From Candidatus Paceibacter sp. (GTDB lineage Bacteria; Patescibacteriota; Patescibacteriia; Magasanikbacterales; UBA922): a stretch of DNA of 64,000 nt. Shown piece by piece: positions 1 to 64,000 of the stretch. Under the pieces are notes generated by a model. It did no database searches. It had not been told where the DNA came from and saw only the letters and a program-made list of their open reading frames with translations. The translations under genes were made by a program, and so were the position numbers. The stretch spans positions 1,504 to 65,503 of the forward strand of contig DYFM01000001.1 in NCBI GenBank assembly GCA_020725175.1. The letters are read 5' to 3'. How positions within the stretch are numbered: the first letter of the stretch is position 1; each line of letters begins with the position of its first letter.

Positions 1-170
1 ACGGAAAGATTGGAATCAAAGTGTGGGTATATCGTGGTCAAGTATTTGGAAGAAAGGATGACATTCAAGCTGAAGCTACACCAGCATCAACAAAACGAGA
101 TGAAAGTGAAAAACGAACCAACCGAGCACCACGACAACGAACTCGTAAACAGAGTGCTCCGGCTGCCTAA
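1..170 (+). CDS. rpsC: 30S ribosomal protein S3, C-terminal fragment (gene continues upstream of window)
   Basis: Reading frame ending at TAA 168-170 translates to ...GKIGIKVWVYRGQVFGRKD... with a basic tail, typical of the S3 C-terminus; followed directly by rplP. Confidence 0.75.
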   Translation, partial: GKIGIKVWVYRGQVFGRKDDIQAEATPASTKRDESEKRTNRAPRQRTRKQSAPAA

Positions 171-203
171 CTTATAGTGATTACTAGATTTTAGAAGAAT
201 GGT

Positions 204-617
204 ATGTTGTTACCTAAAAAAGTAAAACACAGAAAATGGCACAAGCCACGTCGCCGTAATAAAGGGGTGGCGACGCGTATGACAACGGTTGCGTTTGGAG
301 ACTTTGGTTTTCGTTCGGAAGATCATGGTTGGGTGACCAGTCGTCAGATTGAAGCGGCCCGACGGGTATTGACTCGTTACGTTCGTCGCGGTGGAAAAGT
401 GTGGATTCGAATTTTCCCAGATCGACCGGTTACCAAAAAAGGTGCCGAAGTGCCGATGGGGGGAGGAAAAGGTTCGCCGGATCATTATGTAGCCACCGTT
501 AAGCCCGGAACAGTCCTGTTTGAAATCGGTGGTGTCCCTGAAGATAAAGCACGAGAAGCTATTCTCCTTGCCGGACACAAGATGCCGGTCAAAGGAAAGG
601 TTGCGGCAAAATTCTAA
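204..617 (+). CDS. rplP: 50S ribosomal protein L16
   Basis: 137 aa, [21 protein letters not shown]... is the L16 N-terminal signature; position after rpsC. Confidence 0.95.
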
Positions 618-629
618 TTACGACAATAG

Positions 630-760
630 GATCCGAATCTGCAAATAGTATCCGAATCGACAAATCTACTAATAGTACGAATTAGCCCTCTGAAGTTAAT
701 ACAAACAGTATTCAGAAGTTCGTAGATCTGTAGATTCGGATACTATTCGTAGATTCGGAC
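630..760. repeat. Long imperfect inverted repeat (~40 bp arms, ~50 nt loop) filling the rplP-rpmC spacer
   Basis: Left arm ggatccgaatctgcaaatagtatccgaatcgacaaatctac (630-671) is near-complementary to right arm gtagatctgtagattcggatactattcgtagattcggac (723-760). Confidence 0.7.
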
Positions 761-777
761 AAAGTAGTTTATATTCT

Positions 778-972
778 ATGGATTTTAAAGAATTACAAAC
801 CAAGACTGAGCAAGAATTACATGATTTGCTTGCTACCGAAAAGCATCACTTGCGTGAGCTTCGATTCAAAGCAAGTGAAGGGCAGCTAAAAGGTGTTCAT
901 GCTATTCGTACAGCACGTACTACGATTGCTCAGATTTTAACCGTATTGAAAAAACGCCAGCAGGCGGGCTAA
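778..972 (+). CDS. rpmC: 50S ribosomal protein L29
   Basis: 64 aa helical protein MDFKELQTKTEQELHDLL...; conserved order between L16 and S17. Confidence 0.9.
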   Translation: MDFKELQTKTEQELHDLLATEKHHLRELRFKASEGQLKGVHAIRTARTTIAQILTVLKKRQQAG

Positions 973-1278
973 TTGTTTGATACTATGGTAAAGGTTTCCC
1001 AACAACAAACGCAACAAACACCAGTGAACCAGGCACTTACGCGTCAATTTGAAGGTGTGGTAGTTACTGCTCCCGGACAAAAAACCATTAGTGTTTTGGT
1101 GAAGACGGTAAAGTTGCATCAGAAATATCAGAAACAGTATACCGTTTCAAAAAAATATGCGGTACATGATGAGAATAACACAGCAGAAGTGGGCGATACC
1201 GTATTGTTTCAAGAATGCCGCCCAATCAGTAAACGAAAACGCTGGTATTTGCTGAAGGTAGTAAAGAAAGCAGCGTAA
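973..1278 (+). CDS. rpsQ: 30S ribosomal protein S17
   Basis: 101 aa; ...[30 protein letters not shown]...; position after L29. Confidence 0.9.
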
Positions 1279-1324
1279 GGCGTATTCATTCCGACGTTCA
1301 AAAGATACTTGTTATAGACATTAT

Positions 1325-1696
1325 ATGATACAGCACAGATCAATGCTTCAAGTGGCAGACAACAGTGGCGCGAAAAAACTTCAGTGTATTCGCGTACTTG
1401 GTGGCTACAAAAAACGCTATGCACGAATTGGTGACATTATTGTTTGCTCCGTGAAAGAAGCTGAGCCACGTGGTGCCGTTAAGAAAGGTGATGTGGTGAT
1501 TGCCGTTATCGTGCGACAGCGAAAGGAATTAGCCCGAAAAGACGGTACATATATTCGATTTGATGAAAACGCCGGAGTAATTGTTGACAAGAAAACCAAA
1601 GATCCAAAAGGTACTCGTATTTTTGGACCGGTGGCGCGTGAGCTCCGAGGAAGAGGATTTCAAAAAATAGTTTCCTTGGCGCCTGAGGTACTCTAA
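1325..1696 (+). CDS. rplN: 50S ribosomal protein L14
   Basis: 123 aa, [27 protein letters not shown]... is the canonical L14 start. Confidence 0.95.
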
Positions 1697-1706
1697 GTAA
1701 TTTTTT

Positions 1707-2024
1707 ATGAAGATCAAAACCAATGACATTGTAAAAGTGCTCTCTGGAAAAAGCCGTGGAAAAACCGGTAAAGTCTTGCAAGTGCTTGAACAAAAAAAGA
1801 ATGGCCGAACTTATGTGGTGGTAGAGGGAGTGAATATTTTGAAAAAACATTTGCGTGCACAACGAAACCAAAAAGGCCAGGTCATTGAATTGCCGGCTCC
1901 AGTTGACGTGAGTAATGTTATGTTGGTTGATCCAAAATCAAATAAACCAACTCGAGTTGGGTTTAAAAAAGATGGTGACCAAAAGAAACGTGTTGCCAAA
2001 AAAACCGGAGAATATATTGATTAA
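1707..2024 (+). CDS. rplX: 50S ribosomal protein L24
   Basis: 105 aa, MKIKTNDIVKVLSGKSRGKTGKVL... KOW motif; order L14-L24-L5. Confidence 0.9.
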   Translation: MKIKTNDIVKVLSGKSRGKTGKVLQVLEQKKNGRTYVVVEGVNILKKHLRAQRNQKGQVIELPAPVDVSNVMLVDPKSNKPTRVGFKKDGDQKKRVAKKTGEYID

Positions 2025-2053
2025 CTTAATCTTCGCTTTGTTTATAGAACGGT

Positions 2054-2599
2054 ATGAAATCACGATTTTACACAATGTACAAAGAACGCGTTGTTCCAAA
2101 CTTGAAAGCGGCGTTTGGTCTTAAAAACGTCATGCAGGTGCCAAAGATTGAAAAAGTGGTGATCAATGTTGGGTATGGCCGACAAGTAAAAGATAAAGCG
2201 TACATTGATAATGTAGAAAGTACTCTTGGAGCGATTACCGGACAAAAACCGGTCCACAATAAAGCCAAGAAGTCTATCTCCAACTTTAAAATACGTGAGG
2301 GTATGCCAATCGGGGCATCGGTAACTCTCAGAGGAAATCATATGTACGATTTTCTTGACAAGTTGGTAAGTGTTACTTTCCCACGTGTTCGTGATTTCCG
2401 TGGTATTTCTCCAAAGATATTTGACCGTCAAGGAAATTGTACGATTGGTTTTAAAGAAAACATTGCATTTCCGGAAATCAAAGCAGATGCCATTGAAAAA
2501 ATCCATGGACTTGAAGTGGTGATTCATACCACTGCTAAATCAAAAGAACATGGTTTGGCTCTCCTTAAAGAACTCGGATTTCCGTTTCAAGAAAAATAA
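2054..2599 (+). CDS. rplE: 50S ribosomal protein L5
   Basis: 181 aa; ...[32 protein letters not shown]... typical L5. Confidence 0.95.
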
Positions 2600-2610
2600 T
2601 TTCATTCATT

Positions 2611-2796
2611 ATGGCAACTCAGTCACAGAAAGCAAAATCTAACAGAAACCCAAAGTTTAGCACTCGTATAGTGCGCCGCTGCTGGAAATGTGGTCGAAAA
2701 CGCGGTTATATGCGGAAATTCGGTTTATGCCGTATTTGCTTCCGTGAACTTGCAAACCAAGGACGTTTGCCTGGGGTAAGAAAATCAAGTTGGTAA
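2611..2796 (+). CDS. rpsZ: 30S ribosomal protein S14 type Z (zinc-binding)
   Basis: 61 aa with CWKCGRKRG...CRICFRE (CxxC...CxxC) zinc ribbon; position between L5 and S8. Confidence 0.9.
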
Positions 2797-2812
2797 ATTT
2801 ACACATTCACAT

Positions 2813-3202
2813 ATGATGACCGATCCAATCGCAGACATGCTCACTCGAATTCGAAACGCGCAAGCCGCTCGCCTGGCGAGTGTTCAAATTCCTGCTTCCA
2901 AATTGAAAATGGCCATTGCCGGTATTTTGGTAGAAGAAGGATTTTTGACAGCTATGAAAGAGCTCGACGGAACACCAAAAATGCTGGAGTTGTCTTTGAA
3001 GTATGTTGGAAAACAACCGGCTATTCAGTCGATTGCCCGGGAAAGTAAACCTGGTCATCGCTGTTATGTAAAAGCCGATCAGTTACCAAGAATTTTGAAT
3101 GACTATGGTGTGGCTATTGTATCCACTTCAAAAGGATTGATGACAAATAAAAAAGCGCGAAAAGAAGGGATTGGCGGAGAAATTATTTGTTCCGTCTATT
3201 AA
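2813..3202 (+). CDS. rpsH: 30S ribosomal protein S8
   Basis: 129 aa, MMTDPIADMLTRIRNAQAARL... canonical S8 start. Confidence 0.95.
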   Translation: MMTDPIADMLTRIRNAQAARLASVQIPASKLKMAIAGILVEEGFLTAMKELDGTPKMLELSLKYVGKQPAIQSIARESKPGHRCYVKADQLPRILNDYGVAIVSTSKGLMTNKKARKEGIGGEIICSVY

Positions 3203-3233
3203 TCAGTCGCCTAAATATTGTAACGTAAACGCT

Positions 3234-3779
3234 ATGTCTCGTATTGGAAAAAAGACAATTACTATCCCAGCTGGTGTAACGGTTGAGGTTCAAGGAGACC
3301 TCATTCGGGTAAAAGGACCAAAAGGGGAGTTGACCAGAACCGTTTCGCCATTGGTGCAGATTCAGGTTGCGGCCGAAGGAGTAATGGTTGACGTGAAGAA
3401 TAAAGAAGACAAACAAGAACGTTCTTTGTGGGGTACTTTTGGATCTCATGTGACAAATATGGTGCGAGGCGTGACCGAAGGGTTTAAAAAGCAACTTGAG
3501 ATTAATGGTGTTGGATATAAAGCGGCAATGCAAGGAAAAGACCTGAAATTGGATGTTGGATTTTCACATTCGGTTATTTTTCCTCTTCCTAGTGTTGTAT
3601 CCGCACAAGTAGAGAAAAACGTTATTACATTAGAAAGTATTGATAAAGAGTTGTTGGGTGCTACGGCTGCCAAGCTTCGCAGTGTAAGACCACCGGAACC
3701 ATATAAAGGAAAAGGAATTAAGTACTCTGACGAGACAATTCGACGCAAAGCTGGTAAAGCAGCGAAGGCAGCGAAATAA
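3234..3779 (+). CDS. rplF: 50S ribosomal protein L6
   Basis: [33 protein letters not shown]...; start moved to internal ATG 3234 because the upstream ORF extension overlaps rpsH. Confidence 0.9.
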
Positions 3780-3814
3780 TGTTGATCACATTTTCTCTCA
3801 GTAGCTATTACTCT

Positions 3815-4189
3815 ATGAGCAAAAAAAACATGAACAACCAAACAAAACGTTTGCGCCGACATCGCCGAATTCGAGCGGTTATCTCCGGTACTGCCACTCG
3901 ACCTCGTTTGGCTGTATTTCGAAGTAATGATGCGCTTTTCTTGCAACTTATTGATGATGTGGCCGGAAAAACATTGGTATCTGCCCACAGTAAAACTGAT
4001 GCAACTGCCGGTGACGCAGGAGAACGAACTGGAAAAGTGAAAGAAAGTTATTTGGTTGGGAAAGCGTTGGCGGAAAAAGCAAAAGCAAAACAGATTGAAA
4101 CAGTAGTGTTTGATCGTGGAGGGTATCTGTATCACGGACGCGTAAAAGCAGCGGCTGAAGGCGCGCGTGATGGGGGATTACAATTTTAG
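3815..4189 (+). CDS. rplR: 50S ribosomal protein L18
   Basis: ...[28 protein letters not shown]... L18 signature; start ATG 3815 (or 3830) chosen over the hydrophobic ORF extension. Confidence 0.85.
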
Positions 4190-4200
4190 TTTTGTATTAC

Positions 4201-4293
4201 GTTTATTGGTTTAATAGTTCATTGGTCGATTGGGTAGCCAAACCTTCATCCAGTGCATCACGAAAGACCAATTTGATATTAAACCAATAAACT
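4201..4293. repeat. ~27-bp-arm inverted repeat occupying the rplR-rpsE spacer
   Basis: gtttattggtttaatagttcattggtc (4201-4227) vs gaccaatttgatattaaaccaataaac (4267-4293), near-perfect reverse complements. Confidence 0.7.
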
Positions 4294-4313
4294 AGTAAAC
4301 TAATAACTTCTTT

Positions 4314-4928
4314 ATGGCACAACAAGGCAAAGGAACAAAAAAAATGAGACCAAAAAAAGAAAAACCAGAGTTTGACCAACAGATTGTGGATTTGGCTCGT
4401 GTTACCCGTGTGACCAAAGGTGGAAAACAACTGAGTTTTCGCGCCTGTGTTGTGATTGGTGATCGCAAGGGTAGAGTAGGGTATGGAGTAGATAAAGGAA
4501 AGGATGTTCAGATTGCGGTTGAAAAAGCGGTAAATCAAGCAAAGAAGAGTTTGATCCGTGTTCCACTGGTAAATGAAACTATTCCGCACCGAGTAGAATC
4601 AAAATTTAAAGCAGCGCGTGTCATGATTAAACCTGCACCACGAGGATCTGGGCTTATTGCGGGAAGTTCAATTCGAATTGTTCTTGAGTTGGCTGGAGTC
4701 CCAAACGCATCATCAAAAATGCTGGGAAAAACCACCAACAAAATTACCAATATCAAGAGTATTTTTGACGCACTGACATCATTTCGCCCAACTTCAGGAA
4801 AGCCGTCTCGTTCGGAACGACCGGTAGTGAAATCAGAAGCTGAAGAGACTGACACACCGACAGCCGAAGTGAAGAAACGTCCTGCTCGTAAGACTGCTGC
4901 TAAGAAATCAGCAAAAGAAACCGCATAA
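4314..4928 (+). CDS. rpsE: 30S ribosomal protein S5 with lysine-rich C-terminal extension
   Basis: 204 aa; ...IVDLARVTRVTKGGKQLSFRACVVIGDRKGRVGYGVDKGKDVQIAV... S5 dsRBD core; extra ~40 aa basic tail. Confidence 0.9.
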   Translation: MAQQGKGTKKMRPKKEKPEFDQQIVDLARVTRVTKGGKQLSFRACVVIGDRKGRVGYGVDKGKDVQIAVEKAVNQAKKSLIRVPLVNETIPHRVESKFKAARVMIKPAPRGSGLIAGSSIRIVLELAGVPNASSKMLGKTTNKITNIKSIFDALTSFRPTSGKPSRSERPVVKSEAEETDTPTAEVKKRPARKTAAKKSAKETA

Positions 4929-4987
4929 TTGATCAGTCAGTTTCCCTTTTTTGTTATCTCGTTATCAATTTACCAAATTACCTTCAT

Positions 4988-5431
4988 ATGGCTGCATTAG
5001 CTCCTCACACAATTTCACAACCACGTGCTCGCAGAAAAGCAAAGCGAGTTGGTCGTGGTATTGCTTCCGGAAAAGGAAAAACCTCCGCACGAGGTGAAAA
5101 AGGTCAGAAAGCACGTTCTGGTGGAAAAGCCGGTTTGAAAACATTTGGGTTCAAACAGTCTTTACAAAAAGTACCAAAACTTCGCGGATTCAAGAGTCAA
5201 AAACCAAAAAAAGAAACCGTTACACTTGCAAAATTAGCTGAATACTCGGAAGCAAATCAAGTAGTTACTCCACACGTGTTGAAAGAAAAAGGCGTGATTG
5301 CGCGCCCGCAAAGCGGTGTGAAAATCGTCGCGAGCGGTACGATGCCTCACGCGATTACCGTGGAAGGTTGCTTGGTGAGTAAAAAAGCGGTAGAATTGAT
5401 TGAGAAAGCGGGTGGAAAGATTGTGTTCTAG
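4988..5431 (+). CDS. rplO: 50S ribosomal protein L15
   Basis: 147 aa; ...RRKAKRVGRGIASGKGKTSARGEKGQKARSGG... L15 glycine/lysine-rich N-terminus. Confidence 0.9.
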   Translation: MAALAPHTISQPRARRKAKRVGRGIASGKGKTSARGEKGQKARSGGKAGLKTFGFKQSLQKVPKLRGFKSQKPKKETVTLAKLAEYSEANQVVTPHVLKEKGVIARPQSGVKIVASGTMPHAITVEGCLVSKKAVELIEKAGGKIVF

Positions 5432-5470
5432 TTTCCGTGATAGATATGTTGGTGAGTACTGACTCGATCA

Positions 5471-5517
5471 GAAATAACGAAATAACGAAATAAAGAAATA
5501 AAGAAATAAAGAAATAA
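5471..5517. repeat. Tandem heptanucleotide array (CGAAATA/AGAAATA) x ~7 downstream of rplO
   Basis: gaaataacgaaataacgaaataaagaaataaagaaataaagaaataa, read directly in the sequence; preceded by tactgactcga. Confidence 0.85.
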
Positions 5518-5623
5518 GCATTACTTGGACTGGTCAAATGTACGTCTTCTTCTACAGTACACTTATTCTTTTGCGGTTTAAATTGTCTTTCCTGTTTAAT
5601 TTATACCACTACCTCTGATTTCT

Positions 5624-6898
5624 ATGTGGGAAAAACTTCAACGAATTTGGAAAATTACCGATCTGCGTAACCGCATTCTTTTTGTTATTGGGATGTTGGT
5701 TATTTTTCGGGTAGCGGCACACATTCCAGTTCCGGGAATTAATACTGCCAATTTGCAGCAATTTTTGTCTGGAAACCAAATTCTCGGATTGTTAAATATT
5801 TTTTCCGGTGGAACAATTGAAAACTTTTCGTTGGTCATGCTTGGAGTAGCCCCATATATTACGGCTTCCATTATTTTTCAGTTGTTGACCATGGTAGTTC
5901 CTCAGCTTGAAGAACTGTCAAAAGAGGGCGAATCAGGGCAACAGAAGATCAGTCAGTACACACGTATCACTACTATTCCGTTGGCTATTTTACAAGCGTT
6001 TGGGTTGTTACAACTATTACAACAATCACAACTCGATATTTTAGGAACATTAACCCCATTCCGCTTTGTTGCCATCTTGCTGAGTGTTACCGCCGGAACC
6101 ATGTTTTTGATGTGGATTGGTGAACAGATTACAGAAAAGAATATCGGAAACGGAATTTCATTGTTGATTTTTGCTGGTATCGTGGCGGTATTACCACAAA
6201 CAGTACAAAATATTGTGGTCAACTATAATCCGGCTGATTTACCGACGTATTTACTCTTTATTGTTATCGCGATTCTTACGGTTGTCGGAATTGTTATCAT
6301 CAATGAAGGACAGCGAAACATTCCAGTAAGTTATGCTAAACAAATTCGTGGTGGACGTGGCGCACAAGGTGGTGCGCAATCTCATTTGCCGCTTCGAGTA
6401 AATATGGCCGGAGTGATTCCGATTATCTTCGCGATTTCCGTGATTCTTTTCCCACCAATGGTCGCGCAATTTCTTGTAAATAAAGCCGGCATCATAGGTT
6501 CGCTCGCGCAAAAGACAATTACGCTATTTAATAACCAACTGTTTTACGGTATCATTTATTTCTTACTGGTTTTCGGATTTACCTATTTCTATACTGCAGT
6601 AATTTTCAAACCAGACAAGATTGCGGAAAATTTGCAACGTCAAGGCGGATTTATTCCTGGTATTCGTCCGGGCAAACAAACGGAAGAATATTTGGCTGGT
6701 ATCATGCATAAATTGGTTTTTGCGGGAGCACTGTTCTTGGCACTGATTGCTATTCTGCCACTCATTGTTCAGGCAATCACAAATTCTCAAGCGTTGGTGA
6801 TTGGGGGAACTAGCTTACTGATCGTAGTAAGCGTAGCGATCGAGATGACGAAACAAATAGAAGCGCAACTGACCATGCATGAATACGATCGGGTCTAA
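5624..6898 (+). CDS. secY: Preprotein translocase subunit SecY
   Basis: 424 aa, 10 predicted TM segments, N-terminus ...LRNRILFVIGMLVIFRVAAHIPVPGIN... typical of SecY; follows rplO. Confidence 0.95.
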   Translation: MWEKLQRIWKITDLRNRILFVIGMLVIFRVAAHIPVPGINTANLQQFLSGNQILGLLNIFSGGTIENFSLVMLGVAPYITASIIFQLLTMVVPQLEELSKEGESGQQKISQYTRITTIPLAILQAFGLLQLLQQSQLDILGTLTPFRFVAILLSVTAGTMFLMWIGEQITEKNIGNGISLLIFAGIVAVLPQTVQNIVVNYNPADLPTYLLFIVIAILTVVGIVIINEGQRNIPVSYAKQIRGGRGAQGGAQSHLPLRVNMAGVIPIIFAISVILFPPMVAQFLVNKAGIIGSLAQKTITLFNNQLFYGIIYFLLVFGFTYFYTAVIFKPDKIAENLQRQGGFIPGIRPGKQTEEYLAGIMHKLVFAGALFLALIAILPLIVQAITNSQALVIGGTSLLIVVSVAIEMTKQIEAQLTMHEYDRV

Positions 6899-7058
6899 TG
6901 ATTGGTGATGAAGATACTATACAGCCTGCTTTCGAGCGGGCTGTGTTGTTGCCAGCGACAGCCGTACTTGAGGTCTGAAGAGTGTGTGGTATAGTAAGAA
7001 TAGAGCGACTGTTTGTTCATTGGGTGAAGTGACTGTTTGGGAGTTAATCCAATGAAGA

Positions 7059-7406
7059 ATGCGCAGAAGTGTTGTATTCTTAGCAATTTCTTATATGAGT
7101 TTCTTCTCTTATTTATTTGGTTCTAGTTCAGATCGATACTCCGACCAGCAAAAAACATTGTCTGAACAAACAATTCAAGATATCGTGTCTCGTTCACTGG
7201 TAAACACGTTGTCAAAACAAGAAGAGTTGGTTGTGGAGCGAGCAATCGCGACAGCCAGAAAAGGCAACGGAAAGATTTCTCTTCGTCAAATTGATGAGAC
7301 GTTGAGGAGATTGCAGCATGCGAAAGATCCGAATCAAAGAATTAGTGAACACGATAGAAGAAAACTTATGAAAGTCTTTGAGAATTATTATGCAAAATTA
7401 GCTTGA
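7059..7406 (+). CDS. Hypothetical protein (hydrophobic N-terminus)
   Basis: 115-aa ORF between secY and adk; no recognisable motif. Confidence 0.35.
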   Translation: MRRSVVFLAISYMSFFSYLFGSSSDRYSDQQKTLSEQTIQDIVSRSLVNTLSKQEELVVERAIATARKGNGKISLRQIDETLRRLQHAKDPNQRISEHDRRKLMKVFENYYAKLA

Positions 7407-7662
7407 GAATACTGAGATGATAAGCAAGAAATATTTATAAAGAAAATTACAAGACGTATAAAACAAATAAAATATATAAAATGTTTAAAACGAATAACAT
7501 ATACAAAACATCTAAACAAATGAATTACCTGCAGCAGACTGTAGGGAATCCAACACTCGTCCACCTAGGGCGGATGAAGCAAACAATTAAGCAAATAATC
7601 CAATAAACTAATTTTCTCATTAACTATTTAACGAATATACTATTTACCAATTACACGTACGT

Positions 7663-8328
7663 ATGAAACACATCATTATCTTCATGGGTATTCCGGGAAG
7701 CGGCAAGGGGACGGAGGCAAAAAAACTGGCGGAGGAATTTGGTTATGTTCATATTTCTACCGGTGATTTGTTTCGGGCATTGGCACTTGATCCAAAGGCT
7801 GATCCAAATGACCTCAAACTTCTTGAAGATATGAAGGCAGGAAGACTAGTGTCTGATGCGTTGGTATATAAATTGGCTTTTCAGGCCATTGAACATTCTC
7901 TTGCAGAAGGTCATGGAGTAGTGCTAGATGGGGCGATTCGAAGTGTGGAGCAGGCAAAAGCTTTTGAAGCGTTTTTTGAAAAAAAGGGGTTAGTGGGTGA
8001 AGTGCAGGTGATTGAACTTACGCTTGATGATGAGATGGCTTATAATCGACTCACAAAAAGAAAAATTTGTTCAGAATGCGGAGCGATTTTACCATACTCA
8101 TTGGATAATGAGGTGCGCACGGTGTGTCAGGCGTGTGGGGGAAAATTGGTCGTGCGTTCGGATGATAGTCCGGAAATAGCCCGAAAACGGCTTGAAGAAC
8201 AAGGAAATGCCATGATTAAGCCTATAATTGCATATTATCAAACGATCGGATTGTGGAAAGCGGTGGACGCAAGTAAAAGTATTGATGAGGTTCATCACGA
8301 GGTGGTTGCGTGTTTAGCAGAAGTATAA
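7663..8328 (+). CDS. adk: Adenylate kinase (zinc-containing lid)
   Basis: MKHIIIFMGIPGSGKGTEAKKLAEEFGYVHISTGDLFR (P-loop); lid with CSECG...CQACGG. Confidence 0.95.
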   Translation: MKHIIIFMGIPGSGKGTEAKKLAEEFGYVHISTGDLFRALALDPKADPNDLKLLEDMKAGRLVSDALVYKLAFQAIEHSLAEGHGVVLDGAIRSVEQAKAFEAFFEKKGLVGEVQVIELTLDDEMAYNRLTKRKICSECGAILPYSLDNEVRTVCQACGGKLVVRSDDSPEIARKRLEEQGNAMIKPIIAYYQTIGLWKAVDASKSIDEVHHEVVACLAEV

Positions 8329-8470
8329 TATGCTAGAAGTATCATGAGTATCTGGTAAAACAAAAACCGACCTATCGGAAACCGCCGGCGGTCTCAACAA
8401 TAGATCGGTCTATGAAATCAAGTGATCAGCTTGATCTGTGTACCGTATCCCTACGAAAGGGAGAGAAAAG

Positions 8471-8496
8471 CAACGATACCTAGTCGTTGTTTTTTG
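8471..8496 (+). terminator. Rho-independent terminator candidate after adk
   Basis: caacgatacctagtcgttg hairpin followed by tttttt. Confidence 0.55.
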
Positions 8497-8638
8497 GTGG
8501 GCATGAGTATACCATAAAAAAAATAAATTGAATAGTAATAGAATTTGTGGATAGGTTGAAAAAAAACGATACTGTGGTACAATCAGATGGTTCTAGGAAT
8601 ATATGTATAATTTGATAATGGATATAATGTAACAAACT

Positions 8639-9451
8639 ATGTATAAAAAGAAACAACACGAACTCAAGTGGATTGAAGAAGGTGGAAAAAAGTTGGGGGA
8701 GATTTTGCGACAGCTTGAAACAATGGTACGGCCGGGAGTAAGTGCCTGGGATATTGATCAGGAGGCAGAAAAGCTCATCCGGGCAGTCGGTGGTGTGCCA
8801 GCGTTTAAAGGGTACAAGGCGCATCGCTATGATCCTCCGTTTCCATCTACAATTTGTGCCTCTCGCAATGAAGAAGTAGTGCACGGAATTGCCACAAAAG
8901 ATAAGATATTACATGATGGTGATATTTTTAGTATTGATATTGGGATGCAGTATCCGGCCGGATGTGGAGAGGGTAAAGACGGGAATGGATATTTTACCGA
9001 TACCGCTCTTACGGTGCCGGTGGGAACTATTCCGGAAACAACAAAACAATTACTTGCGGTTACCAAAAAAGCTCTTGAAATTGGGATTGCGGCTGCAGTA
9101 CCGGGGAATACTGTCGCGGAGATTGGACGAGCGATTGAAGACTATGTTGCTCCGCAAGGATATGGAATAGTGCGAGATTTGGTGGGTCATGGAGTGGGGC
9201 ATGCGGTACATGAAGATCCGCGGGTACCAAATTATTACGAAAAAGATTTGGAACAGTGGGAAATTGTTCCGGGGGTGGTACTGGCGCTCGAGCCGATGAT
9301 TACTATGAAAGGAGAGGATGTAGAAACTGCTGCTGACGGGTGGAGTATCTCTACGGTTGACAAAAGTTTAAGTGCGCATTTTGAACATACTATTATCATT
9401 ACAGAAGAAGGGCCGGTAGTGGTGACGAGGAGAGTGGGGGAGAAAGTTTGA
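8639..9451 (+). CDS. map: Methionine aminopeptidase type I
   Basis: 270 aa; ...DGDIFSIDIGMQYP...GHGVGHAVHEDP...LEPMIT... metal-binding residues of MetAP. Confidence 0.9.
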   Translation: MYKKKQHELKWIEEGGKKLGEILRQLETMVRPGVSAWDIDQEAEKLIRAVGGVPAFKGYKAHRYDPPFPSTICASRNEEVVHGIATKDKILHDGDIFSIDIGMQYPAGCGEGKDGNGYFTDTALTVPVGTIPETTKQLLAVTKKALEIGIAAAVPGNTVAEIGRAIEDYVAPQGYGIVRDLVGHGVGHAVHEDPRVPNYYEKDLEQWEIVPGVVLALEPMITMKGEDVETAADGWSISTVDKSLSAHFEHTIIITEEGPVVVTRRVGEKV

Positions 9452-9578
9452 AGTTTTAATGATTAAGTTTAAAGGTAGAGTGGGTATTTTGTACTAGTAT
9501 TAAAAAGTAATGTTATATAGGAAAAATATATACAGACGACAGAATAATAAAACTTAAACATTTAAACTTCAGCATTTT

Positions 9579-9956
9579 ATGAACATCCTTGCTATCGACT
9601 ACGGCACAAAACGTATTGGTCTTGCTTGGGTACAGCTTGGTCTTGGAGTGGTGTTGCCCTATGGAATAATTGAAAAACCTACACTTCAAGGGCAGGTACA
9701 AGCAGTGGTGGAGTTGATAGAAAAAGAAGGCATCGATACTCTGGTGGTGGGGTTGCCACTCGGCCTCAATGGAAAAGAAAATGAAAATACTGAACGGGTA
9801 CACGCATTTGTCTTAGCCTTGAAAAAAGCGAAAGAGATTTCGGTTGAGTTTATCGATGAGCGGTTTAGTTCGAAACAAGCTGATGTGATGGGTGGAGACG
9901 CGAGTCGAGATGAAAAAGCGGCGATGGTATTGTTGCAAAATTATCTAGCAAATTAA
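9579..9956 (+). CDS. ruvX: Putative pre-16S rRNA nuclease / Holliday-junction resolvase-like YqgF
   Basis: 125 aa, MNILAIDYGTKRIGLAW...DTLVVGLPLGLNGKENE... RNase H-like YqgF motifs. Confidence 0.8.
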   Translation: MNILAIDYGTKRIGLAWVQLGLGVVLPYGIIEKPTLQGQVQAVVELIEKEGIDTLVVGLPLGLNGKENENTERVHAFVLALKKAKEISVEFIDERFSSKQADVMGGDASRDEKAAMVLLQNYLAN

Positions 9957-9957
9957 T

Positions 9958-10332
9958 ATGAGGGAAAAAGAACAAACAATACATGTTGGATTAGAAAGCA
10001 ATGTAAATGACATGTGGGCTCGAATAAAAAAAACACTAGAAAATAGCGATGAAAGTAAGTTGTATACTGAAACGGTTGATAGTGTATTTATGCAAATTCA
10101 AGCGATAATTATTTACGAACTTGCAAAAAAAAATAATTGTGTGAACGAAACTGAATGCTCTACTGAGTATACCAGAAGTGGCTTATCAGAGAAGTTTCGT
10201 AAACTTTGGACTGAGACAGTTGACTTGGCATATGAAGGAAAATCCCCAAAGGTTGGAGCGTGGGTAGTCTATCTTATTTCTAAACATAGAGAAAATGAAG
10301 CGCTAGAATTTCTTTTGAAACGATTATTGTAA
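9958..10332 (+). CDS. Hypothetical protein
   Basis: 124-aa ORF tightly packed between ruvX and recO; no recognisable motif. Confidence 0.4.
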   Translation: MREKEQTIHVGLESNVNDMWARIKKTLENSDESKLYTETVDSVFMQIQAIIIYELAKKNNCVNETECSTEYTRSGLSEKFRKLWTETVDLAYEGKSPKVGAWVVYLISKHRENEALEFLLKRLL

Positions 10333-10333
10333 T

Positions 10334-11119
10334 ATGGAATCAATCATTCTCTCCCGCCGCGACTTTCGAGAATTTGATCAGATTATTTCTCTGTACACCA
10401 AAGAAAAGGGAAAGATGGAGCTACTCGCGCGGGGAGTAAAAAAAGTTATTAGTAAAAACACGGCTCATCTCGAGCCATGTTCATATGTGCAGGCAGACAT
10501 TGTGCCGGGAAAAGAAATTGACCATTTGATTCGCGTACAGCCGATCAATTTTTTTTCTTCAATACGACAACATGTACATGCATCACTGGCGGTTCAGTAT
10601 GGAATGAACCTGTTTGATGCGTTGGTACATGTTCATGAGCCGGACCAACGACTGTTTCACTTGTTAAAATCTTGGCTACGGTATATCGATCAAGCAAAAG
10701 AATATCGAGAACTATTGCTTGATAGCTTTGTGCTCAAATTGTTTTCCCTCCTCGGGGTTCAGCCGATATTGGATCGTTGTGTGGTATGTGAAAAACCGTA
10801 TAGTCACATTGTGAGAGACGAATTGAGTGATGTGCCTGGTGAGAATCGTCTTCATCCAGGTTTTTATGTTTCTGCTGGTGGTATAATTTGTCAAACTTGT
10901 CGCGCGGGGAAAGAAAAAAGTGGGGAAAACATAGTGACAGTGGGAATGAAAGAAGTGGGAGATATGGAGATCCTTCTTCGGGCTGAGTGGGTGGTAATCT
11001 CACGTATGTCTATTGGAGAACGTGATTATGAAAATCTTCATCGTTTGGTGTATCAGTTTGCGGTCTTTCATTCTGAGCGACGAATTGGAGATTGGGCGCG
11101 ACTGATGAAAATATTGTGA
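10334..11119 (+). CDS. recO: DNA repair protein RecO
   Basis: 261 aa; N-terminal OB region, central CVVCEK...CQTCR zinc finger; resembles RecO architecture. Confidence 0.75.
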   Translation: MESIILSRRDFREFDQIISLYTKEKGKMELLARGVKKVISKNTAHLEPCSYVQADIVPGKEIDHLIRVQPINFFSSIRQHVHASLAVQYGMNLFDALVHVHEPDQRLFHLLKSWLRYIDQAKEYRELLLDSFVLKLFSLLGVQPILDRCVVCEKPYSHIVRDELSDVPGENRLHPGFYVSAGGIICQTCRAGKEKSGENIVTVGMKEVGDMEILLRAEWVVISRMSIGERDYENLHRLVYQFAVFHSERRIGDWARLMKIL

Positions 11120-11206
11120 AATAGTGCGCGTTTGATTCAGCGGAAAGAGCGGAAAAGAAGCGGAATAAAGTGGAGCTGTTTTTATCACGTGTTCTCAATC
11201 TGCTGT

Positions 11207-11262
11207 TCCAACAAAAAAAGGAAGGGGACAGGTGCTTGCCAACACAAGTCCATCTCAGCACC
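11207..11262 (-). terminator. Hairpin plus T7 run (minus-strand reading) downstream of small minus-strand gene
   Basis: On minus strand gggaaggtgctgaga...caagcacctgtcccc hairpin followed by ttcctttttttgttgg. Confidence 0.5.
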
Positions 11263-11277
11263 TTCCCGAGATCTCCT

Positions 11278-11436
11278 TCACAAGATTGCGATCAGCGCAA
11301 ACACAATGAGAAGGAGGGTAAAGAAACCAATGATCATGGCACAGCCGATCCCTAGGATCACTCCCAGGAGCCGGAGAATGAATATGCCAAGAAAAAAACA
11401 AAAAGTCGCAAAAATAAGAATGAGAATAAACTCCAT
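11278..11436 (-). CDS. Small (52 aa) hydrophobic membrane protein
   Basis: Minus-strand ATG at 11436 preceded by ggaggaaaaa RBS; translation MEFILILIFATFCFFLGIFILRLLGVILGIGCAMIIGFFTLLLIVFALIAIL is two TM helices; has its own terminator. The overlapping plus-strand 106-aa ORF is basic, low-complexity, probably spurious. Confidence 0.45.
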   Translation of the reverse strand: MEFILILIFATFCFFLGIFILRLLGVILGIGCAMIIGFFTLLLIVFALIAIL

Positions 11437-11574
11437 TTTTTCCTCCGTTTAATGGTTGTTTCTCTCTTTTTTACTATAAATCAGATAAAAAATTCCGTCG
11501 AGTAGGGTATTTTTTCAAATATTGCAGAAATGAGCGAAAAGTGCTAGGATACTTGAACAATATAACTTATTTCT

Positions 11575-12873
11575 ATGACAAACACACGTATTACCCATAT
11601 TGGTTCACATGTTGATAAGGAGGTAGCAATTTCCGGCTGGCTCTACAACAGCCGTTCTTCCGGATCAATCGCGTTTTTGGAAATTCGCGATGGTTCAGGA
11701 TTTTTGCAAGCGATTGTAAACAAAGCGGATGTTTCCGAGGATGTTTGGAATGATACACAGAAACTCACTCAAGAATCATCGTTGCGGTTGACAGGAATAG
11801 TTTCAAAACACCCAAAAAAGGAAAACGTATTTGAGCTTCAGGTAAAGGATCTGCAGGTATATCAATTTGCGAGTGAATACCCTATAGCTCATAAAGAGCA
11901 TGGTCCGGAATTTTTGATGGACCATCGACACTTGTGGCTCCGCAGTAAACGACAATGGGCAATTCTTCGGATTCGTGACGTGGTGGAGTCGGCGGTCAAT
12001 GAGTATCTGCATCAAGAAGGATTTGTCCGTACCGATTCCCCGGTGTTTACTCCGAATGCGTGTGAAGGAACGACGACATTATTTGCGGTGCCGTACTTTG
12101 ATCTTGGGGAAGCGTACCTGTCACAGTCTGGACAATTGTATATCGAGGCGGCAATTTCTTCGGTTGGGCGGTGTTATGATTTTGGTCCGGTATTTCGAGC
12201 GGAAAAATCAAAAACAAAGCGTCATTTGACCGAGTTTTGGATGATGGATGCGGAGGCGGCGTTTGTAGAACATGAAGAGAATATGCAGATCCAAGAGGGA
12301 CTTATTAAACATATTGTGAAGCGCTGTCTGGAGCAGTGTCAAGAAGAATTTGCAATTCTTGAAAGAAATATTGAGCCCTTGCAAAAGGTGGTTGAGTTGC
12401 CATTTACCAAATTGACCTACGATGAAGCGATCAAAAAATTACATGAAGAAGGGTCTGATATTAAATATGGTGAAGATCTCGGTAATGACGACGAAGGACT
12501 TCTCACCCAACATAGTCCGGTGCCGGTATTTATTCACAAATGGCCAAAATCAATCAAACCTTTTTACGTCAAACGTGATCCGGAAAATGAAGACTTGGCC
12601 TTGAATGTGGATCTGATTGGTATTGAGGGTTCGGGAGAAATTATCGGTGGCGCGCAACGTGAAGATAATATCCAGTATCTGGAGGAACGAATAAAAGAAG
12701 AGGGATTGAATGAAGCTGATTATACTTGGTATTTGGATTTGCGTCGATATGGTTCAGTGCCACACTCCGGATTTGGATTGGGGCTCGAGAGAATGGTGCG
12801 GTGGATGTCTGGAGTGGAACATATTCGGGAATGTATTCCGTTTCCGAGAACTGTGAATCGATTGAAACCGTAG
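11575..12873 (+). CDS. asnS: Asparagine--tRNA ligase (class IIb)
   Basis: 432 aa; N-terminal OB fold, motif FRAEKSKTKRHLTEFWMMDAEAAF and C-terminal GFGLGLERMV class II motifs; length and motifs fit AsnRS rather than AspRS. Confidence 0.8.
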   Translation: MTNTRITHIGSHVDKEVAISGWLYNSRSSGSIAFLEIRDGSGFLQAIVNKADVSEDVWNDTQKLTQESSLRLTGIVSKHPKKENVFELQVKDLQVYQFASEYPIAHKEHGPEFLMDHRHLWLRSKRQWAILRIRDVVESAVNEYLHQEGFVRTDSPVFTPNACEGTTTLFAVPYFDLGEAYLSQSGQLYIEAAISSVGRCYDFGPVFRAEKSKTKRHLTEFWMMDAEAAFVEHEENMQIQEGLIKHIVKRCLEQCQEEFAILERNIEPLQKVVELPFTKLTYDEAIKKLHEEGSDIKYGEDLGNDDEGLLTQHSPVPVFIHKWPKSIKPFYVKRDPENEDLALNVDLIGIEGSGEIIGGAQREDNIQYLEERIKEEGLNEADYTWYLDLRRYGSVPHSGFGLGLERMVRWMSGVEHIRECIPFPRTVNRLKP

Positions 12874-12919
12874 GAAGGATAATGTAGTGGTTAGTTGTTT
12901 AGTAACTAGTTGTTGTATT

Positions 12920-13369
12920 ATGAAAGAATATTTAACTAGAATTGGCGAAATTGTGGAGGAGATATCTCTTCCGGAACATATTATTGAAAAGTATGAAGAA
13001 ATTCGCCGTGAATACGAAACAATAAAGAGAAGTATTTCTGAATTTCCAATAGAAGATGAGATGAAAAAAGAACTATTAAAACACATTTCTTCGCTTGCAC
13101 CAAATTGGAATTTTGAAAACAGAGATGTAAATGGCCTTTTTGTAGACTTAAGTGAGTTAGGTGCTATTTTAGCTTCAAAGCCATTTGAGATAAGACAGGT
13201 GGTAAAAGCTGATAGTGTTAAGGAATTGGTAAAAGCTTTGAACATGTATAAAAATTCTATAGACAAGCTTCGTAAGGATGTTGTTAGATTTGGAAAAGTA
13301 AAGTACCTAACCTTTTCCGCTTCTCCTGATACTGAATATGGTATTTTACCGGAAAACACCGAAGAGTAA
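12920..13369 (+). CDS. Hypothetical protein
   Basis: ORF between asnS and rsmB-like gene; ATG 12920 preferred over upstream GTG 12887. Confidence 0.4.
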   Translation: MKEYLTRIGEIVEEISLPEHIIEKYEEIRREYETIKRSISEFPIEDEMKKELLKHISSLAPNWNFENRDVNGLFVDLSELGAILASKPFEIRQVVKADSVKELVKALNMYKNSIDKLRKDVVRFGKVKYLTFSASPDTEYGILPENTEE

Positions 13370-13371
13370 GT

Positions 13372-14424
13372 ATGAAACGCAAAAAGAGAAAGGTAGTATC
13401 TTCTACCCTCCCCACTGGTTTTTTAGAGAGGCTCGCGATGTTCGTGAGTCCTTCTGTTTTTCGTGAAATGGAAAAACTGTTTGTGGAGCGACCAACGACG
13501 CTTCGGACAAATGGCATTAAAGTAAAAAAACATGAAAGCATGAAAGCAATATTAGGAGAGTTTGGGTTTAAAACGAGGAAAGTTGATTGGTACAAGGATG
13601 CGATGATTTTGGAAAATAGGACGAAACGAGATTTGACCGAAACGAAACCGTATGAAGAGGGAAAGATATATATACAGAGTTTGGCGAGTATGGTACCGCC
13701 ATTGATTCTTGATCCGAAACCAGGCGAAAAAGTGCTGGATCTCACAGCTGCGCCGGGGAGTAAAACATCGCAGATGGCGATGATGATGGAGAAGACCGGT
13801 GAGTTGGTGGCAAATGATAATAATAAAGTGAGGTTTTTTAAATTGAAGCACAATATGGAGTTGTTGGGGGTGGTCGGTGATGCCGACACCCCCCACCACT
13901 CCGGCGGGCAGGCATCCCCAACCTCTCCCCTAAACGGGGAGGGGGGATTGAGTTCTGATTGGAAATTTGTTTTACGGATGGAGCATGGTGCAAAGTTATG
14001 TCGAGAGTATCCGGAATATTTTGATAAGATACTACTTGATGCGCCATGTAGTGCGGAGGCGAGATTTGTGCTTGGTAATCCAAAGACGTTTGGGTATTGG
14101 AGTGAACGAAAAATTAAAGAAATGGCCTATAAACAGCGGCAGTTGCTTTTGGCGGCGTGGGGAGCGCTGAAGCCGGGTGGAGTGCTGGTGTATTCTACTT
14201 GTACCATGGCACCGGAAGAGAATGAGGTACAGATTTCTCGGTTATTGGAACGAAATCCTGATGCAGAAATCGAGAACATTGCAATTCCGGGTTTGAAAGT
14301 CGTCCCACCGGTGTTGACCTGGAAAGAAAAAGCTCTGCATTCTGGTGTAAAGAAAAGTTTGCGGATTATGCCAACGAAGGAAGTGGAGGGATTTTTTGTG
14401 GCAAAAATTCGGAAGAGGAAGTAA
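13372..14424 (+). CDS. RsmB/Sun/NOP2-family rRNA (cytosine-C5)-methyltransferase carrying an in-frame GC-rich palindromic insertion
   Basis: LDLTAAPGSKTSQ (SAM binding), ILLDAPCSAEA (motif IV Cys) and VYSTCTMAPEENE (motif VI Cys); insertion GDADTPHHSGGQASPTSPLNGEGGLSSD encoded by GC-rich 13876-13950. Confidence 0.8.
   Translation: MKRKKRKVVSSTLPTGFLERLAMFVSPSVFREMEKLFVERPTTLRTNGIKVKKHESMKAILGEFGFKTRKVDWYKDAMILENRTKRDLTETKPYEEGKIYIQSLASMVPPLILDPKPGEKVLDLTAAPGSKTSQMAMMMEKTGELVANDNNKVRFFKLKHNMELLGVVGDADTPHHSGGQASPTSPLNGEGGLSSDWKFVLRMEHGAKLCREYPEYFDKILLDAPCSAEARFVLGNPKTFGYWSERKIKEMAYKQRQLLLAAWGALKPGGVLVYSTCTMAPEENEVQISRLLERNPDAEIENIAIPGLKVVPPVLTWKEKALHSGVKKSLRIMPTKEVEGFFVAKIRKRK
13876..13950. 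mobile_element. GC-rich palindromic (REP/RPE-like) element inserted in frame in rsmB-like gene; core ctcccctaaacggggaggggg
   Basis: Local GC far above the ~42% background; hairpin ctcccc-taaac-ggggag; ORF stays open through it. Confidence 0.65.
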
Positions 14425-14437
14425 GAATGATGTTTAT

Positions 14438-15013
14438 ATGAAAAGGAGGAACAGAAAACGTAATCGAAAAAACGGATTTGATTATGCGGTGGATGGTTTT
14501 TATTTTATTACCATTTGTGTGAAAGATCGGATGTAATGTTTAGGACGTATTCATAACGGTCGCATGTGCGTCAATCGATTTGGAACAATTGTTTGGTGGC
14601 AATGGAAATGGTTGGAACGTCAATATTCGTTTGTGCGATTACATGAATTTATCGTGATGCCGAATCATGTGCATGGGGTGGTGGAAATATGTCGTTCATC
14701 CGTTCGTCCGACCGTTGGAATGATAATCGATGCGACGTCAACCGTAGGGAGAGGTCTAGACCTGTCCCTACGGTTGGACGAACCGGCGGTTGAACAAAAA
14801 CCATTGTCATTGTCCAATATCATCGGCGCATTAAAAACCACATCATCAAAATTGATTCATGAACATGGTTTACCGTCATTTCGTTGGCAACGATCATTTT
14901 ACGATGTTATTATCCGTGATCCGCGTGCATTATATGGTATTCAACAGTATATTCGAGAGAATCCATTAAAATGGTGGCGAGATAGAAATAATGAAGAAGG
15001 TATATTTATCTAA
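14438..15013 (+). pseudogene. REP-associated tyrosine transposase (RAYT / IS200-like Y1 HUH transposase) interrupted by in-frame TAA at 14534-14536
   Basis: N-part MKRRNRKRNRKNGFDYAVDGFYFITICVKDRM* matches the RAYT N-terminus; downstream in the same frame ...FIVMPNHVHGVV (HUH) and RWQRSFYDVIIRD...YIRENPLKWW (catalytic Tyr region). A near-perfect 38-bp palindrome (14739-14776), nested in a ~90 bp dyad, is inserted in frame. Confidence 0.6.
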
Positions 15014-15074
15014 AATAAGCCAAAAATTATCCAAAAACTACATATTGCCAAACAGGACCGTTTTTGATATCATA

Positions 15075-15100
15075 ATTGCGTTATTTAACGCAATTTTTTT
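15075..15100 (+). terminator. Hairpin plus T-run between RAYT pseudogene and aspS
   Basis: attgcgttatttaacgcaat followed by ttttttt. Confidence 0.5.
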
Positions 15101-15102
15101 GT

Positions 15103-16941
15103 ATGTCGTATAGAACACATACCTGTGGAGAACTCAGGAAAGAGCATGTTGGTCAGGAGGTAACTATTGCCGGATGGGTGCACAAGCGCCGAGATCTGGG
15201 TGGTTTGGTATTTGTCGATTTGCGTGATCGGTACGGGGTGACACAGGTAGTATTTAACCCCGACGAAATGGCCGATTTTTCTTTGGCGGAAGGGTTGAAA
15301 TATGAATATGTACTTTCGGTGGTAGGTGAAGTAGTGGCTCGAGAAGAAAAGACCGTGAATAAAGATTTGGCTACCGGAGCAGTGGAGTTGCGCGCAAAAC
15401 GATTGGAAATTTTGAGCGCGGCAAAAGCCATGCCGTTTGAAATTTTTGAGACAGGCAAAGGCGAAGAGGATGAAGAACTGCGGTTGAAATATAGATTTTT
15501 GGAATTACGTCGTCAAAAATTGAAAGATAATATTTTGTTTCGAGCAAAAATGGTGGCGCACATTCGAAAATATATGGAAGATCGTGGTTTTATCGATATC
15601 GCGACACCGATTTTAACAGTCAGTTCACCGGAAGGCGCGCGTGATTTTTTGGTCCCTAGTCGATTGCATCAAGGAAAATTTTACGCGTTACCACAAGCCC
15701 CACAGCAGTACAAACAACTCTTGATGGTGGCCGGCTTTGATCGATATTATCAAATTGCGCCGTGTCTGCGTGATGAAGATCCACGGGCAGATCGTTCACC
15801 AGGTGAATTTTATCAGTTGGACTGTGAAACCAGTTTTCTTACGCAAGATGAATTTTTCAACTTGATGGAACCGTTGTTTGTCGAGCTAACAGAACAGGTG
15901 GCCGGAAAAAAAGTGCAGCAAAAACCGTTCCCGAGAATTCCGTATAAAGAGGTGATGGAGACGTATGGCATGGATCGTCCGGATTTGCGCTTTGGTTTGA
16001 AAATAAAAGACATAACTGAATTTGCAAAGACCGTTTCATTTTCTATTTTTCAAGACGCTCCGGTTGTTCGGGCACTGGCTATTCCAGGTGGGGCGACGTT
16101 TACCCGCAAAGAAATTGATGAAGAATTTACTGACGTGGCGAAGCGAGCGCATGCCAAGGGTTTGGCGTGGATGAAGTTTGTGGACGGAAAATTTGATGGT
16201 GGCATTACGAAATTTTTTACTCCGGAACAATTACAGACGTTGAAGGTTCAGTTGGAAGAAACACTAGCTGATTCTCGCGTTCGACCCCTCCCCAATGCTC
16301 CTCTAAAAGGGGAGGGAGACGGTGTCTCTCTCGAGGGAAGTATTGTGTTTTTTGGGGCGGACAGTTGGGAAGTGTCGGCAAAGGCATTGGGAGCGGTACG
16401 AGCACTGGCTGGTGAAAAGTTACAACTAGCTGACCCAAATGAAATTGCCTGGGCATGGGTGGTTGATTTTCCATTTTTTGAGTGGAACGAAGATCAACAA
16501 AAAATTGATTTCGCGCACAATCCGTTTTCTATGCCACAAGGTGGTATGGATGCACTCTTAAATAAAAATCCACTGGATATAGTGGCATTTCAATACGATA
16601 TTATTGCCAATGGATTGGAATTGTCTTCCGGGGCAGTGCGAAATAAAGACGCGGAGATTATGTATAAGGCATTTGAAATTGCCGGGTACGGAAAAGAAGT
16701 GGTTGATCAGAAATTTGGTCATATGATTCGGGCATTTGAATTTGGCGCACCACCTCACTGTGGGTTTGCCCCAGGAATTGAACGTCTAGCCATGCTTTTG
16801 ACTGGAGAAAAAAATATCCGTGCCGTGGTACCATTCCCCAAGAATCAACGAGCCGAAGAACCAATGGTGGGAAGTCCGAGTGAAGTGAGTCGGGAGCAGC
16901 TGAAGGAGCTGGGGATTGATATTAAAAAAAATAATACATAG
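15103..16941 (+). CDS. aspS: Aspartate--tRNA ligase (bacterial type with GAD insertion domain) carrying an in-frame palindromic insertion
   Basis: MSYRTHTCGELRKEHVGQEVTIAGWVHKRRDLGGLVFVDLRDRYG... OB anticodon-binding domain; FYQLDCE, GFAPGIERL class II motifs; ATG 15103 preferred over TTG 15076. Confidence 0.9.
   Translation: MSYRTHTCGELRKEHVGQEVTIAGWVHKRRDLGGLVFVDLRDRYGVTQVVFNPDEMADFSLAEGLKYEYVLSVVGEVVAREEKTVNKDLATGAVELRAKRLEILSAAKAMPFEIFETGKGEEDEELRLKYRFLELRRQKLKDNILFRAKMVAHIRKYMEDRGFIDIATPILTVSSPEGARDFLVPSRLHQGKFYALPQAPQQYKQLLMVAGFDRYYQIAPCLRDEDPRADRSPGEFYQLDCETSFLTQDEFFNLMEPLFVELTEQVAGKKVQQKPFPRIPYKEVMETYGMDRPDLRFGLKIKDITEFAKTVSFSIFQDAPVVRALAIPGGATFTRKEIDEEFTDVAKRAHAKGLAWMKFVDGKFDGGITKFFTPEQLQTLKVQLEETLADSRVRPLPNAPLKGEGDGVSLEGSIVFFGADSWEVSAKALGAVRALAGEKLQLADPNEIAWAWVVDFPFFEWNEDQQKIDFAHNPFSMPQGGMDALLNKNPLDIVAFQYDIIANGLELSSGAVRNKDAEIMYKAFEIAGYGKEVVDQKFGHMIRAFEFGAPPHCGFAPGIERLAMLLTGEKNIRAVVPFPKNQRAEEPMVGSPSEVSREQLKELGIDIKKNNT
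16284..16335. mobile_element. GC-rich palindromic element in frame inside aspS; core ctcctctaaaaggggaggg (same family as the rsmB insert) plus gagacggtgtctc hairpin
   Basis: 14/16 identity of core tcctctaaaaggggag to rsmB core tcccctaaacggggag; encodes RVRPLPNAPLKGEGDGVSLEGS. Confidence 0.65.
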
Positions 16942-16955
16942 AAGGACTGTACTGT

Positions 16956-18722
16956 ATGCACCACCTGTTGTCATTTTCTGACATCCAACATATTTTGAGT
17001 ATAAAACTGTTGTTGGTGGTATTTGTGATAAGCGGATTGTTATTTTTGTACAAAAAATGGCATCCGCTTATTTTTTTACTGCTAACCGGTACGTTGATTG
17101 CTCTTTCGTATAGTATTTTAGTTGACGATCTTGGACTCATGTTTTGGGGGCTTCGGGGCGATGAAGTAACGATTGCTGCCATGTATCAAATGTTTGCGCA
17201 CGGAAGTTTTTTCTCTGACTTTGGATTTCCGGAGTTACCACCATTTTATCCACCATTCTTTTTTTGGCTTTTTGCGATTCCGGGAAAAATATTTCAGTGG
17301 AATGGTGTTATGATGGCCAAAGTTGCCACCGCTACAACCATGTTTATTTTTCCGGCTCTCACGTATGTCATTCAGTCGCGATATTGGAAAACGCATACAT
17401 CAGAATCAAATACACATGAAGTAATGCCAGGAATAATTGCCTGGTTTTTAGCACCGTTTCTTATTTTTTTCTTGACTGATTGGGATGCGTTTATTTTAAA
17501 ACCGTACGAAATATTGGCGGCTATGGGAAGCGTATTGTGGGTGAGTTATTTACTCAATGATTTGCACCGCGGAGTTTGGAGTAAAACACGAGTCGTTGTT
17601 TATGCTTTGACCGGCGGGGTATTATTCATGATGTACTATTTATGGTTGATTTACGGTGCCATGGCCATTGCGTTGTCTGGTCTGTTTGTTCCAAAAAAAG
17701 AGCAAGGCAAGTTTTATCTTCGTCTCATTATTCTCGCGGTACTTACTTTGTTAGTTGCTATTCCGTATCTCGGACCATTGGTACATTCATACGCAGTGCA
17801 TGGAACAGAAAACTGGCCGGTTGCATTTATGAGTTTGCGTGGACTTGATCTGTACGTACAGATGGTGCAGTGGTTTAGTTGGCGAGGGATTGTTCTCCTG
17901 TTTGGGTTCATTGTATTATTGTGGTATCGACACGTTGTGTACATACGTTCACTTCTTCTTTTGTTTATTGTTGGGTACATTTGGCAAATAATGGGTTGGA
18001 CGACTATTTTGTTGTTTGCCGCACCGCTGCAGGAATTTAAGCCATTTGATTTTTATCATTTCACAATTTTGGCATTTGCCGCAGCGTACGGGATAGAACG
18101 TGGATATGTGCTGTTGAAAGAAAGGTATGTTGACAGTAATAAACAATGGCAGATAGTGGTACCGATTGTTGGTTTGGTATTTATAACGCCGTCGATGATA
18201 TTTGGTTCTTTTATTGATGACCCACGAGTGCAAGAACGTCGATTAGCGTCAAAAGAGGTGGGTTTACCGGTACGTGAATTGGTGGAATATCTTCAGACAG
18301 AGAGAGTATTTCCGGGATTAAAAACAGTCCATTCGAGTATCGGACAGGTACATGCGTTTGTCCCAATAAATTCATACATTTATTTCAATCAGCACAATAA
18401 TCATCCGGCAACACGATTTTCAGAAAAATTTGTGTACCTTGATATTGCGTCCAAATCTTCCACTCCGGCTGAACTATATCAAGCTGTTTCGTCCATACCG
18501 GCTGGTCCAATTGATCGGTTTATATTATACAAAAACTATGATAATCCGGATTATGAACTGTATTTTCATGTTGATGACTTTCCAAACGGAGCAAAAGATC
18601 AAGGAATTTATTTTAAAAAAACATTGTTTGCAGAACCGTACTTTACTAAAAAATTGGAAAATCGGGAGTTTGTGGTGTGGGAGAGAAATGTTGATATCGC
18701 AATTTCTGAGATAGATTTATGA
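16956..18722 (+). CDS. Polytopic membrane protein, putative GT-C-type glycosyl/arabinosyltransferase
   Basis: 588 aa, >10 hydrophobic segments, large C-terminal soluble domain; overlaps the next gene by 4 nt (ATGA). Confidence 0.45.
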   Translation: MHHLLSFSDIQHILSIKLLLVVFVISGLLFLYKKWHPLIFLLLTGTLIALSYSILVDDLGLMFWGLRGDEVTIAAMYQMFAHGSFFSDFGFPELPPFYPPFFFWLFAIPGKIFQWNGVMMAKVATATTMFIFPALTYVIQSRYWKTHTSESNTHEVMPGIIAWFLAPFLIFFLTDWDAFILKPYEILAAMGSVLWVSYLLNDLHRGVWSKTRVVVYALTGGVLFMMYYLWLIYGAMAIALSGLFVPKKEQGKFYLRLIILAVLTLLVAIPYLGPLVHSYAVHGTENWPVAFMSLRGLDLYVQMVQWFSWRGIVLLFGFIVLLWYRHVVYIRSLLLLFIVGYIWQIMGWTTILLFAAPLQEFKPFDFYHFTILAFAAAYGIERGYVLLKERYVDSNKQWQIVVPIVGLVFITPSMIFGSFIDDPRVQERRLASKEVGLPVRELVEYLQTERVFPGLKTVHSSIGQVHAFVPINSYIYFNQHNNHPATRFSEKFVYLDIASKSSTPAELYQAVSSIPAGPIDRFILYKNYDNPDYELYFHVDDFPNGAKDQGIYFKKTLFAEPYFTKKLENREFVVWERNVDIAISEIDL

Positions 18723-20824
18723 AGCGTCACATTGCTATTATTCTTCCCTGTTACAACGAAGAGAAAATCATTTCTCACTCTCTTCGTTCATTAACCGATT
18801 TTTTGGAAACGCAAATAGAACAACAGTGGACAATTGTGTGTGTTAATGATGGGAGTAGTGATACCACTGCGTCGAAGATTCGAGAATTTCAAAAAGAATA
18901 TCAAAATACTATTGTTACGGTACATTTCGTAGACAAAACTCATAATGAAGGAAAGGGGGCGGCTATTCAAGCGGGGGTAGAAGCGGTGAGGGCTGATTGG
19001 TATGGATATATGGATGCGGATGTATCGATTGACTTCCAGATTGCCCTACCAACGTTTGTTTCCGCAATGGATTCAAGTGATATGTTGATTGCGGAACGAA
19101 CTACCATGCAGAAAGAATACTCATGGTTTCGGAGATTGTCTTCACGGTTCATGACGTTTTTTCCGCGCTGGTTTTTTCGATTGTCATTTTCCGATCCGCA
19201 ATGTGGCTTCAAGTTCTTTCATCATTCTTTACTTCCATTGGTATCGGCAGTGCGGCAAAGTCGTTTTTCGTTTGATATAGAATTGTTGGTGCGAGTACAA
19301 ATGCAGGGAAAAAACATCAGGAGTATTCCGGTTACCTGGCAACATCGTACCGAAACGAGCGTTCGTCTGCGTGATGGCGTACGCTACCTCATAGATTTGT
19401 TTCCTATCATGGAGGTCGCCTATTCATGGCGGACGTTTTTGCGTTTGTATGTTCTCATGGCGTTTTTCATCACGATAATCGTGTATGGTTGGACAGTAGT
19501 CTACGGATATTTTTTTTCTGATGATTTTACGTGGTTGTGGCACGGGGCGAAGATTTTGCGTGGTGAAATAGGGATCATGGCACACATGTCCACGTTTTTC
19601 TCTCCGGTTATCAATGTGTTTTATACCCTTTTTTACACGTTGTTTTCCTATCATGCTTCGGTGTATTTTGGATTTGGTCTTTTGGTTCATGTGCTCACCG
19701 CAGTCATGGTGGGGGTGCTTACCCGGTACTTGAGTCGATCTCAGTTGGCCGGATTTATCGCAGTGGTATTGTTCTCTTTTGCTGGGAGCGCGTATGAACC
19801 GTTGGTATGGGTCGGGGCAAATATGCATAGTGTGGCAGCGATGTTTATTGTTTTGTCGGTACTATCGCTCGTTTTGTTTTTTGAGAAACCGAAAAGTAGA
19901 TTTTTGAGCCTTTTTACTACGGTACTGGCATTACTATTCGCACTTGGAACAAAAGAAATTGCTGTTGCGTTGCCACCAATATTATTGTATGTTTCTTGGT
20001 GGTATTTGCGTGATAAAAAGGTAAGACAAGAAACATGGAAACTATTTTTTGTGGCGATTATTGTATCGGCTGTTCCATTGTTTTGGTATGTCTATTCCCA
20101 ATATATCTGGCAAAAAAGTAGTGTTTGGGTGGGAAGCGGTGCTTTCTCTCTCTCAGTAGAGCGGTTGTATGGATTGCCGATAGTTCTTATGGATATGGTT
20201 TTTCCGTTAGCGCAGTTTTTACGATCTCATACCGCAATGTCGTATGCTCTTCTAGCGCTTGGGTTACTTGTTGCACTTTTATATCGATTTCGTCAGAATG
20301 CCACTGTCTGGTTTGGTTTTATTTGGGCGGTCATGGCTGTGATGCCGGTTTTATTTTTTAATCATCTACATTGGTGGGATGTTTTACCATCTCGGTACAC
20401 CTATACGGCTCGTATCGGTATTGTGATGATGATTGCTGTGATACTGGTGCAATTGTTGCAACAGGGAAAATATTTGCGACTCGTGCATCGTTTATTTTGG
20501 GTGATTCTTATCTTTATTCTATACAACACGATACATACCGCTCATATTATTTCCACCCAGTATGCATATGTGTATGAAACCGGTCGGGCACTAACAAAAG
20601 TAAGTGAAGAATTGGCTACTATACAGCCGGAGAAAGTTGTAGTAGAATGGTATAGACCGTTTGAAAAAAATGTTGCGCATATTATCGGTGCATTTGACGT
20701 TATCGCCGGTATTCCGGAGGATCGGGTAGAGTTTTTGGAAAAAGATGAATTGTATGAACCGAAAGAGGGTGAAGTGGTAGTACGGTGGAATGATGGAGAT
20801 ATGCGATATCATTTGTTGAGGTAG
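18719..20824 (+). CDS. Family-2 glycosyltransferase (DPM1-like) fused to a large multi-pass membrane domain
   Basis: N-terminus ILPCYNEE...VNDGSSDTT...DADVS (GT2 DxD region); C-terminal ~450 aa highly hydrophobic. Confidence 0.6.
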   Translation: MKRHIAIILPCYNEEKIISHSLRSLTDFLETQIEQQWTIVCVNDGSSDTTASKIREFQKEYQNTIVTVHFVDKTHNEGKGAAIQAGVEAVRADWYGYMDADVSIDFQIALPTFVSAMDSSDMLIAERTTMQKEYSWFRRLSSRFMTFFPRWFFRLSFSDPQCGFKFFHHSLLPLVSAVRQSRFSFDIELLVRVQMQGKNIRSIPVTWQHRTETSVRLRDGVRYLIDLFPIMEVAYSWRTFLRLYVLMAFFITIIVYGWTVVYGYFFSDDFTWLWHGAKILRGEIGIMAHMSTFFSPVINVFYTLFYTLFSYHASVYFGFGLLVHVLTAVMVGVLTRYLSRSQLAGFIAVVLFSFAGSAYEPLVWVGANMHSVAAMFIVLSVLSLVLFFEKPKSRFLSLFTTVLALLFALGTKEIAVALPPILLYVSWWYLRDKKVRQETWKLFFVAIIVSAVPLFWYVYSQYIWQKSSVWVGSGAFSLSVERLYGLPIVLMDMVFPLAQFLRSHTAMSYALLALGLLVALLYRFRQNATVWFGFIWAVMAVMPVLFFNHLHWWDVLPSRYTYTARIGIVMMIAVILVQLLQQGKYLRLVHRLFWVILIFILYNTIHTAHIISTQYAYVYETGRALTKVSEELATIQPEKVVVEWYRPFEKNVAHIIGAFDVIAGIPEDRVEFLEKDELYEPKEGEVVVRWNDGDMRYHLLR

Positions 20825-20910
20825 GTGATTTTTTTATAGAACACGGATTGGACGGAATTTGAAAAATAGAGGAAAGAGTCTTTTGGTTCGTATTTATACG
20901 TAGAATTTAT

Positions 20911-21576
20911 ATGGTAAATGCAGAGATTGATACCCTTGCCAAAAAGATTTGGAACTATCATTTACTGCACCATTCTTTGAAACCAGCTGATATTCTTTTC
21001 GTCCTTTGTAGTCATGATTTACGGGTAGCTGACTATGCTGCTGAGTTATTTCATAAAGGGTTTGCGCCTTGGCTTGTTTTTTCCGGGGGAATAGCTCACA
21101 AAGGTGATTTGGTGGAAACTCCTTGGGATGAACCTGAGGCAATGGTGTTTGCCAGGCGAGCGAAAGAATTGAAGGTTCCCGATTCAGTAATACTTACAGA
21201 AGTACAGTCTACAAACTGTGGAGAAAATGTTCAGTTTACTAAAAACCTCTTAATACAGAAAAAAATTAGTGTTTCAACCATTATAGCGGTGCAAAAACCC
21301 TACATGGAACGAAGGACATTTGCAACATTGAAGAAGCATTGGCCGGAAAAACAGATAGTCGTTACTTCTCCTCCAATTTTGTATGAAGAATATCCAACGA
21401 CAGAAATTTCTCTTGAAGATGTAATTCATATCATGGTAGGAGATTTGCAGAGAATAAAAATTTACGCCGACAAAGGGTATCAAATTTCTCAGGAAATACC
21501 AGCGGATGTGTGGCAAGCGTATGAAAGACTGGTAAAACTTGGATACACGAAGCATTTGATAAAAGACAACCATTAA
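20911..21576 (+). CDS. DUF218 (YdcF/ElyC/SanA-like) domain protein
   Basis: ...LVFSGGIAHKGDLVETPWDEPEAMVFARRAKELKVPDSVILTEVQSTNCGENVQF... resembles the DUF218 conserved core. Confidence 0.55.
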   Translation: MVNAEIDTLAKKIWNYHLLHHSLKPADILFVLCSHDLRVADYAAELFHKGFAPWLVFSGGIAHKGDLVETPWDEPEAMVFARRAKELKVPDSVILTEVQSTNCGENVQFTKNLLIQKKISVSTIIAVQKPYMERRTFATLKKHWPEKQIVVTSPPILYEEYPTTEISLEDVIHIMVGDLQRIKIYADKGYQISQEIPADVWQAYERLVKLGYTKHLIKDNH

Positions 21577-21589
21577 AAAACAGTTGTGT

Positions 21590-22279
21590 ATGCACCAAAT
21601 CCAACTTCAACAATTTTCCGGACCACTTGATTTATTGCTTTCTTTGATTGAAGATGAGAAAATGGATATTACCACTGTTTCATTGTCGACAGTTACCGAG
21701 CAATATCTCAAGTATATTGATGAGCATGAAGAAATTCCGGCGGAAGAGTTGGCTGACTTTTTGACGGTAGCGGCAAAATTGTTATTGTTGAAATCGAAAC
21801 TGTTGTTACCAAAATTTTTACCGGAAGAAGATGAGGAGCCGGATTTGGCTTCTCAATTGCGACTGTATAAAGCCTTTGTGGAAGCAAGTCGCACAGTTCA
21901 TCGGCTATGGTTGAGTGAAAAAAGAGGGGTATTTCGTGTTGAACCGGTTCGAAAGGTGGAGGGATTTGTACCGCCGGAAAACGTTACTGTGGATAGCCTC
22001 CACACGCGTATGGTACAATTGTTGAAACGGTTAAAACCATTAAAAGCTCTTCCAAAGACTACTATTGATAAAACAGTAAGTTTGAAGGAAAAGATACATC
22101 ACATTCGAATGCTTCTTAGTAAAGATAAAAAAGTTCTTTTTCATGAAGTGCTCGATAATACACGGAATAAAACAGAAGTGATTGTTGGGTTTTTGGCCCT
22201 TCTTGAGTTGGTAAAACAACGCAGTGCTATCTTACAGCAAGATGAGACGTTTAGTGATATTGTGATTGAGGGGTTGTAA
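21590..22279 (+). CDS. scpA: Segregation and condensation protein A
   Basis: MHQIQLQQFSGPLDLLLSLIEDEKMDITTVSLSTVTEQYLKYI... ScpA signature; ATG 21590 preferred over TTG 21584. Confidence 0.8.
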   Translation: MHQIQLQQFSGPLDLLLSLIEDEKMDITTVSLSTVTEQYLKYIDEHEEIPAEELADFLTVAAKLLLLKSKLLLPKFLPEEDEEPDLASQLRLYKAFVEASRTVHRLWLSEKRGVFRVEPVRKVEGFVPPENVTVDSLHTRMVQLLKRLKPLKALPKTTIDKTVSLKEKIHHIRMLLSKDKKVLFHEVLDNTRNKTEVIVGFLALLELVKQRSAILQQDETFSDIVIEGL

Positions 22280-22287
22280 TCATCTGT

Positions 22288-22464
22288 AGGACGGATTACG
22301 GATAATACGGAGGTACGTACGGATACTAAATTTGCAGAGTAAGCTCGTAAGCAGAATAGGCAGAGTAGGCACATACAGTACAATAGCGTATTCTACGTAC
22401 TCTGCTTTCTTGCATATTCTACTCAACACCACATCCGTACCTCCGTATTATTGTAATCCGTAAA
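22288..22464. repeat. ~175 bp dyad-symmetric intergenic repeat element, copy 1 (scpA/scpB spacer)
   Basis: Terminal inverted repeats ggattacggataatacggaggtacg / cgtacctccgtattattgtaatccgtaa; internal hairpin gcagagtaagctcgtaagcagaatag...tattct..tactctgc; near-identical copy at 60321-60494. Confidence 0.8.
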
Positions 22465-22487
22465 GTTATTCTCAACAGTACATCCAT

Positions 22488-23051
22488 ATGAACTTACTTT
22501 CCCAAATCGAATCCATTCTCTTTGTGGCGTCAAAGCCGGTAACCGCTAAAAAAATGGCACAGGCCACCGGTCAAGATGTGGTAAAGATTGAAGAAGCGCT
22601 GGAAACTTTGCGTATGAAGTATAATCGAGAAGATTCTGGTATTCATTTGTTGTTTACAGAAGATAGTGTACAGATGGCAACGAATCCGGAAAACGTCACG
22701 GTAATTGATGGTTTTATTAAAGATGAAATTGCCGGCGAATTGACAAAAGCGCAGCTGGAAACCCTTACTGTTATCGCATATCACGGGCCGGTGACCCGAC
22801 CGGAATTGGAACAGATTCGCGGAGTCAATTGCGCGGTAATCATTCGCAACTTGATGATTCGGGGTCTGGTAGAAGAGCAGGTAAGTAGTGATAGTGTTCT
22901 TTCTCGATATGTGATTTCTACTGAAGCACTGCGTCATTTGGGAGTTGCGTCGGTGGAAGAATTGCCGCAGTATGAAGAGCTACATCGGCATGAATACATT
23001 GAGGCGGTGTTGAATGGTGGAACTGGTGAGAGTGGGGAAGAGGAAGGGTAA
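22488..23051 (+). CDS. scpB: Segregation and condensation protein B
   Basis: 187 aa; ...SILFVASKPVTAKKMAQATG...LTKAQLETLTVIAYHGPVTRPELEQIRGVN... winged-helix ScpB. Confidence 0.8.
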   Translation: MNLLSQIESILFVASKPVTAKKMAQATGQDVVKIEEALETLRMKYNREDSGIHLLFTEDSVQMATNPENVTVIDGFIKDEIAGELTKAQLETLTVIAYHGPVTRPELEQIRGVNCAVIIRNLMIRGLVEEQVSSDSVLSRYVISTEALRHLGVASVEELPQYEELHRHEYIEAVLNGGTGESGEEEG

Positions 23052-23115
23052 TTTTTTTGAGTCAGCGGAGATAACGAAAAATAAGCAGAGGGAGCGGAAT
23101 TATCATTACTATTTT

Positions 23116-24174
23116 ATGGATATTCGGAACATATTTCAAAAAAAAATACCGTTGATACGAAACTTCTTTTTTGTTTTTGCATTGGTAGGGCTTTTGGTAG
23201 GTGGTTTTTTCTTCACTTATTTCCACTATACCAAACCTGAACAATTAACGAAGCTATTGTTTAAAGTTGCCAACATTAACGTGGAAGGGCTAGTATTTGA
23301 TCGTTTGGTGGGAGGTGATATTATGATTGCGCCACCGGCACAAGCGGTTCCGGAACTGCCGGAGCTCATCGGAGAATTACCTGCGCCAGAATTGTTTACT
23401 GCTGAGAGAATGTTGGTAAAAGATAAAGAAACCGGGACCATACTGTATGGAAAGAAAGAGTACGAACAATGGCCAATTGCGAGTATTACAAAACTTATGT
23501 CGGCATTGGTGCTGCTCGAATATTCCCCAACCTGGTCTTCTTCAACAGTTGTAATTGGTGAAGATTGGCTGGATGTGCATATGTATAAAGGAGATACGTA
23601 CACGTTTGAACAAATTTGGAATGCTGCCTTGATTGCATCGTCAAATAAAGCTGTCAAAACGTTTGTCCACGCACTTGATATTCCTGAAGAGGTATTTGTG
23701 GCTCGAATGAATGAAAAAGCAAAGGAGCTTGGCATGACTGATACGGTTTTTTTTGAAACCAGTGGACTTGATCAGCGAAATGTTTCCACTGCTTCTGATA
23801 TCGTGCTACTCTTACAAGCTGCTCTAGAAGAGGAAAAAATTCAAAAAACCTTACTTACCAGAGAATACCGTTTGTATTCAAAAGAAAGAAAAAAAGGTCA
23901 TCACATGTGGAACACAAATTGGTTACTGTTGGGTTGGATTCCAAACACCTTTCCAAAAATCAATGGAGGAAAAACAGGGTTTATCGAAGCGGCACAATAT
24001 AATCTAGTGATTGAGATTGAAGATGAAAAAGGAAGGGTTTTGGATGTGGTCATTTTGGGGGCAGAAAGTAATGAGAGCCGTTTTACCGAAGCAAGAGATG
24101 TGGCCGAGGCGGTATTAAAACAGTATCGTTGGCCGAAGGATGAGATTGTTGTTGAGGATGAAATAACCGATTAA
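23116..24174 (+). CDS. D-alanyl-D-alanine carboxypeptidase (PBP5/6-like, peptidase S11) with N-terminal membrane anchor
   Basis: SxxK (ASITK), SxN (SSNKAV) and KTG (GGKTGF) active-site motifs; start at internal ATG 23116 to avoid overlap with scpB. Confidence 0.75.
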   Translation: MDIRNIFQKKIPLIRNFFFVFALVGLLVGGFFFTYFHYTKPEQLTKLLFKVANINVEGLVFDRLVGGDIMIAPPAQAVPELPELIGELPAPELFTAERMLVKDKETGTILYGKKEYEQWPIASITKLMSALVLLEYSPTWSSSTVVIGEDWLDVHMYKGDTYTFEQIWNAALIASSNKAVKTFVHALDIPEEVFVARMNEKAKELGMTDTVFFETSGLDQRNVSTASDIVLLLQAALEEEKIQKTLLTREYRLYSKERKKGHHMWNTNWLLLGWIPNTFPKINGGKTGFIEAAQYNLVIEIEDEKGRVLDVVILGAESNESRFTEARDVAEAVLKQYRWPKDEIVVEDEITD

Positions 24175-24195
24175 AGAAATATAGAAATAACTCCA

Positions 24196-24260
24196 CCCCC
24201 ACCCGAGGCGGGTAAACAAGGTGGGTAAACAAGGCTGACAGGTAAGGCGGACACGTGCGT
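24196..24260. repeat. Intergenic GC-rich patch with cccgaggcgg core and tandem gggtaaacaag x2
   Basis: ...cacccgaggcgggtaaacaaggtgggtaaacaagg...; core shared with the elements at 40821, 40989, 41114 and in recG. Confidence 0.5.
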
Positions 24261-24357
24261 AGGGAAATTCATTGGGTGGAATTGTTTCACTATATCTGTA
24301 TTTTGTTTTTTCGTCATGTATTGTTTCGATATTTGTTTTTAAGCGATAGTAAAATGT

Positions 24358-24864
24358 ATGTTTCATTTGAATCCTCTCGATCTTGTTGGAAATATTCCGC
24401 CGGAGCTGGCAACGTTTTTATTGTCAATGTTGCCGATTGTTGAGTTGCGTGGATCACTTCCGTTGGCGTTAACTGTATTCCAGATGCCTATCTATACGGC
24501 ATATCTGTTGGCGGTGTTGGGAAATATTTTTCCGACCATTTTTATTTTATGGCTCATGCCATATTTGCATGATTGGATTATCAAACAACGGTTTGTTGGT
24601 AATTATTTGAAACGAAAATTGCAACATGCGGAAGTAAAGTTTTCCGGTAAATATTCCAAATATGGTTTAGTGGCGCTGGTTATTTTTGTTGCCATACCGC
24701 TTCCGATGACGGGGGCATGGACCGGATCTTTGGCAGCGTTTATCTTCAATATTCCTTTTAAGAAATCATTTCCAATGATTGCGCTCGGTGTTGCGATAGC
24801 GGGTGTATTGGTCACGTTGATTACACTTTTTGCCAAAGGAGCGTTGGGGTGGTTGTTGGGATAA
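24358..24864 (+). CDS. Small multi-pass membrane protein (resembles the COG2426 putative small multidrug export family)
   Basis: 168 aa, 4-5 TM helices; family assignment from memory of the motif pattern, not verified. Confidence 0.4.
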   Translation: MFHLNPLDLVGNIPPELATFLLSMLPIVELRGSLPLALTVFQMPIYTAYLLAVLGNIFPTIFILWLMPYLHDWIIKQRFVGNYLKRKLQHAEVKFSGKYSKYGLVALVIFVAIPLPMTGAWTGSLAAFIFNIPFKKSFPMIALGVAIAGVLVTLITLFAKGALGWLLG

Positions 24865-24971
24865 TGCATAAATCAAAAGTCGAACATAAAAAATCCTAAA
24901 TCACGGAACCTGAGTCATCTGAAAAAATGAAAAGGATTTATGATTTAGGATTTTTGATTTTAGATTTTGAT

Positions 24972-25940
24972 TTACTGTATTTCCAAGACAACAATCTCTG
25001 GTGGGTTAAATAATCTTGCTCTTACTCCTGATTCTCCAATACCGCTCGTAACAAAAACATGGAGATCTTCATATGTGTACCAGCCTTGGTACCAATTTTT
25101 GTTCGGAACATCTCCAATTCTACCAATAGGGCCAATGAAAGGGAGTCGTATTTGACCGCCGTGGGTGTGTCCGGATAGCATGAGGTCAATATCATGTTTG
25201 GCAACTTCTTGAGTGGCTGCCGGATTGTGGATGAGGGCAATGGTTGGGATGTTTTTGGTACGTTTTTCCAGTGAAGAAAAATCGAGTGTGCCGTTCCACC
25301 ATTCATCACCACCAAAAAGGTAGAATGATTCACCATTGACAGAAATCTCTTCAAGCTCATTGATGAGATACTGAACACCCAATTCTCGCATTACCTCGGC
25401 TGTGTGTTGGCTCCGGTCGGTAAATCGAAATGCCGGATTAGAAATTGATTTTCCACCTGGTATTCCGTACTCGTGATTTCCATGAACTGCGTAAGTGGGA
25501 ACTGTTGAAGCCAGTCGAGCGAGTGGAGTGAGGTAGATGGTTTCATCTTCCGTGGTATATGAATTATCAATGAGATCACCGATGATAAATACAATGTCTG
25601 GTTGTAGTGCAAGAATTCTGTCGACAGATTGGTCAACAAAGTCAGTTTTTTTGTATGGCCCAACCTGATAATCAGCTATCACTACTGCGCGAATAGGCTT
25701 GGAAATTTTTGGGAGATCAATTGTTTCAGGGTTAAGAACAATAATTCTCGGTTCGATAAAACTGCCATAGATGAGGGTGAGACTGGCAAGAGAAAAGAGA
25801 ATGGCAAACAGGCGGGAAAATGTTTTGTGCAATTCGTGCCAATTGGTTTTCTTTTTCCGCAGGTAGAATAAAACCACCGCCGGAAAAGCGGTGAGGATTA
25901 TTCCTAGCCAAATGACTATATCAAAGTGGAGAGGTGTCAT
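24972..25940 (-). CDS. Membrane-anchored calcineurin-like metallophosphoesterase
   Basis: N-terminal TM then ...AVVIADYQVGPY..., DIVFIIGDLID, GNHEY, GHTHGGQ metallophosphatase motifs; start set at ATG 25940 (MTPLHF...) because the longer ORF reads through the tRNA-Leu gene. Confidence 0.75.
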   Translation of the reverse strand: MTPLHFDIVIWLGIILTAFPAVVLFYLRKKKTNWHELHKTFSRLFAILFSLASLTLIYGSFIEPRIIVLNPETIDLPKISKPIRAVVIADYQVGPYKKTDFVDQSVDRILALQPDIVFIIGDLIDNSYTTEDETIYLTPLARLASTVPTYAVHGNHEYGIPGGKSISNPAFRFTDRSQHTAEVMRELGVQYLINELEEISVNGESFYLFGGDEWWNGTLDFSSLEKRTKNIPTIALIHNPAATQEVAKHDIDLMLSGHTHGGQIRLPFIGPIGRIGDVPNKNWYQGWYTYEDLHVFVTSGIGESGVRARLFNPPEIVVLEIQ

Positions 25941-25942
25941 AG

Positions 25943-26027
25943 TGCCGTCGGAGAGAATCGAACTCTCACTCTCGCAGGGAGAACGGGATTTTGAGTCCCG
26001 CGCGTCTACCAATTCCGCCACGACGGC
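25943..26027 (-). tRNA. tRNA-Leu (anticodon CAA), type II with long variable arm, no encoded CCA
   Basis: Minus-strand GCCGTCGTGGCGGAATTGGTAGACGCGCGGGACTCAAAATCCCG-TTCTCCCTGCGAGAGT-GAGAGTTCGATTCTCTCCGACGGCA folds as a cloverleaf: 7-bp acceptor, GG in D-loop, anticodon loop CTCAAAA, T-loop TTCGATT. Confidence 0.85.
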
Positions 26028-26041
26028 TTAATGTAGCAAAA

Positions 26042-26056
26042 ATTATCCAGTGGATA
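26042..26056. promoter_or_regulatory. Palindromic DnaA-box-like pair (ttatccagtggataa)
   Basis: TTATCCAGT, and rc of gtggataac = gttatccac (8/9 to TTATCCACA). Confidence 0.25.
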
Positions 26057-26108
26057 ACAGGGAATAGTATAGAATATATTGTGATTTTTGTCAATGTGAT
26101 GTATAATT

Positions 26109-26216
26109 GCTCTGAGTTAGCTGAGCTAGCTAAGTTTTCTGAGTGCTCTAAGTTTTCTAAGAGTAGACTCAGTCAACTCAGAACACTCAGAAAACTCAGA
26201 ACACTTAGTTAACTCA
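26109..26216. repeat. Dyad-symmetric array of 9-bp repeats (ctgagNNNN x6 / NNNNctcag x5) immediately upstream of parA
   Basis: ctgagttag ctgagctag ctaagtttt ctgagtgct ctaagtttt ctaagagta | gactcagt caactcag aacactcag aaaactcag aacacttag ttaactcag. Confidence 0.75.
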
Positions 26217-26221
26217 GCACC

Positions 26222-26989
26222 ATGTCTCGCATCATTTCTGTTGTTAATCAAAAAGGTGGAGTAGGGAAGACTACTACTGCCATGAATTTGGCCGCGCACT
26301 TATCGGAGCTCGGTAAGTTTGTATTGTTGGTTGATATGGATTCTCAAGGAAATGCGACCAGTGGACTTGGAGTCGATAAAAGTACGGTGCAGCATGGAAT
26401 TTATGAAGCATTGGCACGCCAAAAAAGAATTCATGATGTGGTTCGAAATACTATGCACGATGGACTTCGAGTTGCTCCGGCAACACCAAATTTGGCGGGT
26501 GCAAATATCGAACTCGTCGATGTAGAACGACGAGAACATCAGCTTTCCGATCTCCTTTCGGAAGTAAAGCATGCGTATGATTATATTATTATTGATTGCC
26601 CGCCGTCGCTTGGTTTGTTGACTATCAATAGTTTGGTGGCAGCTGATGAACTGTTGATTCCCGTCCAGGCGGAATATTATGCTCTTGAAGGACTGGGCCA
26701 ACTTCTTAATACTATAGAACTTATTCAGACACATATAAAACCGGAACTCAAGATTCTTGGTGCGGTCATTACGATGTTTGATAAGCGCACTCGACTTTCT
26801 GAAGAAGTAATGGGGCAACTTTATCAATACTTTCCCGATGGAATATTTCGATCAATTATTCCTCGTACGGTGAGATTGGCTGAAGCGCCAAGTTTTGGAA
26901 AAAGTATTTTGCAATATGAACCGGGGGGAAAGGGTTCGAAAGCGTATGAACGATTGGCGAGGGAGATATTGGAAAAGCATGAAGGTTGA
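26222..26989 (+). CDS. parA: Chromosome partitioning ATPase ParA/Soj
   Basis: MSRIISVVNQKGGVGKTTTAMNLAAHL (deviant Walker A), ...IIIDCPPSLG... typical ParA. Confidence 0.9.
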   Translation: MSRIISVVNQKGGVGKTTTAMNLAAHLSELGKFVLLVDMDSQGNATSGLGVDKSTVQHGIYEALARQKRIHDVVRNTMHDGLRVAPATPNLAGANIELVDVERREHQLSDLLSEVKHAYDYIIIDCPPSLGLLTINSLVAADELLIPVQAEYYALEGLGQLLNTIELIQTHIKPELKILGAVITMFDKRTRLSEEVMGQLYQYFPDGIFRSIIPRTVRLAEAPSFGKSILQYEPGGKGSKAYERLAREILEKHEG

Positions 26990-26994
26990 TCGGC

Positions 26995-27150
26995 TATTGA
27001 ATCTTACAGATAATACGGAGATACGGATGTTGGTTTTCAGATATAGTGAAATGATGAAATAAAAGCTTTTCATTATGATCAATTTACTTCGCTAATTCAA
27101 TGTATAGCAAGATAGATATCTGTAACTCCGTGTTATCCGTAATCTGTACT
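26995..27150. repeat. Diverged copy of the dyad-symmetric intergenic repeat family (parA/parB spacer)
   Basis: acagataatacggagatacggatg ... ctgtaactccgtgttatccgtaatctgta terminal inverted repeats related to copies at 22288 and 60321; central palindrome gaaaagcttttc. Confidence 0.6.
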
Positions 27151-27183
27151 ATCAATTCTTCTTACTTATAAACAGGAAGTCAT

Positions 27184-28044
27184 ATGGCACTCGGCAAAGG
27201 TCTCAATTCACTTATTCCGCAAAAGAAGACGGCGACAGCTGTTCTTGATAAACCAACTACTAAAAAGCCGGATGGCGAACGGGTGTGGCAGATTCCTATT
27301 TCTGAAATTGTGCCAAATCCGGAACAGCCACGAAAGCATTTCAATCATCAGGATTTGGAAGATTTAATTGCTTCGATTAAAAAACACGGTATCATGCAGC
27401 CATTGACCGTTACGGAACGGGCAGATGGGGGATATGAACTCATTGCCGGAGAGCGTCGATTGAGGGCTTCTCAAATGGCTGGACTTGTGACTGTGCCGGC
27501 ACTGGTGCGAGGTGCGACACAGCAAGAAAAGCTTGAACTGGCGCTGATTGAAAATATTCAACGCCAAGAACTAAATGCTATTGAAGAAGCGTTTGCTTTT
27601 CAGCGTTTGATCGATGAATTTGGTTTGACGCAGCAAGAGGTTGCCGATCAAGTGGGAAAGAGTCGTCCTCAGGTAGCAAACACGATTCGATTGCTCAGTT
27701 TGCCAGACCGAGTTCAAAAAGCCTTGGTAGATGGAGTGATTACCATGGGAAAAGCTCGCGCCCTCTTGAGTTTGAAAGATGAACAGGAACTTTTAGATGT
27801 GTTTGAAGAAATGGTTGGACAACAGGTAACAGTACGAGATGTAGAAAAGACAGTCGCACAAAAAGGTGTTCGTTCTCGAAAAGGTTCTGTACGAAGAGAT
27901 CCGAATCTTCTTGCTCAAGAACAGCTTTTGGAAGATAGACTGGGAGCCAAAGTGCATATCTCTCAAAAAGGGGAACGAGGGACAATTACGATTGAGTATC
28001 ATTCGAAAGAAGAGTTGAAACGGATTATGGAGGAGATAATTTGA
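27184..28044 (+). CDS. parB: Chromosome partitioning protein ParB (Spo0J)
   Basis: ...IVPNPEQPRKHFNHQDLEDLIASIKKHGIMQPLTV...IAGERRLRAS... ParB box motifs. Confidence 0.9.
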   Translation: MALGKGLNSLIPQKKTATAVLDKPTTKKPDGERVWQIPISEIVPNPEQPRKHFNHQDLEDLIASIKKHGIMQPLTVTERADGGYELIAGERRLRASQMAGLVTVPALVRGATQQEKLELALIENIQRQELNAIEEAFAFQRLIDEFGLTQQEVADQVGKSRPQVANTIRLLSLPDRVQKALVDGVITMGKARALLSLKDEQELLDVFEEMVGQQVTVRDVEKTVAQKGVRSRKGSVRRDPNLLAQEQLLEDRLGAKVHISQKGERGTITIEYHSKEELKRIMEEII

Positions 28045-28050
28045 CATACT

Positions 28051-28108
28051 CGAAATATCGAAATAACGAAATAGCGAAATAAAGAAATGAAGAAATAACG
28101 AAATACAA
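28051..28108. repeat. Tandem heptanucleotide array (CGAAATA-like x ~8) downstream of parB; same family as 5471-5517
   Basis: cgaaatatcgaaataacgaaatagcgaaataaagaaatgaagaaataacgaaatac, preceded by catactcga. Confidence 0.85.
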
Positions 28109-28153
28109 AATAGTAAAGTTTACTTTTAAGAACTTTTATTCACCTGAAAAAAT

Positions 28154-28522
28154 ATGCCTACCGATTATAGTGTCGAAACATACCCTTTAACCTCTTCGGG
28201 ACAACTCGCTGAAGTAACGATGCAAAGCACGATGTTTTCTTGGGCTTCTGTAGTTCTTGGTTTAATTGGTGTTTTGGTGATGGTACTCTATCTAGTTTTA
28301 TGGATTTATATGATTGTTGATGTGATCCGAAGAGATGATTTGAAAGAGAGTAAGTTGTTGTGGATTGTATTGTTTTTGTTTATCGCTCCGGTGGGGATGG
28401 TGGCGTATGGATTTGTGGAAGGGAAAAAGAAGTTAGGTTGGCTTTCGCTCGCACCGATTATCGTTTTCCCTCTTTTGTTGTCTTTGTATGCTATCGCTGG
28501 GTTTGTGATAAAAAATGGTTAG
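28154..28522 (+). CDS. Small membrane protein (resembles the PLD-nuclease N-terminal (PLDc_N) family)
   Basis: 122 aa, three TM helices; WIYMIVDVIRRDDLKESKLLWIVLFLFIAPVGMVAY; family assignment not verified. Confidence 0.4.
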   Translation: MPTDYSVETYPLTSSGQLAEVTMQSTMFSWASVVLGLIGVLVMVLYLVLWIYMIVDVIRRDDLKESKLLWIVLFLFIAPVGMVAYGFVEGKKKLGWLSLAPIIVFPLLLSLYAIAGFVIKNG

Positions 28523-28550
28523 AAAAGAAAAGTTCTAAATGAACTTGCCA

Positions 28551-28577
28551 AAAAACAGCCATCTGGCTGTTTTTTAT
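28551..28577 (+). terminator. Rho-independent terminator
   Basis: aacagccatctggctgtt hairpin followed by ttttt. Confidence 0.6.
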
Positions 28578-28658
28578 GATGAAGATGTCTCTATTTTTAT
28601 GACGAATTTCGCCTGCGGGCTCAATTCGTCACTCCACTAAATAAATAGACAAGGTTTT

Positions 28659-30134
28659 TTACTTCTTAGGTAAAACCATCTTCAACCAATCAGTCAAAGA
28701 AGATTTTTGTTGAGATTTAATGCGTGTTTTGGCGGTGTGGGTTTTGACAAATTTGAGCCAGTCTTGACTGGGACCTTTACGGTTTTTGTCAACAATGATT
28801 TCCACCACGTCACCATTTTTCAGTTCGGTATCAAGACTTACCATTTTATCGTTGACGCGAGCGGCGTTGCACTTGTTTCCAATGTCGGTATGAATGTGAT
28901 ATGCAAAATCAACCGGTGTCGCACCTTCCGGAAGGTCAATGACGTCACCCCCGGGGGTAAAGACAAAAATGCGGCTTTTCAAAAAATCAATCTTCATTTC
29001 TTCGAGATCAGACATGCGAGTGAGAATATCTTTTTGAATGTCGGCCAGTTCTTTGGCCCAGGCAATTTCTCGTTTTGGCATGCGTGTTCCACCTTCATCA
29101 TAATGCCAGTGGGCGGCAATACCAAATTCTGCTTGGTCGTGCATTTGTTGGGTGCGAATCTGAAACTCAACCACTTCACCGTTTTCAGCAAATACTGTGG
29201 TGTGGAGGGATTGATAGCCATTTGGTTTTGGTTGGGCGATGTAGTCTTTGATGCGCCCCTTCATAGGTTTCCAAAGTTTATGTAAAATTCCAAGAGTAGC
29301 GTAACAATCTCCCACATCCGGAACAATAATACGAATCGCAACGAGATCGTATATGCGGGCCACTTGTTCATCTTTTCGTTGTAGTTTTTGGTATAAACTG
29401 TAGAGACGTTTGTTTCTACCGTGAATGGAAATAAACGGAATGTTGGCTACTTCCAATTCCTTGCGAGCTTTTTCTTGTACGGTCTTTATATACTTCTCTT
29501 TTCCTTTGAGGCGTTCATCTCGAATACGTTTGGTTTCTTCGTACTGTTTTGGGTGAACGTACTTAAATGAAAGATCTTCCAATCTCCCTTTCATTTCATC
29601 CATACCAAGTCGATTGGCAATCGGAGCGTAAATTTCCAAACTTTCCAGTGCGATTCGGTACTGTTTTTGTGGCGGAAGTGCGTCGAGACTTTCGAGGTTG
29701 TTTATTCGATCGGCAAATTTGATAATCATCACTCGCACATCTTCAGCCATGGCAACAAACATTTTTCGTAGATTTTCAATATAGCGTTCCACTCCGCGAT
29801 ACTTTAGTTTTCCGAGTTTGGTAATTCCTTTGACCAGGTTGGCAATTTCACTTCCAAAGTTTTGTTCGATTTCTTCAAGGGTAACCGGTGTGTCCTCCGG
29901 AACATCATGAAGAAGGGTGGCGATAATAATGGTAGGGTCAATGCGCATTTCCGCGAGAAGATGGGCGGCACCAAGGGGGTGGATAATGTATGGTTCACCA
30001 CTTTTTCTCATCTGTCCTTCATGAGCCTGTTTGGCAAATTCATAGGTCAATTTGATCATGTCAAAGTCAGCCTCTGGGTCGTAGGCCTGTATTTTCTTGA
30101 TTAGTCCGTCAATTGTCTGCTTTCTGGTTGACAT
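28659..30134 (-). CDS. rel: Bifunctional (p)ppGpp synthetase/hydrolase, short Rel/SpoT form (HD + synthetase + TGS, no ACT)
   Basis: HD motif TLLHDVPEDT; synthetase ...DLVAIRIIV...KDYIAQPKPNGYQSLHTTV; C-terminal TGS ...FTPGGDVIDLPEGATPVDFAYHIHTDIG.... Confidence 0.85.
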   Translation of the reverse strand: MSTRKQTIDGLIKKIQAYDPEADFDMIKLTYEFAKQAHEGQMRKSGEPYIIHPLGAAHLLAEMRIDPTIIIATLLHDVPEDTPVTLEEIEQNFGSEIANLVKGITKLGKLKYRGVERYIENLRKMFVAMAEDVRVMIIKFADRINNLESLDALPPQKQYRIALESLEIYAPIANRLGMDEMKGRLEDLSFKYVHPKQYEETKRIRDERLKGKEKYIKTVQEKARKELEVANIPFISIHGRNKRLYSLYQKLQRKDEQVARIYDLVAIRIIVPDVGDCYATLGILHKLWKPMKGRIKDYIAQPKPNGYQSLHTTVFAENGEVVEFQIRTQQMHDQAEFGIAAHWHYDEGGTRMPKREIAWAKELADIQKDILTRMSDLEEMKIDFLKSRIFVFTPGGDVIDLPEGATPVDFAYHIHTDIGNKCNAARVNDKMVSLDTELKNGDVVEIIVDKNRKGPSQDWLKFVKTHTAKTRIKSQQKSSLTDWLKMVLPKK

Positions 30135-30223
30135 AAATTGCCTACATTAAGAGAAAATACCTCCACAGGTAGTGCAGGTATTGTAACGGAAGGCGGGATA
30201 GTTTGCAAGTCCGGACGCAAAGT

Positions 30224-32515
30224 TTAGGAGCTTTTTTTTCTCCGTACAAATTTCCGTTTTGGTTTTTTGGCTGACTCTTCAAGAAGTTGTTGACAGGTTT
30301 CAAGATCGAGAGATTCAGGTTCGGTATCTTTTGGAATTTTGGCATTCGTTGTACCGTCGGTGATGTAGGGTCCATAGCGTCCAACTTTGACAATAATGGT
30401 TGTACCAGGAAATTCCTTAATCAGTGACTTTGCTTCGGCATCCTTTTTTTCTTGGATTACCTCCTTGGCACGTTCAAGAGTAAGAGTGTAGGGATCATCT
30501 TGTTTAAGACTGTAGTATGTTTTTCCTACTTGTACATACGGACCAAAGCGACCGATATTTACTTTAATATCTCGGCCTTCCTCATCTTGACCAAGAACTT
30601 TTGGTAAAGAAAGATATTCGAGTGCTTGTTCAAACGTGACTTCGTTTACTGACATACCTTTTGGAAGGGAAGCAAAGACCGGTTTTTCTTCATCGTCTTT
30701 CGAGCCCCGTTGCACAAACGGTCCATATCGACCCACCCGCGCGTAAATAGGTTTACCTGTTTTTGGATCAGTACCGAGTTCTCGCATTTCTATCACGTCT
30801 TCTTTGGTCAGTTCTTCGTTTTTGGTTTCAATTGTTTCGTGAAATGGCGCGTAAAATTCTTGCACCACCGGTTGCCATTCTTTATTTCCTTCGGCAATAT
30901 CATCAAGATCAGCCTCCATTTTGGCAGTAAAAGAATAATCAACGATGGTTGGAAAATGTTCTACCAAAAGATCATTCACTAAAAAAGCAATGTCAGTTGG
31001 TTTTAGACGTTTATTATCGTCACGCTCCACGTAATTGCGAGCTTCTATCGTGGAAATAGTTGGCGCGTACGTAGAAGGACGACCAATACCATGTTCTTCG
31101 AGCGCTTTCACGAGTGTCGCATCTGAGTATCGAGCTGGTGGTTCAGTAAAATGTTGCTCAGGTTTAAGTTCTTGACAATAGAGCGACTGTCCTTCGGCAA
31201 GTTTTGGTAATGTTTCTTCTCGGATAGACTCCGGATAAAGTTTGAGCCAACCTGGGAACACGACCATTTGTCCGGCAGCGCGAAACGTATACTTCTTCGC
31301 GGAAATATCGATTGATGTTTTATCCATGCGTGCTTCTTTCATTTGAGTTGCTACTGCCCGTTTCCAGATAAGTGTGTAGAGTTTCAACTGTTGTGGCGTA
31401 AGGTATGGTGCAACTGTTTCAGGAGTACGCTCGGGATGGGTTGGTCGTATTGCTTCATGAGCTTCTTGAGCGCCTTTGGATTTTGTTTTATAGCGGCGGA
31501 ATGTGTCAACGGTATAATCTGTTCCGTATGTTTGTTTGATAAACTGAGTTGTTTCTTGCAAAAATTGATCAGATAAATTCATGGAGTCAGTTCGCATGTA
31601 GGTGATAAGACCCACTTGACCCTCGTCTCCGACTTTAATTCCTTCGTAGAGTTGTTGCGCAAGACGCATGGTTTGCTTGGAAGAATAGCCAAATTTTTGG
31701 TTGGCGTTTTGTTGCAATGTTGACGTGGTAAATGGTGGGGGAGGAACACGTTTGGCCTCTTTTTTGGTAATTGCGGAAATGGTGTATGCCACTTCTTTGA
31801 GATCAGCTACAATAGCCTCAACTTGCTCTTGGTTTGGCAAATCTAATTTTTTGAGAGATGTACCATTAATGGCGTGTAGTTTAGCTTTGATTGGTTGTTC
31901 AGAAATCTGTTTTGATTCTGAAAAGAGAGCGTCTATGGTCCAGTATTCTACCGGAATGAAGGCTTGAATTTCTCGTTCTCGTTCCACAATAAGACGAACC
32001 GCTACCGACTGTACGCGTCCGGCCGATAGCCCTCTCGCTACTTTTTTCCAGAGCAATGGAGAAAGTTCATATCCCACCAACCGGTCAACAATCCGTCGTG
32101 TTTGCTGCGCGTCTACCAGTTGTTGATTGATGTGGCGAGGATGTTGTAAGGCTTCGTCAATTGCTCGTTTGGTAATTTCATGAAATACAATGCGCTTGGC
32201 TTTTTCCGGTGGAATGTCAAAAATTTCTGCCAAATGCCAGGCAATTGCTTCTCCTTCTCGATCCTCATCGCTTGCGAATATGACTTCCTCTGCAGTCTTG
32301 GCTTTTGCTTTAAGTTCTTTTACTTGCGCAGTTTTGTCTTTGGGTATAGTATATGTAGGAAGGAACGTGTTGTTTTCTATATCTATCCCCATCTTACTTT
32401 TTGGCAGATCTCGCACATGTCCAAAAGAAGAAGTAACAGAATATTTACTGCCGAGAAATTTGGAAATAGTTTTTGCTTTGGTAGGGGATTCTACAATAAC
32501 TAACGTTTTTGCCAT
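30224..32515 (-). CDS. topA: DNA topoisomerase I
   Basis: 763 aa; MAKTLVIVESPTKAKTISKFLG (TOPRIM), ...RTDSMNLS... region with catalytic Tyr, C-terminal repeated GRYGPY/GRFGPY topo-C repeats. Confidence 0.9.
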   Translation of the reverse strand: MAKTLVIVESPTKAKTISKFLGSKYSVTSSFGHVRDLPKSKMGIDIENNTFLPTYTIPKDKTAQVKELKAKAKTAEEVIFASDEDREGEAIAWHLAEIFDIPPEKAKRIVFHEITKRAIDEALQHPRHINQQLVDAQQTRRIVDRLVGYELSPLLWKKVARGLSAGRVQSVAVRLIVEREREIQAFIPVEYWTIDALFSESKQISEQPIKAKLHAINGTSLKKLDLPNQEQVEAIVADLKEVAYTISAITKKEAKRVPPPPFTTSTLQQNANQKFGYSSKQTMRLAQQLYEGIKVGDEGQVGLITYMRTDSMNLSDQFLQETTQFIKQTYGTDYTVDTFRRYKTKSKGAQEAHEAIRPTHPERTPETVAPYLTPQQLKLYTLIWKRAVATQMKEARMDKTSIDISAKKYTFRAAGQMVVFPGWLKLYPESIREETLPKLAEGQSLYCQELKPEQHFTEPPARYSDATLVKALEEHGIGRPSTYAPTISTIEARNYVERDDNKRLKPTDIAFLVNDLLVEHFPTIVDYSFTAKMEADLDDIAEGNKEWQPVVQEFYAPFHETIETKNEELTKEDVIEMRELGTDPKTGKPIYARVGRYGPFVQRGSKDDEEKPVFASLPKGMSVNEVTFEQALEYLSLPKVLGQDEEGRDIKVNIGRFGPYVQVGKTYYSLKQDDPYTLTLERAKEVIQEKKDAEAKSLIKEFPGTTIIVKVGRYGPYITDGTTNAKIPKDTEPESLDLETCQQLLEESAKKPKRKFVRRKKSS

Positions 32516-32580
32516 ACAATCTTTTATTTATAATCGGAAGGTATAGTACTCAAGATACTGCCTTCTGTCAAACTATAGAT

Positions 32581-32805
32581 ATGAGTGAACAATATATTGA
32601 TCCAGTAAGTAGGGATCCTGAGAGTCATGGATATGTTCTTTGTCGAACTGAAGAAGTGAGATTAGAACTTAGATTTATGGATGGTGCTGTGCTTCCATCG
32701 GATAGACCAGGGCATGTGTATGTTTTAGCTGAACTGTTAAACCTTTCTTCTGATAATTCTGATAACACTACAGCTGAAGGGGGAGAGACAAAAAAAGCTG
32801 CATAA
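32581..32805 (+). CDS. Small hypothetical protein (75 aa) between convergent/co-directional minus-strand genes
   Basis: ORF MSEQYIDPVSRDPESHGYVLCRTEEV...; no motif; could be non-coding spacer. Confidence 0.2.
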   Translation: MSEQYIDPVSRDPESHGYVLCRTEEVRLELRFMDGAVLPSDRPGHVYVLAELLNLSSDNSDNTTAEGGETKKAA

Positions 32806-32809
32806 TACT

Positions 32810-34117
32810 TTAGCGACGTAACTCTCCACTCAAAAAAATCGATCCGGTAACTAAAATAATATCTTGTTTCTTGGCTTGAGACTTACTCCAATGAAGCGCT
32901 TCCTGTGGTTCTAGAAATACGTTCGTAGTTGTTTTTGGAAGAATTTTTTTCACAATGCGTTCCATGATAATCGGTGACATAACTTTTCGAAACGCATTAC
33001 TGGTATTTCTGGTACACGCCACACTCACCGGTTGAAGACTGGTGAGTTTTTTTATCATGGATGTTGTATCTTTGTTTTCAGAAAATCCGAGTACAAGATG
33101 AATTCGTTGATTTTTCTTTTTCATAGACAAAATAGTTTCAACCGAAGATTTGATTTTATCAGCATTGTGTGCGCCATCGAGAATGATAGTGGGGGAATGT
33201 TGAACCACTTCCATGCGTAATGGTTGGGTTGCGCGTTGTAATCCGGTTTGAATTGCTTTGGTTGAGCAACCAAGATATTCCGCTACATCAATCGCCAGCG
33301 CAGCGTTGGTGGTTTGGTGGATACCGGGCGCTTGGATTGCGTATGTTTTATTATTGTACTTAAACCGTTGACCAGTGATCGTGCGAGAAATAACCGTTGG
33401 AGGGGTGGTAGGAGTAAAAAGAATTGAACGACCGGAGACTTTTCTCCATTCTTTGGTAAAAATTGATTGCAATCGTTTATTTTTTTCTCCTATAAATACC
33501 GCACTATCTTTCATAATGATCCCGGCTTTTTCGTAAGCGATTTTTTCTTTGGTATCTCCAAGTATTTCTGTATGATCAAGCCCGATATTGGTAATGATGG
33601 CGACATCTTTCCATGGTAAAATGTTGGTAGAATCGTATCTTCCCCCACATCCTACTTCTACTACCGCCCATTCAACTTTTTTTTGTGCAAAATAATACAG
33701 AGCAATGGCCGTGGTTATTTCAAAAAAAGAAACCATGTCGTATGGGCTGGTTCGAACGTACTGATCAAGAACCGGCTTAAACGTTTCAACGATCTGAATA
33801 AATTCTCGTTCACTCATGTTTTTGTCATTGGTTCTCCAACGTTCCGTTAACTTGGTAGGGTGTGGTGAGGTAGTCAATCCAACTTTTTTCCCATCCGCAA
33901 CGAGAATGTTGTGCAGGTAGGTAGAAACTGATCCTTTTCCACTGGTACCGGTGACATGAATATAATGAGGAATTTGTTTTTCCGGGTTTCCTAGAAGATC
34001 AAGGAGGAATTGCATGCGCTTCAAGTAGACGCCGCACGCATGTGGATCATTCATGTATTCCTGGCGGGGGAGATTTGAGAGGGAGAGGAGGAATTGTTCG
34101 GCCTGTTGATAATTCAT
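32810..34117 (-). CDS. Mur ligase family protein (FolC-like folylpolyglutamate synthase)
   Basis: P-loop HVTGTSGKGSVS, central and C-terminal Mur-ligase domains; 435 aa fits FolC. Confidence 0.65.
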   Translation of the reverse strand: MNYQQAEQFLLSLSNLPRQEYMNDPHACGVYLKRMQFLLDLLGNPEKQIPHYIHVTGTSGKGSVSTYLHNILVADGKKVGLTTSPHPTKLTERWRTNDKNMSEREFIQIVETFKPVLDQYVRTSPYDMVSFFEITTAIALYYFAQKKVEWAVVEVGCGGRYDSTNILPWKDVAIITNIGLDHTEILGDTKEKIAYEKAGIIMKDSAVFIGEKNKRLQSIFTKEWRKVSGRSILFTPTTPPTVISRTITGQRFKYNNKTYAIQAPGIHQTTNAALAIDVAEYLGCSTKAIQTGLQRATQPLRMEVVQHSPTIILDGAHNADKIKSSVETILSMKKKNQRIHLVLGFSENKDTTSMIKKLTSLQPVSVACTRNTSNAFRKVMSPIIMERIVKKILPKTTTNVFLEPQEALHWSKSQAKKQDIILVTGSIFLSGELRR

Positions 34118-34129
34118 ATAGGTGTTTTA

Positions 34130-34168
34130 GTTGTCAGGTTTGCAAGTTTGCAGGTTAACAAGTTGGTG
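34130..34168. repeat. Left inverted repeat flanking the four-helix-bundle gene
   Basis: gttgtcaggtttgcaagtttgcaggttaacaagttgg; rc resembles right flank caaacttgccaacctgccaacctgtcaacttgcaaac. Confidence 0.6.
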
Positions 34169-34180
34169 TATTGAAACGTT

Positions 34181-34540
34181 TTACTTTTGAACATTAATCC
34201 AGCCACGTAACGTTCTGCCGGTTTCATTACAGTGTTTAGACAATTCTTGATATGTTTCTAACGGTAAGTATTTCAGATCATAGCTTAATAGAAGGAAATA
34301 TTTTACTTCTTCTAGTGAGCTCATGGCTACTTCATAAAAACGAAGGCTTTCTTTTGTAGTGTTTCGGTAAAATCCTTCAACGATATTGGCTGCTACTGAT
34401 ATCATTGCTCGGCGCATTTGGGATGTTACACCATACAATTCTTCCTTTGGAAAATTTCTCGTAACTTTGTATATTTCAAGAACTGTCTTATGTGCCATTT
34501 GCCAGGCTTTAATATCCTGAAAACGCGTTATTGTCGGCAT
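34181..34540 (-). CDS. Four-helix-bundle protein (23S rRNA intervening-sequence protein family)
   Basis: MPTITRFQDIKAWQMAHKTVLEIYKVTRNFPKEELYGVTSQMRRAMISVAANIVEGF... matches the conserved DL[KR]VWQ...E.[YF]GL..Q[ML]RRA..S...NI.EG motif as I recall it. Confidence 0.6.
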   Translation of the reverse strand: MPTITRFQDIKAWQMAHKTVLEIYKVTRNFPKEELYGVTSQMRRAMISVAANIVEGFYRNTTKESLRFYEVAMSSLEEVKYFLLLSYDLKYLPLETYQELSKHCNETGRTLRGWINVQK

Positions 34541-34569
34541 ACTATGAAAAATTACTAGAAACATGTTAA

Positions 34570-34615
34570 GTTACAAACTTGCCAACCTGCCAACCTGTCA
34601 ACTTGCAAACTCCAA
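34570..34615. repeat. Right inverted repeat flanking the four-helix-bundle gene
   Basis: ttacaaacttgccaacctgccaacctgtcaacttgcaaactccaac. Confidence 0.6.
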
Positions 34616-34616
34616 C

Positions 34617-35702
34617 TCACCTACTCAACACATACATCATCCCACCTAAGTTTCTCACTTTTCCTTTCATCTCCATGAGTGTCATGGTGCCGTTGACGAC
34701 ATGACTGGCGAGGCCGGAGCGTTTGATAATGTTATCGATGTGGATAGGTTCACGAGAAAGGTGAGGAAGAATGGTGGCTTCAGTAGGAGAATCAGGGAGA
34801 ATTTCTTTCGATTCGACGAATTGTTGAATATTTTGTAAATTTAGTGCATCGAGGATGTCTTTGGCGGAGGTAACCGGTTTGGCTCCCATTTTGAGAAGAT
34901 TATTTGGTCCGATAGCGGTTGGAGACGTGATGTTTTGTGGTACCGCGAACACGTCTCGGTTGCTGTCGAGGCTGCATTGAGCGGTAATAAGAGCACCGGA
35001 ACTCTCACCGGCTTCGATGACAAGTGTCCCAAGTGACAGTCCGGCAATGATACGATTGCGGCGAGGAAAACTGAATTGGGTAGGAAGTGTTCCGGGGTGA
35101 TATTCTGAGAGTACTGCTCCACCGGCATCAATAATCCGTTCTGCCAAATGTTTGTGTGCGGCCGGATACAGATATTGATGATCTACTCCTCCCCCGAGAA
35201 CAGCAATCGTCACTCCGTTGGCGCGAATGGTGGCTTCATGAGCAATACCATCAATCCCCAGTGCGAGACCGCTAATAATAGCTACTCCTTGTCGAGCGAG
35301 TTCACCAATCAGCTCTTCAGTGACTTGTTTTCCGTACGAAGTAAACTTTCTTGTCCCTACTACGCCGAGTGGAAAATCGAGTCGAGTGAGTGAGCCACGG
35401 ATAAACAGGCAAAAGGGCGGATCATAAATTTGTTTCAATAGTTCTGGGTATTCCGGGTCATCAAGTGTGACACAGTTAATGCCGGTATCGTTTAATCGTT
35501 TAATGATGAGTTCTTCATTGAGATTATCTTTCCAAATCAAAAATTCATGGATCAGATTGTCATCCCAGTGTAGTTTGGTTTTTATTTCATCAAAGTATGA
35601 GTTCCAAAACGCATTAACATCTGAAAAAGCGCTGCGGATATCTTGCCAGCGCTTGTTGGTGAGTTTGGGGAAGTGAGCGAGAAGAATTTCTTTTTTAAGC
35701 AT
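34617..35702 (-). CDS. dprA: DNA-processing protein DprA (Smf)
   Basis: ...GLALGIDGIAHEATIRANGVTIAVLGGGVDHQYP...IEAGESSGALITA... Rossmann-like DprA domain; ATG 35702 preferred over TTG 35732. Confidence 0.85.
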   Translation of the reverse strand: MLKKEILLAHFPKLTNKRWQDIRSAFSDVNAFWNSYFDEIKTKLHWDDNLIHEFLIWKDNLNEELIIKRLNDTGINCVTLDDPEYPELLKQIYDPPFCLFIRGSLTRLDFPLGVVGTRKFTSYGKQVTEELIGELARQGVAIISGLALGIDGIAHEATIRANGVTIAVLGGGVDHQYLYPAAHKHLAERIIDAGGAVLSEYHPGTLPTQFSFPRRNRIIAGLSLGTLVIEAGESSGALITAQCSLDSNRDVFAVPQNITSPTAIGPNNLLKMGAKPVTSAKDILDALNLQNIQQFVESKEILPDSPTEATILPHLSREPIHIDNIIKRSGLASHVVNGTMTLMEMKGKVRNLGGMMYVLSR

Positions 35703-35705
35703 AGT

Positions 35706-35770
35706 TTTTGGCAGTGTAGGCAGAATACGCAAAGTAAGTTTGTAAGCACCTTACGCGTATTCTGCCTACC
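35706..35770. repeat. Perfect 15-bp-arm hairpin (gtaggcagaatacgc...gcgtattctgcctac) related to the internal hairpin of the 175-bp repeat family
   Basis: Shares agtaagNtNgtaagca and gcagaata with copies at 22288/60321. Confidence 0.6.
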
Positions 35771-35797
35771 AGCTTATTGTGCATAATCTGCAACTAA

Positions 35798-36343
35798 CTA
35801 TGAAATAAGATCCAACACTTCAGTGGTTGCTTTTTTGATGGTTTCCTTTACTTTTCCTCTTTCAGTCAAACCAAATTTACCAAGAACAAATTTTGGTACA
35901 TCACTCATTTTTTTTTCATTTTCCGGGGCAATGCCAACTCGGACACGGGTAAAGTTTTGTGACTTGAGACATTCTATAATGGATTTAATTCCATTGTGTC
36001 CGGCATGTCCACGATCGCGTTGTACTTTAATATCACCTAGTTTGAGATCCTTGTCATCGTGTACCACGATGAGATCGTTGAGAGTGGCTTTATAAAATTG
36101 TCCAATGACTTGAACAGCGTGTCCGGAAGCATTCATGTAGGTCATTGGTTTGGCGAGAATTATTTTTTGATCACCAATGGTGCATCCGGCTACCACGGCA
36201 TTAAACTTTTTACTGAGCGACCATTCGTTGATGCCATGTTTTTCAAGTTCAGTATGGAGTTCATCTAGCACCATAAACCCGATATTGTGTCGGGTTTTCT
36301 CATACTTTTTGCCTGGATTGCCGAGACCGATGATGAGTTTCAT
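35798..36343 (-). CDS. pth: Peptidyl-tRNA hydrolase
   Basis: MKLIIGLGNPGKKYEKTRHNIGFMVLDEL canonical Pth N-terminus; catalytic His at MNASGHAV. Confidence 0.9.
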   Translation of the reverse strand: MKLIIGLGNPGKKYEKTRHNIGFMVLDELHTELEKHGINEWSLSKKFNAVVAGCTIGDQKIILAKPMTYMNASGHAVQVIGQFYKATLNDLIVVHDDKDLKLGDIKVQRDRGHAGHNGIKSIIECLKSQNFTRVRVGIAPENEKKMSDVPKFVLGKFGLTERGKVKETIKKATTEVLDLIS

Positions 36344-37014
36344 TGGGAAGGTTTTTTAATAATATGAAAAACTTTTATATATTTTACAACTGAGGGCATA
36401 GATCTAGAAAAGAAGATTTCGGCTATTTTCTCGTTCAGTGATGTGTTATTGGTCATTGTGTTTGCTTTTTCTGCTTCATTTTTTAAGAATGCCGTAATCT
36501 TCTCTTTTGTAATAATCTCTTCAATATTATGATTTTTGATTTTTGAATGTGTAAATGATGAATGAGTAAGAGATGAGCTTACGTGACCGCTTAATAAGAG
36601 AGCTAGTTCTGTTATAGATCTTTGTAATAATGAGGCTGGTATGTCATCTATCTCTTGTGAAGCAGAGTGTGTTTCTTTGGTTTGGTGGTGTTGAGTTAGT
36701 GTAGTGTCAGAAAGGAAAAGATGAGGCGATATATTCATTGTTTGGTTTCCTTGTTCCGTTTTCATTCTCTCTAATTCATCAACTAGTATCGATATTTCAT
36801 GTATAATGCTTTCAAAAGAAATGATTTGTTTTTTATCATGAGAGATTATGTTAACAACTCTTTTTAAGAAGTTGTGCCATGCTAGTGCTAGTAATTTGTC
36901 AGGAATGTCTTTGGTGTATGCATTAAAAATTTGTTGCTCTTTGATACTTAAACTAGACTCTTGATCTGGTAGTAATATTTCTAGTTTTGAATTACCGAAT
37001 AAAGAGAGTGACAT
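36340..37014 (-). CDS. Hypothetical protein
   Basis: 224-aa ORF co-directional between der and pth, 4-nt overlap with pth; Ser/Thr/His-rich, no motif. Confidence 0.4.
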   Translation of the reverse strand: MSLSLFGNSKLEILLPDQESSLSIKEQQIFNAYTKDIPDKLLALAWHNFLKRVVNIISHDKKQIISFESIIHEISILVDELERMKTEQGNQTMNISPHLFLSDTTLTQHHQTKETHSASQEIDDIPASLLQRSITELALLLSGHVSSSLTHSSFTHSKIKNHNIEEIITKEKITAFLKNEAEKANTMTNNTSLNEKIAEIFFSRSMPSVVKYIKVFHIIKKPSQ

Positions 37015-37019
37015 ATGTT

Positions 37020-38459
37020 TTACCGTTTCTGTTTTCTCAACTTCATAATCACCGGCGTACCAGTCAGATCAAATTGTTCTCTTAGTCTATTTTCGAGAAA
37101 GTGGAGATATGAGCGGTGGAGCGATGTGCGATATTTGATAAACAGTTCAATGACCGGGGGAGCAGTGCCGAGTTGGCGGATACCAAGAATTTCCGGGAAA
37201 CGAGTTCCTTTGCCTCGAGCCGGGCGGTGCTGGGAGACGGATTGTTTCAAAAAGAACTCAAGTGTTTTCACCGGAATCACCAGGTGACGCGCTTGCCACA
37301 CTTGCATGATGACTGGAAAAATTTGATGTACGCGATACCCGGTAAGACCACTCACAAATAAGACTTCCGCAAAGGAAAGGTGGGGAAATTCCGCCATAAT
37401 CATGCGCTTTACTTCATTTCTTCTGGTGTCACTGTTATCATCGGTCAAATCCCACTTGTTGATAAGGATAATGACACTTTTGGCACGTTTTTCGAGTAAG
37501 CCGCCGAGTTGTTTATCTTGACTTGAGATAGGTTCATTGCCATCGAGAACAAATAATATTATATCTGAGGCTTCAATGGATTGAATACTTTTACTAATTC
37601 CAATCTGTTCCAATCCTTCGCCAACTTTGGCTTTGCGACGAATACCGGCGGTGTCAACAAACTGAATTGCTTGTTGCTTTGTTTCTTCGCCCTCTTCGTA
37701 TTCATAGGTCATGAGCGTGTCAAATGGTTCGCGCGTGGTATGGGGCATGTCACTCACGATGACCCGATCTTCACCAATAAGTTTATTAAACAATGAAGAC
37801 TTACCAACATTTGGTTTTCCGATTAAACTGATATTGATGGTTCGGTTAAGATTACGAAAATCTTCCGGTTCAATTATTTCTTCTTCATCGGGAAACACTT
37901 CTTCTATTTCTTCACTTTGTGGTTTTTTACCAACTGTCTCCAGTATTCTGTATATCTTATCCAAAAGATCTCCCAAATTTTTTCCACTCGCCGCGGCAAT
38001 TAAAAATGGTGCGCCAAGTCCGAGCTTCATCCATTCATTGACTTCAAACTGTTGGGTAACTCTGGCATTATCCAACTTGTTTGCGATAAGGAGTATTGGC
38101 TTCGATGATTTTCTGAGACGCTTGGCCAGTTCTATTTCTTGTGGGAGAATACCGGCTTTTCCATCGGTAACAAACAAGATCACGTCGGCTTCTTTTACCG
38201 CTCGTTCACTTTGTTTGATAATATCTTCTTCAAGCGGTACGGTTTCATCAAACGTGAGTCCACCGGTATCGATCAGTTTTATTTCTTCTCCGCGCCATAA
38301 GACAATCCCTTCATTGCTAGTACGGGTTGTGCCAGCGACATCGGAAACAATGGCTTTATTTTCTTCAATAAGCTTGTTGAATAGTGTGGATTTTCCAACA
38401 TTGACTCTCCCGACAAGGGCGACAACAGGAAGAGAGGATTGGGTTTGGGTGCGGTTCAT
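37020..38459 (-). CDS. der: GTPase Der (EngA), tandem GTP-binding domains + KH-like domain
   Basis: VALVGRVNVGKSTLFNKL and ISLIGKPNVGKSSLFNKL G1 motifs, DTAG/DTGG G3, NKWD/NKLD G4. Confidence 0.9.
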   Translation of the reverse strand: MNRTQTQSSLPVVALVGRVNVGKSTLFNKLIEENKAIVSDVAGTTRTSNEGIVLWRGEEIKLIDTGGLTFDETVPLEEDIIKQSERAVKEADVILFVTDGKAGILPQEIELAKRLRKSSKPILLIANKLDNARVTQQFEVNEWMKLGLGAPFLIAAASGKNLGDLLDKIYRILETVGKKPQSEEIEEVFPDEEEIIEPEDFRNLNRTINISLIGKPNVGKSSLFNKLIGEDRVIVSDMPHTTREPFDTLMTYEYEEGEETKQQAIQFVDTAGIRRKAKVGEGLEQIGISKSIQSIEASDIILFVLDGNEPISSQDKQLGGLLEKRAKSVIILINKWDLTDDNSDTRRNEVKRMIMAEFPHLSFAEVLFVSGLTGYRVHQIFPVIMQVWQARHLVIPVKTLEFFLKQSVSQHRPARGKGTRFPEILGIRQLGTAPPVIELFIKYRTSLHRSYLHFLENRLREQFDLTGTPVIMKLRKQKR

Positions 38460-38511
38460 ACGGGAGGATGATTGATTCTAGAATGAGTGAGAAAATTGAT
38501 TGTGGGAGGGG

Positions 38512-39996
38512 TTATTCGCTAGTAGAGGTAGTTGAAGTTTCTTCTTCTACAATATCTTCACCGAGAATAATAAGAATATCAGTATCAGATTTGGTAATTT
38601 CGCCGGTGGGGACGGTTTGTTTAATGGGGATACGGAGCTCATTGCGAAGGGTTTGGAGAACATCTCCGGCCTGGGCATTGCTGATAAGATAGATCCCGCT
38701 CTCTGTATACGGTTTTTTTTGCGTATTGTCAACAGAGGCGACCGGTAGTCCGAGATCTTCAACTGTTTGTTTTGTCCGGGCGGCAAACCCAGGAATCCAG
38801 GTACCATTTTGAATTTCTATGGTGACTGGTGTCAAAAGAGGGGCATTTTGTGGTGGAGTATCGTCTACTACCGCCGGCTTAGTGTCAAAAACATTGGTAA
38901 ACATGTCTTTGATTTCAGTAAAATTGCCAGTACGTGGTGAAAGGATAAATGCTCCACCGGTACTGGTACCTGGAACCAAATATCCATTTGGTCCATCATC
39001 GAGGACGACCGTGATAATGTTTTTTGTATCCATCTCTTTGGCAAGACGCAGTAAGGACACCATGTCAGAAAATTGGAGGTTGGTATTGATGTGACTTTCT
39101 AGTGTGTTTAAAATGTTGTTTATCTGGACAGGATTCGCCAGTGTTCCAAATGAAAGCACTTTTTCTTTTAGTGCTAGTATGACTTTTTGTTGTCGTGCCG
39201 CTCGAGCAAAGTCTGAACCTTCGCCATTGTTTCCTTTTCGAGAACGAGCAAATTGTAGCGCGGTTTTTCCATTCATCACTTGTGGTCCTTGTTTGAATGA
39301 AACAACTTGGTACAGATGGTTGGCTGCCGGATATTCATAATCGGTAAAGGATCGCTCAACATTGACTTTTATTCCACCAATGTCATCAATTACTTTTTCA
39401 AAGCCGGCAAAATCAATGCGGGTGTAGTAGTGAATATTGATTCCAAAATTATCTTCTATGACTTTAGTAGCAAATGCTGCCCCTGCTTGTTGGGCTTTGG
39501 TTTCGCCAAAGGCATTGGCATGGTTGATTTTGTACCAACCATGACCGGCAATGTTAACTCCAAGATCACGAGGAATGGAAATCATGGCTATTTGTTCGGT
39601 GGATGGTTTGATGCTTACCACCATGATGGTATCGGTAAGAAATGGTCCGTCGTGTCCTGGTCCGCCCATTCCTAAGAGGAGAATATTGATTCGATCTTCT
39701 TCGTGTCCGGCCAACGCTTCGCTGGAACCAAAGACAAATTGTTTGATACGACTAAATACCCCTTTTGGTTTTACCGGTTCAAGCGTATCAGGGTCGTACA
39801 CAATCGGTGAGGCGGTGTCGGCCGGGTGAGAGAGGGTTTGGAATATCTTTCCACCACCAAGAATGAGAATAAAGAGTATGAAGCACAAAAAAATCACGCG
39901 GCGAAATCGTTGTGGTGGTTGTTTTGGTTCAAGAGGTGTTTTGGGAAGAAAATTTATCCGGTTTTCGTACGAAGCATCTTTCATGGAATCTTTCAT
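38512..39996 (-). CDS. LytR-CpsA-Psr (LCP) family cell-envelope phosphotransferase with LytR_C domain
   Basis: N-terminal TM; INILLLGMGGPGHDGPFLTDTIMVVSIKPSTEQIAMISIPRD is the LCP core; C-terminal ~90 aa LytR_C-like. Confidence 0.75.
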   Translation of the reverse strand: MKDSMKDASYENRINFLPKTPLEPKQPPQRFRRVIFLCFILFILILGGGKIFQTLSHPADTASPIVYDPDTLEPVKPKGVFSRIKQFVFGSSEALAGHEEDRINILLLGMGGPGHDGPFLTDTIMVVSIKPSTEQIAMISIPRDLGVNIAGHGWYKINHANAFGETKAQQAGAAFATKVIEDNFGINIHYYTRIDFAGFEKVIDDIGGIKVNVERSFTDYEYPAANHLYQVVSFKQGPQVMNGKTALQFARSRKGNNGEGSDFARAARQQKVILALKEKVLSFGTLANPVQINNILNTLESHINTNLQFSDMVSLLRLAKEMDTKNIITVVLDDGPNGYLVPGTSTGGAFILSPRTGNFTEIKDMFTNVFDTKPAVVDDTPPQNAPLLTPVTIEIQNGTWIPGFAARTKQTVEDLGLPVASVDNTQKKPYTESGIYLISNAQAGDVLQTLRNELRIPIKQTVPTGEITKSDTDILIILGEDIVEEETSTTSTSE

Positions 39997-40124
39997 AATA
40001 GATATGTGATAGTATACAAGAAAAAGAGGAAACTCGCAATATCATACTGCTGTATGTGTAGCGTACCGATTGTTGTATATTTTGTCGAGAGATGGTATAC
40101 TGTGGATAGCTTTAACTACATCAT

Positions 40125-40628
40125 ATGCCACAACAAATAACTCAGGAAACCGATGTCGGAGACATTTTCTATGAATGGACGGTAAAAGAGTATGAACAGT
40201 ATGAACGCAATCGTGCGTGGTACATGTTTATGTTGACGGTAGGACTTTTGTTGGTGTTATACGGAATTTTTACGCAGAATTTTTTGTTTGTCCTTATTAT
40301 CGCGTTGGCCGGGATTATTTTGTTTATCCAAAATAAGCAAGCTCCACCATCTGTTAATGTGGCGATTACTAACGTTGGGGTGGTTCTCAATAATCGCATA
40401 TATCCATATACAGAGCTCAAAGATTTTTATCTCATCTATAATCCTCCGGAAACAAAAATGTTGTACATTGATACCAAAACAATCCTACGACCATTGCTTC
40501 GCATTCCATTGGAGAATATGAATCCACTCGATATTCGCTTTAGTTTACGAGAATTTTTACCGGAAGATCTTGAAAAAGAAACCGAGCCGTTTTTGGATGA
40601 GATGACGAGAAAATGGAGAATTCAGTAG
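40125..40628 (+). CDS. Hypothetical membrane protein (two TM helices)
   Basis: 167-aa ORF with its own terminator; no motif. Confidence 0.4.
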   Translation: MPQQITQETDVGDIFYEWTVKEYEQYERNRAWYMFMLTVGLLLVLYGIFTQNFLFVLIIALAGIILFIQNKQAPPSVNVAITNVGVVLNNRIYPYTELKDFYLIYNPPETKMLYIDTKTILRPLLRIPLENMNPLDIRFSLREFLPEDLEKETEPFLDEMTRKWRIQ

Positions 40629-40670
40629 GTTGTTTCGTAAAAAATAGCTGTATTTTTCAAGATATAGGTA

Positions 40671-40701
40671 AACCGTCCGGTATTGACGGTTTTCGTTTTT
40701 T
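40671..40701 (+). terminator. Rho-independent terminator overlapping the tRNA promoter -35
   Basis: aaccgtc-cggtatt-gacggtt hairpin then ttcgtttttt. Confidence 0.55.
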
Positions 40702-40711
40702 CGGCTATACT
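40683..40711 (+). promoter_or_regulatory. Sigma70-type promoter for tRNA-Arg: TTGACG -17 nt- TATACT
   Basis: TTGACG at 40683-40688, 17-nt spacer, TATACT at 40706-40711, 22 nt upstream of the tRNA 5' end. Confidence 0.55.
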
Positions 40712-40733
40712 ATGCTGCGTGTAAGAAATTTAG

Positions 40734-40808
40734 GCTCTCGTCGTTCAATGGATAGGACATGGGTTTGCGGAACCCAAGATCTAAGTTCGATTCTTAGCGA
40801 GAGCACCA
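40734..40808 (+). tRNA. tRNA-Arg (anticodon GCG) with encoded CCA
   Basis: GCTCTCG-TC-GTTC-AATGGATA-GGAC-A-TGGGT-TTGCGGA-ACCCA-AGAT-CTAAG-TTCGATT-CTTAG-CGAGAGC-A-CCA; 7-bp acceptor, U8, GG in D-loop, U33, purine 37, TTC in T-loop, A58. Confidence 0.75.
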
Positions 40809-41160
40809 ATAGAAGAGTCGTTTCCGCCCGAGGCGGACCCGCCTTGGGCGGGCAATGGATAGGACATGGGTTTGCGGAACCCAAGATCTAAGTTCGATTC
40901 TTAGCAGGTGCACAGTGTATAGGTGTTGGTTTGTCGGGTCATCCGACCCGATCGGGTTGAATAACCCGACGGAACCCAAGATCTAAGTTCTCCTCCCGAG
41001 GCGGATCCGTCCTGGGCGGAGATTCTTAGCAGGTGCACAGTGTATAGGTGTTGGTTTGTCGGGTCATCCGACCCGATCGGGTTGAATAACCCGACGGAAC
41101 CCAAGATCTAAGTTCTCCTCCCGAGGCGGATCCGTCCTGGGCGGAGATTCTTAGCGAGAG
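40809..41160 (+). repeat. Composite tandem array: partial tRNA-Arg copies (D-loop-to-T-arm, then anticodon-stem-to-T-arm x2), each later unit split inside the T-loop by a 30-bp GC-rich palindrome, separated by an identical 65-bp palindromic spacer; ends with a duplicate of the tRNA 3' acceptor strand
   Basis: ggaacccaagatctaagttc...gattcttagc recurs at 40770, 40877, 40972, 41097; 125-bp unit 40906-41030 is repeated exactly at 41031-41155; palindromes ccgcccgaggcggacccgccttgggcggg (40824) and tcctcccgaggcggatccgtcctgggcgga (40989, 41114); final cttagcgagagcac repeats the tRNA 3' end. Confidence 0.8.
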
Positions 41161-41164
41161 CACG

Positions 41165-41191
41165 AAAAAACTGCCAATATGGCAGTTTTTT
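41165..41191 (+). terminator. Rho-independent terminator closing the tRNA/repeat unit
   Basis: aaaaactgcc-aatat-ggcagtttttt perfect hairpin plus T6. Confidence 0.75.
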
Positions 41192-41218
41192 AAACTTGTA
41201 GTAAATGTGTGAAAGATA

Positions 41219-43196
41219 TCAACTAGTTGTTGATGAATATTTATTTTTTAACATTTTCACGAGTGCTTCGGCCGCATGTTTCGCTAGTTCTACTTTACTT
41301 ATGTTATTTTTTCTCAAATTATCATCTCCCAATGCTTCTATCATCGTGTAACAGACACCGGATGGCAGTTCTGATAAAAGCTGTCGCCAATATTTTTCAA
41401 CTGTACTACTATAACTTTCAGCAAAAAAGTTATTTCCAAAAGGAGTATTTGTCTTTTCTCCACTTATAAGAGTTACTCCATGCTGAGTAATTGTAGCTTT
41501 TGAATCATGTTTTTGAGTGCCGGAGTTTACAGCCCGTTCTGCTTTCTGGAAAATTTCAAACGCTGTTTGTTGATCTTCGATATTTACAATCGCACTGTCT
41601 GGGGTGTCATCAAGATTATCAAGTTGTGATAAGGTGCCTTTCTTGTGAAGTTCGGTGGCAATTCTTTTCGGAATAATAAAATTATTTGTGTAGAATACAT
41701 GATGCACTTTATGTTCTTGGGGATTTCCATCCTTATCAAAGGCAAACCGTGACATGTTTGGATCCATCACACGGGCATTTTTTTTGCCGGTTGTTATTGT
41801 TGTTCCTTGTATATTAGCAAACTCTTCCATCATTTTTGAGTCGGCATTTGACATGTTGCCATAGTCGCCGCGCTCTACAGGAATGGCGTACCATCCATCT
41901 TTTTTTTTTCCTCATATGAAACATATCACCGGCTACAATGCGTAAATCTACTATACTTCCGGCTTTTTTCATTCGAGTAAGTTGCTCAATCATTTCACCT
42001 TTTCCGGTGGAACTCTCTCCGGCAAATGCAAGGCCTATCCATTCTCCGCCTTTTTCTAACTGAATCTGCACACATGCTCCGTGAACAGGTAAAATAGTCT
42101 CGCCTTCCCGAAGGAGTGCTTCCGTATTCGCCATTTCGGAAATGCACTTTTTAGCGTAAGCGTGGTATCGGTGTCCTGGATCAGTATCCGTCGTCAACTT
42201 ATCAGATAAAAATCCGACATGTACTCGCTTTCCCCCTACAGGCTGGTGAGTGTAGTAGAATCTGTCATTTAAACTGTTTTCTGTAATCGTTTCGTGACTG
42301 ACTCCTAAGAAGAGAATATTGTCAAACGTCAGACCATGGAAATTTTTCGCCACCATAAATTGCTGCGAACAGGTGACAAGTTGTTCTAAAAACGTACGTT
42401 TATTAAAAATTGCTAGCGTATTTGTAACCCCAGTTCTAAGCGGTAAAGCAAGATAATCCCCCGGAACAATGGAGTCAAGTAGGGCTTTTATTTCCGGTTT
42501 ATGTTCTTCATATTTAAATCTCCCTTTTCGTTTGTTCGAGTCGGTTGTAAATATAATTTGGTTGATGAGTGGAATAACATCTGTTACGACCGGAACTTCT
42601 CTCACTATTGTGTCCAATTTTTCGTCTCCTGTTTGTATTCGTTCTTTATCTTGATCGTTAAAATGACTATACTCAATGACAAACTCATGGGTTGGATCAA
42701 GAAAAACCGATTTGTTTTCAAAGTGGAAAGGGTTTTTTTTTGTTCCTACTGCCTGTTCTATTGCACCAAACATTTGATAGAGTGACTGTTTGAGAGTGCG
42801 AAACTTTTCAATATTCTTTGTAGTTGCTTGTTCTGTGTCTTGACTTTTCATTATTCCGTAACGAATAGAGAAGGTGGTCCAGTGATTGAATAGACTCTGC
42901 AAATCTTGTCGCAATTTTGTACGATCAACCCATCGAGGTACATTTTTATTATGTATAATATCTTGTAAAATAGGCAAATTAAGTACTAAAGGTTCATAGT
43001 TTTTTTTCCACCGAGAAAAAATAGCCTTAAATTGATTACTTCCCACAATTTCTTGGGGAGATTGACACAGTTCTTCTTCGGGAGTATCTATTGGTTCTCT
43101 TGTTGGTACCGTATCGGCTGCGGTTGCTAATGCATCTTGAGATGTGATGGGTTTGTTATATTCTGGCGCTATTCCATCATTTGTTATTATGCTCAT
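41219..43196 (-). pseudogene. ~660-aa P-loop protein (resembles the PEP-carboxykinase / HprK kinase fold) split into 460-aa and 211-aa ORFs by a +1 frameshift at a poly-A10 tract (plus-strand T10 at 41890-41899)
   Basis: Deleting one A fuses the frames: ...GDMFHMRKKK|DGWYAIPVERGDYGNMSNADSK.... Motifs GLAFAGESSTGKGE, IVAGDMFHM..DGW and VHHVFYTNNFIIP parallel PEPCK GLSGTGKT / LIGDDEHGW / VSYPIYHIDNIV, from memory. Confidence 0.5.
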
Positions 43197-43411
43197 AAAG
43201 TATTTTTATTAAACATGCTACTATGATACACCTTTGTACGAATAAGTAAATGGTTTAATGGGTTTTTTGTGGATAATTTTTTTGCTTTTGTGTATCGAGT
43301 AAGTTGGTGGGGCGCGGGACATGCGTAGTGTCTGGTAAGAAGTAGAGATGTTGGGGGAGTGAGATATGGGTTAGTAGAGTTTTTTTGCTATTCCTGCTAC
43401 AATAATTCCGT

Positions 43412-45613
43412 ATGAAGCTCACCACCAAAGTCAGTCAACTAAATCGCGTGGGGGAAGTGCTTGCTCGGCGATTGAAGCATCTCGGAATTGAAACCGTAGA
43501 GGATTTGTTATTTTACTATCCATTTCGATATGAAGATTTCAGTCAAAGCGAACAGATAAAAAAATTGAAAGAAGGAGAACAGGTGACGGTACGAGGAAAG
43601 GTGGAACTTATCGCCAATAAACGGAGTCCTCGAAAAGGAAAAATTATTACCGAAGCGGTGGTGGCTGATGACGCGGATCGGTTGCGGGTGGTGTGGTTTG
43701 GTCAGCCGTTTATCGCAAAAACAATTCATGTTGGAGATACGGTTTTTTTGTCCGGAAAAGTCTCTCGAGATATGTTTGGGCTGGTCATGAAATCACCGAG
43801 TTATGAAAAAGAAAAGAAACTTGCAAAACAGCACCTTGAAGATATTTCTTCACAGCAAAAAGATGGCGATATTGAACAGACGCACACTGGAAGGTTGGTG
43901 CCGATCTATTCTTTGACTGCCGGGATCACTCAAAAACAGCTACGTTTTTTGATTAGTCAGGTAATTTCACTCTCGTCAACACTGGAAGAATGGTTGCCGG
44001 TAGAAATATTGGAAGGGGCGGACTTGATACCAATTCAGGACGCGGTGAAAGCCATTCATTTTCCCGAAGATCGGACCGATTTGCAGCAGGCAAAAAAACG
44101 GTTGAAATTTGATGAACTATTTATTCTTCAGCTTCGGGCTGAAATGATCCGTCAGTCGATCAAACGCGAAGAAGCGCCGAAACTGGTATTTCAAGAAACA
44201 TTGATCAAAGAATTTGTTCAAAGACTACCGTTTACGTTGACCAATGCACAAAAGATTGCCACCTGGGAAATTTTACAAGATATTCAAAAATCGGAACCGA
44301 TGAACCGTTTGCTCGAAGGTGATGTGGGAAGCGGAAAAACGGTGGTGGCAGCGATGTGTCTGTATAACGCGGTGTTAAACGGGTATCAGGGAGTTTTGAT
44401 GGCACCAACGGAGATACTCGCGAAACAGCATTTTGAATCTATTGTTAGTTTGTTGGGAGAAGCATGTGCTGTCGCGTTGTTGACTGGTTCTGAAACTGGA
44501 AATTGTCAGCCCAAGGCTGATCCGCCTCGGGCGGAGAAATTGGAAATTGGGGAAAAAACAAAAAAGGGGAAAAGAGCGGAATTGTTGAAGTTTGTAAAAA
44601 ACGGAACAGCGAACATTATTGTTGGTACCCATGCGTTGTTGGTGGATGAGGTGAAGTTTAAACAGTTGGGATTGGTGATTGTGGATGAGCAGCATCGTTT
44701 TGGAGTAGAACAGCGAAAAACAATCCGCGAGAAGTCCGGGGTTGGTGGAATGACACCGCATTTCTTGAGCATGACGGCGACTCCAATTCCGCGTTCATTT
44801 GCGCTGACGCTCTACGGCGATTTAGATTTATCAATTATCAATCAAATGCCGGCCAATCGAAAGCCTATTCAGACACGACTCGTTGATCCGCATCAACGGG
44901 AGAAAGCCTATGGATTTATTCGATCTCAAGTGAAAGAAGGGAGGCAGGTATTTGTGATTTGTCCGTTGATTAGCAAGGAACAAGGAACAAGGAACAAGGA
45001 ACAAGATGTTGAGCCATCGCGTTTACTATCTTTGCAGGATGAGAGAAAGACCGTGATGGAGGAATATGAAAAATTGAAAAATCATGTTTTTCCGGATTTG
45101 CGTGTGGGGTATTTGCACGGGAAAATGAAATCGGCGGAGAAAGATGTGATGATGAAGCAGTTTGCGGCCGGAGAGATTGATATTTTGGTGTCGACGTCGG
45201 TGGTTGAGGTTGGGGTAAATATTCCAAATGCCTCGGTCATGATGATTGAGGGGGCGGAGCGTTTTGGACTCGCGCAGTTGCATCAGTTTCGGGGGCGAGT
45301 AGGGCGAAGCGAGTATCAGTCGTATTGCTTTTTGTTTACCGAAAGTCAGTCGGACAGCTCGCGAGGGAGACTGGAATTTTTTGAAAAAACTCTTGATGGT
45401 TTCAAACTGGCTGAATATGATCTCAATACGCGAGGTCCCGGAGAAGTCTATGGTACGTCCCAAAGTGGCCTCATGAATTTTCGGTTGGCAAGTATGAAGG
45501 ATACTGCTATAATCAAACTGGCCCGAGATACGGCCCGGGGAATTGATTTTGAAAAATACCCGTTACTTAAGGAAAAAGTAAAAGAATGGGAGGGGAGAGT
45601 ACATTTGGAATGA
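43412..45613 (+). CDS. recG: ATP-dependent DNA helicase RecG, with two in-frame insertions (palindromic element; heptamer repeat)
   Basis: Wedge/OB N-terminus, helicase motifs GDVGSGKT (I), DEQHRFG (II), TATPIPRS, QFRGRVGR (VI). Confidence 0.9.
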   Translation: MKLTTKVSQLNRVGEVLARRLKHLGIETVEDLLFYYPFRYEDFSQSEQIKKLKEGEQVTVRGKVELIANKRSPRKGKIITEAVVADDADRLRVVWFGQPFIAKTIHVGDTVFLSGKVSRDMFGLVMKSPSYEKEKKLAKQHLEDISSQQKDGDIEQTHTGRLVPIYSLTAGITQKQLRFLISQVISLSSTLEEWLPVEILEGADLIPIQDAVKAIHFPEDRTDLQQAKKRLKFDELFILQLRAEMIRQSIKREEAPKLVFQETLIKEFVQRLPFTLTNAQKIATWEILQDIQKSEPMNRLLEGDVGSGKTVVAAMCLYNAVLNGYQGVLMAPTEILAKQHFESIVSLLGEACAVALLTGSETGNCQPKADPPRAEKLEIGEKTKKGKRAELLKFVKNGTANIIVGTHALLVDEVKFKQLGLVIVDEQHRFGVEQRKTIREKSGVGGMTPHFLSMTATPIPRSFALTLYGDLDLSIINQMPANRKPIQTRLVDPHQREKAYGFIRSQVKEGRQVFVICPLISKEQGTRNKEQDVEPSRLLSLQDERKTVMEEYEKLKNHVFPDLRVGYLHGKMKSAEKDVMMKQFAAGEIDILVSTSVVEVGVNIPNASVMMIEGAERFGLAQLHQFRGRVGRSEYQSYCFLFTESQSDSSRGRLEFFEKTLDGFKLAEYDLNTRGPGEVYGTSQSGLMNFRLASMKDTAIIKLARDTARGIDFEKYPLLKEKVKEWEGRVHLE
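44510..44536. mobile_element. GC-rich palindromic element in frame inside recG (cccaaggctgatccgcctcgggcggag); reverse complement matches the 40824 element
   Basis: rc ctccgcccgaggcggatcagccttggg vs 40821 tccgcccgaggcggacccgccttgggcggg; encodes ...CQPKADPPRAEK... in an insertion absent from typical RecG. Confidence 0.65.
44974..45005 (+). repeat. (CAAGGAA)x4 heptanucleotide tandem repeat inside recG coding sequence
   Basis: caaggaacaaggaacaaggaacaaggaacaag encoding KEQGTRNKEQ in a loop insertion. Confidence 0.9.
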
Positions 45614-45620
45614 TGTTATT

Positions 45621-48149
45621 ATGTCACCAGGAGATACGGAATATCGTATACATTCGTTTATTCCTGATACGAATGTTTCAAAGGAACAAGAAAACAGAGA
45701 AAGAAGAGTGTCACGATCTTTTGTGACACAATCTTTGCGTTCTGAGGTAATAGAGCCGCACCTTAAGAAGTTATTGGAAACTCATCCGGAGCAAGATGTG
45801 ATTGATGTGTTGGTTGATACTGATTTGACTTCAGTTATGCTGATAGAAAAAGGCTTTGAATCTGTTAATGCCGGGCAGGTGATGCCAACAGGAGGAGAGG
45901 CGGATCAGGGGGAGGATTTTGAGACAGCCGCTTTACGACGGAAGTTTGAAGAAACGCATTTACGGCCGGTAGAAGGAAAGAGACTTGGGAAAATGACTTA
46001 TACATTGAAACATCCATCAAAAGGTGATCGAGATTTACGTGTGCAGTATTTTTCTTTTCATATTTTACCAACCGATGTTTCGTATGCCCATGACCCAGAA
46101 GGAGATAAGATCGGCGGAGTAGTACGACTTACTATTGAGCAGGCTATAGAGCTACTTCAAAAGAATAAACTTTCTTCAAAACAAATATTTTTACTAGAAG
46201 CAGAAACTGGATACGAATCTGCCGAAGAGGTAGCATTGTTGGATAGTTTGCGAACAGTTCGTGAGGATGAAAATGATATAGTAAAGAATGTTAAGCCACA
46301 TGAAGTGGAGCAAATTCAAATTTCTTTCTTACTAGATATTGTTAAAAAAGAAACTGAAAAAAAGAAATCATTGTTACGACAAATTTTGGCAATAAATTCT
46401 TCAAAATTTAGTACTGATGAGATAGAAGAATTGAATACGAAGATAGATCAAAGCAAAGATCAGGTGCAAACACGTAAATGCCTGCGAGAAATACTGGAAA
46501 GCCTGCAGAAAAAGGGATTGTCAAATGAAGATGTTTTTAATACTTATATAGCTGCTATTGATCTGAGTAACTTTGAAGAAGAAGTTGCAGACAAACACGC
46601 TGGTCTTTCAAAGATAGAAGCCCTGTCCCGGTTTATGTTTACCCTGTTAGAAACACGGTATGATTTTGATACTTATATTTCTATCGCAGAAAAGAATCCT
46701 TTTTTAAAGGAATTTATCGGAAAGTTGAGAAATTTTGCTGCCGCAGTAGAAAAGACTGCAAAAAGAAATGGATTAACAGGTAAAAGCCTTCCTCTCTCAG
46801 CTCAACTTGCTTATATTCATGAGTTAGGCGATGGACAGTTAGAAGTACTTTTTATGGACCACTTTTTTTTGACAGATCATGAGCGCGAGGGTGTAGAGCA
46901 ACTGCCTCGAAAAGTGAAAGCGTCTCAGAAACAGGCTCATGATTTTTTTCGGCAGGTAAAGTTGGAGGTGAACAAATTTAATCAAAGTATTGTGCAGAGT
47001 ATACGTCCAGAGTCTGGAGTGACGCACAATGTAAAATTGTTGGAACAGATGCATGAGGTGGAAGAAGCATCGGTAGCAAATCTTATTCGATTAAGTTTTT
47101 CAAATACCTTACCACCAGACGTGTTAAGGAGGTTTGTTCCTAAAGGCAAAAGAAAGACCAATGAAGAAAGAGAAAAAATTAAACATTTAATAAAACGTTA
47201 TAAATTTGAATGTCGAAGAAAACTGATGGACATGTATTTATTTTATGAGCCAAATGAATTTTTTCGGCAGGTACAAACTGAGAATCGTCCGGTGCAAAAC
47301 CAGGTTTGGAATAAAATTTCCAGTTTTCCAATATACCAAATATTTGTGCGACTTGAAAAAGATGGTACTGATCTGCGAGCAGTAGAGGTACTAGATTCTG
47401 ATGTAAATCCTGAGGAAAGCAAGAATATTTTAGTGGTTGATGTACGCGCATACAAAACTGATCGAGGCTTTTATTATGTTCACCAAAATGGACTTCCGAA
47501 AGAAATTGAATCATTTATGAGAAAGCTAATGGTAAGAGGGTATGATAATTATGAACAGGTTGAAGATATTCATCGTCGGGCAATTGTGCTTTTTGGCGGT
47601 GAGAATGAAGAAACGAGGCAGCGTTTGCATGAAAGAGAAAACGTCGTCTTTTCAGTGAGCGAATTAGATCCGCAAATTGTAAAAGACAAGACAGCCTCGG
47701 AACAAGAGGTGGAAGACGTGGCTGCAGTTTTTGATATTATTCGTGCTTTGAAAAAAATTCCGGGCGTAAAAATAAAAAACTATCGACCTACCAACAAGCC
47801 TGGAGAAACATATAAAAGTAAAAGTGTCGGTGGTGGTGGAAAAGTAGTGTTTGCGAAGTTGTATATTGAGTACACACCTCCTGGCGAAGTAAAGACATAT
47901 CATGAAGAGGTGATGCTTTTTTCTCCCACACCAAAAGAGGGGGGGTTTTCGGAGCAATCAGCCTATTTTTGGTTTGAATTCAAAAAAGCCGATGACAAAA
48001 AGTACGCTTTTTCTCGACTTCTTTCCACTAAGTCACTGCGCTCATTTATTGACCTTCGATATCCGCCACAGATATATGGAAAGCCGGTTCGGCAAGTTGT
48101 TGGAAGATTTATAGAAACACAGAAGCAAAAGAGAAAGGGAAAAGATTAA
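45621..48149 (+). CDS. Large hypothetical protein (842 aa), likely co-transcribed with recG
   Basis: Starts 8 nt after the recG stop; long uninterrupted ORF with coiled-coil-like segments; no motif I can assign. Confidence 0.5.
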   Translation: MSPGDTEYRIHSFIPDTNVSKEQENRERRVSRSFVTQSLRSEVIEPHLKKLLETHPEQDVIDVLVDTDLTSVMLIEKGFESVNAGQVMPTGGEADQGEDFETAALRRKFEETHLRPVEGKRLGKMTYTLKHPSKGDRDLRVQYFSFHILPTDVSYAHDPEGDKIGGVVRLTIEQAIELLQKNKLSSKQIFLLEAETGYESAEEVALLDSLRTVREDENDIVKNVKPHEVEQIQISFLLDIVKKETEKKKSLLRQILAINSSKFSTDEIEELNTKIDQSKDQVQTRKCLREILESLQKKGLSNEDVFNTYIAAIDLSNFEEEVADKHAGLSKIEALSRFMFTLLETRYDFDTYISIAEKNPFLKEFIGKLRNFAAAVEKTAKRNGLTGKSLPLSAQLAYIHELGDGQLEVLFMDHFFLTDHEREGVEQLPRKVKASQKQAHDFFRQVKLEVNKFNQSIVQSIRPESGVTHNVKLLEQMHEVEEASVANLIRLSFSNTLPPDVLRRFVPKGKRKTNEEREKIKHLIKRYKFECRRKLMDMYLFYEPNEFFRQVQTENRPVQNQVWNKISSFPIYQIFVRLEKDGTDLRAVEVLDSDVNPEESKNILVVDVRAYKTDRGFYYVHQNGLPKEIESFMRKLMVRGYDNYEQVEDIHRRAIVLFGGENEETRQRLHERENVVFSVSELDPQIVKDKTASEQEVEDVAAVFDIIRALKKIPGVKIKNYRPTNKPGETYKSKSVGGGGKVVFAKLYIEYTPPGEVKTYHEEVMLFSPTPKEGGFSEQSAYFWFEFKKADDKKYAFSRLLSTKSLRSFIDLRYPPQIYGKPVRQVVGRFIETQKQKRKGKD

Positions 48150-48193
48150 AAAAAGTCTAAGTTCTGAACAATTGAAGGAGATAATTATACTGT

Positions 48194-49624
48194 ATGCCAT
48201 CATCAATTCCTCTCACCCTCACCTACGACGATGTTCTTCTCGTGCCAAAACGCACACCGCTTGCGTCCCGATCGGAAGCAGATATTCGTAGTCGCTTTAC
48301 GAAACATATTTGGCTGAACACTCCTTTCGTCAGTGCCAATATGGCAACCGTGACGGAACATAAAACCGCCATTGCTTTGGCACGAGAAGGTGGACTTGGG
48401 ACTATTCATCAGTTCGGCACCATCGCTGAGCAAGTGCAAGAAGTAAGGCGAGTAAAACGCAGTACCAGTTATGTGGTGGAAGATCCGGTAACTATTCATG
48501 TCTGGGCTACGCTTAAAGAAGCCAGAGATCTCATGGAACAAAAAGAAGTAACCAGTCTCATAGTCATGAGTGGGGAAGATTTGGTAGGGCTTCTTACGCA
48601 TCGAGATTATACCTTTGAGACCGATGGGAATCGATTAATTCGAGAACTCATGACCCCGCGAGAGCGACTTATTACCGCTGATTACGGTATCACGCAAGAC
48701 GCGGCGAAAGATATTTTTCGTACCTACAAAGTGGAAAAGTTACCGCTACTCGAACAGGGAAAACTGCGTGGACTTATTACTACAAAAGATATCAAGCGAA
48801 TGGAACACTGGCCATTGGCATCCCGAGACGCGAAAGGACGGCTCATGGTGGCCGGGGCGGTGGGGGTAAAAGATTCACTGGAGCGAACCGAAGCATTGAT
48901 TCGAGCCGGGGTGGACGTTATTGTCATGGACATTGCCCACGCGCATTCTGATCTCATGATCAAACAACTTCGTGAAGTAAAATCTAGTTTTTCTATTGAT
49001 GTAATGGTTGGAAACATTGCTACTGCCGCGGCAGCTCATGACCTTGTTGAGGCTGGGGCTGATGGGCTAAAAGTAGGAATTGGACCTTCGCCAGTGTGTA
49101 CCACCAGAATTATGTCAGGCGCTGGCTATCCACAGCTGAGTGCTGTTATGAATGTGGTGTCGGTTGCTAAAGAACATGATGTGCCGGTAACGGCCGATGG
49201 TGGAATGAAATATCCGGGTGATGTAGTAAAAGCTATTGCCGCCGGAGCGAGTAGTATTTTTTCCGGTTCTTTTTTTGCCGGTACAGATGAGGCTCCCGGT
49301 ATTATTATCATGAAAGACGGAAAACGCTATAAACGCTACGCTGGCAGTGCATCATACGAAAGTGGACATGCGAGAAAAGAGCGTGATGAAGGGCGACAGC
49401 TCAAAGAAAATATCGATGTTTTTGTGGAAGGGGTTTCGGTATTGGTTGATTATAAAGGCTCAGTTTCTGATGTTGTGCGGGGATTGAAAAAGGGACTGCA
49501 AAGTGGAATAAGTTACTGTGGTGGAAGAAATATCGAGGAAATGCAAACGAACGCGGAGTTTATCCAAATTACGTCTAGTGGATGGGTAGAGTCGGGTTCA
49601 AGAGGGATGAAGGTGATGGAGTGA
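48194..49624 (+). CDS. guaB: Inosine-5'-monophosphate dehydrogenase (with CBS pair)
   Basis: 476 aa; ...LKVGIGPSPVCTTRIMSGAGYPQLSAV... (catalytic Cys loop), tandem CBS region 48470-48800, GGMKYPGDVVKAIAAGAS. Confidence 0.9.
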   Translation: MPSSIPLTLTYDDVLLVPKRTPLASRSEADIRSRFTKHIWLNTPFVSANMATVTEHKTAIALAREGGLGTIHQFGTIAEQVQEVRRVKRSTSYVVEDPVTIHVWATLKEARDLMEQKEVTSLIVMSGEDLVGLLTHRDYTFETDGNRLIRELMTPRERLITADYGITQDAAKDIFRTYKVEKLPLLEQGKLRGLITTKDIKRMEHWPLASRDAKGRLMVAGAVGVKDSLERTEALIRAGVDVIVMDIAHAHSDLMIKQLREVKSSFSIDVMVGNIATAAAAHDLVEAGADGLKVGIGPSPVCTTRIMSGAGYPQLSAVMNVVSVAKEHDVPVTADGGMKYPGDVVKAIAAGASSIFSGSFFAGTDEAPGIIIMKDGKRYKRYAGSASYESGHARKERDEGRQLKENIDVFVEGVSVLVDYKGSVSDVVRGLKKGLQSGISYCGGRNIEEMQTNAEFIQITSSGWVESGSRGMKVME

Positions 49625-49693
49625 GTGAGAAGCAATTAAAACGTATAAAACTAATAAAACCTATAAAACAGTTAAGAGTTTGATAACAAGTAA

Positions 49694-49721
49694 AAATCCC
49701 TCTTGATGTGGGATTTTTTTT
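49694..49721 (+). terminator. Rho-independent terminator after guaB
   Basis: aaatccc-tcttgatgt-gggattt hairpin then ttttttt. Confidence 0.65.
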
Positions 49722-49787
49722 ACAAAAAAAACAGATCCGCCGCCATTAGTCGAATCCGTTCAATTCGAAGGTCTATGTATATGGATC

Positions 49788-51134
49788 TCACGAATGCTTT
49801 ATCAACTCCTCAATATTCTTCACAGAAAAAATTTTCAACTGAGTCGTTGGTAATTTCATTTGCGCTTTTGACGCCATAATGACTCGTTTCATACCCAACC
49901 CTTCCGCTTCTTTCAACCTCTTTTCCGTAAACGTCACGCTTCGTACCTCTCCGCCAAGACCCACTTCACCAAAGACCAGTAAATCTTTACCTAGAGCTTT
50001 GTCTTTATAACTTGAGGCAATTGCAAGGCACACCGCCAGATCAACCGCGGGTTCATTGGCACGAATTCCGCCGGCGACATTTAGATGAATATCATATTGT
50101 GCCAAATTGAGACCAGCTCGTTTTTGAAGGACAGCGGTCAGCACATGAAGACGATTCAGGTCAAACCCACTTGATTTTCGAATAGGGAATCCGAAAGCTG
50201 TTTTACTGACGAGCGCCTGGACTTCGACGAGCATGGGTCGAGTACCTTCCATAAGACAAGTAATAATAGTGCCTGGTGTTGATTCACTTCCTTCATCAAG
50301 GAAACTCGCTGAGGGATTTTTTACTTCTTTTAGGCCGGTTTCCTGCATTTCAAAAATACCTACTTCATCGGTTGAGCCAAAACGATTTTTGACAGTGCGA
50401 AGAATGCGGTAATTATTGTGTTTCCGGCCTTCAAGGTAGAGGACGGTATCCACCAAATGTTCCAGTGTTTTTGGTCCGGCAACGGTCCCTTCTTTTGTCA
50501 CATGGCCAATAATGATTACTGCAGTATTGGTTGATTTTGCTACATCTAGGAGTGTTGCGGTACATGCTCGTACTTGTGTCATACTGCCGGTTTCACCGGT
50601 CGCCTCGTCAGTTGAGATGGTTTGAACAGAATCTACGATGACAAGGGCAGGGGAGAGTTGTCGGATGGTGGCCGAGATGGCATCGACATTTGTTTCATTG
50701 GCCAGACGAAGTGTTGGCGCGGTAATTCCAAGTCGATCAGCGCGAAGCTTGATTTGCTCGATTGATTCTTCTCCGGAAACATAGAGGGTATTAGGAATGA
50801 CTGTAGCGAGTTGAATGGAGAGGGTTGATTTACCGATACCTGGTTCGCCACCAAGAAGTATCAGGCTCCCGGGCACAATCCCTCCACCGAGAACTCGATC
50901 CAATTCAGTAATGTTTGTTTTCGACCGTTGTACTTCTTTTCCTTTCAACTCACTAAATGCCACTGTTTTTACTGGTGCTGCTTTTGGTACCTCGATCTTT
51001 TGTTTACTGACCACTGTCCCTTGTTCACTGATACTACCCCATTTTCCACATTCCAAACAACGACCGGCCCATTTTTTGAATTGGGCGTCGCAGTTGGTGC
51101 AGGTGAAGACGAGATTGAGAGTGGGTTTGGACAT
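49788..51134 (-). CDS. radA: DNA repair protein RadA (Sms)
   Basis: N-terminal CTNCDAQFKKWAGRCLECGKWG zinc finger, RecA-like LLGGEPGIGKSTL, KNRFG motif, Lon-protease-like C-terminus. Confidence 0.9.
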   Translation of the reverse strand: MSKPTLNLVFTCTNCDAQFKKWAGRCLECGKWGSISEQGTVVSKQKIEVPKAAPVKTVAFSELKGKEVQRSKTNITELDRVLGGGIVPGSLILLGGEPGIGKSTLSIQLATVIPNTLYVSGEESIEQIKLRADRLGITAPTLRLANETNVDAISATIRQLSPALVIVDSVQTISTDEATGETGSMTQVRACTATLLDVAKSTNTAVIIIGHVTKEGTVAGPKTLEHLVDTVLYLEGRKHNNYRILRTVKNRFGSTDEVGIFEMQETGLKEVKNPSASFLDEGSESTPGTIITCLMEGTRPMLVEVQALVSKTAFGFPIRKSSGFDLNRLHVLTAVLQKRAGLNLAQYDIHLNVAGGIRANEPAVDLAVCLAIASSYKDKALGKDLLVFGEVGLGGEVRSVTFTEKRLKEAEGLGMKRVIMASKAQMKLPTTQLKIFSVKNIEELIKHS

Positions 51135-51190
51135 GTAGTTTGGTGTTATACGAATATCCGGATGACGCAGATATGCGGATATAGTTGTTA

Positions 51191-53107
51191 TTATAATTTA
51201 CTCCCAATTGGACATTGGGTAATATTCTTTGGTCCTGCAAATTCAGTCACTCCGAGGGATCGAATTTTCACAACAATCTTTTGAACATATCCTTTTGATG
51301 CACCGTTGAATATTTTCTTTCCAGCATAGGTGCTTCCTTCTGGCCAAAGACCATCAGGCCACTGGTTGGTATTACAGCTAAAACGATTGATTGCCGCTCC
51401 AAGTGCACCTGGTCCGCTACTGTGCCCAAAGTATAACATGAATACCTTATCATCTAGTGAGGAATTAGGACATTTTTTATTAATTTTCTGAAAGCTAGCT
51501 TGTGTAACAAGAATGCCGTAAGCGCTATTGACCTCCGGGTTTTTTAACCCGTCACGAGTGGAGCAGTGTTGGGCAAGATCGACTTTTGCAAGCACGGGTC
51601 GACATTGCCATCCACCTGTTTTTTTACCGATTTTTGGAAATCCCCACATTGCTTGAAACAAACCGGTTGCGCTAGACTTCGGATTTTCTGCATTTGGGTT
51701 GAGGGCTGATTCGTGGTGTGCCATAGCTTTCAGTAATTGCCAATTTATTCCAATACAGGCTGCAAATTTTTGGAATAATTGATCAAATTCTGTTGTTCCA
51801 AAAGGTTTTCCTCCTCCAGTATACGCACTCGCATCAAATTCACCTTTTTCCTCAGCATAAAAATCCATATTGTCGAGAGACTTTCCTTGTATATATTGAA
51901 TTTTGAGATTGCGAAATTGAACCAAATTGGGATTGAGTGTGTAGAGTATGGTATAGGACAAAATGGCAAAAAATAATCCGATAATAGCGCCTGCAATTTT
52001 TTTCTTGGCCGAGCTAATACTGTCACTACTACTCCCAGATATCATCCATTGAAAGCCACCAAAAATAATCATGATAATTGATATGATTCCAGCAGCAGCA
52101 ATGGCGTATCGGTAGAGCGCGAGTATGTAGTCACCGATAAAGGGGAGATAAGCATAGAATCCTCCGTCTACGTCACCTTCTTCAGGTATATAAACACCAC
52201 CAAATTGTAAACCAGGAACAATTATCTGGGGCTGTGGACATTTGATCTGTGGTTTTGTTTCAGAGGTATATTCCTGTGTATCAAATACCGCATCAATCAT
52301 ACTGCCGGTTTTTGGGTCTTGATCCGAGCAAGGGAAATAACCGGTGGGGATGGGGGTAACGGTACTGGCAGGTGACTGTTGACCGAGCGTTGAGGCGTCA
52401 AATCCAGCGGAATCTGGTCCTGGGGTATATCCACCATAGGCTTGTTGCATAAGAAGCGCAAACATAACCTCTTGCCCTGTTTTGTTTAGGTGAAGATGGT
52501 CGCCAGAATCAAACTGACTATCTATGGTATCATCGTTATCTTTATCAACGTTACTATAGACATCAATGTAACTATCAATACCATAAGGTTTTCCGGCGAG
52601 CCAGGCATTATTGGCTTTGATGTTGTCTCCCCATGTTTGTGTCCAGCTATTATATCCCTTAAATGGTTGTGCCCCCATGATAATTATTTTGCTTCCTTCC
52701 GATTTTGCAGACTGTATAATCGTTGTAAGATTTTTTTGTGTATTTTGGAGACCAGTTGTGTTATTAAGCCCGTTTAGGCCGCCGTAAAGTATAATTTCAC
52801 TGAATCCTTTTCCTTTTACTTTAGTATTGTACTGATCCAGAAAAAATGATGAGCTGGATCCTGATTTTGCAAAACATTCAAACGCTTTGTCCGGAAGTGC
52901 TTTTTTGAGTTTTTCCACAAAACCTCCTGAACTACATCCACCAACAAAACTTGATGACCCGATGACGGCGGTTTTGGTGGTGGCACGAACAGTATTTGGG
53001 AAATACGCAATGAATAATAGAAAAAGAAATATATATATAACTTTGTTTTTTTTTCCACGCTGAATAGATCTAATAAATTGGAATAGCTCTTCTAAATTTT
53101 TTTTCAT
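51191..53107 (-). CDS. Multidomain envelope protein: SGNH/GDSL-like hydrolase + two-helix membrane hairpin domain + soluble lytic transglycosylase (SLT) domain
   Basis: VIGSSSF (GDS block) and DSGDHLHLN (DxxH); hairpin domain LALYRYAIAAAGIISIIMIIFGGFQWM...LSYTILYTLNPNLVQFRNLK; SLT motif MAHHESALNPNAENPKSSATGLFQAM. Confidence 0.6.
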   Translation of the reverse strand: MKKNLEELFQFIRSIQRGKKNKVIYIFLFLLFIAYFPNTVRATTKTAVIGSSSFVGGCSSGGFVEKLKKALPDKAFECFAKSGSSSSFFLDQYNTKVKGKGFSEIILYGGLNGLNNTTGLQNTQKNLTTIIQSAKSEGSKIIIMGAQPFKGYNSWTQTWGDNIKANNAWLAGKPYGIDSYIDVYSNVDKDNDDTIDSQFDSGDHLHLNKTGQEVMFALLMQQAYGGYTPGPDSAGFDASTLGQQSPASTVTPIPTGYFPCSDQDPKTGSMIDAVFDTQEYTSETKPQIKCPQPQIIVPGLQFGGVYIPEEGDVDGGFYAYLPFIGDYILALYRYAIAAAGIISIIMIIFGGFQWMISGSSSDSISSAKKKIAGAIIGLFFAILSYTILYTLNPNLVQFRNLKIQYIQGKSLDNMDFYAEEKGEFDASAYTGGGKPFGTTEFDQLFQKFAACIGINWQLLKAMAHHESALNPNAENPKSSATGLFQAMWGFPKIGKKTGGWQCRPVLAKVDLAQHCSTRDGLKNPEVNSAYGILVTQASFQKINKKCPNSSLDDKVFMLYFGHSSGPGALGAAINRFSCNTNQWPDGLWPEGSTYAGKKIFNGASKGYVQKIVVKIRSLGVTEFAGPKNITQCPIGSKL

Positions 53108-53113
53108 AGAAAA

Positions 53114-54403
53114 TTATTCAAGACTCGGATCCCAACTACACTGACCTTTAGGATTATGTTGTGAAAGGTTAAAAGAAGTACCCATATATTTTCCGAGTTT
53201 GTTGAGTTTAAAATTTGGTGGATCATGGTGAGTGCCAAGTTCACAATGTCCTCGTACTGTAGTATCATTAATTGGAAAATTATATTTTTTACTCAATGCA
53301 ACAATGAGTTTTGCAATATTTTGGTACTGTTCTTCCGTATAAAAATAACCTTCAGAGTTTTTTTGATAATTTATATCAATCCCAATCGAGATTTTATTTT
53401 CACTACAACAGTGATTCATAACATGTAATTCATCTGCTAGTTGATATACTTCACCACTCGGAACAGCCGCATAATGTGAGCCAATTGGCACCTGATTGAC
53501 TGTTAATGGAAGACGATAAATTTTTTTAGTTGCCTTATCTTTTTTTGCTTTACCTAACTTGTAGTCATTGGCCCACATACTAATCATTCCTGATACGTTT
53601 TCTTTTGGGAATCCGAGGTGTAATATGACCATTTTTACATCAGAAGGAGGTCTTTTCGCATTTTTTGTTCTGGATGAAATATTGCAATCAAGTTGTCCTA
53701 GAAATTTTTTATTCGTATCAAATCCGGTTAAATTGCTAGGTGAGGAGGGTACAGGTACAGAACAATTTCTTGGGGGTTGAATGGTTCCATCGGGTCCTAT
53801 TATATTTGGTCCTGAATCAGAAGCAACATCATTAACATGACTATATGCTTCATCTGGTATTGGTTCAGCCTGCACATACAACACTTTCAAATTACGAAAC
53901 TTTACCAAATTTGGATTAATGGTAAAAAGAAAAAGATATGATCCAACAGCCAATAAAATACCGATGAGGGCGTGTTCGATCCGGGTTTTGGCTTTTGTGA
54001 TATTGTCGCTATTACCGGCACTTGTTACCCATTGAAAACCAGCTATTATAATCATAATAACTGACACAATCCCAATCGCCGCAATCACAAATCGGTAGAT
54101 GGCCGCGATATATTCACCGGCATAGGGAATTGAAATGTACTTGTTTCCTTCATCATCTTCGGTTGTTAAGTTTTCAACATTTGCTTCGGTAAATTTTTCG
54201 AGTCCTGGCAGCTTGATACGAAGCTGTGGCTGTTGTAGCATTGCATTGAGTTCACTTTCGGTTAATGGTTCGGAACCGGTAAACGCGTCACCTATCGCGT
54301 TCCCTGGGCCGTATTGGGCAAGTGCTGGGGAAGAATACAAAAAACAGATCGTGATGAGCGTCAAGACAATTACTCGAAAATGTTTATGAAAGAAAGGCAA
54401 CAT
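53114..54403 (-). CDS. Signal peptide + same two-helix membrane hairpin domain + N-acetylmuramoyl-L-alanine amidase (Amidase_2/PGRP-like) domain
   Basis: AAIYRFVIAAIGIVSVIMIIIAGFQWV...GSYLFLFTINPNLVKFRNLK is a paralog of the hairpin in 51191-53107; C-terminus ...ILHLGFP...ISIGIDIN...TVRGHCEL... amidase_2-like. Confidence 0.55.
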   Translation of the reverse strand: MLPFFHKHFRVIVLTLITICFLYSSPALAQYGPGNAIGDAFTGSEPLTESELNAMLQQPQLRIKLPGLEKFTEANVENLTTEDDEGNKYISIPYAGEYIAAIYRFVIAAIGIVSVIMIIIAGFQWVTSAGNSDNITKAKTRIEHALIGILLAVGSYLFLFTINPNLVKFRNLKVLYVQAEPIPDEAYSHVNDVASDSGPNIIGPDGTIQPPRNCSVPVPSSPSNLTGFDTNKKFLGQLDCNISSRTKNAKRPPSDVKMVILHLGFPKENVSGMISMWANDYKLGKAKKDKATKKIYRLPLTVNQVPIGSHYAAVPSGEVYQLADELHVMNHCCSENKISIGIDINYQKNSEGYFYTEEQYQNIAKLIVALSKKYNFPINDTTVRGHCELGTHHDPPNFKLNKLGKYMGTSFNLSQHNPKGQCSWDPSLE

Positions 54404-54406
54404 AGG

Positions 54407-55051
54407 TTATAACCCAAGAACAGTTTTCCAGCCGGCAAGTGACTGCGGAGGAGTGATTTGTTTGTTGTCTATAAAAATTGCCGGTACCGCTTGAACGTTG
54501 ACAGACATGGCAAGTGCTTCGGTATTTACAATATGTGTTTCTGTAGCGACATTATTGAGACACGTGGTTAGAAGTTCTTGATCCAGTTCTATTTGCGTGG
54601 CAATTTCTTGAAGCATTGTATCGGACAAGGATTCGTTGTTCGCGTACGCAAAATCCTTGAAGGTGACAAATTTTCCTTGGAGATTGGCACAGTAGGCGTA
54701 TTGGTGAGCAAGGCGGGCATTATGTGGAAAACGTGCCACTGGAAGTCCTTTCCAGATTACCTTGATTTTACCAGGATATTCTCGTTCTATTTCTGATAAG
54801 AAATAATCTTGTTGTTTACATCCTTCACAACTAAAATCTTCAAACACAACAATTGTTTTAGCGGCTGCTTTGTTTCCGATAATCGGATCGCCTGGAAGAA
54901 TCGGGAGTAGTGTTGGGGTTTCTGAAGTTTGTTCTTCTTCTGGTAGTTTAGGGAAGAGGGGACGATATTGTACCACTTCAATAAAAAGTGCCAGTCCCGC
55001 AATAAGAATGGCCGGAATAAAGATGGTGAGGATGTGTTTTGTGTTCAGCAT
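54407..55051 (-). CDS. Membrane-anchored DsbA-like thiol:disulfide oxidoreductase
   Basis: N-terminal TM, thioredoxin-fold with CEGC active site (FSCEGCKQQ). Confidence 0.65.
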   Translation of the reverse strand: MLNTKHILTIFIPAILIAGLALFIEVVQYRPLFPKLPEEEQTSETPTLLPILPGDPIIGNKAAAKTIVVFEDFSCEGCKQQDYFLSEIEREYPGKIKVIWKGLPVARFPHNARLAHQYAYCANLQGKFVTFKDFAYANNESLSDTMLQEIATQIELDQELLTTCLNNVATETHIVNTEALAMSVNVQAVPAIFIDNKQITPPQSLAGWKTVLGL

Positions 55052-55071
55052 ACACGTACAATAGTTGAGCT

Positions 55072-56319
55072 TTAGAGCGGTATAGAAAAAATACCCGGTA
55101 CATTGACATCGGTGTAAAATAGAGTTTTACCGTCATCACTTAGAAACATGGATTGAACGGTCGGCGGAGTCTCTACCGGGATTTCGGTTTTTAGTCCGGT
55201 CTGGGTATCAATTTTCATAATTGAATCTTGGGTCGTGTTTCCGAGTCCTGGTTGAAATCCCGCACCAGCCGGAAGGTTTTGCGGCACACCACAGTACACA
55301 TATCGATCATCAGTTCCAAATCCGCATTTATTGGCCCAGGTGTTTACTTCAAGCAGTTTTCTACCGGTACCAATTTGATCTCCAGAAGCATTGACGACCC
55401 AGAGAGTTGGGTTGAAATTTGTTTGGTTACTAAAAGCACTGTAGAGAAGTTTTTCTCCGGTTGGTGACCATGCGGTAGTCAGGCCTCGTCCTTCAACGAT
55501 AGTTGATTTGAAGTTTTCTTTGTTTTGTCCAATAAAAAGGAGTTCTTGTCGATATGCGCCCAGTGGTTCACCAGTGAGAGCCATGCCAACTATTTGTTTA
55601 TTTGGTGACCAGTCAATGATTACTTGATCAGCATTTTCTCCAAGCGGTTCAATCAGAGAAATGTTGTTTCCGGTTGGATCTGAGGTGATGAGCCAGCGAT
55701 TTTCCGGAGAAAATCCCAGGCTTTTGGCAGCGATTTTGTCCGATTGTGGAGAGAAAGAAAAGTTTTCCCAGTGTTTTGGTAGGGTAACTTGTTCTTTGGA
55801 GTCAAAATTGTAGTAAATGTTGGAGCCATCCGGATACTCTATGATTGTTTCATTTTTTTCTGGTGACCATACGACATTTGCTACATTAAAAAATGTTTGT
55901 TCGCTTAAGAGTTCGAGACTTCCGTCGGGTAAAAGACGATAAAATTTTCCATCTTGTTTATTGTAAAATTTGGCTGCACCCAGAGTGTCTTTGGTGGCAG
56001 CGAGTACCGGTACATCAATGAGCTGTACGCTGGCTGGAAGGACGAAGCTGGGTTCAGATGAACCAGGTTGTTGGGTTGTTGGGGGGGTGGTTCCGGGAGT
56101 TTGACCGGGAGTTGGGAGAGAACCTGGTTGGTCAGTGACACTGCCGCGTGTGCCACCTTGACCTGCTTCAGGAAATCCGTCAGTGGGAAGTGGTTGCCCA
56201 TCTGGACCAACCGGTCGAGGAGTGGGCTTGGGGGCAAAAAATACCATCCAAAGAAGAATACCGAGAATGATGGTGACAATGAGGAACCCGATGGCGAAAA
56301 GGAGGCGACGTTTGTCCAT
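55072..56319 (-). CDS. Membrane-anchored TolB-like beta-propeller protein with Pro/Gly/Thr-rich linker
   Basis: N-terminal TM; PD40-like repeats (VVWSPEKNETIIEYPDGS, IDWSPNKQIVGMAL, TAWSPTGEKLLYSA, LSDDGKTLFYTD). Confidence 0.55.
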   Translation of the reverse strand: MDKRRLLFAIGFLIVTIILGILLWMVFFAPKPTPRPVGPDGQPLPTDGFPEAGQGGTRGSVTDQPGSLPTPGQTPGTTPPTTQQPGSSEPSFVLPASVQLIDVPVLAATKDTLGAAKFYNKQDGKFYRLLPDGSLELLSEQTFFNVANVVWSPEKNETIIEYPDGSNIYYNFDSKEQVTLPKHWENFSFSPQSDKIAAKSLGFSPENRWLITSDPTGNNISLIEPLGENADQVIIDWSPNKQIVGMALTGEPLGAYRQELLFIGQNKENFKSTIVEGRGLTTAWSPTGEKLLYSAFSNQTNFNPTLWVVNASGDQIGTGRKLLEVNTWANKCGFGTDDRYVYCGVPQNLPAGAGFQPGLGNTTQDSIMKIDTQTGLKTEIPVETPPTVQSMFLSDDGKTLFYTDVNVPGIFSIPL

Positions 56320-56340
56320 ACAAGAAAATGTAATTAATGG

Positions 56341-57363
56341 TTATGCTGAACGAAGTTGGTTTAATCGTTGTGATATTCCCGCTATTTTTTGTTGAGTTTG
56401 TCCTAATTGAGCGGTAAGTTGTGGGATGCCATACTCTTGTTGGAGCTGTGCTATTCTAGCGGACAGCTCGTCTTGTAATCTCGTAATTTTGGATTTCAGT
56501 CGAGCTTTTTGAAAACGAAGTCTTCCGGCCATGGCAAATAAAAATCCGGCGCCTCCGGTAAGAATGAGAATGATAATAGGGATAATGGTAATGATTGAGA
56601 AAATTACTATTATCATGATTCCATAGAAAGCAAGATTAACTAATTTCAGACTAAACTTTAGTTGGGAAATTTGTTTGCGTAGACCCGACACTCTTTCGTC
56701 TTTATCGAGTCGATTTTTTGCCTGATTAAGTTGTTGAATTGTTTGTCGTTCTTCTTGCTGGAGTGCCGCGGCTTGCGTTTGAAGGGTTTGGACTTGTTGT
56801 TGGATGCTTTCTGAATCAGGAGGTGATTGGTCTGGTTGTGTTTCCGGTGGTTGTGTTTCATCAATATCGTTATTTGGTTGTTTGGTAGTATCTTCAGGTA
56901 GTTCGTTTTCCGGAGGAGATTGATCAAACGGTTGATATGGAGGTTGTTCTGTTGGTTCTCCTTGTTCCCCTTGTTGTTCCTCAGTGGTAGCCGATTTGTT
57001 TTGAGGAGTCGGTTCGTTTTTCGGTTGGGTTGATGATGGATTTTTTTCCTCTAGAGCATCATTGATTCTGTTTCGGGTGGACGGTTGCTCTGCAGCCGGG
57101 TTGTCAAACGCTTGACTCGGTTGAGACAGTGTTTCGTCGAGAGCGGACGTATCGGCGAAACTATCGAGGACTTCTTTGTTGGTAAAATTATCAACAGCAT
57201 TTTGAGCTGCGTCAGTAACGGCATCTTCCATGGTTGCTGCCGCTTCAGCGGCTGCCTGCTGTAATTCTTCTTCATTACTTACCGATCCAGGCCCTCCGGC
57301 AAAATTGAGAAACGCAGCCATGAGCGCGCCGGTTAATTTGCTGTGAAGTCCTGGTATGTTCAT
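56341..57363 (-). CDS. Acidic Pro/Gln-rich protein with one TM helix and C-terminal coiled coil
   Basis: Low-complexity acidic region, TM IMIIVIFSIITIIPIIILILTGGAGFLF, then heptad-like Q/L-rich tail; ATG 57363 preferred over TTG 57369. Confidence 0.4.
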   Translation of the reverse strand: MNIPGLHSKLTGALMAAFLNFAGGPGSVSNEEELQQAAAEAAATMEDAVTDAAQNAVDNFTNKEVLDSFADTSALDETLSQPSQAFDNPAAEQPSTRNRINDALEEKNPSSTQPKNEPTPQNKSATTEEQQGEQGEPTEQPPYQPFDQSPPENELPEDTTKQPNNDIDETQPPETQPDQSPPDSESIQQQVQTLQTQAAALQQEERQTIQQLNQAKNRLDKDERVSGLRKQISQLKFSLKLVNLAFYGIMIIVIFSIITIIPIIILILTGGAGFLFAMAGRLRFQKARLKSKITRLQDELSARIAQLQQEYGIPQLTAQLGQTQQKIAGISQRLNQLRSA

Positions 57364-57372
57364 ACGCAAACA

Positions 57373-57726
57373 TTAGCGCGATTGAGAAAAAGCAACTACG
57401 AGTCTGGCGCATTCAGTATAGTACATTTTCGTTTCTTTCTCAATATCCTTGGCAGTCAGTTTTCCTTGTTGTTTGAGGAGTGTCAGTGAAATGACACATA
57501 GTCGGGCTCGCAGATCAACCATTCTGTTGAGACGTCGTTCGGTGTCTGAGGTTTGTTGTTTGTCGTGTGCTTGCAAAAGTTGTGTTTTTTGAAATTGTAT
57601 TTCTTCAAGAATATTTTTTTGCTCCTCGTGTAACGTAAAACCGGCCTTGGAAAAGCGGCGGCCTTTTTGGGTGCGGAGTGCTGCTGCCCATTGTTGTTCT
57701 TGATCTGGGAGAGGTGAGACAGGCAT
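57373..57726 (-). CDS. Hypothetical helical protein
   Basis: 117-aa ORF between the clpC-like gene and the coiled-coil protein; no motif. Confidence 0.4.
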   Translation of the reverse strand: MPVSPLPDQEQQWAAALRTQKGRRFSKAGFTLHEEQKNILEEIQFQKTQLLQAHDKQQTSDTERRLNRMVDLRARLCVISLTLLKQQGKLTAKDIEKETKMYYTECARLVVAFSQSR

Positions 57727-57733
57727 GTGTAGT

Positions 57734-60283
57734 TTAGATAAGTCGATAACCTTGGTTGCTCTTTTTGAGCGTATAACGTTTTTTGCGTTGTTTTTTATCG
57801 AGTACTGTCATGACTTGTTCGTGAATGACGCGCTCTAAGTGGCGGGTAACATAGCGTGCGCCTGAATCGGAGGAGAAACATTCTTTGGTGAGGCTAGGAA
57901 GAATAGTCGAATCGAGTTGAATCACTATTTGTTGGACGTTTCGTACTTGTGCAAAAATCTCTTCTGTGTGTTTTTTTACAATAGTGGAAATGTGTTCTTC
58001 TGAAAGTGGGGTAAACAGAGAAATTTGATCTAAACGACTCATCAGCGCATTGCCCAATTCTTCTTTGATACGAGCGGTAACGGCCGTTTGTATTCGTGAA
58101 AGTCCGATCGGGTCATTGGTTTGTTTTTCAAATCCGATACCGGTAGTTTGAAAAAGTTCCGCTCCGATGTTGGCGGTCAGAATAATGATCGAATTTTTAA
58201 AAGAAATTTTTTTGCCGGTGCTGTCGGTGAGCTCGCCCTCGTCAAGGATCTGGAGAAGAAGTTTCAAGACATCTCTGTGGGCCTTGTCAATTTCATCATA
58301 CAAGACAACGGCATACGGTTTTTTTTGAACTTCATCGAGAAATCTATTCCGTTCTTTATACCCAACATACCCGGCCGGGGAACCGAGCAGTTTTGAAACT
58401 CCGTGCGATTCAGAAAACTCACTCATGTCGAGTTTTATCAGCGCGTTTGGTGACTGATACAGTTCTTTGGCAAGCTGTTTAGCCAGTTCGGTTTTTCCTA
58501 CGCCACTTGGTCCAACAAAAAGAAAAGACGCACGTGGTTTTCGTTCTTCTATTCCCCGTAATTCTCTTTGTTTAAGTGTTCGCACCAGATCGTGAATGAC
58601 CGGTTCTTGACCAATGATATGGGTGCTGAGACGTGTTCCGAGTTCATTAAGAGATGTCCATTCGTCTGCAATCAAAAGTGATGAATCGATGCCAAGTCGA
58701 TCAGCTAATACATTGGTAACATCTTCAGCTGTGACCGGCTCTGGTTTGGTGGAAGGTTTCTTTTTGTATTTCTTTTCAATCGTGTGCAGTTCTTTTTCTA
58801 GTGCAGCCAGTTCGTTTTTTATTTCCATCGCGCCGTCAAACTGTTCGGAAATTACCGCTTCTTCTTTTTTCTTTTTTAGTTCTTGCAATCGATCACGAAG
58901 CGTACGTAGTTTTGCGACATACGGCGGGGTAGGGCGTTTGGATCGAACACTGGCCGCGGCTTCGTCGATGAGGTCTATGGCTTTATCCGGAAAAAAATTA
59001 TCATGTACATAGCGACCGCTGAGAGAAACTGCCGCTCGAATTGCATCATCTTGAATAAGTGTTCCGTGATATTCGTCAAAATTTTCTTTCACTCCTTCTA
59101 AAATTTGAATGGTTTCATTGGCACTTGGTTCTTCTACGTGAATGGAAAGAAATCGTCGGGACAGTGCTGGATCATTGGAAATGTATTTTTTGTATTCATC
59201 AAATGTGGTTGCCCCGATACAGCGCAGTTGTCCTCGGGCCAAGGCTGGTTTCAACATGTTGGCTGCGTCCATAGTCCCTTGGTTTGATCCGGCGCCGATA
59301 ATGTTGTGAATTTCATCTATAAACAAGATGCAGTCTTCCCGATTACTGAGTTCGTCCATAATGTGTTTTAGTCTGCCTTCAAACTCTCCACGGTAAATCG
59401 TACCAGCTAAAAGAAGGGTAAGGTCAAGGGAAAGAATTTTTTTGTCTTTCAAAATGTCCGGTACATCGCCACTGGCTATACGGCGAGCCAATCCTTCGAC
59501 AATGGCGGTTTTCCCTACGCCTGGTTCTCCAACTAGAACCGGATTGTTTTTATGTCGACGTGCCAAGATGTGGATGAGACGGCTTATTTCTCTCTCTCGT
59601 CCAATTACCGGATCAATTTTCCTCTGTAACTGCTTCGCTGTCAGATCGATGGTAAACATCTCCAGGGCAGTTTGCTGTTTTGGTGCATGTTTCTTTTTTC
59701 CGGAGTGATTGGGGGTGATGCGGGGAGTGGATTGCGGATGGTTGGTTGGCGGCTGGTCAATCATTTGTTCTATTTGATCCATTGCATCAATCACGTCTTC
59801 TACGGCTGGGAATTTACTCACGCTGGCAAAGACGGTGTGAATTTGATCTTCAAGGTCGTCAAATGATATTTTTTGTTGTTTTAGAATCGCGTCTACCAAA
59901 GGATCTTCACAAATAATGAGCCCATGGAGAACGTGTTCGGTGCCAATGTAGTTGTGCTCATGTTCATAGGCAGAAAGCATGGCTTTTTCCAACACTTCTT
60001 TGGACTTGTGATTTAATTCTGGTAAGAGATTTGCTATCGGGTTGGTGGAGGTGGTGGCTGGTACTTTTACTCGTGAACGCAAGGAATCAGCGACAATTTG
60101 GCTGTTAAATTTGGATTTTTTCAAAATTTCCGCCGCCACTGATCCTGGTTCTTCGGCCAGGGCAATCAAGAGGTGGATTGGCAAGACCTCTTGTTCATTC
60201 AAAGATGCCGCTAAAGAAATTGCCCGCGCAATACTATTTTTGAGGTGGGTAGAGAGATTGTCAAGAAATTGTTTAGAATTCAT
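57734..60283 (-). CDS. AAA+ chaperone of the ClpA/ClpB/ClpC family (two NBDs, Clp_N domain, short middle domain; ClpC-like)
   Basis: [21 protein letters not shown] (Walker A, NBD1), ILFIDEIH (Walker B), [19 protein letters not shown] (NBD2), ...[11 protein letters not shown]...; N-terminal Clp_N repeats. Confidence 0.85.
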
Positions 60284-60320
60284 AGGGAATAGTTGTTTTT
60301 ACTAATAGGTACTATGTATC

Positions 60321-60494
60321 TTACGGATTACGGATAATACGGAGGTACGGATAATTGTTTTGCAGAGTAAGCTAGTAAGCAGAATAGGCAGAGTAAGAGT
60401 ACAAAACACCATAGCTTATTCTGCTTACTCTGCGTACTTGCATATTCTGCCCGGTTCAACATCTGTATCTCCGTATTATCCGTAATCCGTAAAA
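60321..60494. repeat. ~175 bp dyad-symmetric intergenic repeat element, copy 2 (clpC-like/pgm divergent spacer)
   Basis: ttacggattacggataatacggaggtacgg ... gcagagtaagctagtaagcagaataggcagagta ... tattctgcttactctgc ... ctccgtattatccgtaatccgtaaa; matches 22288-22464. Confidence 0.8.
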
Positions 60495-60566
60495 CAAAAT
60501 TTGCAAAAAATTCCTCCTTCACGTTATACTAATCATACATGATAATTCCTTCTAAATCAACTACAT

Positions 60567-62426
60567 ATGACAGTAGATGTTTTTTCTAGTCAACTTTCAG
60601 AACTTCGAACACTTGGTTTGGTTGATTCGGCCAGCCAAAAAATTGAAAAATGGCTCAATGAAGAATCATACGAAGCGTTTCGTTCCGAAATTTTGGCTCT
60701 CATTGAAGCAAAAAATGTGAGCGAACTCAATGACGCGTTTTATCAAGTTATTCCTTTTGGTACCGGAGGGCGACGTGGAAAAATGGGGGTGGGGCCAAAT
60801 CGCATCAATACACGTACTATTGCTGAGTCGGCTCAGGGTTTTGCGGAATATCTCAAAAAACACTTTGGTGAAGAAGAGGTGAAGCGGCGGGGAATGGTGG
60901 TGACATACGATGTTCGGCATAATTCCCGACGGTTTGCTGAGGTAGCGGCGAGTGTGTTTGCGGCCAATGGAATTACCGTATACTTTTTTGACGGTGTACG
61001 AGCAACACCGCAGATTTCTTTTACTATTCGGTATAAACATGCTGTTGGTGGGGCCATGATTAGCGCGAGTCATAATCCGCCAACAGATAACGGGATAAAG
61101 GTTTATTGGGAAACGGGCGGGCAGGTCGTGCCACCGCATGATGTTGGGATTATTTCTGAAGTAGGAAGTGTTCAACACATTGTTCAGGCAGATTTTCAAA
61201 AGGCGGTAGCACAAGGCAAGATTGTGTTACTCGGGAGTGATGCTGACCAAGCTTATCATGATGCTGTTGCGAATTTGTCTTTGGGGCCCTATCGAGATGT
61301 CCATATTGTTTTCAGCCCGCTACACGGATGTGCTACTACCTCATTTTTACCGGTTCTTGAGCAAATGAACTTTACTGTTATTGAGCGAGTTGAGCCGCAA
61401 ATGACGCCTGACCCGGAATTTTCGGCTGTGGAAAAACAAACGCCAAATCCGGAAGTACCAATCGCTATGCGTCAAGCGGTGGAACAAGCCAAAGCAAACG
61501 GTGCGGATTTGGCTTTGGCAGCTGATCCGGACGCGGATCGAATCGGGGTAGTCGGAAGAAAGAGTTTTTCAAGTGATGAGTATGTGTTTTTTAATGGCAA
61601 TCAAATTTCCGTCTTATTGTTTGATTATATTACCAGCGAACTAAAACAGCAGGGGAGACTTACAAAGAATGCGGTCCTGGTAAAAACTATTGTTACAACA
61701 GAACTGTTGACCAAAATTGCGCAAGATAATGGTGTAGAAGTTATTCCGGATTTGCCGGTAGGATTTAAATATATTGGTGATGCGATAGAACAGCGATTGA
61801 CAGGAAAGGTGTTTTTGTTTGGTGCTGAAGAAAGTCATGGGTATTTGTATGGTACTTACGCGAGAGAAAAAGATGGAGCGGTGGGGGCAATGCTTATTTC
61901 CGAGTATGCTGCCAAACTAAAACAAGAAGGAAAAACTTTGTATGAGCGGTTGGAGGAAATTAAAAAACAGTATGGATATTTTCGAGAACTGTTGCAAGCG
62001 ATTTATTATCAAGGAATGGATGGGATGGAAAAAATGCTCGCTATTATGAACAATTTTCGTGCGCAATTACCTACTGAGGTGGATGGAAAACGAGTACATA
62101 TTGTACTCGACCAACTTGCCAAGAAGTTCATTGATCCACATACCGGCGAAGAAGTAGGTGAATATGTAGGGTTTCCGGATAATGCGTTGGTATTCTATTT
62201 AAATGAAGAACGAACGAAACGAATTGTGGTGCGACCTTCGGGTACTGAACCGAAGATTAAATTCTACGTTGCTATCGGTGAGGATGTTGGGCTTGAGGTA
62301 ACCGAAGAGAAATTTGAACAAGTAAAACAGCAGGTTGATGCTACCGCTTTCGCGGTGTTGGAAGATATCGTTAGTCGGGCGGAAAAAGTTTCTAATGGAG
62401 GAAAACGATTTGAGGTGTTGGGTTGA
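60567..62426 (+). CDS. Phosphoglucomutase/phosphomannomutase family (alpha-D-phosphohexomutase)
   Basis: Active-site GAMISASHNPPTDNGIKV, metal loop ALAADPDADRIGV, sugar-binding ...EESHGY... Confidence 0.85.
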   Translation: MTVDVFSSQLSELRTLGLVDSASQKIEKWLNEESYEAFRSEILALIEAKNVSELNDAFYQVIPFGTGGRRGKMGVGPNRINTRTIAESAQGFAEYLKKHFGEEEVKRRGMVVTYDVRHNSRRFAEVAASVFAANGITVYFFDGVRATPQISFTIRYKHAVGGAMISASHNPPTDNGIKVYWETGGQVVPPHDVGIISEVGSVQHIVQADFQKAVAQGKIVLLGSDADQAYHDAVANLSLGPYRDVHIVFSPLHGCATTSFLPVLEQMNFTVIERVEPQMTPDPEFSAVEKQTPNPEVPIAMRQAVEQAKANGADLALAADPDADRIGVVGRKSFSSDEYVFFNGNQISVLLFDYITSELKQQGRLTKNAVLVKTIVTTELLTKIAQDNGVEVIPDLPVGFKYIGDAIEQRLTGKVFLFGAEESHGYLYGTYAREKDGAVGAMLISEYAAKLKQEGKTLYERLEEIKKQYGYFRELLQAIYYQGMDGMEKMLAIMNNFRAQLPTEVDGKRVHIVLDQLAKKFIDPHTGEEVGEYVGFPDNALVFYLNEERTKRIVVRPSGTEPKIKFYVAIGEDVGLEVTEEKFEQVKQQVDATAFAVLEDIVSRAEKVSNGGKRFEVLG

Positions 62427-62550
62427 AATCAGAAGTTGTCTCCTCCTTTTTTGTAAGGAAAGGAGGTTGAAAGGATTGGTTGTGTTAAGAGGTGTCTCGG
62501 TCACATTTACCGGTGTTTTAGTATAGATGACAACAACAAAAAATCATCCG

Positions 62551-62979
62551 TCACAGCGGATGATTTTTGAGATACTCAAGTATGTGTTGAAGACTAATCG
62601 TTTTTGGCAAGTCGCCCATTTCTTGTATTGTAAACCAATCAAGCAAGTCACATTTGTGTGGTTCCATAATCTGAGGAGTGCCCTTGGAAATGGTACAAAT
62701 ATAGGTAGTGGTTACCCAATGTTGTTTTTCTTCGGGAATGATATGGTTGAAATTGTGAAGTTGCTGAATTATTTCAACGTCTACGCCAAGTTCTTCTTTG
62801 GCTTCCTTTTGTACTGTCTTTTCAAGCGTATCGCCAAACTCTACCATTCCTCCTGGTAGGCTCCACTTGTTGGGTTCATTGCGTACTTCTTTACCACGTT
62901 TGAGAAGGAGAATTTTTCTTTCTTCATTCATAATGAGGATACCTACTCCAACGCTGATGTAGTCTTTACCGGGGATCAT
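62551..62979 (-). CDS. NUDIX hydrolase
   Basis: Nudix box GGMVEFGDTLEKTVQKEAKEELGV. Confidence 0.8.
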   Translation of the reverse strand: MIPGKDYISVGVGILIMNEERKILLLKRGKEVRNEPNKWSLPGGMVEFGDTLEKTVQKEAKEELGVDVEIIQQLHNFNHIIPEEKQHWVTTTYICTISKGTPQIMEPHKCDLLDWFTIQEMGDLPKTISLQHILEYLKNHPL

Positions 62980-63105
62980 AGGGAATTGTTTGGTTGATTA
63001 GTTTATTGGTTTTTTGTTGAGGATAAAGGTTGGGGTAGTTGATGAGAACTGTTTCATCAGATAATGTAGAATGAAAAAAATGGTATTACGATTCAAGGGA
63101 TGTAT

Positions 63106-63876
63106 TTATTCCTGTAACCTACGTACGATAGCGGTTGCGACTGTTCTTGGTACGAAGCGGTTGAGGAAGGTGAGAGTAGTGTTTTTCCATCCGGGTATAA
63201 CAACTGTTTTTCCTTTCATGAGTCCACTGTAGCCTACTTCAGCTACAGATTTAGCTGTAGGGATGTTGCCGGTAAACAGTGAACCGCTATTCATCTGTGA
63301 TCGTTTTTGAAATTCCGTCTCAGTTGGTCCAGGGCAGAGCGTGGTTACTGTGATACCGGTTCCTTTGAGTTCGTTTGCGAGCGCTTCGGAAAAAGATAAT
63401 ACGTAGGCTTTGGTAGTAAAATATACAGCCATGAGAGGCCCGGGTTGAAAGGCGGCGGTAGAAGCGACATTGAGAATTTTACCAGATTTTTGAGTAATCA
63501 TTTGTGGGAGAAAGAGTTTGGTGAGAGCGGTGAGAGAGGAAATATTTACCTGAATCATGTTCAGTTCTTCTTGTAACTTTGTATCTTTGAAAAAACCATA
63601 GGTTCCAAAGCCGGCATTGTTGACAAGAGTGTTAACCTGAAGATGGTATTCTTTGGTCAGGTGGTACAATTCTTCCGGGGCCGAGGGCTGCGAGAGATCT
63701 TTCGGAAACACGTGGACAGATATGTTGTGTTTAGATTCAAGTTCACTTTTTAATTGTAGTAATTTTGTTTCATTGCGAGCCACCAAGAAAAGGTCAGATC
63801 CTTCTTGCGCAAAAATACGGGCGAGTTCAAGGCCTATGCCACTGGATGCGCCGGTAATGAGGGTTGTTTTTTTCAT
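63106..63876 (-). CDS. Short-chain dehydrogenase/reductase (SDR) family oxidoreductase
   Basis: MKKTTLITGASSGIGLELA (TGxxxGxG), NNAG, catalytic YxxxK (YFTTKAYV). Confidence 0.85.
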   Translation of the reverse strand: MKKTTLITGASSGIGLELARIFAQEGSDLFLVARNETKLLQLKSELESKHNISVHVFPKDLSQPSAPEELYHLTKEYHLQVNTLVNNAGFGTYGFFKDTKLQEELNMIQVNISSLTALTKLFLPQMITQKSGKILNVASTAAFQPGPLMAVYFTTKAYVLSFSEALANELKGTGITVTTLCPGPTETEFQKRSQMNSGSLFTGNIPTAKSVAEVGYSGLMKGKTVVIPGWKNTTLTFLNRFVPRTVATAIVRRLQE

Positions 63877-64000
63877 GCTTGTTCAGTTATAGCGAAAAAA
63901 AACCACAATAATAAGTATTTTCTTCGGTACTTCATTTTACGGATTAAAGTTTCTTTATTTTGCTATTTCATCATTTCGTACCGGAATGAACTACAACATC

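Follow-up and report, generated by a model that had tools for sequence, protein, structure and literature searches.

A tRNA-Arg(GCG) gene trailed by hairpin-split pseudo-copies, and signs of recurrent tRNA-gene breakage in related uncultured bacteria

The locus described here lies in a 64-kb stretch of DNA (the window), to which all coordinates refer; the gene, its fragments, the promoter and the terminators lie on the forward strand, and hairpin elements are given without strand. One promoter (40683-40711) and one terminator (41165-41191) enclose an intact tRNA-Arg(GCG) gene followed by three head-to-tail pseudo-copies, each truncated at its 5' end. The gene (40734-40808), with acceptor strands GCTCTCG/CGAGAGC and a CCA directly after them, was called by ARAGORN, matched the Rfam tRNA model at 61.7 bits and is predicted to be functional. 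The putative sigma-70-type promoter, TTGACG-17-TATACT (10 of 12 matches), overlaps a terminator-like hairpin with a T-run that belongs to an upstream ORF of 167 aa (40670-40702; hairpin proper 40670-40692), the -35 box being held in the 3' arm of the hairpin. The same overlapping design is seen in four relatives (L009, L012, L013 and L030; labels of this kind denote related loci and contigs), and in L006 and L009 a homologous promoter lies upstream of the tRNA. The initial annotation had described both the gene and the overlapping promoter in these terms, and both descriptions hold.

The terminator hairpin, AAAAAACTGCCA-ATA-TGGCAGTTTTTT, abuts the last pseudo-copy, whose final segment (GATTCTTAGCGAGAGCAC, 41146-41163) is indeed, as first noted, a duplicate of the tRNA 3' end. 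An identical hairpin stands directly 3' of the single tRNA gene in L006, and the hairpin appears to be ancestral to the locus. Since no terminator was found between the promoter and position 41165, the earlier suggestion that gene and array form a single transcription unit, with a precursor of about 470 nt, is plausible. The trailer would probably be transcribed together with the tRNA and then discarded.

The pseudo-copies, numbered 2 to 4 after the gene, start at tRNA positions 7, 13 and 13, so that positions 1-6 or 1-12 are missing and every hairpin-bearing copy in the window is without the 5' acceptor strand. They are interrupted between positions 12 and 13 (12/13), 35/36 and 56/57 by GC-rich double hairpins of two kinds, P (30-bp) and H (38-bp). 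Pseudo-copy 2 opens with positions 7-12 (GTCGTT, 40817-40822, 6/6 matches), is broken at 12/13 by the double hairpin P1 (TCCGCC-CGA-GGCGGA plus CCCGCC-TTG-GGCGGG, 30-bp, 40823-40852) and resumes with positions 13-74 (40853-40913; family D2, 95%). Its positions 13-65 are identical to the gene, as had been claimed; its extent had been drawn too short, the copy really running from 7 to 74 (40817-40913) with P1 inside it. The 3' acceptor strand is of another type, CAGGTGC, and the equivalent of positions 13-74 in contig L001 scored 27.1 bits, under the tRNA threshold of 29. Since the copy reads 7-12, P1, 13-74, P1 has itself been inserted at 12/13.

Pseudo-copy 3 begins with a diverged stretch of 19 nt ahead of H (40914-40932), whose likeness to tRNA positions 13-34 is weak (16/22 matches, shuffle p about 0.05) and which is collinear with the part that follows. 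H itself (40933-40970) occupies the anticodon loop at 35/36 and occurs only twice in the window. It had been reported as a perfect-dyad spacer of 65 bp; what is found is an imperfect dyad of 38 bp, 84-86% complementary, which is better taken as two tandem 18-nt hairpins (TCGGGTC-ATCC-GACCCGA and TCGGGTT-GAAT-AACCCGA). Positions 35-56 follow (40970-40990, 21/21 matches), then the double hairpin P2 (TCCTCC-CGA-GGCGGA plus TCCGTC-CTG-GGCGGA, 30-bp, 40991-41020) in the T-loop at 56/57, and positions 57-74 (GATTCTTAGCAGGTGCAC, 41021-41038; family D3). Pseudo-copy 4 (41039-41163) has the same parts: the diverged 13-34 (41039-41057), H (41058-41095), 35-56 (41095-41115), P2 (41116-41145) and 57-74 (41146-41163), the last of which carries the gene's own CGAGAGC. 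Up to 41145 this copy is the second, 100% identical exemplar of a 125-bp unit that is present in 2.1 copies at 100% identity (40896-41155). The presence of a tRNA-Arg gene with hairpin-split pseudo-copies is confirmed.

At the T-loop, the 30-bp palindrome splits the fragment exactly between CTAAGTTC and GATTCTTAG, just as the initial annotation had it, and with no target duplication; none is seen at the D-arm or recG sites of P either. The window holds four P copies, all within 3.7 kb, and the palindrome half-site occurs 7 times against 0.24 expected. The fourth copy (44506-44535) lies in frame inside recG, encodes QPKADPPRAE and is absent from the 77%-identical RecG of L006, which shows a 9-aa gap; two relatives, L031 and L034, carry P at other recG sites. 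Exact-consensus copies were also found in 13 viral contigs, with stems conserved, loops free and none near a tRNA. The same family occurs at TTC^GATT in the T-loop and GTT^CAATGG in the D-arm in the independent lineages L040, L043 and L044. At most, though not all, of about 15 sites, P is preceded by TT or TTC and followed by CAA or GAT. Judged from this distribution, P is mobile, and the proposal that the palindrome targets this tRNA site is supported by its preference for T-loop and D-arm. The motif GTTCSAWTY cannot alone explain the targeting, since it is not enriched in the window (7 observed, 9 expected); its other sites are without P.

In the window the only candidate for a hairpin-mobilising enzyme is an IS200-like (Y1) or RAYT-like ORF (14438-15013, forward strand), which has an in-frame stop and an internal 38-bp palindrome and is possibly dead. 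It matched PF01797 at 26.9-27.8 bits and NCBIfam REP_Tyr_transpos at 39.8 bits, the cut-off being 80, and its flanks hold neither P nor H. P shares with REP, BIME and REPIN sequences and their RAYTs, and with IS200/IS605 elements, short imperfect palindromes rich in GC, whose stems are conserved and whose loops are free, no target-site duplication, an apparent preference for a short insertion sequence and the company of such an ORF in the window. However, P consists of two tandem 15-nt hairpins of only 30 bp in all, has no flanking guide nucleotides and, unlike IS200/IS605 ends, no spacer between hairpin foot and boundary. In contrast to REP sequences, it is present in few copies (4 in 64 kb) and sits in a coding gene, in frame, and in tRNA sequence; nor is the RAYT-like ORF flanked by P in the manner of a REPtron. 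With its low copy number, the copy inside recG and the ORF without P or H flanks, the system does not qualify as a REP/RAYT pair (REPtron).

Genome contigs searched with the 167-aa protein yielded only distant relatives (35-42% identity), the best being a Kerfeldbacteria MAG. The locus of 167-aa ORF, tRNA-Arg(GCG) and recG is conserved in 77 of the 89 loci fetched, with tRNA-Arg(GCG) close to the 167-aa homologue, usually on the same strand and no more than about 300 nt downstream of it. The tRNA stands bare in about 65 related loci, among them L006, the closest relative. Fragments of tRNA with breaks at these same positions have arisen independently in at least 10 lineages. In L044, two 5' units (1-12, P, 13-20) accompany three 3' units (50-55, P, 56-72); in L034, position 7 is again where copy 2 starts, a hairpin cluster lies at 15/16 and the acceptor is of the other type; and L043, L023/24, L027, L039 and L058 hold further independent arrays with the same breakpoints. 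Relatives also have 5' fragments upstream of the gene and breaks at 7/8 and 12/13, and tRNA-Ser(GCT) genes show the same layout as the tRNA-Arg arrays, the GC-rich inserts downstream of tRNA-Ser having no Rfam match. In particular, L040 contains three nested tRNA-Arg, a tRNA inside a tRNA inside a tRNA, in which the split halves rejoin as a valid tRNA-Arg(GCG) and a complete tRNA is split at 36/37 by a 117-bp insert with complementary flanks. The architecture, unit number, side (5' or 3') and hairpin families of the arrays vary from relative to relative. From these recurrences, the breakpoint positions are suggestive of a non-random choice.

A gene for a GIY-YIG protein adjoins the damaged tRNA in some of these relatives. 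In L093 it lies between a hairpin-bearing 5' fragment and an intact tRNA-Arg, its stop codon overlapping G1 of the tRNA; in L059 the order is pseudo-tRNA-Ser, GIY-YIG gene, intact tRNA-Ser; and L040 has a GIY-YIG gene too. The encoded proteins are catalytic domains of 78-88 aa without a DNA-binding domain. No GIY-YIG gene was found in the 64-kb window by tblastn.

Recurrent damage of this kind in related bacteria points to an undescribed process that repeatedly breaks and rebuilds tRNA genes, and our search of the literature found no description of the phenomenon in CPR. On balance we favour, somewhat above even chances, the reading that the array is a non-functional palimpsest left by recombination at tRNA-gene hot spots and by invasion of hairpin elements. 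Breaks or recombination at a few fixed places of the tRNA gene (6/7 to 7/8, 12/13 to 15/16, 35/36 to 36/37, 56/57 and the 3' end) would yield partial tandem duplicates or gene replacement. Only products with one intact copy would survive, and for that reason the debris would lie head to tail beside an intact copy. Small GC-rich double-hairpin elements would then enter the redundant pieces, P preferring TT(C)^[C/G]A[A/T]T, a pattern that the T-loop offers as GTTC^GATTC and the D-arm as GTT^CAATGG. The latest step would be the doubling of the 125-bp unit, for which slippage or unequal exchange at the 10-bp repeats GATTCTTAGC would be responsible.

As to the agents, we infer that SegB-like GIY-YIG endonucleases directed at tRNA genes may make the breaks, and that P may travel as single-stranded hairpin DNA by means of a Y1/RAYT-type enzyme. 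SegB, a GIY-YIG homing endonuclease of phages T4 and T6, cuts in tRNA genes at RAWTSGAAC, genes for such endonucleases adjoin phage tRNA genes, and SegB drives recombination-dependent tandem segmental amplification at tRNA genes (PMC13096335). The reverse complement of the T-loop GTTCGATTC fits this motif at 9 of 9 positions (GTTCSAWTY), and the split falls at GTTC^GATTC. Shared with SegB are thus the main breakpoint, the tandem fragments and the GIY-YIG genes that abut fragment-flanked tRNAs in L093 and L059. The differences are that the window has no such gene, that the proteins of relatives are short and lack a DNA-binding domain, that amplification concerns truncated pieces of a tRNA rather than whole genes, and that the genome is cellular, not that of a phage.

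Several observations count against the favoured reading. The window is without a GIY-YIG gene, and its RAYT-like ORF has a stop, a score below the cut-off and no flanking P; in P the hairpin foot reaches the boundary without a spacer, and GTTCSAWTY does not rise above chance. Further, identity to the gene is a mosaic, pieces 13-65 and 35-73 being 100% identical and one contiguous block of about 27 nt being about 30% diverged, and all downstream fragments end 0-5 nt from the tRNA 3' end; the reading leaves both patterns unaccounted for. The persistence of junk DNA in a streamlined genome would also be odd unless it is constantly regenerated.

A bolder and distinctly tentative version is that tRNA genes of these uncultured bacteria, which are probably Patescibacteria/CPR, are recurrently attacked by selfish DNA that recognises the conserved sequence of D-arm and T-loop. 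Endonuclease-linked cassettes with their own tRNA copy would enter the resident tRNA gene, replace it and leave Russian-doll fossils, as in L040 and L093. In the leftover copies, P would then land precisely within GTTC^GATTC, the motif for cleavage, and inactivate that motif.

A neutral origin is unlikely, though it fares best among the alternatives. By this account, the array is the product of local duplication only, through ordinary slippage and unequal crossing-over, to which a gene with high transcription would be prone; the hairpins formed in situ and no site-specific agent took part. Palindromes promote slippage, which speaks in its favour, and the newest event, the doubling of the 125-bp unit, requires only 10-bp microhomology. 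However, breaks at the same places are seen again and again, in at least 10 lineages and two tRNA species, and foreign-type tRNA and acceptor types are found among the fossils. Unrelated loci, genomes and viral contigs carry P with a conserved sequence, which was therefore not generated in situ. A derivation by duplications alone was rejected in its own right, since it accounts neither for the divergent acceptor strand CAGGTGC nor for the mosaic pattern of identity.

The initial annotation had likened the array to an attL/attR scar. In that case tyrosine-integrase elements would have entered the anticodon loop or T-loop of tRNA-Arg repeatedly, each bringing a replacement 3' segment, and would later have been deleted down to their att repeats. 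Integrative elements do leave tRNA gene fragments as 3' direct repeats, and partial tRNA genes from such integration are well documented (PMC9897764). The 3' direct repeats are present here (segments 57-74 and 35-74); they start in the anticodon loop or T-loop and reach the tRNA 3' end, like att repeats, and the CAGGTGC acceptor type in the fragments suggests foreign DNA. In addition, the array is separated from recG by two ORFs (211 and 460 aa, 41219-43196), an arrangement not shared by most relatives. These ORFs, however, have no family match, resemble one frameshifted P-loop protein rather than a recombinase, and lie outside the repeats, not flanked by them. The repeats are spaced 0-60 nt apart and bound only DNA that is tRNA-derived or palindromic, with no island, and a palindrome sits exactly at the would-be crossover point. 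A search for an integrase or island remnant nearby had been proposed; across the 64 kb, no tyrosine or serine integrase was found among about 50 ORFs scanned (Pfam) or among the neighbours (PHROGs, NCBIfam), and no phage-like protein either. An exact search of IMG/VR for a phage attP with positions 57-74 gave no match, and the fragment GGAACCCAAGATCTAAGTTC had no exact match in metagenome and viral collections, the source sample being evidently missing from the former. The upstream 5' fragments and the nested whole tRNAs of relatives are, moreover, not products of integrases, and the breaks at 7/8 and 12/13 seen there also count against this origin. A classical scar is accordingly not borne out, and repeated integrase entry is improbable.

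We give as little credence to a functional trailer. The roughly 355-nt RNA could be a precursor of small RNAs that mimic tRNA ends, or a cis element for tRNA 3' maturation, stability or termination, and several features fit: there is one promoter and one terminator, the predicted fold is very stable (-177 kcal/mol, z = -8.7), parts of the fragments stay 100% identical to the gene, and like arrangements recur in relatives. The stability, though, is a trivial result of palindromes pairing with each other. Rfam matched only tRNAs, both in the window at gathering threshold and, at E<=1, in 11 related loci, of which the near-identical L001 is one. Unit number varies even between assemblies that differ by one mismatch over 6.5 kb. 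Since the architecture of the arrays is not conserved and so many related loci have a bare tRNA, a conserved structured RNA in related genomes, which had been named as a possible outcome, is without support.

There is a slight chance that the array, or at least its second 125-bp unit, is an artefact of assembly. The JGI contig L001 shows one mismatch to the window over the 6.5 kb compared and has the 125-bp unit once instead of twice, with two pseudo-copies where the window has three, contig L002 stops inside the repeat, and a perfect repeat of 125 bp cannot be counted with short reads. Thus, of the two identical units described at the outset, the identity stands for the window and the count is doubtful: the true number is 1 or 2, and that it is not 2 is a serious possibility, though not the one we would choose. 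All but the unit number is nevertheless reproduced in L001 and L002, contigs from two different samples, as well as in the window, and analogous arrays occur in many unrelated assemblies, so that an artefact of the whole array is very unlikely.

The weakest case is that of disrupted tRNAs as in archaea, with introns at non-canonical positions or split or permuted genes whose pieces are spliced into a functional tRNA. Insertions do fall in D-arm, anticodon loop and T-loop, and L040 has its complete tRNA split at 36/37, yet the hairpin-bearing copies in the window are without positions 1-6 or 1-12, neither a bulge-helix-bulge motif nor a splicing endonuclease is evident, and the organisms are bacteria by gene content. 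We reject this reading, which has hardly any probability left, because at no locus found does the sole tRNA-Arg copy carry an insert, an intact copy always lying beside it.

Two other known systems bear some resemblance to the array. With CRISPR and TIGR arrays it shares palindromic units of about 30 bp that alternate with short segments in tandem, and a CPR-like genome; here, however, the 'spacers' are identical tRNA pieces, no box C/D (TGATGA/CTGA) pattern is present and no cas or tas genes lie nearby, and this identity was rejected. Rickettsia palindromic elements, mitochondrial double-hairpin elements and GC clusters are selfish palindromes that invade genes, and we know of no tRNA-fragment arrays described for them. 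Common to the Rickettsia and mitochondrial palindromes and to P are the double hairpin, in-frame insertion in a protein gene (recG here), insertion in structural-RNA genes and a patchy distribution. They differ in host group and show no sequence relationship, and the Rickettsia elements, at about 100-150 bp, are far longer than P.

Genes for tRNAs are usually regarded as passive landing pads for integrases, whereas in the present case it is the body of the gene that is repeatedly broken, always at fixed structural positions; it is also duplicated, replaced and entered by a tiny hairpin element, and this in many lineages whose genomes are very small. Such damage would account for one source of spurious or pseudo tRNA calls and of assembly breaks in CPR metagenome bins, and whole genomes could be surveyed simply by searching for the 30-bp consensus of P and the fragment signature. 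Should the proposed agents be confirmed, homing that targets tRNA genes, so far a matter of T-even phages, would reach cellular genomes, and P would be a new minimal mobile element of 30 bp that tolerates in-frame insertion in proteins. Should the reading of turnover by cassettes and P be true, the array in the window would be a readable record of several rounds of tRNA-gene turnover.

The array is built around a tRNA-Arg(GCG) gene (40734-40808, forward strand), detected as a single gene by ARAGORN and Rfam in a window of 41-42% G+C. This gene has a perfect acceptor stem (GCTCTCG/CGAGAGC), the bases A20, C35, G36, G37 and A73, and CCA directly 3' of it. It is preceded by the promoter TTGACG-17-TATACT (40683-40711, forward strand; 10/12 matches); the terminator-like hairpin belonging to the upstream ORF contains the -35 box in its 3' arm. 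Tandem Repeats Finder detected 2.1 copies of a 125-bp unit at 100% identity (40896-41155); a repeat finder agreed, and placed the tRNA 3' end four times and a 29-30-bp palindrome three times in the array. A terminator hairpin, AAAAAACTGCCA-ATA-TGGCAGTTTTTT, lies at 41165-41191, and neither a T-run nor a terminator was found between the tRNA-Arg and this hairpin. Thus, the array described in the initial annotation, with one tRNA-Arg, promoter, 125-bp repeat, palindromes and a single terminator, is confirmed.

Read against the tRNA, the array consists of four copies in head-to-tail order, the first being the intact gene. The second comprises tRNA positions 7-12 (GTCGTT; 40817-40822), the 30-bp palindrome P1 at 12|13 (40823-40852) and positions 13-74 (40853-40913); over positions 13-65 it does not differ from the gene, but its acceptor 3' strand is CAGGTGC where the gene has CGAGAGC. 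The third and fourth copies begin near position 13, and the resemblance of their initial 19 nt to positions 13-34 is weak (16/22 identity, shuffle p ~0.05). A 38-bp element, H, is located at 35|36, positions 35-56 match the gene at 21/21, and P2 lies exactly between T-loop TTC and GATT (56|57), followed by positions 57-74. Copy 3 terminates in CAGGTGC and copy 4 in the gene-type CGAGAGC, adjoining the terminator. In circularly permuted form, the 125-bp unit corresponds to a single tRNA copy that is truncated and interrupted twice. P is formed by two 15-nt hairpins in tandem, with 6-bp stems and 3-nt loops, and H by two tandem 18-nt hairpins; target duplication is absent at both P and H insertions in the array.

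The array is reproducible, since contigs with the upstream ORF from two JGI samples (L001 and L002) carry it. Contig L001 (196 kb) has one mismatch to the window across the 6.5 kb compared and contains one 125-bp unit versus two in the window; L002 stops within the repeat. With the tRNA model, the L001 equivalent of copy 2 reached 27.1 bits, short of the threshold (29), and the other pieces were undetected. The unit number reflects either population variation or a repeat beyond short-read resolution, and doubling requires just an exchange inside the 10-bp repeat GATTCTTAGC. The array itself is not conserved, because the closest relative, L006 (73% identity in the ORF and 77% in RecG), carries the entire cassette inverted with a single tRNA (acceptor GCACCCG/CGGGTGC, without CCA, terminator same as in the window) and no array.

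Related loci were fetched with the 167-aa protein of the upstream ORF (40125-40628) and an alignment of its homologues, yielding 89 before later additions. The best match of this protein in the genome collection was a Candidatus Kerfeldbacteria MAG (42% identity), so that the organism probably belongs to the Patescibacteria/CPR. In 77 of the 89 loci, a tRNA-Arg with anticodon GCG occurred near the homologue, usually within ~300 nt downstream on the same strand, and this pairing persisted down to 28% protein identity; most of the remaining contigs end too early. Many of these loci have recG directly next, and in several lineages the terminator hairpin of the ORF includes the tRNA promoter's -35 box, as in the window (40670-40711). 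The usual bacterial tRNA-Arg anticodon is ACG; every tRNA-Arg at this locus, in the window and all related loci, has GCG. Acceptor pairs 3:70 and 5:68 switch among close relatives (GCACCCG, GCACTCG, GCTCTCG and GCCCTCG; L026 versus L028, window versus L006, L013 versus L029), the remaining tRNA being almost constant, and the tRNA fossils of the window and L034 bear the 'other' acceptor type.

At least 10 lineages possess tRNA-Arg fragments of their own. Locus L044 has two units upstream, each with flank, positions 1-12, palindrome and positions 13-20, and three downstream, each with AGGTTC, a 30-bp P and GATTCCTAGCGAGGGCA; L043 carries a single upstream and a single downstream unit, and some of its hairpins are nested in others. 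In L034, an intact GCACCCG-type gene is followed by a copy likewise starting at position 7, with hairpins clustered at 15|16 and the window-type end CGAGAGC. The order in L023/24 and L027 is promoter, 5' fragment (1-12), hairpins and intact gene, the fragment of L027 being of a different acceptor type. In L039 and L058, 3' fragments beginning at G57 lie immediately behind the gene. The 5' fragment of L093 (1-15, a 66-nt double hairpin, 16-21) is followed by a GIY-YIG ORF, the stop codon of which overlaps G1 of the intact tRNA. Locus L040 (1851-2185) contains three nested generations of tRNA-Arg: the oldest survives as two ends, both with hairpins, on either side of a complete tRNA-Arg, itself split at 36|37, in the anticodon loop, by a 117-bp insert (the halves rejoin into a valid tRNA) that holds an intact tRNA-Arg(GCG) whose structural type is different and foreign. 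Across the window and relatives, breakpoints cluster at 6|7-7|8, 12|13-15|16, 35|36-36|37 and 56|57, and downstream fragments end 0-5 nt from the tRNA 3' end.

The tRNA-Ser(GCT) genes of related loci have the same layout; L059, for example, has a hairpin-riddled pseudo-tRNA-Ser, a GIY-YIG ORF and an intact tRNA-Ser. In L005, L071/L072, L079, L085 and L087, a T-arm/acceptor 3' fragment and a second terminator follow the tRNA-Ser(GCT) terminator. The T-loop insert of this fragment (100-150 nt, GC-rich, common motifs GGGATTCGAAC, GAAGCGAG and GGACAAGYGAGCGA) matched no Rfam family and could be a conserved element of its own.

P is mobile, as the distribution of its copies shows. Four strict copies occur in the window, all inside 3.7 kb; the fourth (44506-44535) lies in frame in recG and encodes QPKADPPRAE in a variable loop, where RecG of L006 has a 9-residue gap. 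L031 and L034 also have P within recG, at other positions. An exact search of the viral contigs in IMG/VR, with the stems set to the consensus and any base allowed in the loops, found 13 copies, mostly on low-G+C contigs and none near a tRNA; with 24 bases fixed, a rough estimate puts the number expected by chance far under one. At ~15 sites, P is usually preceded by TT or TTC and usually followed by CAA(T) or GAT(T), as in the T-loop (GTTC^GATTC), D-arm (GTT^CAATGG) and recG (TTTC^CAATT, other strand). Several IMG/VR copies (L094-L106) lie within short direct repeats, e.g. gaaagtt/P/gaaagta and aaaaatt/P/aaaaatt, as does the recG copy (gaaattg/P/gaaattg), which may mean either that the target is duplicated or that P favours short tandem repeats. 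A degenerate half-P, CCACCCGAGGCGGG, followed by two tandem copies of gtaaacaaggtgg, is intergenic at 24199-24235.

The neighbours of the array are housekeeping genes, with der, a LytR-family gene and the 167-aa ORF (unannotated, hydrophobic core) upstream, and recG, a NUDIX gene and IMPDH downstream. Elsewhere, the window encodes ParAB, RelA/SpoT, TopA, DprA, RadA, SecY and aminoacyl-tRNA synthetases; no integrase, reverse transcriptase, GIY-YIG or cas genes were found in it. Its sole IS200-like (Y1)/RAYT-like ORF (14438-15013) has an in-frame TAA at ~14534, an internal 38-bp near-perfect palindrome within frame (14739-14776) and no P at its flanks. Two overlapping ORFs of 460 and 211 aa (41219-43196, reverse strand), with no family match and a P-loop-like GESSTGKGE, look like a single frameshift-split gene. 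They separate the array from recG, which in most relatives is directly 3' of the tRNA; L007 has a 444-aa ORF there (positional match only). Beside dprA, a small four-helix-bundle protein of the 23S-rRNA-intervening-sequence/bAvd family is encoded (34181-34564, reverse strand), with no accompanying reverse transcriptase seen in the window.

Direct observation extends only to the anatomy, its recurrence and the mobility of P; fixed breakpoints, co-oriented tandem fragments around one intact copy and junction hairpins are to be explained. Pure slippage accounts for the latest duplication, but leaves the recurrence and the conserved P sequence unaccounted for. As for a functional RNA, the stability of the possible trailer fold (-177 kcal/mol, z = -8.7) is a trivial outcome of palindrome pairing, relatives share nothing conserved and Rfam gave no match. 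Integrase-mediated insertion at tRNA-Arg fits the 3'-coterminal repeats, but fails as an explanation: integrase and island are both absent, the palindrome occupies the crossover point, and relatives have 5' fragments and nested genes. The array lacks the defining features of a CRISPR or TIGR array and of an intron or split tRNA.

SegB, a GIY-YIG homing endonuclease of phage T6, cleaves within tRNA genes, preferring RAWTSGAAC, the reverse complement of T-loop GTTCSAWTY, and leads to recombination-dependent tandem segmental amplification (PMC13096335). The window T-loop GTTCGATTC fits this motif at 9/9, P2 divides it mid-way, and two relatives have GIY-YIG genes between fragment and intact tRNA; GTTCSAWTY is not enriched in the window. 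Based on this motif fit and these GIY-YIG genes, the most likely course is that conserved tRNA-gene motifs suffer breaks, the repair of which would now and then produce a partial duplication or import a foreign copy. Selection would pass only outcomes keeping one intact gene, and P and H would settle in the redundant pieces, plausibly mobilized as single-stranded DNA via a Y1/RAYT-type enzyme. We infer a nuclease and a transposase as the agents, neither being demonstrably active in this genome. The proposed course gives no account of the mosaic of 100%-identical versus ~30%-diverged blocks, or of the exact 3' ends in all fragments.

Precedents exist for each ingredient, namely tRNA gene fragments, gene-entering selfish palindromes and endonuclease-driven amplification at tRNA genes. 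A literature search found no description of a 30-bp double-hairpin element with the target of P, of arrays of tRNA fragments with breaks at fixed cloverleaf positions or of nested tRNA genes in these bacteria. The main value of the finding is that the phenomenon spans the lineage and is simple to survey.

Follow-up and report, generated by a model that had tools for sequence, protein, structure and literature searches.

An A10 tract divides the gene for a rare, predicted PEPCK-fold enzyme into two open reading frames

Introduction

A mononucleotide tract of 10 nt in a coding region lies within the range of known contingency loci. At the level of expression, bacterial RNA polymerases slip on runs of at least nine A or T (PMC5009743). 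In tssM1 of C. rodentium, an A11 run gives rise to transcripts with 10-15 A (PMC4256274), and A10 tracts yield heterogeneous transcripts in other bacteria (PMC4256274, PMC5009743). Genome-wide, transcriptional slippage in A/T runs mostly adds nucleotides (PMC5574713). Moreover, iterated AAA codons are a site of ribosome sliding and occur less often in coding DNA than expected (PMC4363877).

Here we describe a gene that is interrupted by a coding-strand A10 run, within the class of slippery homopolymers (at least nine A or T on the coding strand). The analysis covers the whole 64-kb stretch of DNA, below referred to as the window. The frameshift itself is ordinary, and the more novel element of the locus is the enzyme family that it affects.

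Two reading frames of one gene

A sequence-only reading of this DNA had reported two minus-strand ORFs, of 460 and 211 aa, that overlap at an A10 run, and both are indeed present, with an overlap of 41 nt. The run itself was placed 10 nt away from its actual position, at 41890-41899 instead of 41900-41909. The features of the split gene are as follows.

41814..43196, minus strand: ORF1, 460 aa
41219..41854, minus strand: ORF2, 211 aa
41901..43196, minus strand: codons M1-K432 of the presumed ancestral gene in frame 0, with the PEPCK-like N-domain, Y344-x4-K349-K350, H372, the P-loop and D424
41912..41914, minus strand: TGA that closes the downstream (+1) frame, directly 5' of the A run, read from the sequence
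41900..41909, minus strand: frameshift site, A10 on the coding strand (T10 on the plus strand), AGG AAA AAA AAA A/GA
41814..41900, minus strand: out-of-frame tail of ORF1, 28 codons (RWMVRHSCRARRLWQHVKCRLKNDGRVC) and a stop, without homology to the relatives
41219..41899, minus strand: 226 C-terminal codons and a stop in the +1 frame, D433-S658, with invariant E441, G443, N473, R475, N505, T560, G573 and F586
41855..41899, minus strand: fifteen codons, DGWYAIPVERGDYGN, in neither annotated ORF, carrying invariant E441 and G443

The coding strand reads ATG AGG AAA AAA AAA AGA TGG through the junction of the ORFs, and the A10 run is the longest homopolymer of the window. Removal of one A yields a single ORF of 658 aa containing IVAGDMFHMRKKKDGWYAIPVERGDYGN, in agreement with the approximately 660 aa predicted earlier, and the junction (HMRKKK followed by DGWYAIPVERGDYGN) is exactly the one that had been written out. 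Addition of two A at the run also restores the frame (659 aa). The required frame change is +1 (or -2), not -1, the -1 frame reaching a stop after eight codons. Since the TGA closing the downstream frame stands directly 5' of the A run, a productive frame change must fall inside the run. The first ATG, GTG or TTG of the downstream frame is the ATG at 41854 (M448), and due to this late start and the upstream TGA the codons of DGWYAIPVERGDYGN belong to neither ORF.

All homopolymers of the window (A/T of at least 7 nt and G/C of at least 6 nt; 91 runs on both strands, 182 tests) were searched for sites at which an open stretch of 100 or more codons upstream is followed by one of the same minimum length downstream in a different frame. 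Only the A10 run has this property, and none of the other 90 homopolymers, five 9-mers included, disrupts a frame. The split gene is present in a single copy. The gene callers of NCBI, JGI and GEM annotate it as two proteins, and these two 'hypothetical proteins' being halves of one gene calls for caution in annotation.

Lysine codons in the long ORFs of the window are AAA and AAG in the ratio 954:272. All eight other KKK runs carry an AAG (the chance of this being 0.525^8, about 0.006), and the frameshift site is the sole pure AAAAAAAAA; the genome avoids uninterrupted AAA lysine tracts elsewhere. In addition, four of the 14 sense-strand A runs of at least 8 nt in coding DNA are situated inside the split gene. 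The pure tract and the excess of A runs fit either a weakly expressed, weakly constrained gene in which the hazard has been realised, or a selected slippery site.

Both ORFs are enclosed by two candidate signals.

43223..43250, minus strand: sigma-70-like promoter match TTTACT-16-TATCAT, 27 nt 5' of the ATG, a consensus match only
41165..41191, minus strand: terminator-like hairpin with the core CUGCCA/UGGCAG between A6 and U6, dG -13.8, z -3.81, beginning 28 nt past the ORF2 stop

As the two signals enclose both ORFs, the latter form one putative transcription unit with one transcript. The RNA flanking the A10 run has no significant structure compared with shuffled sequences (z -0.18, -1.64 and +0.96). 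An SD-like GAGG adjoins the run and was considered as a stimulator of +1 frameshifting; as this tetramer is common in the window (307 copies), no argument is based on it here.

Reproducibility of the tract

An identical 460-aa product, out-of-frame tail included, can be translated from five contigs, namely a 196-kb JGI contig (3300029893), two similar records, and the Logan assemblies of SRR5011275 (with a contig seen in two samples) and SRR5011273. The DNA of three contigs was fetched, and A10 is present in all three. The window is a slightly different consensus, again with A10, that differs from the other contigs by seven SNPs and one extra 125-bp repeat unit; one SNP is synonymous in the split gene (42552) and six are clustered in guaB. 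The persistence of A10 is thus seen across approximately 0.06% sequence divergence only, and the two haplotypes, near-identical as they are, give no power for dating the insertion. The proteins that A9, A11 and A12 alleles would encode were sought among 15 billion proteins, and none was found. Tract-length variants were not seen across the assemblies, which, being consensus assemblies, cannot show minority lengths. The genes around the split gene are typical of CPR bacteria, to which this uncultured organism probably belongs, and the IMPDH of the window has its nearest counterparts in Magasanikiibacteriota and DPANN MAGs.

Homologues and constraint

Apart from the 460-aa ORF itself, a word-indexed search of 5.8 billion clusters yielded one protein only, P0002, with 722 aa in a single ORF and 37% identity to the fused query across 92% of the latter. 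The fused protein aligns with it end to end (BLASTP 3e-138), without a break across the junction, where GDMFHMRKK-KDGWY-AIPVERGDYGN of the fused protein faces GDMLHLSNKGTDGPYVAKPVERGDYVN of P0002. This bears out the earlier suggestion that one gene had been cut by a homopolymer. One further full-length relative, P0003, came from exhaustive HMMER scanning of 1.84 billion representatives (E 6e-114); its 838 aa are likewise encoded by a single ORF. The comparison with orthologs that had been proposed thus shows single genes and not pairs, relative to which the reading frame of our gene is disrupted, and the sequences indicate that the ancestral state of the clade is a single chain. The DNA at the site is not homopolymeric in these two close homologues (AAT AAA GGC in P0002 and AAG AAG GTA in P0003); as the tract is missing from both, it is not a conserved recoding site.

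Further searches did not extend the clade. In particular, a second word-indexed search with a profile of three sequences gave no additional members, scanning of the GTDB species genomes with peptide patterns of the family gave no relative, so that the source genome is not among the species representatives, and the JGI metagenome contigs gave the contig of P0002 only. IMG/VR and GenBank phages contained no relative either, so that a phage origin has no support. In exhaustive searches among approximately 15 billion proteins the clade consists of three lineages. Approximately 75 distant relatives, mostly of 500-600 aa, were identified by the exhaustive scan; their common core of about 170 residues extends across the junction (E from 1e-13 to 1e-4), and weaker matches at the N- and C-termini are collinear. 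The neighbourhoods of three distant relatives have no operon in common, and a phosphoglucomutase gene is found nearby in two of the three, which is anecdotal.

The 226 codons downstream of the break contain no stop, and all eight downstream family-invariant residues are kept. In the Tajima relative-rate test, with P0003 as the assumed outgroup, the downstream part has 22 versus 21 unique changes (p 0.88), i.e. no acceleration relative to the intact homologue, and the N-part has 58 versus 31; the test is powerless against a recent event. By this measure, with its lack of power for a recent event, neither further lesions nor relaxed constraint are seen past the frameshift. The lack of downstream acceleration is also what is expected under continued selection through recoding.

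Identity of the repaired protein

The sequence-only reading described the fused protein as PEPCK/HprK-like and proposed comparing it with the PEPCK_ATP and HprK_C profiles. The fused protein matches neither of the two; it has no match in Pfam, NCBIfam or the sequences of PDB even at E<=10, and lies outside every curated PEPCK model. Among 49 relatives, Pfam and NCBIfam gave weak matches, under or near the curated cut-offs, to PEPCK_ATP in 22 (E<=0.01, the best 2.3e-06), DUF4914 in six and Hpr_kinase_C in four, and P0003 matches the HPr kinase profile with E 0.0089 only. The family profile searched against PDB matched generic P-loops and nothing more.

The alignment of 49 sequences contains 20 invariant columns. 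Twelve of them precede the break (R223, Y344, K349, N357, P370, H372, G393, G398, K399, E401, D424 and M425), and the remaining eight, listed above for the +1 frame, follow it. With this alignment AlphaFold2 predicts one compact fold for the fused sequence (pLDDT 84.5, pTM 0.87), superseding an earlier run with three sequences (pLDDT 56.6). In the model the frameshift falls in the turn between the strands 425-431 and 434-439, in a block with pLDDT 96-98. The best 50 Foldseek matches of the model in PDB are all ATP- or GTP-dependent PEP carboxykinases (E from 1e-14 to 7e-10), with 470-656 aligned columns, identity of 10-14% and a TM-score of only 0.36-0.49, and no HprK structure is found among these best 50 matches.

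Profile-to-sequence alignment by hhalign with E. coli Pck (probability 79.7%, E 1.5e-5) pairs several PEPCK residues with positions of the fused protein, of which Y344, K349/K350, H372 and R475 are invariant or nearly so among the 49 sequences. The pairs and the motifs of the core are as follows.

Y344-x4-K349-K350: aligned by hhalign with Y207-x4-K212-K213 of E. coli Pck
H372: aligned by hhalign with H232 of E. coli Pck (Mn-site His)
K399: aligned by hhalign with K254 of E. coli Pck
41994..42020, minus strand: P-loop GESSTGKGE, G393-E401, which contains this K399
41922..41939, minus strand: kinase-2-like strand IVAGDM, I420-M425, with D424 invariant in the family
41771..41779, minus strand: NARV (N473-A-R475), aligned by hhalign with NTRV of E. 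coli Pck (R333, substrate Arg)

In the kinase-1a P-loop of PEPCK, G-x-x-G-x-G-K-[TS], the last residue carries the hydroxyl that ligates Mg. The residue at this place, position 400, is Gly (GKG) here and in P0002, and Ser in P0003 and the wider family. The parallels with the PEPCK kinase core that had been drawn for GxxxxGK, GDD.H.. and ..E.G.Y.. agree with the predicted fold and, in part, with the hhalign alignment, which places the kinase-2 Asp ambiguously. By motif reading, D424 is probably the counterpart of D269 of E. coli (hhalign offsets this segment), and the KKKDG turn would correspond to the DDDG turn in GDDEHGW-DDDG-VFNFEGG of Pck. The best 50 fold matches, all to PEPCK, and the conserved positions together point to an enzyme of the PEPCK superfamily in which the residues for Mn binding and phosphoryl transfer are retained. 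The PEPCK-like half of the initial description stands, and the predicted structure is nearer to PEPCK than to HprK.

Interpretation of the split

We consider, with about even confidence, that a real and recent insertion turned A9 into A10 and left an accessory PEPCK-fold enzyme with an allele that is off or leaky. One extra A in an AAA-AAA-AAA lysine tract would have frameshifted the single-copy gene of this rare and divergent enzyme. The break would fall in the tight turn of a beta-hairpin of the nucleotide-binding core, between kinase-2 D424 and the strand with E441/G443. With the break at this place, the ORF1 product would end, after the N-domain, the P-loop and D424, in a tail of 28 residues unrelated to the family. 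It would lack the whole C-terminal half, with E441, G443, N473, N505 and R475, the Arg equivalent to R333. The ORF2 product would start no earlier than M448. Judging from the model, neither fragment is expected to be active alone, and the allele would be off or strongly hypomorphic. Full-length enzyme would then come only from a minority of events, either from A9 or A12 transcripts made by the polymerase or from ribosomes sliding by +1 on the A run. Given the heterogeneous transcripts from A10 tracts in other bacteria, some full-length protein, selected for or not, is plausible, though probably little; slippage being mainly insertion, rescue here would depend mostly on the rarer +2 event. The mutation is most likely recent, unselected and inactivating, and the accessory gene may be a young pseudogene or a leaky allele. 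The patchy distribution of the clade is what one would expect of a dispensable gene.

A plain recent inactivating insertion and a rescue by slippage each rank at least as high as the two explanations of the sequence-only reading, an error and a contingency switch. Maintained recoding, with A10 kept by selection to set a low level of full-length enzyme via slippage (A9 or A12) or +1 ribosome sliding, seems rather improbable to us. The downstream frame is fully intact, with invariant residues kept and no rate acceleration; with ten A the run is long enough for slippage by bacterial RNA polymerases (PMC5009743), tssM1 provides a precedent with its A11 run and transcripts of 10-15 A (PMC4256274), and ribosomes slide on iterated AAA (PMC4363877). 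The site is the sole uninterrupted KKK tract, where other KKK runs carry AAG, both ORFs lie in one promoter-to-terminator unit, and the host is probably a small-genome CPR bacterium, a setting resembling the endosymbiont cases. However, the tract is missing from both homologues, no stimulatory RNA structure was found at the site, the adjacent GAGG is a common tetramer, and persistence of the tract is seen only within the small divergence given above. Besides, rescue needs one A less or two more, and slippage in A/T runs, being mostly insertion (PMC5574713), would serve a need for one additional A better. If this reading is true, A10 would be a maintained expression valve, the PEPCK-fold kinase being made only via RNA-polymerase slippage or +1 ribosome sliding; the candidate phyla radiation would thereby gain its first described case of recoding, situated in a branch of the PEPCK superfamily that so far had no model, and slippage-dependent expression would extend from insect endosymbionts to free-living ultra-small bacteria.

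A phase-variable switch, in which replication slippage toggles A9 (on) and A10 (off) and the assemblies report the majority off state, is improbable as well, and ranks just below maintained recoding. The length of the coding tract is in the known range, a single step would restore the on state, and nothing but the tract disturbs the gene. Still, A10 is found throughout five contigs and at least three data sets, with no length variant and no on-state product among 15 billion proteins; the tract is located at 65% of what the model and fold matches suggest to be a cytoplasmic enzyme of metabolic type, and not in the 5' part of a gene for a surface protein, an antigen or a restriction-modification system; it is missing in the homologues, and no other tract of the window has a frame-switch signature. 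The idea of a contingency switch has thus gained no positive support. A sequencing or assembly artefact, with a true genome of A9 and an intact gene, would agree with homopolymers being the classic site of indel errors and with the repaired gene being perfect, but is unlikely: every assembly and sequencing run carrying the gene (the JGI assembly, the Logan re-assemblies of two SRA runs and the slightly different haplotype) has the same A10, no A9, A11 or A12 product exists among the proteins searched, and the other 90 homopolymers of the window break no frame. Least probable, and very unlikely, is a functional split gene whose ORFs are translated separately and assemble as an active two-subunit enzyme. 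The two proteins annotated by all three gene callers are consistent with it, yet the 15 codons with invariant E441 and G443 are in neither product, the last 28 residues of ORF1 are unrelated ones, a beta-hairpin of the core is where the cut falls, and both homologues are single chains.

Comparison with known systems

Mononucleotide contingency loci have, as here, a long tract inside the coding region and an on state one unit away, whereas here no length polymorphism is seen in consensus assemblies, the tract is mid-gene and the product is a predicted cytoplasmic enzyme. Closer parallels are C. rodentium tssM1 (A11) and the poly(A) genes of Buchnera and Blochmannia, where a coding-strand A run of at least 9-11 nt splits the gene and leaves the downstream part intact. 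Unlike these, the present split is known from DNA alone, its rescue needs one A less or two A more, and the tract is not conserved in relatives.

On the protein side, HPr kinase/phosphorylase (PF07475) has a P-loop G-x-S-x-x-G-K-x-E followed by a G/D-D strand and an E-x-G strand, as in the fused protein, and has weak sub-threshold matches in the relatives, with none for the fused protein itself. HprK, however, lacks the PEPCK N-domain, the Y-x4-KK motif and the His motif, all of which are present here. The full-length two-domain fold predicted for the fused protein is similar to that of ATP-dependent PEPCK (E. coli Pck/PckA; PF01293, TIGR00224), with Foldseek E 1e-14 over approximately 555 columns. 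Y-x4-K-K, the Mn-site His, the P-loop Lys and N-x-R-V of E. coli Pck occur here in the same order and spacing, and its invariant kinase-2 Asp is placed here by motif reading only. In contrast to members of PF01293/TIGR00224, the fused protein is undetected by the curated profiles, with identity of 12-14% and a TM-score of only 0.36-0.49; compared with Pck, it has GKG instead of GKT in the P-loop and approximately 100 additional N-terminal residues.

The wider group is a PEPCK-like family of approximately 560 aa, represented by WP_034528740.1 from Secundilactobacillus oryzae (labelled PEPCK by its source), which has in common with the fused protein the 170-residue core across the junction and 20 invariant residues. 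Its members are shorter and approximately 20% identical to the fused protein, their consensus GDSGAGKSE / FDDMG / GTEIGAFVRLDD differs from it, their gene neighbourhoods vary, and the family itself does not reach the cut-offs of Pfam and NCBIfam. Within this PEPCK-fold family, uncaptured by the models of both databases, the repaired protein marks out a clade that is very rare. As the family keeps the Mn and phosphoryl-transfer residues of PEPCK, it is a tractable target in the search for a new substrate or for a cryptic PEPCK, possibly in organisms thought to be without one.

Poly-A tracts and lysine codons

In the long ORFs of the window, interruption of Lys triplets by AAG is nearly universal, AAAAAGAAA being used in 6 of the 9 cases, and the sole exception is the frameshift site of the PEPCK-like gene. 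Triplets are broken in this way even though AAA accounts for 78% of Lys codons in the same ORFs. Judging from these triplets, avoidance of A9 tracts looks like a genome-wide feature. The frameshifted gene also carries other A runs on its sense strand:

41778-41785, A8
42733-42741, A9
43000-43007, A8

With the A10 tract included, this gene contains 4 of the 14 such sense-strand runs in approximately 52 kb of coding DNA.

Domain fusions and gene neighbors in the wider PEPCK-like family

In giant proteins (P0024, P0028, P0036, P0050, P0063, P0073, P0076; ~2000-2200 aa) the PEPCK-like core is located close to the C-terminus, P0024 combining it with an aminotransferase domain, while in P0059 (646 aa) the core is N-terminal to a SAICAR-synthetase domain. 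These architectures are domain fusions of the wider family. In two unrelated genomes (neighborhoods L063 and L066 of relatives P0006 and P0098, respectively), a phosphoglucomutase/phosphomannomutase gene adjoins the PEPCK-like gene or is near it; a functional link and a coincidence are both possible.

IMPDH

The product of guaB (48194-49621), IMPDH, is 62-73% identical to proteins from many Woesearchaeota and Nanoarchaeota (DPANN) MAGs and from one Candidatus Magasanikiibacteriota MAG, and its identity to the remaining three bacterial matches is just 37-57%; this pattern suggests an IMPDH type common to CPR and DPANN. Of the seven SNPs that separate the window from the near-identical JGI contig L001, six fall within 76 bp of this gene (49366-49441).

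tRNA-Arg fragments, tandem repeats and the double-hairpin motif

A region of tRNA fragments and repeats directly adjoins the frameshifted gene:

40734-41165, whole region
40734-40808, tRNA-Arg (anticodon GCG)
40896-41155, 125-bp tandem unit, 2.1 perfect copies
40823-40852, 40991-41020, 41116-41145, double-hairpin motif flanking tRNA fragments

The tRNA gene is followed by three partial duplicates of its anticodon-stem-to-T-arm segment (GGAACCCAAGATCTAAGTTC, observed four times with 0 expected). A GC-rich double hairpin of 30 nt interrupts two of the three, and the terminus of the last one resembles the 3' end of the tRNA. L001 has one 125-bp unit fewer than the window. These fragments and repeats may be what is left of an integration site, or they may mark a hotspot of repeat expansion.

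The double-hairpin motif GCGGATCCGYCYNGGGCGGA has 8 matches across 4 loci (0 expected), the fourth being within a coding gene:

43412-45613, plus strand, recG
44506-44535, double-hairpin motif within recG

This copy is in frame, encoding ...CQPKADPPRAEK..., and resembles Rickettsia palindromic elements, which are inserted into coding genes.

What the first reader, a model, noticed from the sequence alone, without database searches (positions are those of the whole stretch)
44510..44536. A distinct GC-rich palindrome family (core cccgaggcgg) inside recG, shared with the tRNA-Arg repeat array and an intergenic site
recG carries cccaaggctgatccgcctcgggcggag in frame (…CQPKADPPRAEK…), within an insertion that RecG proteins normally lack. 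Its reverse complement, ctccgcccgaggcggatcagccttggg, matches tccgcccgaggcggacccgccttgggcggg at 40821 and tcctcccgaggcggatccgtcctgggcgga at 40989 and 41114. A partial core cacccgaggcggg lies at 24196 and gagaggcggatcag at 45889. This is a second palindromic element family that inserts in coding DNA, intergenic DNA and RNA genes.
Basis: seen in the sequence. Interest (0 to 1): 0.7.

Follow-up and report, generated by a model that had tools for sequence, protein, structure and literature searches.

The report
Tiny double-hairpin mobile element in Patescibacteria
The GC-rich palindrome in recG is a real 30-base insertion made of two adjacent hairpins, one copy of a family found across the ultrasmall Patescibacteria (CPR) bacteria, where it sits in frame in housekeeping genes, in broken tRNA copies and, most tellingly, just upstream of small GIY-YIG nuclease genes lodged at tRNA genes.

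Summary
The window, a Candidatus Magasanikbacteria contig, holds four copies of a discrete 30-nt element: 40823, 40991, 41116 and 44506. The "partial cores" at 24196 and 45889 are chance matches.

The element is two adjacent 15-nt hairpins (NNNGCC-YNR-GGCN'N'N' twice), not one long palindrome. Covariation supports this strongly.

Deleting exactly 30 nt from recG restores GNWKLEIG, as encoded by (GAAATTG)n in an ortholog. No target duplication is made.

The same element, nearly identical, turned up in more than 117 loci, almost all from diverse Patescibacteria. Of 125 copies, 57% lie inside long ORFs. 76% of those are in the one phase that encodes Ser/Ala/Gly-rich linkers, and none introduces a stop.

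Non-coding copies often sit in loops of orphan tRNA fragments. In 80 loci chosen only by a small GIY-YIG (UPF0213/Slx1-like) protein, about 85% carry such a hairpin dimer. It lies 5–60 nt upstream of the start codon, inside a 5' tRNA-Ser/Tyr orphan, and an intact tRNA follows the ORF.

Best reading: a DNA-level, MITE-like solo copy of the hairpin module of tRNA-targeting GIY-YIG selfish cassettes. Mobilisation by that nuclease is inferred, not shown. I found no published description. The closest analogues are mitochondrial double-hairpin elements and Rickettsia palindromic elements.

The parts
44506..44535 (-). Element copy E3 inside recG. The + strand reads TCAGCC-CAA-GGCTGA|TCCGCC-TCG-GGCGGA. 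It encodes (C)QPKADPPRA(E), residues about 365-375.
   Evidence: Removing it restores aat tgg aaa ttg gaa att ggg = GNWKLEIG, as in orthologs P0016/P0037. AF2 pLDDT is below 50 at residues 366-376, in coil. The sequence is identical to the cassette module of L155.
44492..44505 (+). Two heptamer units (gaaactg gaaattg) immediately 5' of E3; part of the target array.
   Evidence: Ortholog L121 has (GAAATTG)x4 uninterrupted.
44536..44549 (+). Two heptamer units (gaaattg gaaattg) immediately 3' of E3.
   Evidence: TRF period 7 at 44536-44550.
43412..45613 (+). recG, the host gene of E3.
   Evidence: RecG_wedge, DEAD, Helicase_C; homologs named RecG.
40823..40852 (+). Element copy E1 (TCCGCC-CGA-GGCGGA|CCCGCC-TTG-GGCGGG), inserted at the D-arm position (tcgtt^caatgg) of a tRNA-Arg-like second copy.
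   Evidence: The flanks match the intact tRNA sequence cgtcgtt|caatggatagg with no duplication. The tRNA-like copy scores 27.1 bits against a threshold of 29.
40991..41020 (+). Element copy E2 (TCCTCC-CGA-GGCGGA|TCCGTC-CTG-GGCGGA) in the T-loop position (aagttc^gattc) of a degenerate tRNA-like copy.
   Evidence: The intact tRNA has ctaagttcgattcttag.
41116..41145 (+). Second copy of E2, produced by the perfect 125-nt tandem duplication. Possibly an assembly artefact or polymorphism.
   Evidence: The unit occurs once in L001.
40734..40808 (+). Intact tRNA-Arg(GCG), free of insertions. The tRNA-like copies that carry the elements derive from it.
40809..41162 (+). Array of tRNA-Arg-like partial copies. 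Each is interrupted by double-hairpin elements (E1, P, E2). The array ends with the original 3' acceptor (gagagcac) just before a terminator-like hairpin at about 41165-41191.
40934..40969 (+). A different 36-nt double hairpin 'P' (TCGGGT-catccg-ACCCGA|TCGGGT-tgaata-ACCCGA) at the anticodon-loop position (ggtttg^cggaaccc). A second copy lies at 41059-41094.
   Evidence: (I7).

Best explanation
The 30-nt sequence is a solo copy of a DNA-level, non-autonomous mobile element made of two adjacent GC-rich hairpins. Shown: it is a discrete 30-bp insertion that makes no target-site duplication. It prefers TTY^VAA-like sites, often inside period-7 tandem repeats. It recurs independently at the same hot spots in different lineages. 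It is nearly identical across Patescibacteria classes. In genes it persists only where it stays open, mostly in the phase that encodes Ser-Ala-x-Gly-Gly twice, in surface loops. The same hairpin dimer is a standard component of cassettes of the form [5' tRNA orphan + hairpin dimer] - small GIY-YIG (UPF0213/YhbQ/Slx1-like) ORF - [intact class II tRNA]. Inferred: the hairpin dimer is the cis site, extruded as hairpins or a cruciform, that is recognised or cut by that structure-specific GIY-YIG nuclease. Solo copies such as those in recG and in the tRNA-Arg array would then be spread in trans by the same enzyme together with host repair or ligation. Purifying selection would remove every copy that breaks a gene or a functional tRNA.
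For: Clean insertion, no duplication:
- recG compared with ortholog DNA.
- tRNA-like copies compared with the intact tRNA.
- PyrG compared with 86-92% identical homologs that lack the element.

Recurrent hot spots:
- An identical element sits at the same PyrG codon boundary in a Saccharibacteria MAG and a Magasanikbacteria MAG.
- A different 48-nt palindrome sits at the very same recG nucleotide in P0013.

Structure:
- The two-hairpin model is 99.1% paired, with 9 of 12 pairs showing compensatory changes. Covariation is 0.45 against 0.14 in shuffles (0/500).
- The single long hairpin is worse than shuffles.
- 55 of 61 modules have 12/12 Watson-Crick pairs. G.T versus A.C mismatches are 5 versus 3 on the ORF strand, so there is no RNA-type strand bias.

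Distribution:
- More than 117 genome loci, of which 88 are labelled with Patescibacteria lineages.
- One 'Gammaproteobacteria' label was shown to be a Patescibacteria genome.
- Only 1 hit in 2.9 M viral contigs.

Coding filter:
- 71 of 125 copies lie in ORFs of at least 150 codons.
- 54 of those 71 are in phase 0 (P=2e-13).
- Removing a copy never restores a longer ORF, so no copy interrupts a reading frame with a stop.
- The pos-18 A variant, whose TCAGCC/GGCTGA form would read TGA in phase 0, is depleted there: 9/54 against 40/54 in non-coding copies, P=2e-9.

Target preference:
- T at position -2 in 62/71 coding and 50/54 non-coding copies.
- Period-7 repeats flank 10/125 copies against 14/4720 random positions.

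GIY-YIG link:
- In loci chosen by protein only, 57-61 of 69 carry the dimer 5-61 nt upstream of the ATG. The background is 18 dimers in 196 kb.
- 52 of 61 have an intact tRNA-Ser/Tyr right after the ORF and a matching 5' orphan around the dimer.
- The protein matches PF01541 and the UPF0213 structures. That family includes Slx1, YhbQ and YazA (PMC7017083).
- GIY-YIG was the only recurrent non-housekeeping ORF family near the elements.
Against: No GIY-YIG gene was found in the 64-kb window. The rest of this genome was not examined.

GIY-YIG nucleases form no covalent DNA intermediate. They therefore cannot by themselves paste DNA, so a ligation or copying step must be assumed.

The association could mean something else: the dimer may protect the orphan target from re-cutting, or serve expression of the ORF.

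No exact 30-nt presence/absence polymorphism between near-identical strains was captured. The only near-identical pair, L182/L187, differs by a 50-nt indel that contains the element.

The copies in the 125-copy set were found with a pattern that fixes hairpin 1, so its apparent invariance is partly ascertainment.
Confidence: 0.6

Rival explanations
1. A REP/REPIN- or IS200/IS605-derived miniature element (PATE-like). It would be moved as single-stranded DNA by a Y1 (HUH) transposase or RAYT encoded elsewhere in the genome. The link to GIY-YIG cassettes would be only a shared taste for tRNA loops.
For: It is a hairpin pair with no target duplication and a conserved T-rich left flank (TTY^) defined on one strand. 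That is typical of ssDNA peel-and-paste elements. The stems covary while the loops and inner stem are fixed.
Against: No transposase-like family recurs among about 2100 ORFs around 117 element loci. The only recurrent small non-housekeeping family is GIY-YIG. There is no room for the guide tetranucleotides that flank IS200/IS605 hairpins, and no GTAG-type REP head. 57% of copies are intragenic, unlike REPs. The dimer is present in about 85% of GIY-YIG cassettes at a fixed distance from the ATG.
Confidence: 0.15
2. The hairpin dimer is primarily a functional part of the GIY-YIG cassette, not its mobility site. It could be an immunity insert that destroys the nuclease's target in the leftover tRNA orphan, or a 5'-UTR structure for expression or stability. 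Solo copies in genes would be occasional by-products of repair or gene conversion, not an actively transposing family.
For: The dimer always lies inside the orphan, 5-61 nt before the ATG. Copy number per genome seems low: about 1 extra copy per 100 kb of flanking DNA for the exact pattern and about 1 per 11 kb for the wider family. Copies in the window's tRNA array sit in dead tRNA copies.
Against: 71 of 125 copies are in unrelated protein genes far from any cassette. Recurrent insertion at identical sites in distant lineages, with 100% identical element DNA but diverged flanks, needs a site-directed process. No RNA-type G.U bias is seen on the ORF strand.
Confidence: 0.15
3. A host-selected module or an artefact. 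On this view the sequence is kept because the peptide (SAQGGSASGG-type linker) or an RNA hairpin is useful, or it is an assembly or sequencing artefact.
For: There is a strong phase bias toward a Gly/Ser/Ala-rich peptide. The third window copy depends on a 125-nt duplication that differs between assemblies.
Against: The same DNA occurs in non-coding DNA, in tRNA fragments, in both orientations and in all three phases. Synonymous positions are invariant while the flanks diverge. It occurs in more than 100 MAGs from unrelated projects and in two assemblies of this organism. It does not match any Rfam family.
Confidence: 0.05

Closest known systems
Double-hairpin elements (DHEs) of fungal mitochondrial DNA (Allomyces, Schizosaccharomyces; Paquin & Lang, cited in PMC10085805), and related repetitive hairpin-forming elements (PMC2800124)
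   Same: Both are short GC-rich units that fold into two adjacent hairpins. Both are dispersed in intergenic DNA and in variable parts of RNA genes, and are not removed from transcripts. Both show near-identical copies across species, read as mobility or transfer. From memory (unverified here), some Allomyces DHEs lie next to a mobile endonuclease ORF that duplicated part of its target gene.
   Different: The host is a bacterial superphylum, not organelles. The length is fixed at 30 nt. More than half of the copies are in-frame in protein genes. There is a quantified link to small GIY-YIG ORFs inserted at class II tRNA genes. No sequence similarity was tested.
Rickettsia palindromic elements (RPE; Ogata et al. 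2000, from memory)
   Same: Both are palindromic selfish DNA found in frame inside conserved protein genes and in RNA genes of a reduced-genome bacterium. Both are translated as extra loops.
   Different: RPEs are about 100-150 bp, restricted to Rickettsia, and have no known associated nuclease gene. This element is 30 nt, spans many Patescibacteria classes and is tied to GIY-YIG/tRNA cassettes.
REP/REPIN elements with RAYT transposases; IS200/IS605 and their miniature derivatives
   Same: Both have short hairpin-forming repeats, doublet organisation, no target duplication and a strand-defined flank.
   Different: REPs are extragenic, carry a conserved GTAG-type head and flank a Y1 transposase gene. 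None of this was seen here.
Free-standing GIY-YIG homing endonuclease genes (e.g. phage T4 seg genes, one of them in the tRNA gene cluster; from memory)
   Same: Both are small GIY-YIG ORFs lodged at conserved genes. In both, a partial duplicate of the target remains beside an intact copy.
   Different: The CPR proteins are only 80-100 aa, consisting of the catalytic domain alone (UPF0213/YhbQ-like). They come with a conserved hairpin dimer that also exists as solo copies.
Mobile GC clusters of yeast mitochondrial DNA (var1 gene; mentioned in PMC2800124)
   Same: Both are short GC-rich palindromic clusters in an AT-rich genome that insert in frame into a protein gene and are not removed from RNA.
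   Different: Yeast clusters are about 30-50 bp with flanking AG/TAG duplications. They occur only in organelles and have no nuclease partner.

Membership tests
REP/REPIN-RAYT | Conserved 5' tetranucleotide head (GTAG/GTGG type) followed by an imperfect palindrome | tested here: not met
   The element starts TCCGCC/YCNGCC. No such head appears in 125 copies.
REP/REPIN-RAYT | Extragenic location | tested here: not met
   71 of 125 copies lie inside ORFs of at least 150 codons.
REP/REPIN-RAYT | Associated Y1 (RAYT) transposase gene flanked by the repeats | tested here: inconclusive
   No transposase-like cluster was found among ORFs of 117 loci. No profile search for PF01797 was run, and whole genomes were not scanned.
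MITE (classical) | Terminal inverted repeats plus target-site duplication | tested here: not met
   No duplication at recG, PyrG or the tRNA sites. The 7-nt flank repeats occur only where the target is already a heptamer array.
Double-hairpin elements (mitochondrial DHE type) | Two adjacent GC-rich hairpins forming the whole short element | tested here: met
   Two 6-bp stems with 3-nt loops. 99.1% of cells are paired and 9/12 pairs show compensatory change.
Double-hairpin elements (mitochondrial DHE type) | Dispersed copies in intergenic DNA and RNA genes, with near-identity across species | tested here: met
Double-hairpin elements (mitochondrial DHE type) | Common descent or sequence relationship with the fungal elements | not tested
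Resemblance is architectural only.
Rickettsia palindromic elements | In-frame insertion in protein genes, translated | tested here: met
   Every intragenic copy keeps the reading frame open. The recG insert maps to a low-confidence loop. Translation itself was not testable.
Rickettsia palindromic elements | 100-150 bp consensus families of Rickettsia | tested here: not met
   30 nt, in Patescibacteria.
Free-standing GIY-YIG homing cassette | GIY-YIG ORF adjacent to the element | tested here: not met
   This applies to the window copies: no GIY-YIG ORF in 64 kb. It is met for 57-61 of 69 cassette loci elsewhere.
Free-standing GIY-YIG homing cassette | Site-specific cleavage of the cassette-free allele | not testable with these tools
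   Needs biochemistry.
Any Rfam RNA family | Covariance-model match | tested here: not met
   Only tRNA hits in the window and in five cassette loci.

The most novel reading that the evidence does not exclude
The hairpin dimer and the 80-100-aa GIY-YIG (Slx1/YhbQ-like) protein together form a previously undescribed kind of bacterial mobile system. A structure-specific nuclease would recognise a 30-bp double cruciform. The autonomous form would home into class II tRNA genes while rebuilding them. The solo 30-bp form would hop into TTY^VAA sites throughout Patescibacteria genomes. That would continually add Gly/Ser/Ala-rich loops to essential proteins and so help explain the many lineage-specific insertions of CPR proteins.
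Probability: 0.35. Interest if true: 0.85.

Novelty: new variant of a known kind. Interest (0 to 1): 0.72.

Why it matters
If this holds, one of the smallest known mobile DNAs (30 bp) is shared by a whole bacterial superphylum and is written into essential genes such as recG, dnaK, dnaJ, uvrA, pyrG and valS.

It gives a concrete, testable source for the unexplained peptide insertions typical of CPR proteins. It offers a marker for recent insertion events in uncultured lineages. It provides a candidate substrate for the large, functionally obscure UPF0213/YhbQ-type GIY-YIG family.

It also warns annotators that tRNA-like fragments and short GC-rich stretches in these genomes are element scars rather than genes or errors.

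Tried and rejected
- **Archaeal-type (bulge-helix-bulge) intron or other RNA-level removal.** Rejected. The termini do not pair when the two stems differ. The copies in tRNA context lie in non-functional duplicates while the intact tRNA is untouched. The coding copies show phase and stop-codon filtering that only makes sense if they are translated.
- **7-bp target-site duplication.** Perfect 7-nt flank repeats are enriched (7 observed against 0.24 expected). They occur only inside pre-existing heptamer arrays, and empty sites show no duplication.
- **Inverted-repeat extension into the flanks.** None was found beyond composition.
- **Phage origin.** 1 hit in 2.9 M viral contigs.
- **Rfam.** No family matched.
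- **Literature.** Searches for the sequence, the peptides, CPR plus palindromic or MITE, and GIY-YIG plus tRNA gave nothing relevant.
- **Search for autonomous copies** (one hairpin at each end of an ORF). None were found, only solo 15-nt hairpins and diverged dimers.
- **Resemblance to the Alu/7SL 'CCGAGGCGG..GATC' stretch.** Considered coincidental and not pursued.
- **Checking non-CPR labels by local BLAST.** Uninformative. One label was resolved with a database search.
Full report
**What is in the window**

The window is a contig of a Candidatus Magasanikbacteria (Patescibacteria/CPR) genome. Its RecG is found on a 196-kb JGI contig and in a second sample, and the nearest named homologs (about 65% identity) are Magasanikbacteria.

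The sequence reported in recG is there. 44506-44535 reads TCAGCCCAAGGCTGATCCGCCTCGGGCGGA and is translated in frame as CQPKADPPRA. The same 30-nt unit in the opposite orientation occurs at 40823-40852, 40991-41020 and 41116-41145, just downstream of tRNA-Arg(GCG). A 22-nt degenerate pattern hits these four places and nothing else, against 0.01 matches expected from shuffles.

The 'partial cores' at 24196 and 45889 are not members. At that stringency the number of extra matches (3) equals the chance expectation (3.3), and neither forms the structure.

The two copies at 40991 and 41116 lie in a perfect 125-nt tandem duplication. That unit is present once in the JGI assembly of the same contig, so they count as one event.

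**Anatomy**

The unit is two adjacent 15-nt hairpins, each a 6-bp stem with a 3-nt loop: NNNGCC-C(A/G)A-GGCN'N'N' followed by NNNGCC-T(T/C/A)G-GGCN'N'N'.

I tested this on 45 distinct modules collected independently of their sequence (see below) plus the window copies.
- The two-hairpin model is 99.1% paired. 9 of 12 pairs show compensatory changes. The covariation score is 0.45 against 0.14 for shuffles (0 of 500 reach it).
- A single 15-bp hairpin fits worse than shuffled data.
- The outer three base pairs of each stem vary freely but stay complementary. The inner GCC/GGC and the loop ends are fixed.
- 55 of 61 modules have 12/12 Watson-Crick pairs. The few mismatches show no G.U-type bias on the transcribed strand (5 G.T against 3 A.C). 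This points to a DNA-level constraint (hairpins on both strands, or a cruciform) rather than an RNA structure.

**It is an insertion, with sharp ends and no target duplication**

- **recG.** Removing exactly the 30 nt gives aat tgg aaa ttg gaa att ggg = GNWKLEIG. That peptide is found in orthologs P0016, P0037 and P0060. In P0016 the DNA is an uninterrupted (GAAATTG)x4. The window has two heptamers, the element, then two heptamers.
- **RecG structure.** In an AlphaFold model the insert (residues 366-376) is an unstructured, low-confidence loop between helicase motifs.
- **tRNA-like copies.** The flanks abut exactly as in the intact tRNA: cgtt^caatgg in the D arm and gttc^gattc in the T loop.
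- **Same site, different element.** Another RecG ortholog (P0013) carries a different 48-nt palindromic insert at the very same nucleotide, aattg^gaaa.

**Distribution**

- 88 are labelled with Patescibacteria lineages: Magasanik-, Moran-, Saccharibacteria, Parcu-, Doudna-, Uhr-, Kaiser-, Wolfe-, Falkow-, Nomura-, Nealson-, Vogel- and Wildermuthbacteria, among others. 6 are unlabelled.
- 23 carry other labels, mostly automated TPA bins. For one such 'Gammaproteobacteria' bin, all named relatives of its UvrB are Patescibacteria. Two high-GC hits (L033, L084) look like chance.
- Only one hit occurs in 2.9 million viral contigs.
- The four bases on each side that the pattern did not fix are 91-99% conserved or covary with their partners, and similarity stops there. 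This defines a 30-nt unit.

**Context of 125 copies**

- 71 lie inside ORFs of at least 150 codons, including DnaK, DnaJ, UvrA, PyrG, YchF and ValS. For none of the other 54 copies does removal restore a longer ORF, so no copy interrupts a reading frame with a stop.
- 54 of the 71 are in the phase where the element's first base is codon position 1 (P=2e-13). In either orientation this encodes Ser-Ala-x-Gly-Gly twice (SAQGGSASGG or SARGGSALGG).
- The pos-18 A variant, whose TCAGCC/GGCTGA form would read TGA in that phase, is depleted there: 9/54 against 40/54 in non-coding copies, P=2e-9.
- These are the signatures of random-phase insertion followed by selection on a translated product.
- The flanks show the same preference in coding and non-coding copies, so it is mechanistic. 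T at -2 occurs in 62/71 and 50/54. Position -1 is mostly a pyrimidine, +1 is rarely T, and +2 is mostly A. The target is roughly TTY^VAA.
- Period-7 tandem repeats surround 8% of copies against 0.3% of random positions. The apparent 7-bp 'duplications' occur only in such arrays.

**Recent and recurrent insertion**

- **PyrG.** The identical 30 nt sits at the same codon boundary (GARTTT^GAAA) in a Saccharibacteria MAG and a Magasanikbacteria MAG, with strongly diverged flanks. 118 of the 120 closest homologs of the former lack it at that site (one shows an E-like start there). Homologs at 86-92% identity read …DSH(E/D)F-EKS….
- **Other shared sites.** Same-site copies also occur in DnaK, YchF and another gene pair from differently labelled lineages.
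- **RecG.** Among 120 homologs, element-type peptides occur at two further sites: P0017, and P0073/P0119.

**The tRNA and GIY-YIG connection**

In 22 of the 117 loci an intact tRNA lies within 400 nt. Deleting the element never restores a tRNA. The element sits in a partial tRNA copy next to the intact gene.

In eight of these loci the order is: 5' tRNA fragment with the element in its D loop or anticodon loop, then a small ORF starting MYYVYILKS…, then the intact tRNA. The ORF is a GIY-YIG catalytic domain (PF01541). It is related to the solved UPF0213 proteins BH0048 and EF2693. That family includes E. coli YhbQ, B. subtilis YazA and the structure-specific nuclease Slx1 (PMC7017083).

To remove ascertainment by the element, I fetched 80 metagenome loci by this protein alone.
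- Of 69 non-redundant loci with enough upstream DNA, 57 (strict) to 61 (relaxed) have a 30-nt hairpin dimer 5-61 nt before the ATG. The background is 18 such dimers in the remaining 196 kb.
- In 52 of 61, an intact class II tRNA (Ser of all isoacceptor families, or Tyr) begins right after the ORF. The upstream fragment matches its positions 1 to 12-51, with the dimer after position 8, 12-14, 20-23 or 35-38.
- The recG copy of the window is identical to one of these cassette modules (L155).
- A near-identical pair of loci differs by a 50-nt indel containing the dimer.

**Interpretation**

The shown facts fit a DNA-level selfish element. Its autonomous context is a tRNA-targeting GIY-YIG cassette that rebuilds the tRNA it interrupts. 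Its hairpin module also exists as dispersed solo copies.

I infer, but cannot show, two things. First, the small nuclease lacks any DNA-binding domain and belongs to a structure-specific family, so it probably recognises the extruded hairpin pair. Second, it is probably responsible for spreading solo copies into TTY^VAA sites. A joining or copying step by host enzymes must be assumed.

Alternatives remain open. A Y1/RAYT-type enzyme may move the element. The dimer may serve the cassette as an immunity insert or 5'-UTR structure, with solo copies as by-products.

The window's tRNA-Arg array looks like a graveyard of tRNA-Arg copies. Each was hit by a double-hairpin element: E1 in the D arm, a different 36-nt double hairpin in the anticodon loop, and E2 in the T loop. 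No GIY-YIG ORF is left there, and none was found in the 64 kb.

**Comparison with known systems**

The architecture and behaviour are closest to the double-hairpin elements of fungal mitochondria and to mitochondrial GC clusters (PMC10085805, PMC2800124). The in-frame colonisation of housekeeping genes recalls Rickettsia palindromic elements.

It is not a REP/RAYT element, a classical MITE or any Rfam family, judged by their defining features (see membership tests).

I found no paper describing this element, its peptides, or the GIY-YIG/tRNA/hairpin cassette in Patescibacteria. The searchable library is incomplete, so prior description cannot be excluded.

**Verdict**

It turns out to be much larger than one genome. 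I rate it a new variant of a known kind (short palindromic selfish DNA in genes), with an unusual and testable nuclease partner.

Noticed in passing
window 40934-40969 and 41059-41094: A second, unrelated 36-nt double hairpin (TCGGGT-catccg-ACCCGA|TCGGGT-tgaata-ACCCGA) sits at the anticodon-loop position of the tRNA-like copies. This suggests a wider class of TC…GA-ended double-hairpin inserts.
   Followed up: partly
window 40896-41145 vs L001 7447-7760: The perfect 125-nt tandem duplication in the tRNA-Arg array is present twice in the window but once in the JGI assembly of the same contig. This is either copy-number polymorphism or an assembly difference.
   Followed up: yes
window 13863-13946 (in ORF 13372-14424): A GC-rich stretch with hairpins (…ctctcccctaaacggggagggg…) is translated as …TSPLNGEGG…. 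Similar P-x-P…G-E-G inserts appear in RecG orthologs (P0003, P0017, P0019). It is probably another palindromic insert family.
   Followed up: no
window 44974-45005 (recG); L121 about 2604-2660: (CAAGGAA)x4.6 encodes KEQGTRNKEQ in a second variable loop of RecG (pLDDT below 50 at residues 522-541). At the corresponding place, ortholog P0016 has another double hairpin (TCCCGCCGCAACGGGATCCCGCTCGCTGCGGGA) flanked by (CAAGTTA)n. Heptamer arrays and double hairpins therefore go together.
   Followed up: partly
window 5470-5517, 7439-7521, 26112-26217, 28051-28105 and others: There are many 7-9-nt tandem arrays in intergenic DNA (e.g. AGAAATAA x6, CGAAATAA x7). Their function is unknown.
   Followed up: no
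window about 40700-43200 vs L121 265-1001: The tRNA-Arg array and two ORFs without Pfam hits (41219-41854 and 41814-43196, minus strand) lie between the 167-aa ORF and recG. In the relative encoding P0016 these two genes are adjacent. This may be an inserted block next to the tRNA.
   Followed up: no
window 40734-40808: The tRNA-Arg has anticodon GCG rather than the ACG usual in bacteria. tRNA-Arg(GCG) also appears in L099 and L117.
   Followed up: no
window about 34180-34565 (L001 895-1278, minus strand): There is a small gene with 23S_rRNA_IVP/bAvd Pfam hits, a family that accompanies diversity-generating retroelements. It was not examined.
   Followed up: no
protein P0049 (RecG homolog): It carries a roughly 190-aa in-frame insertion with a GxxExxY (PF13366) nuclease-like domain between helicase motifs. 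This is another kind of selfish insert in the same gene family.
   Followed up: no
L114 (oriented region): A solo 16-nt hairpin (TCCGCCAACTGGCGGA) replaces part of a tRNA-Lys orphan. Solo 15-nt hairpins are also seen in L047, L076 and L093. The 15-nt hairpin may be the basic unit.
   Followed up: partly
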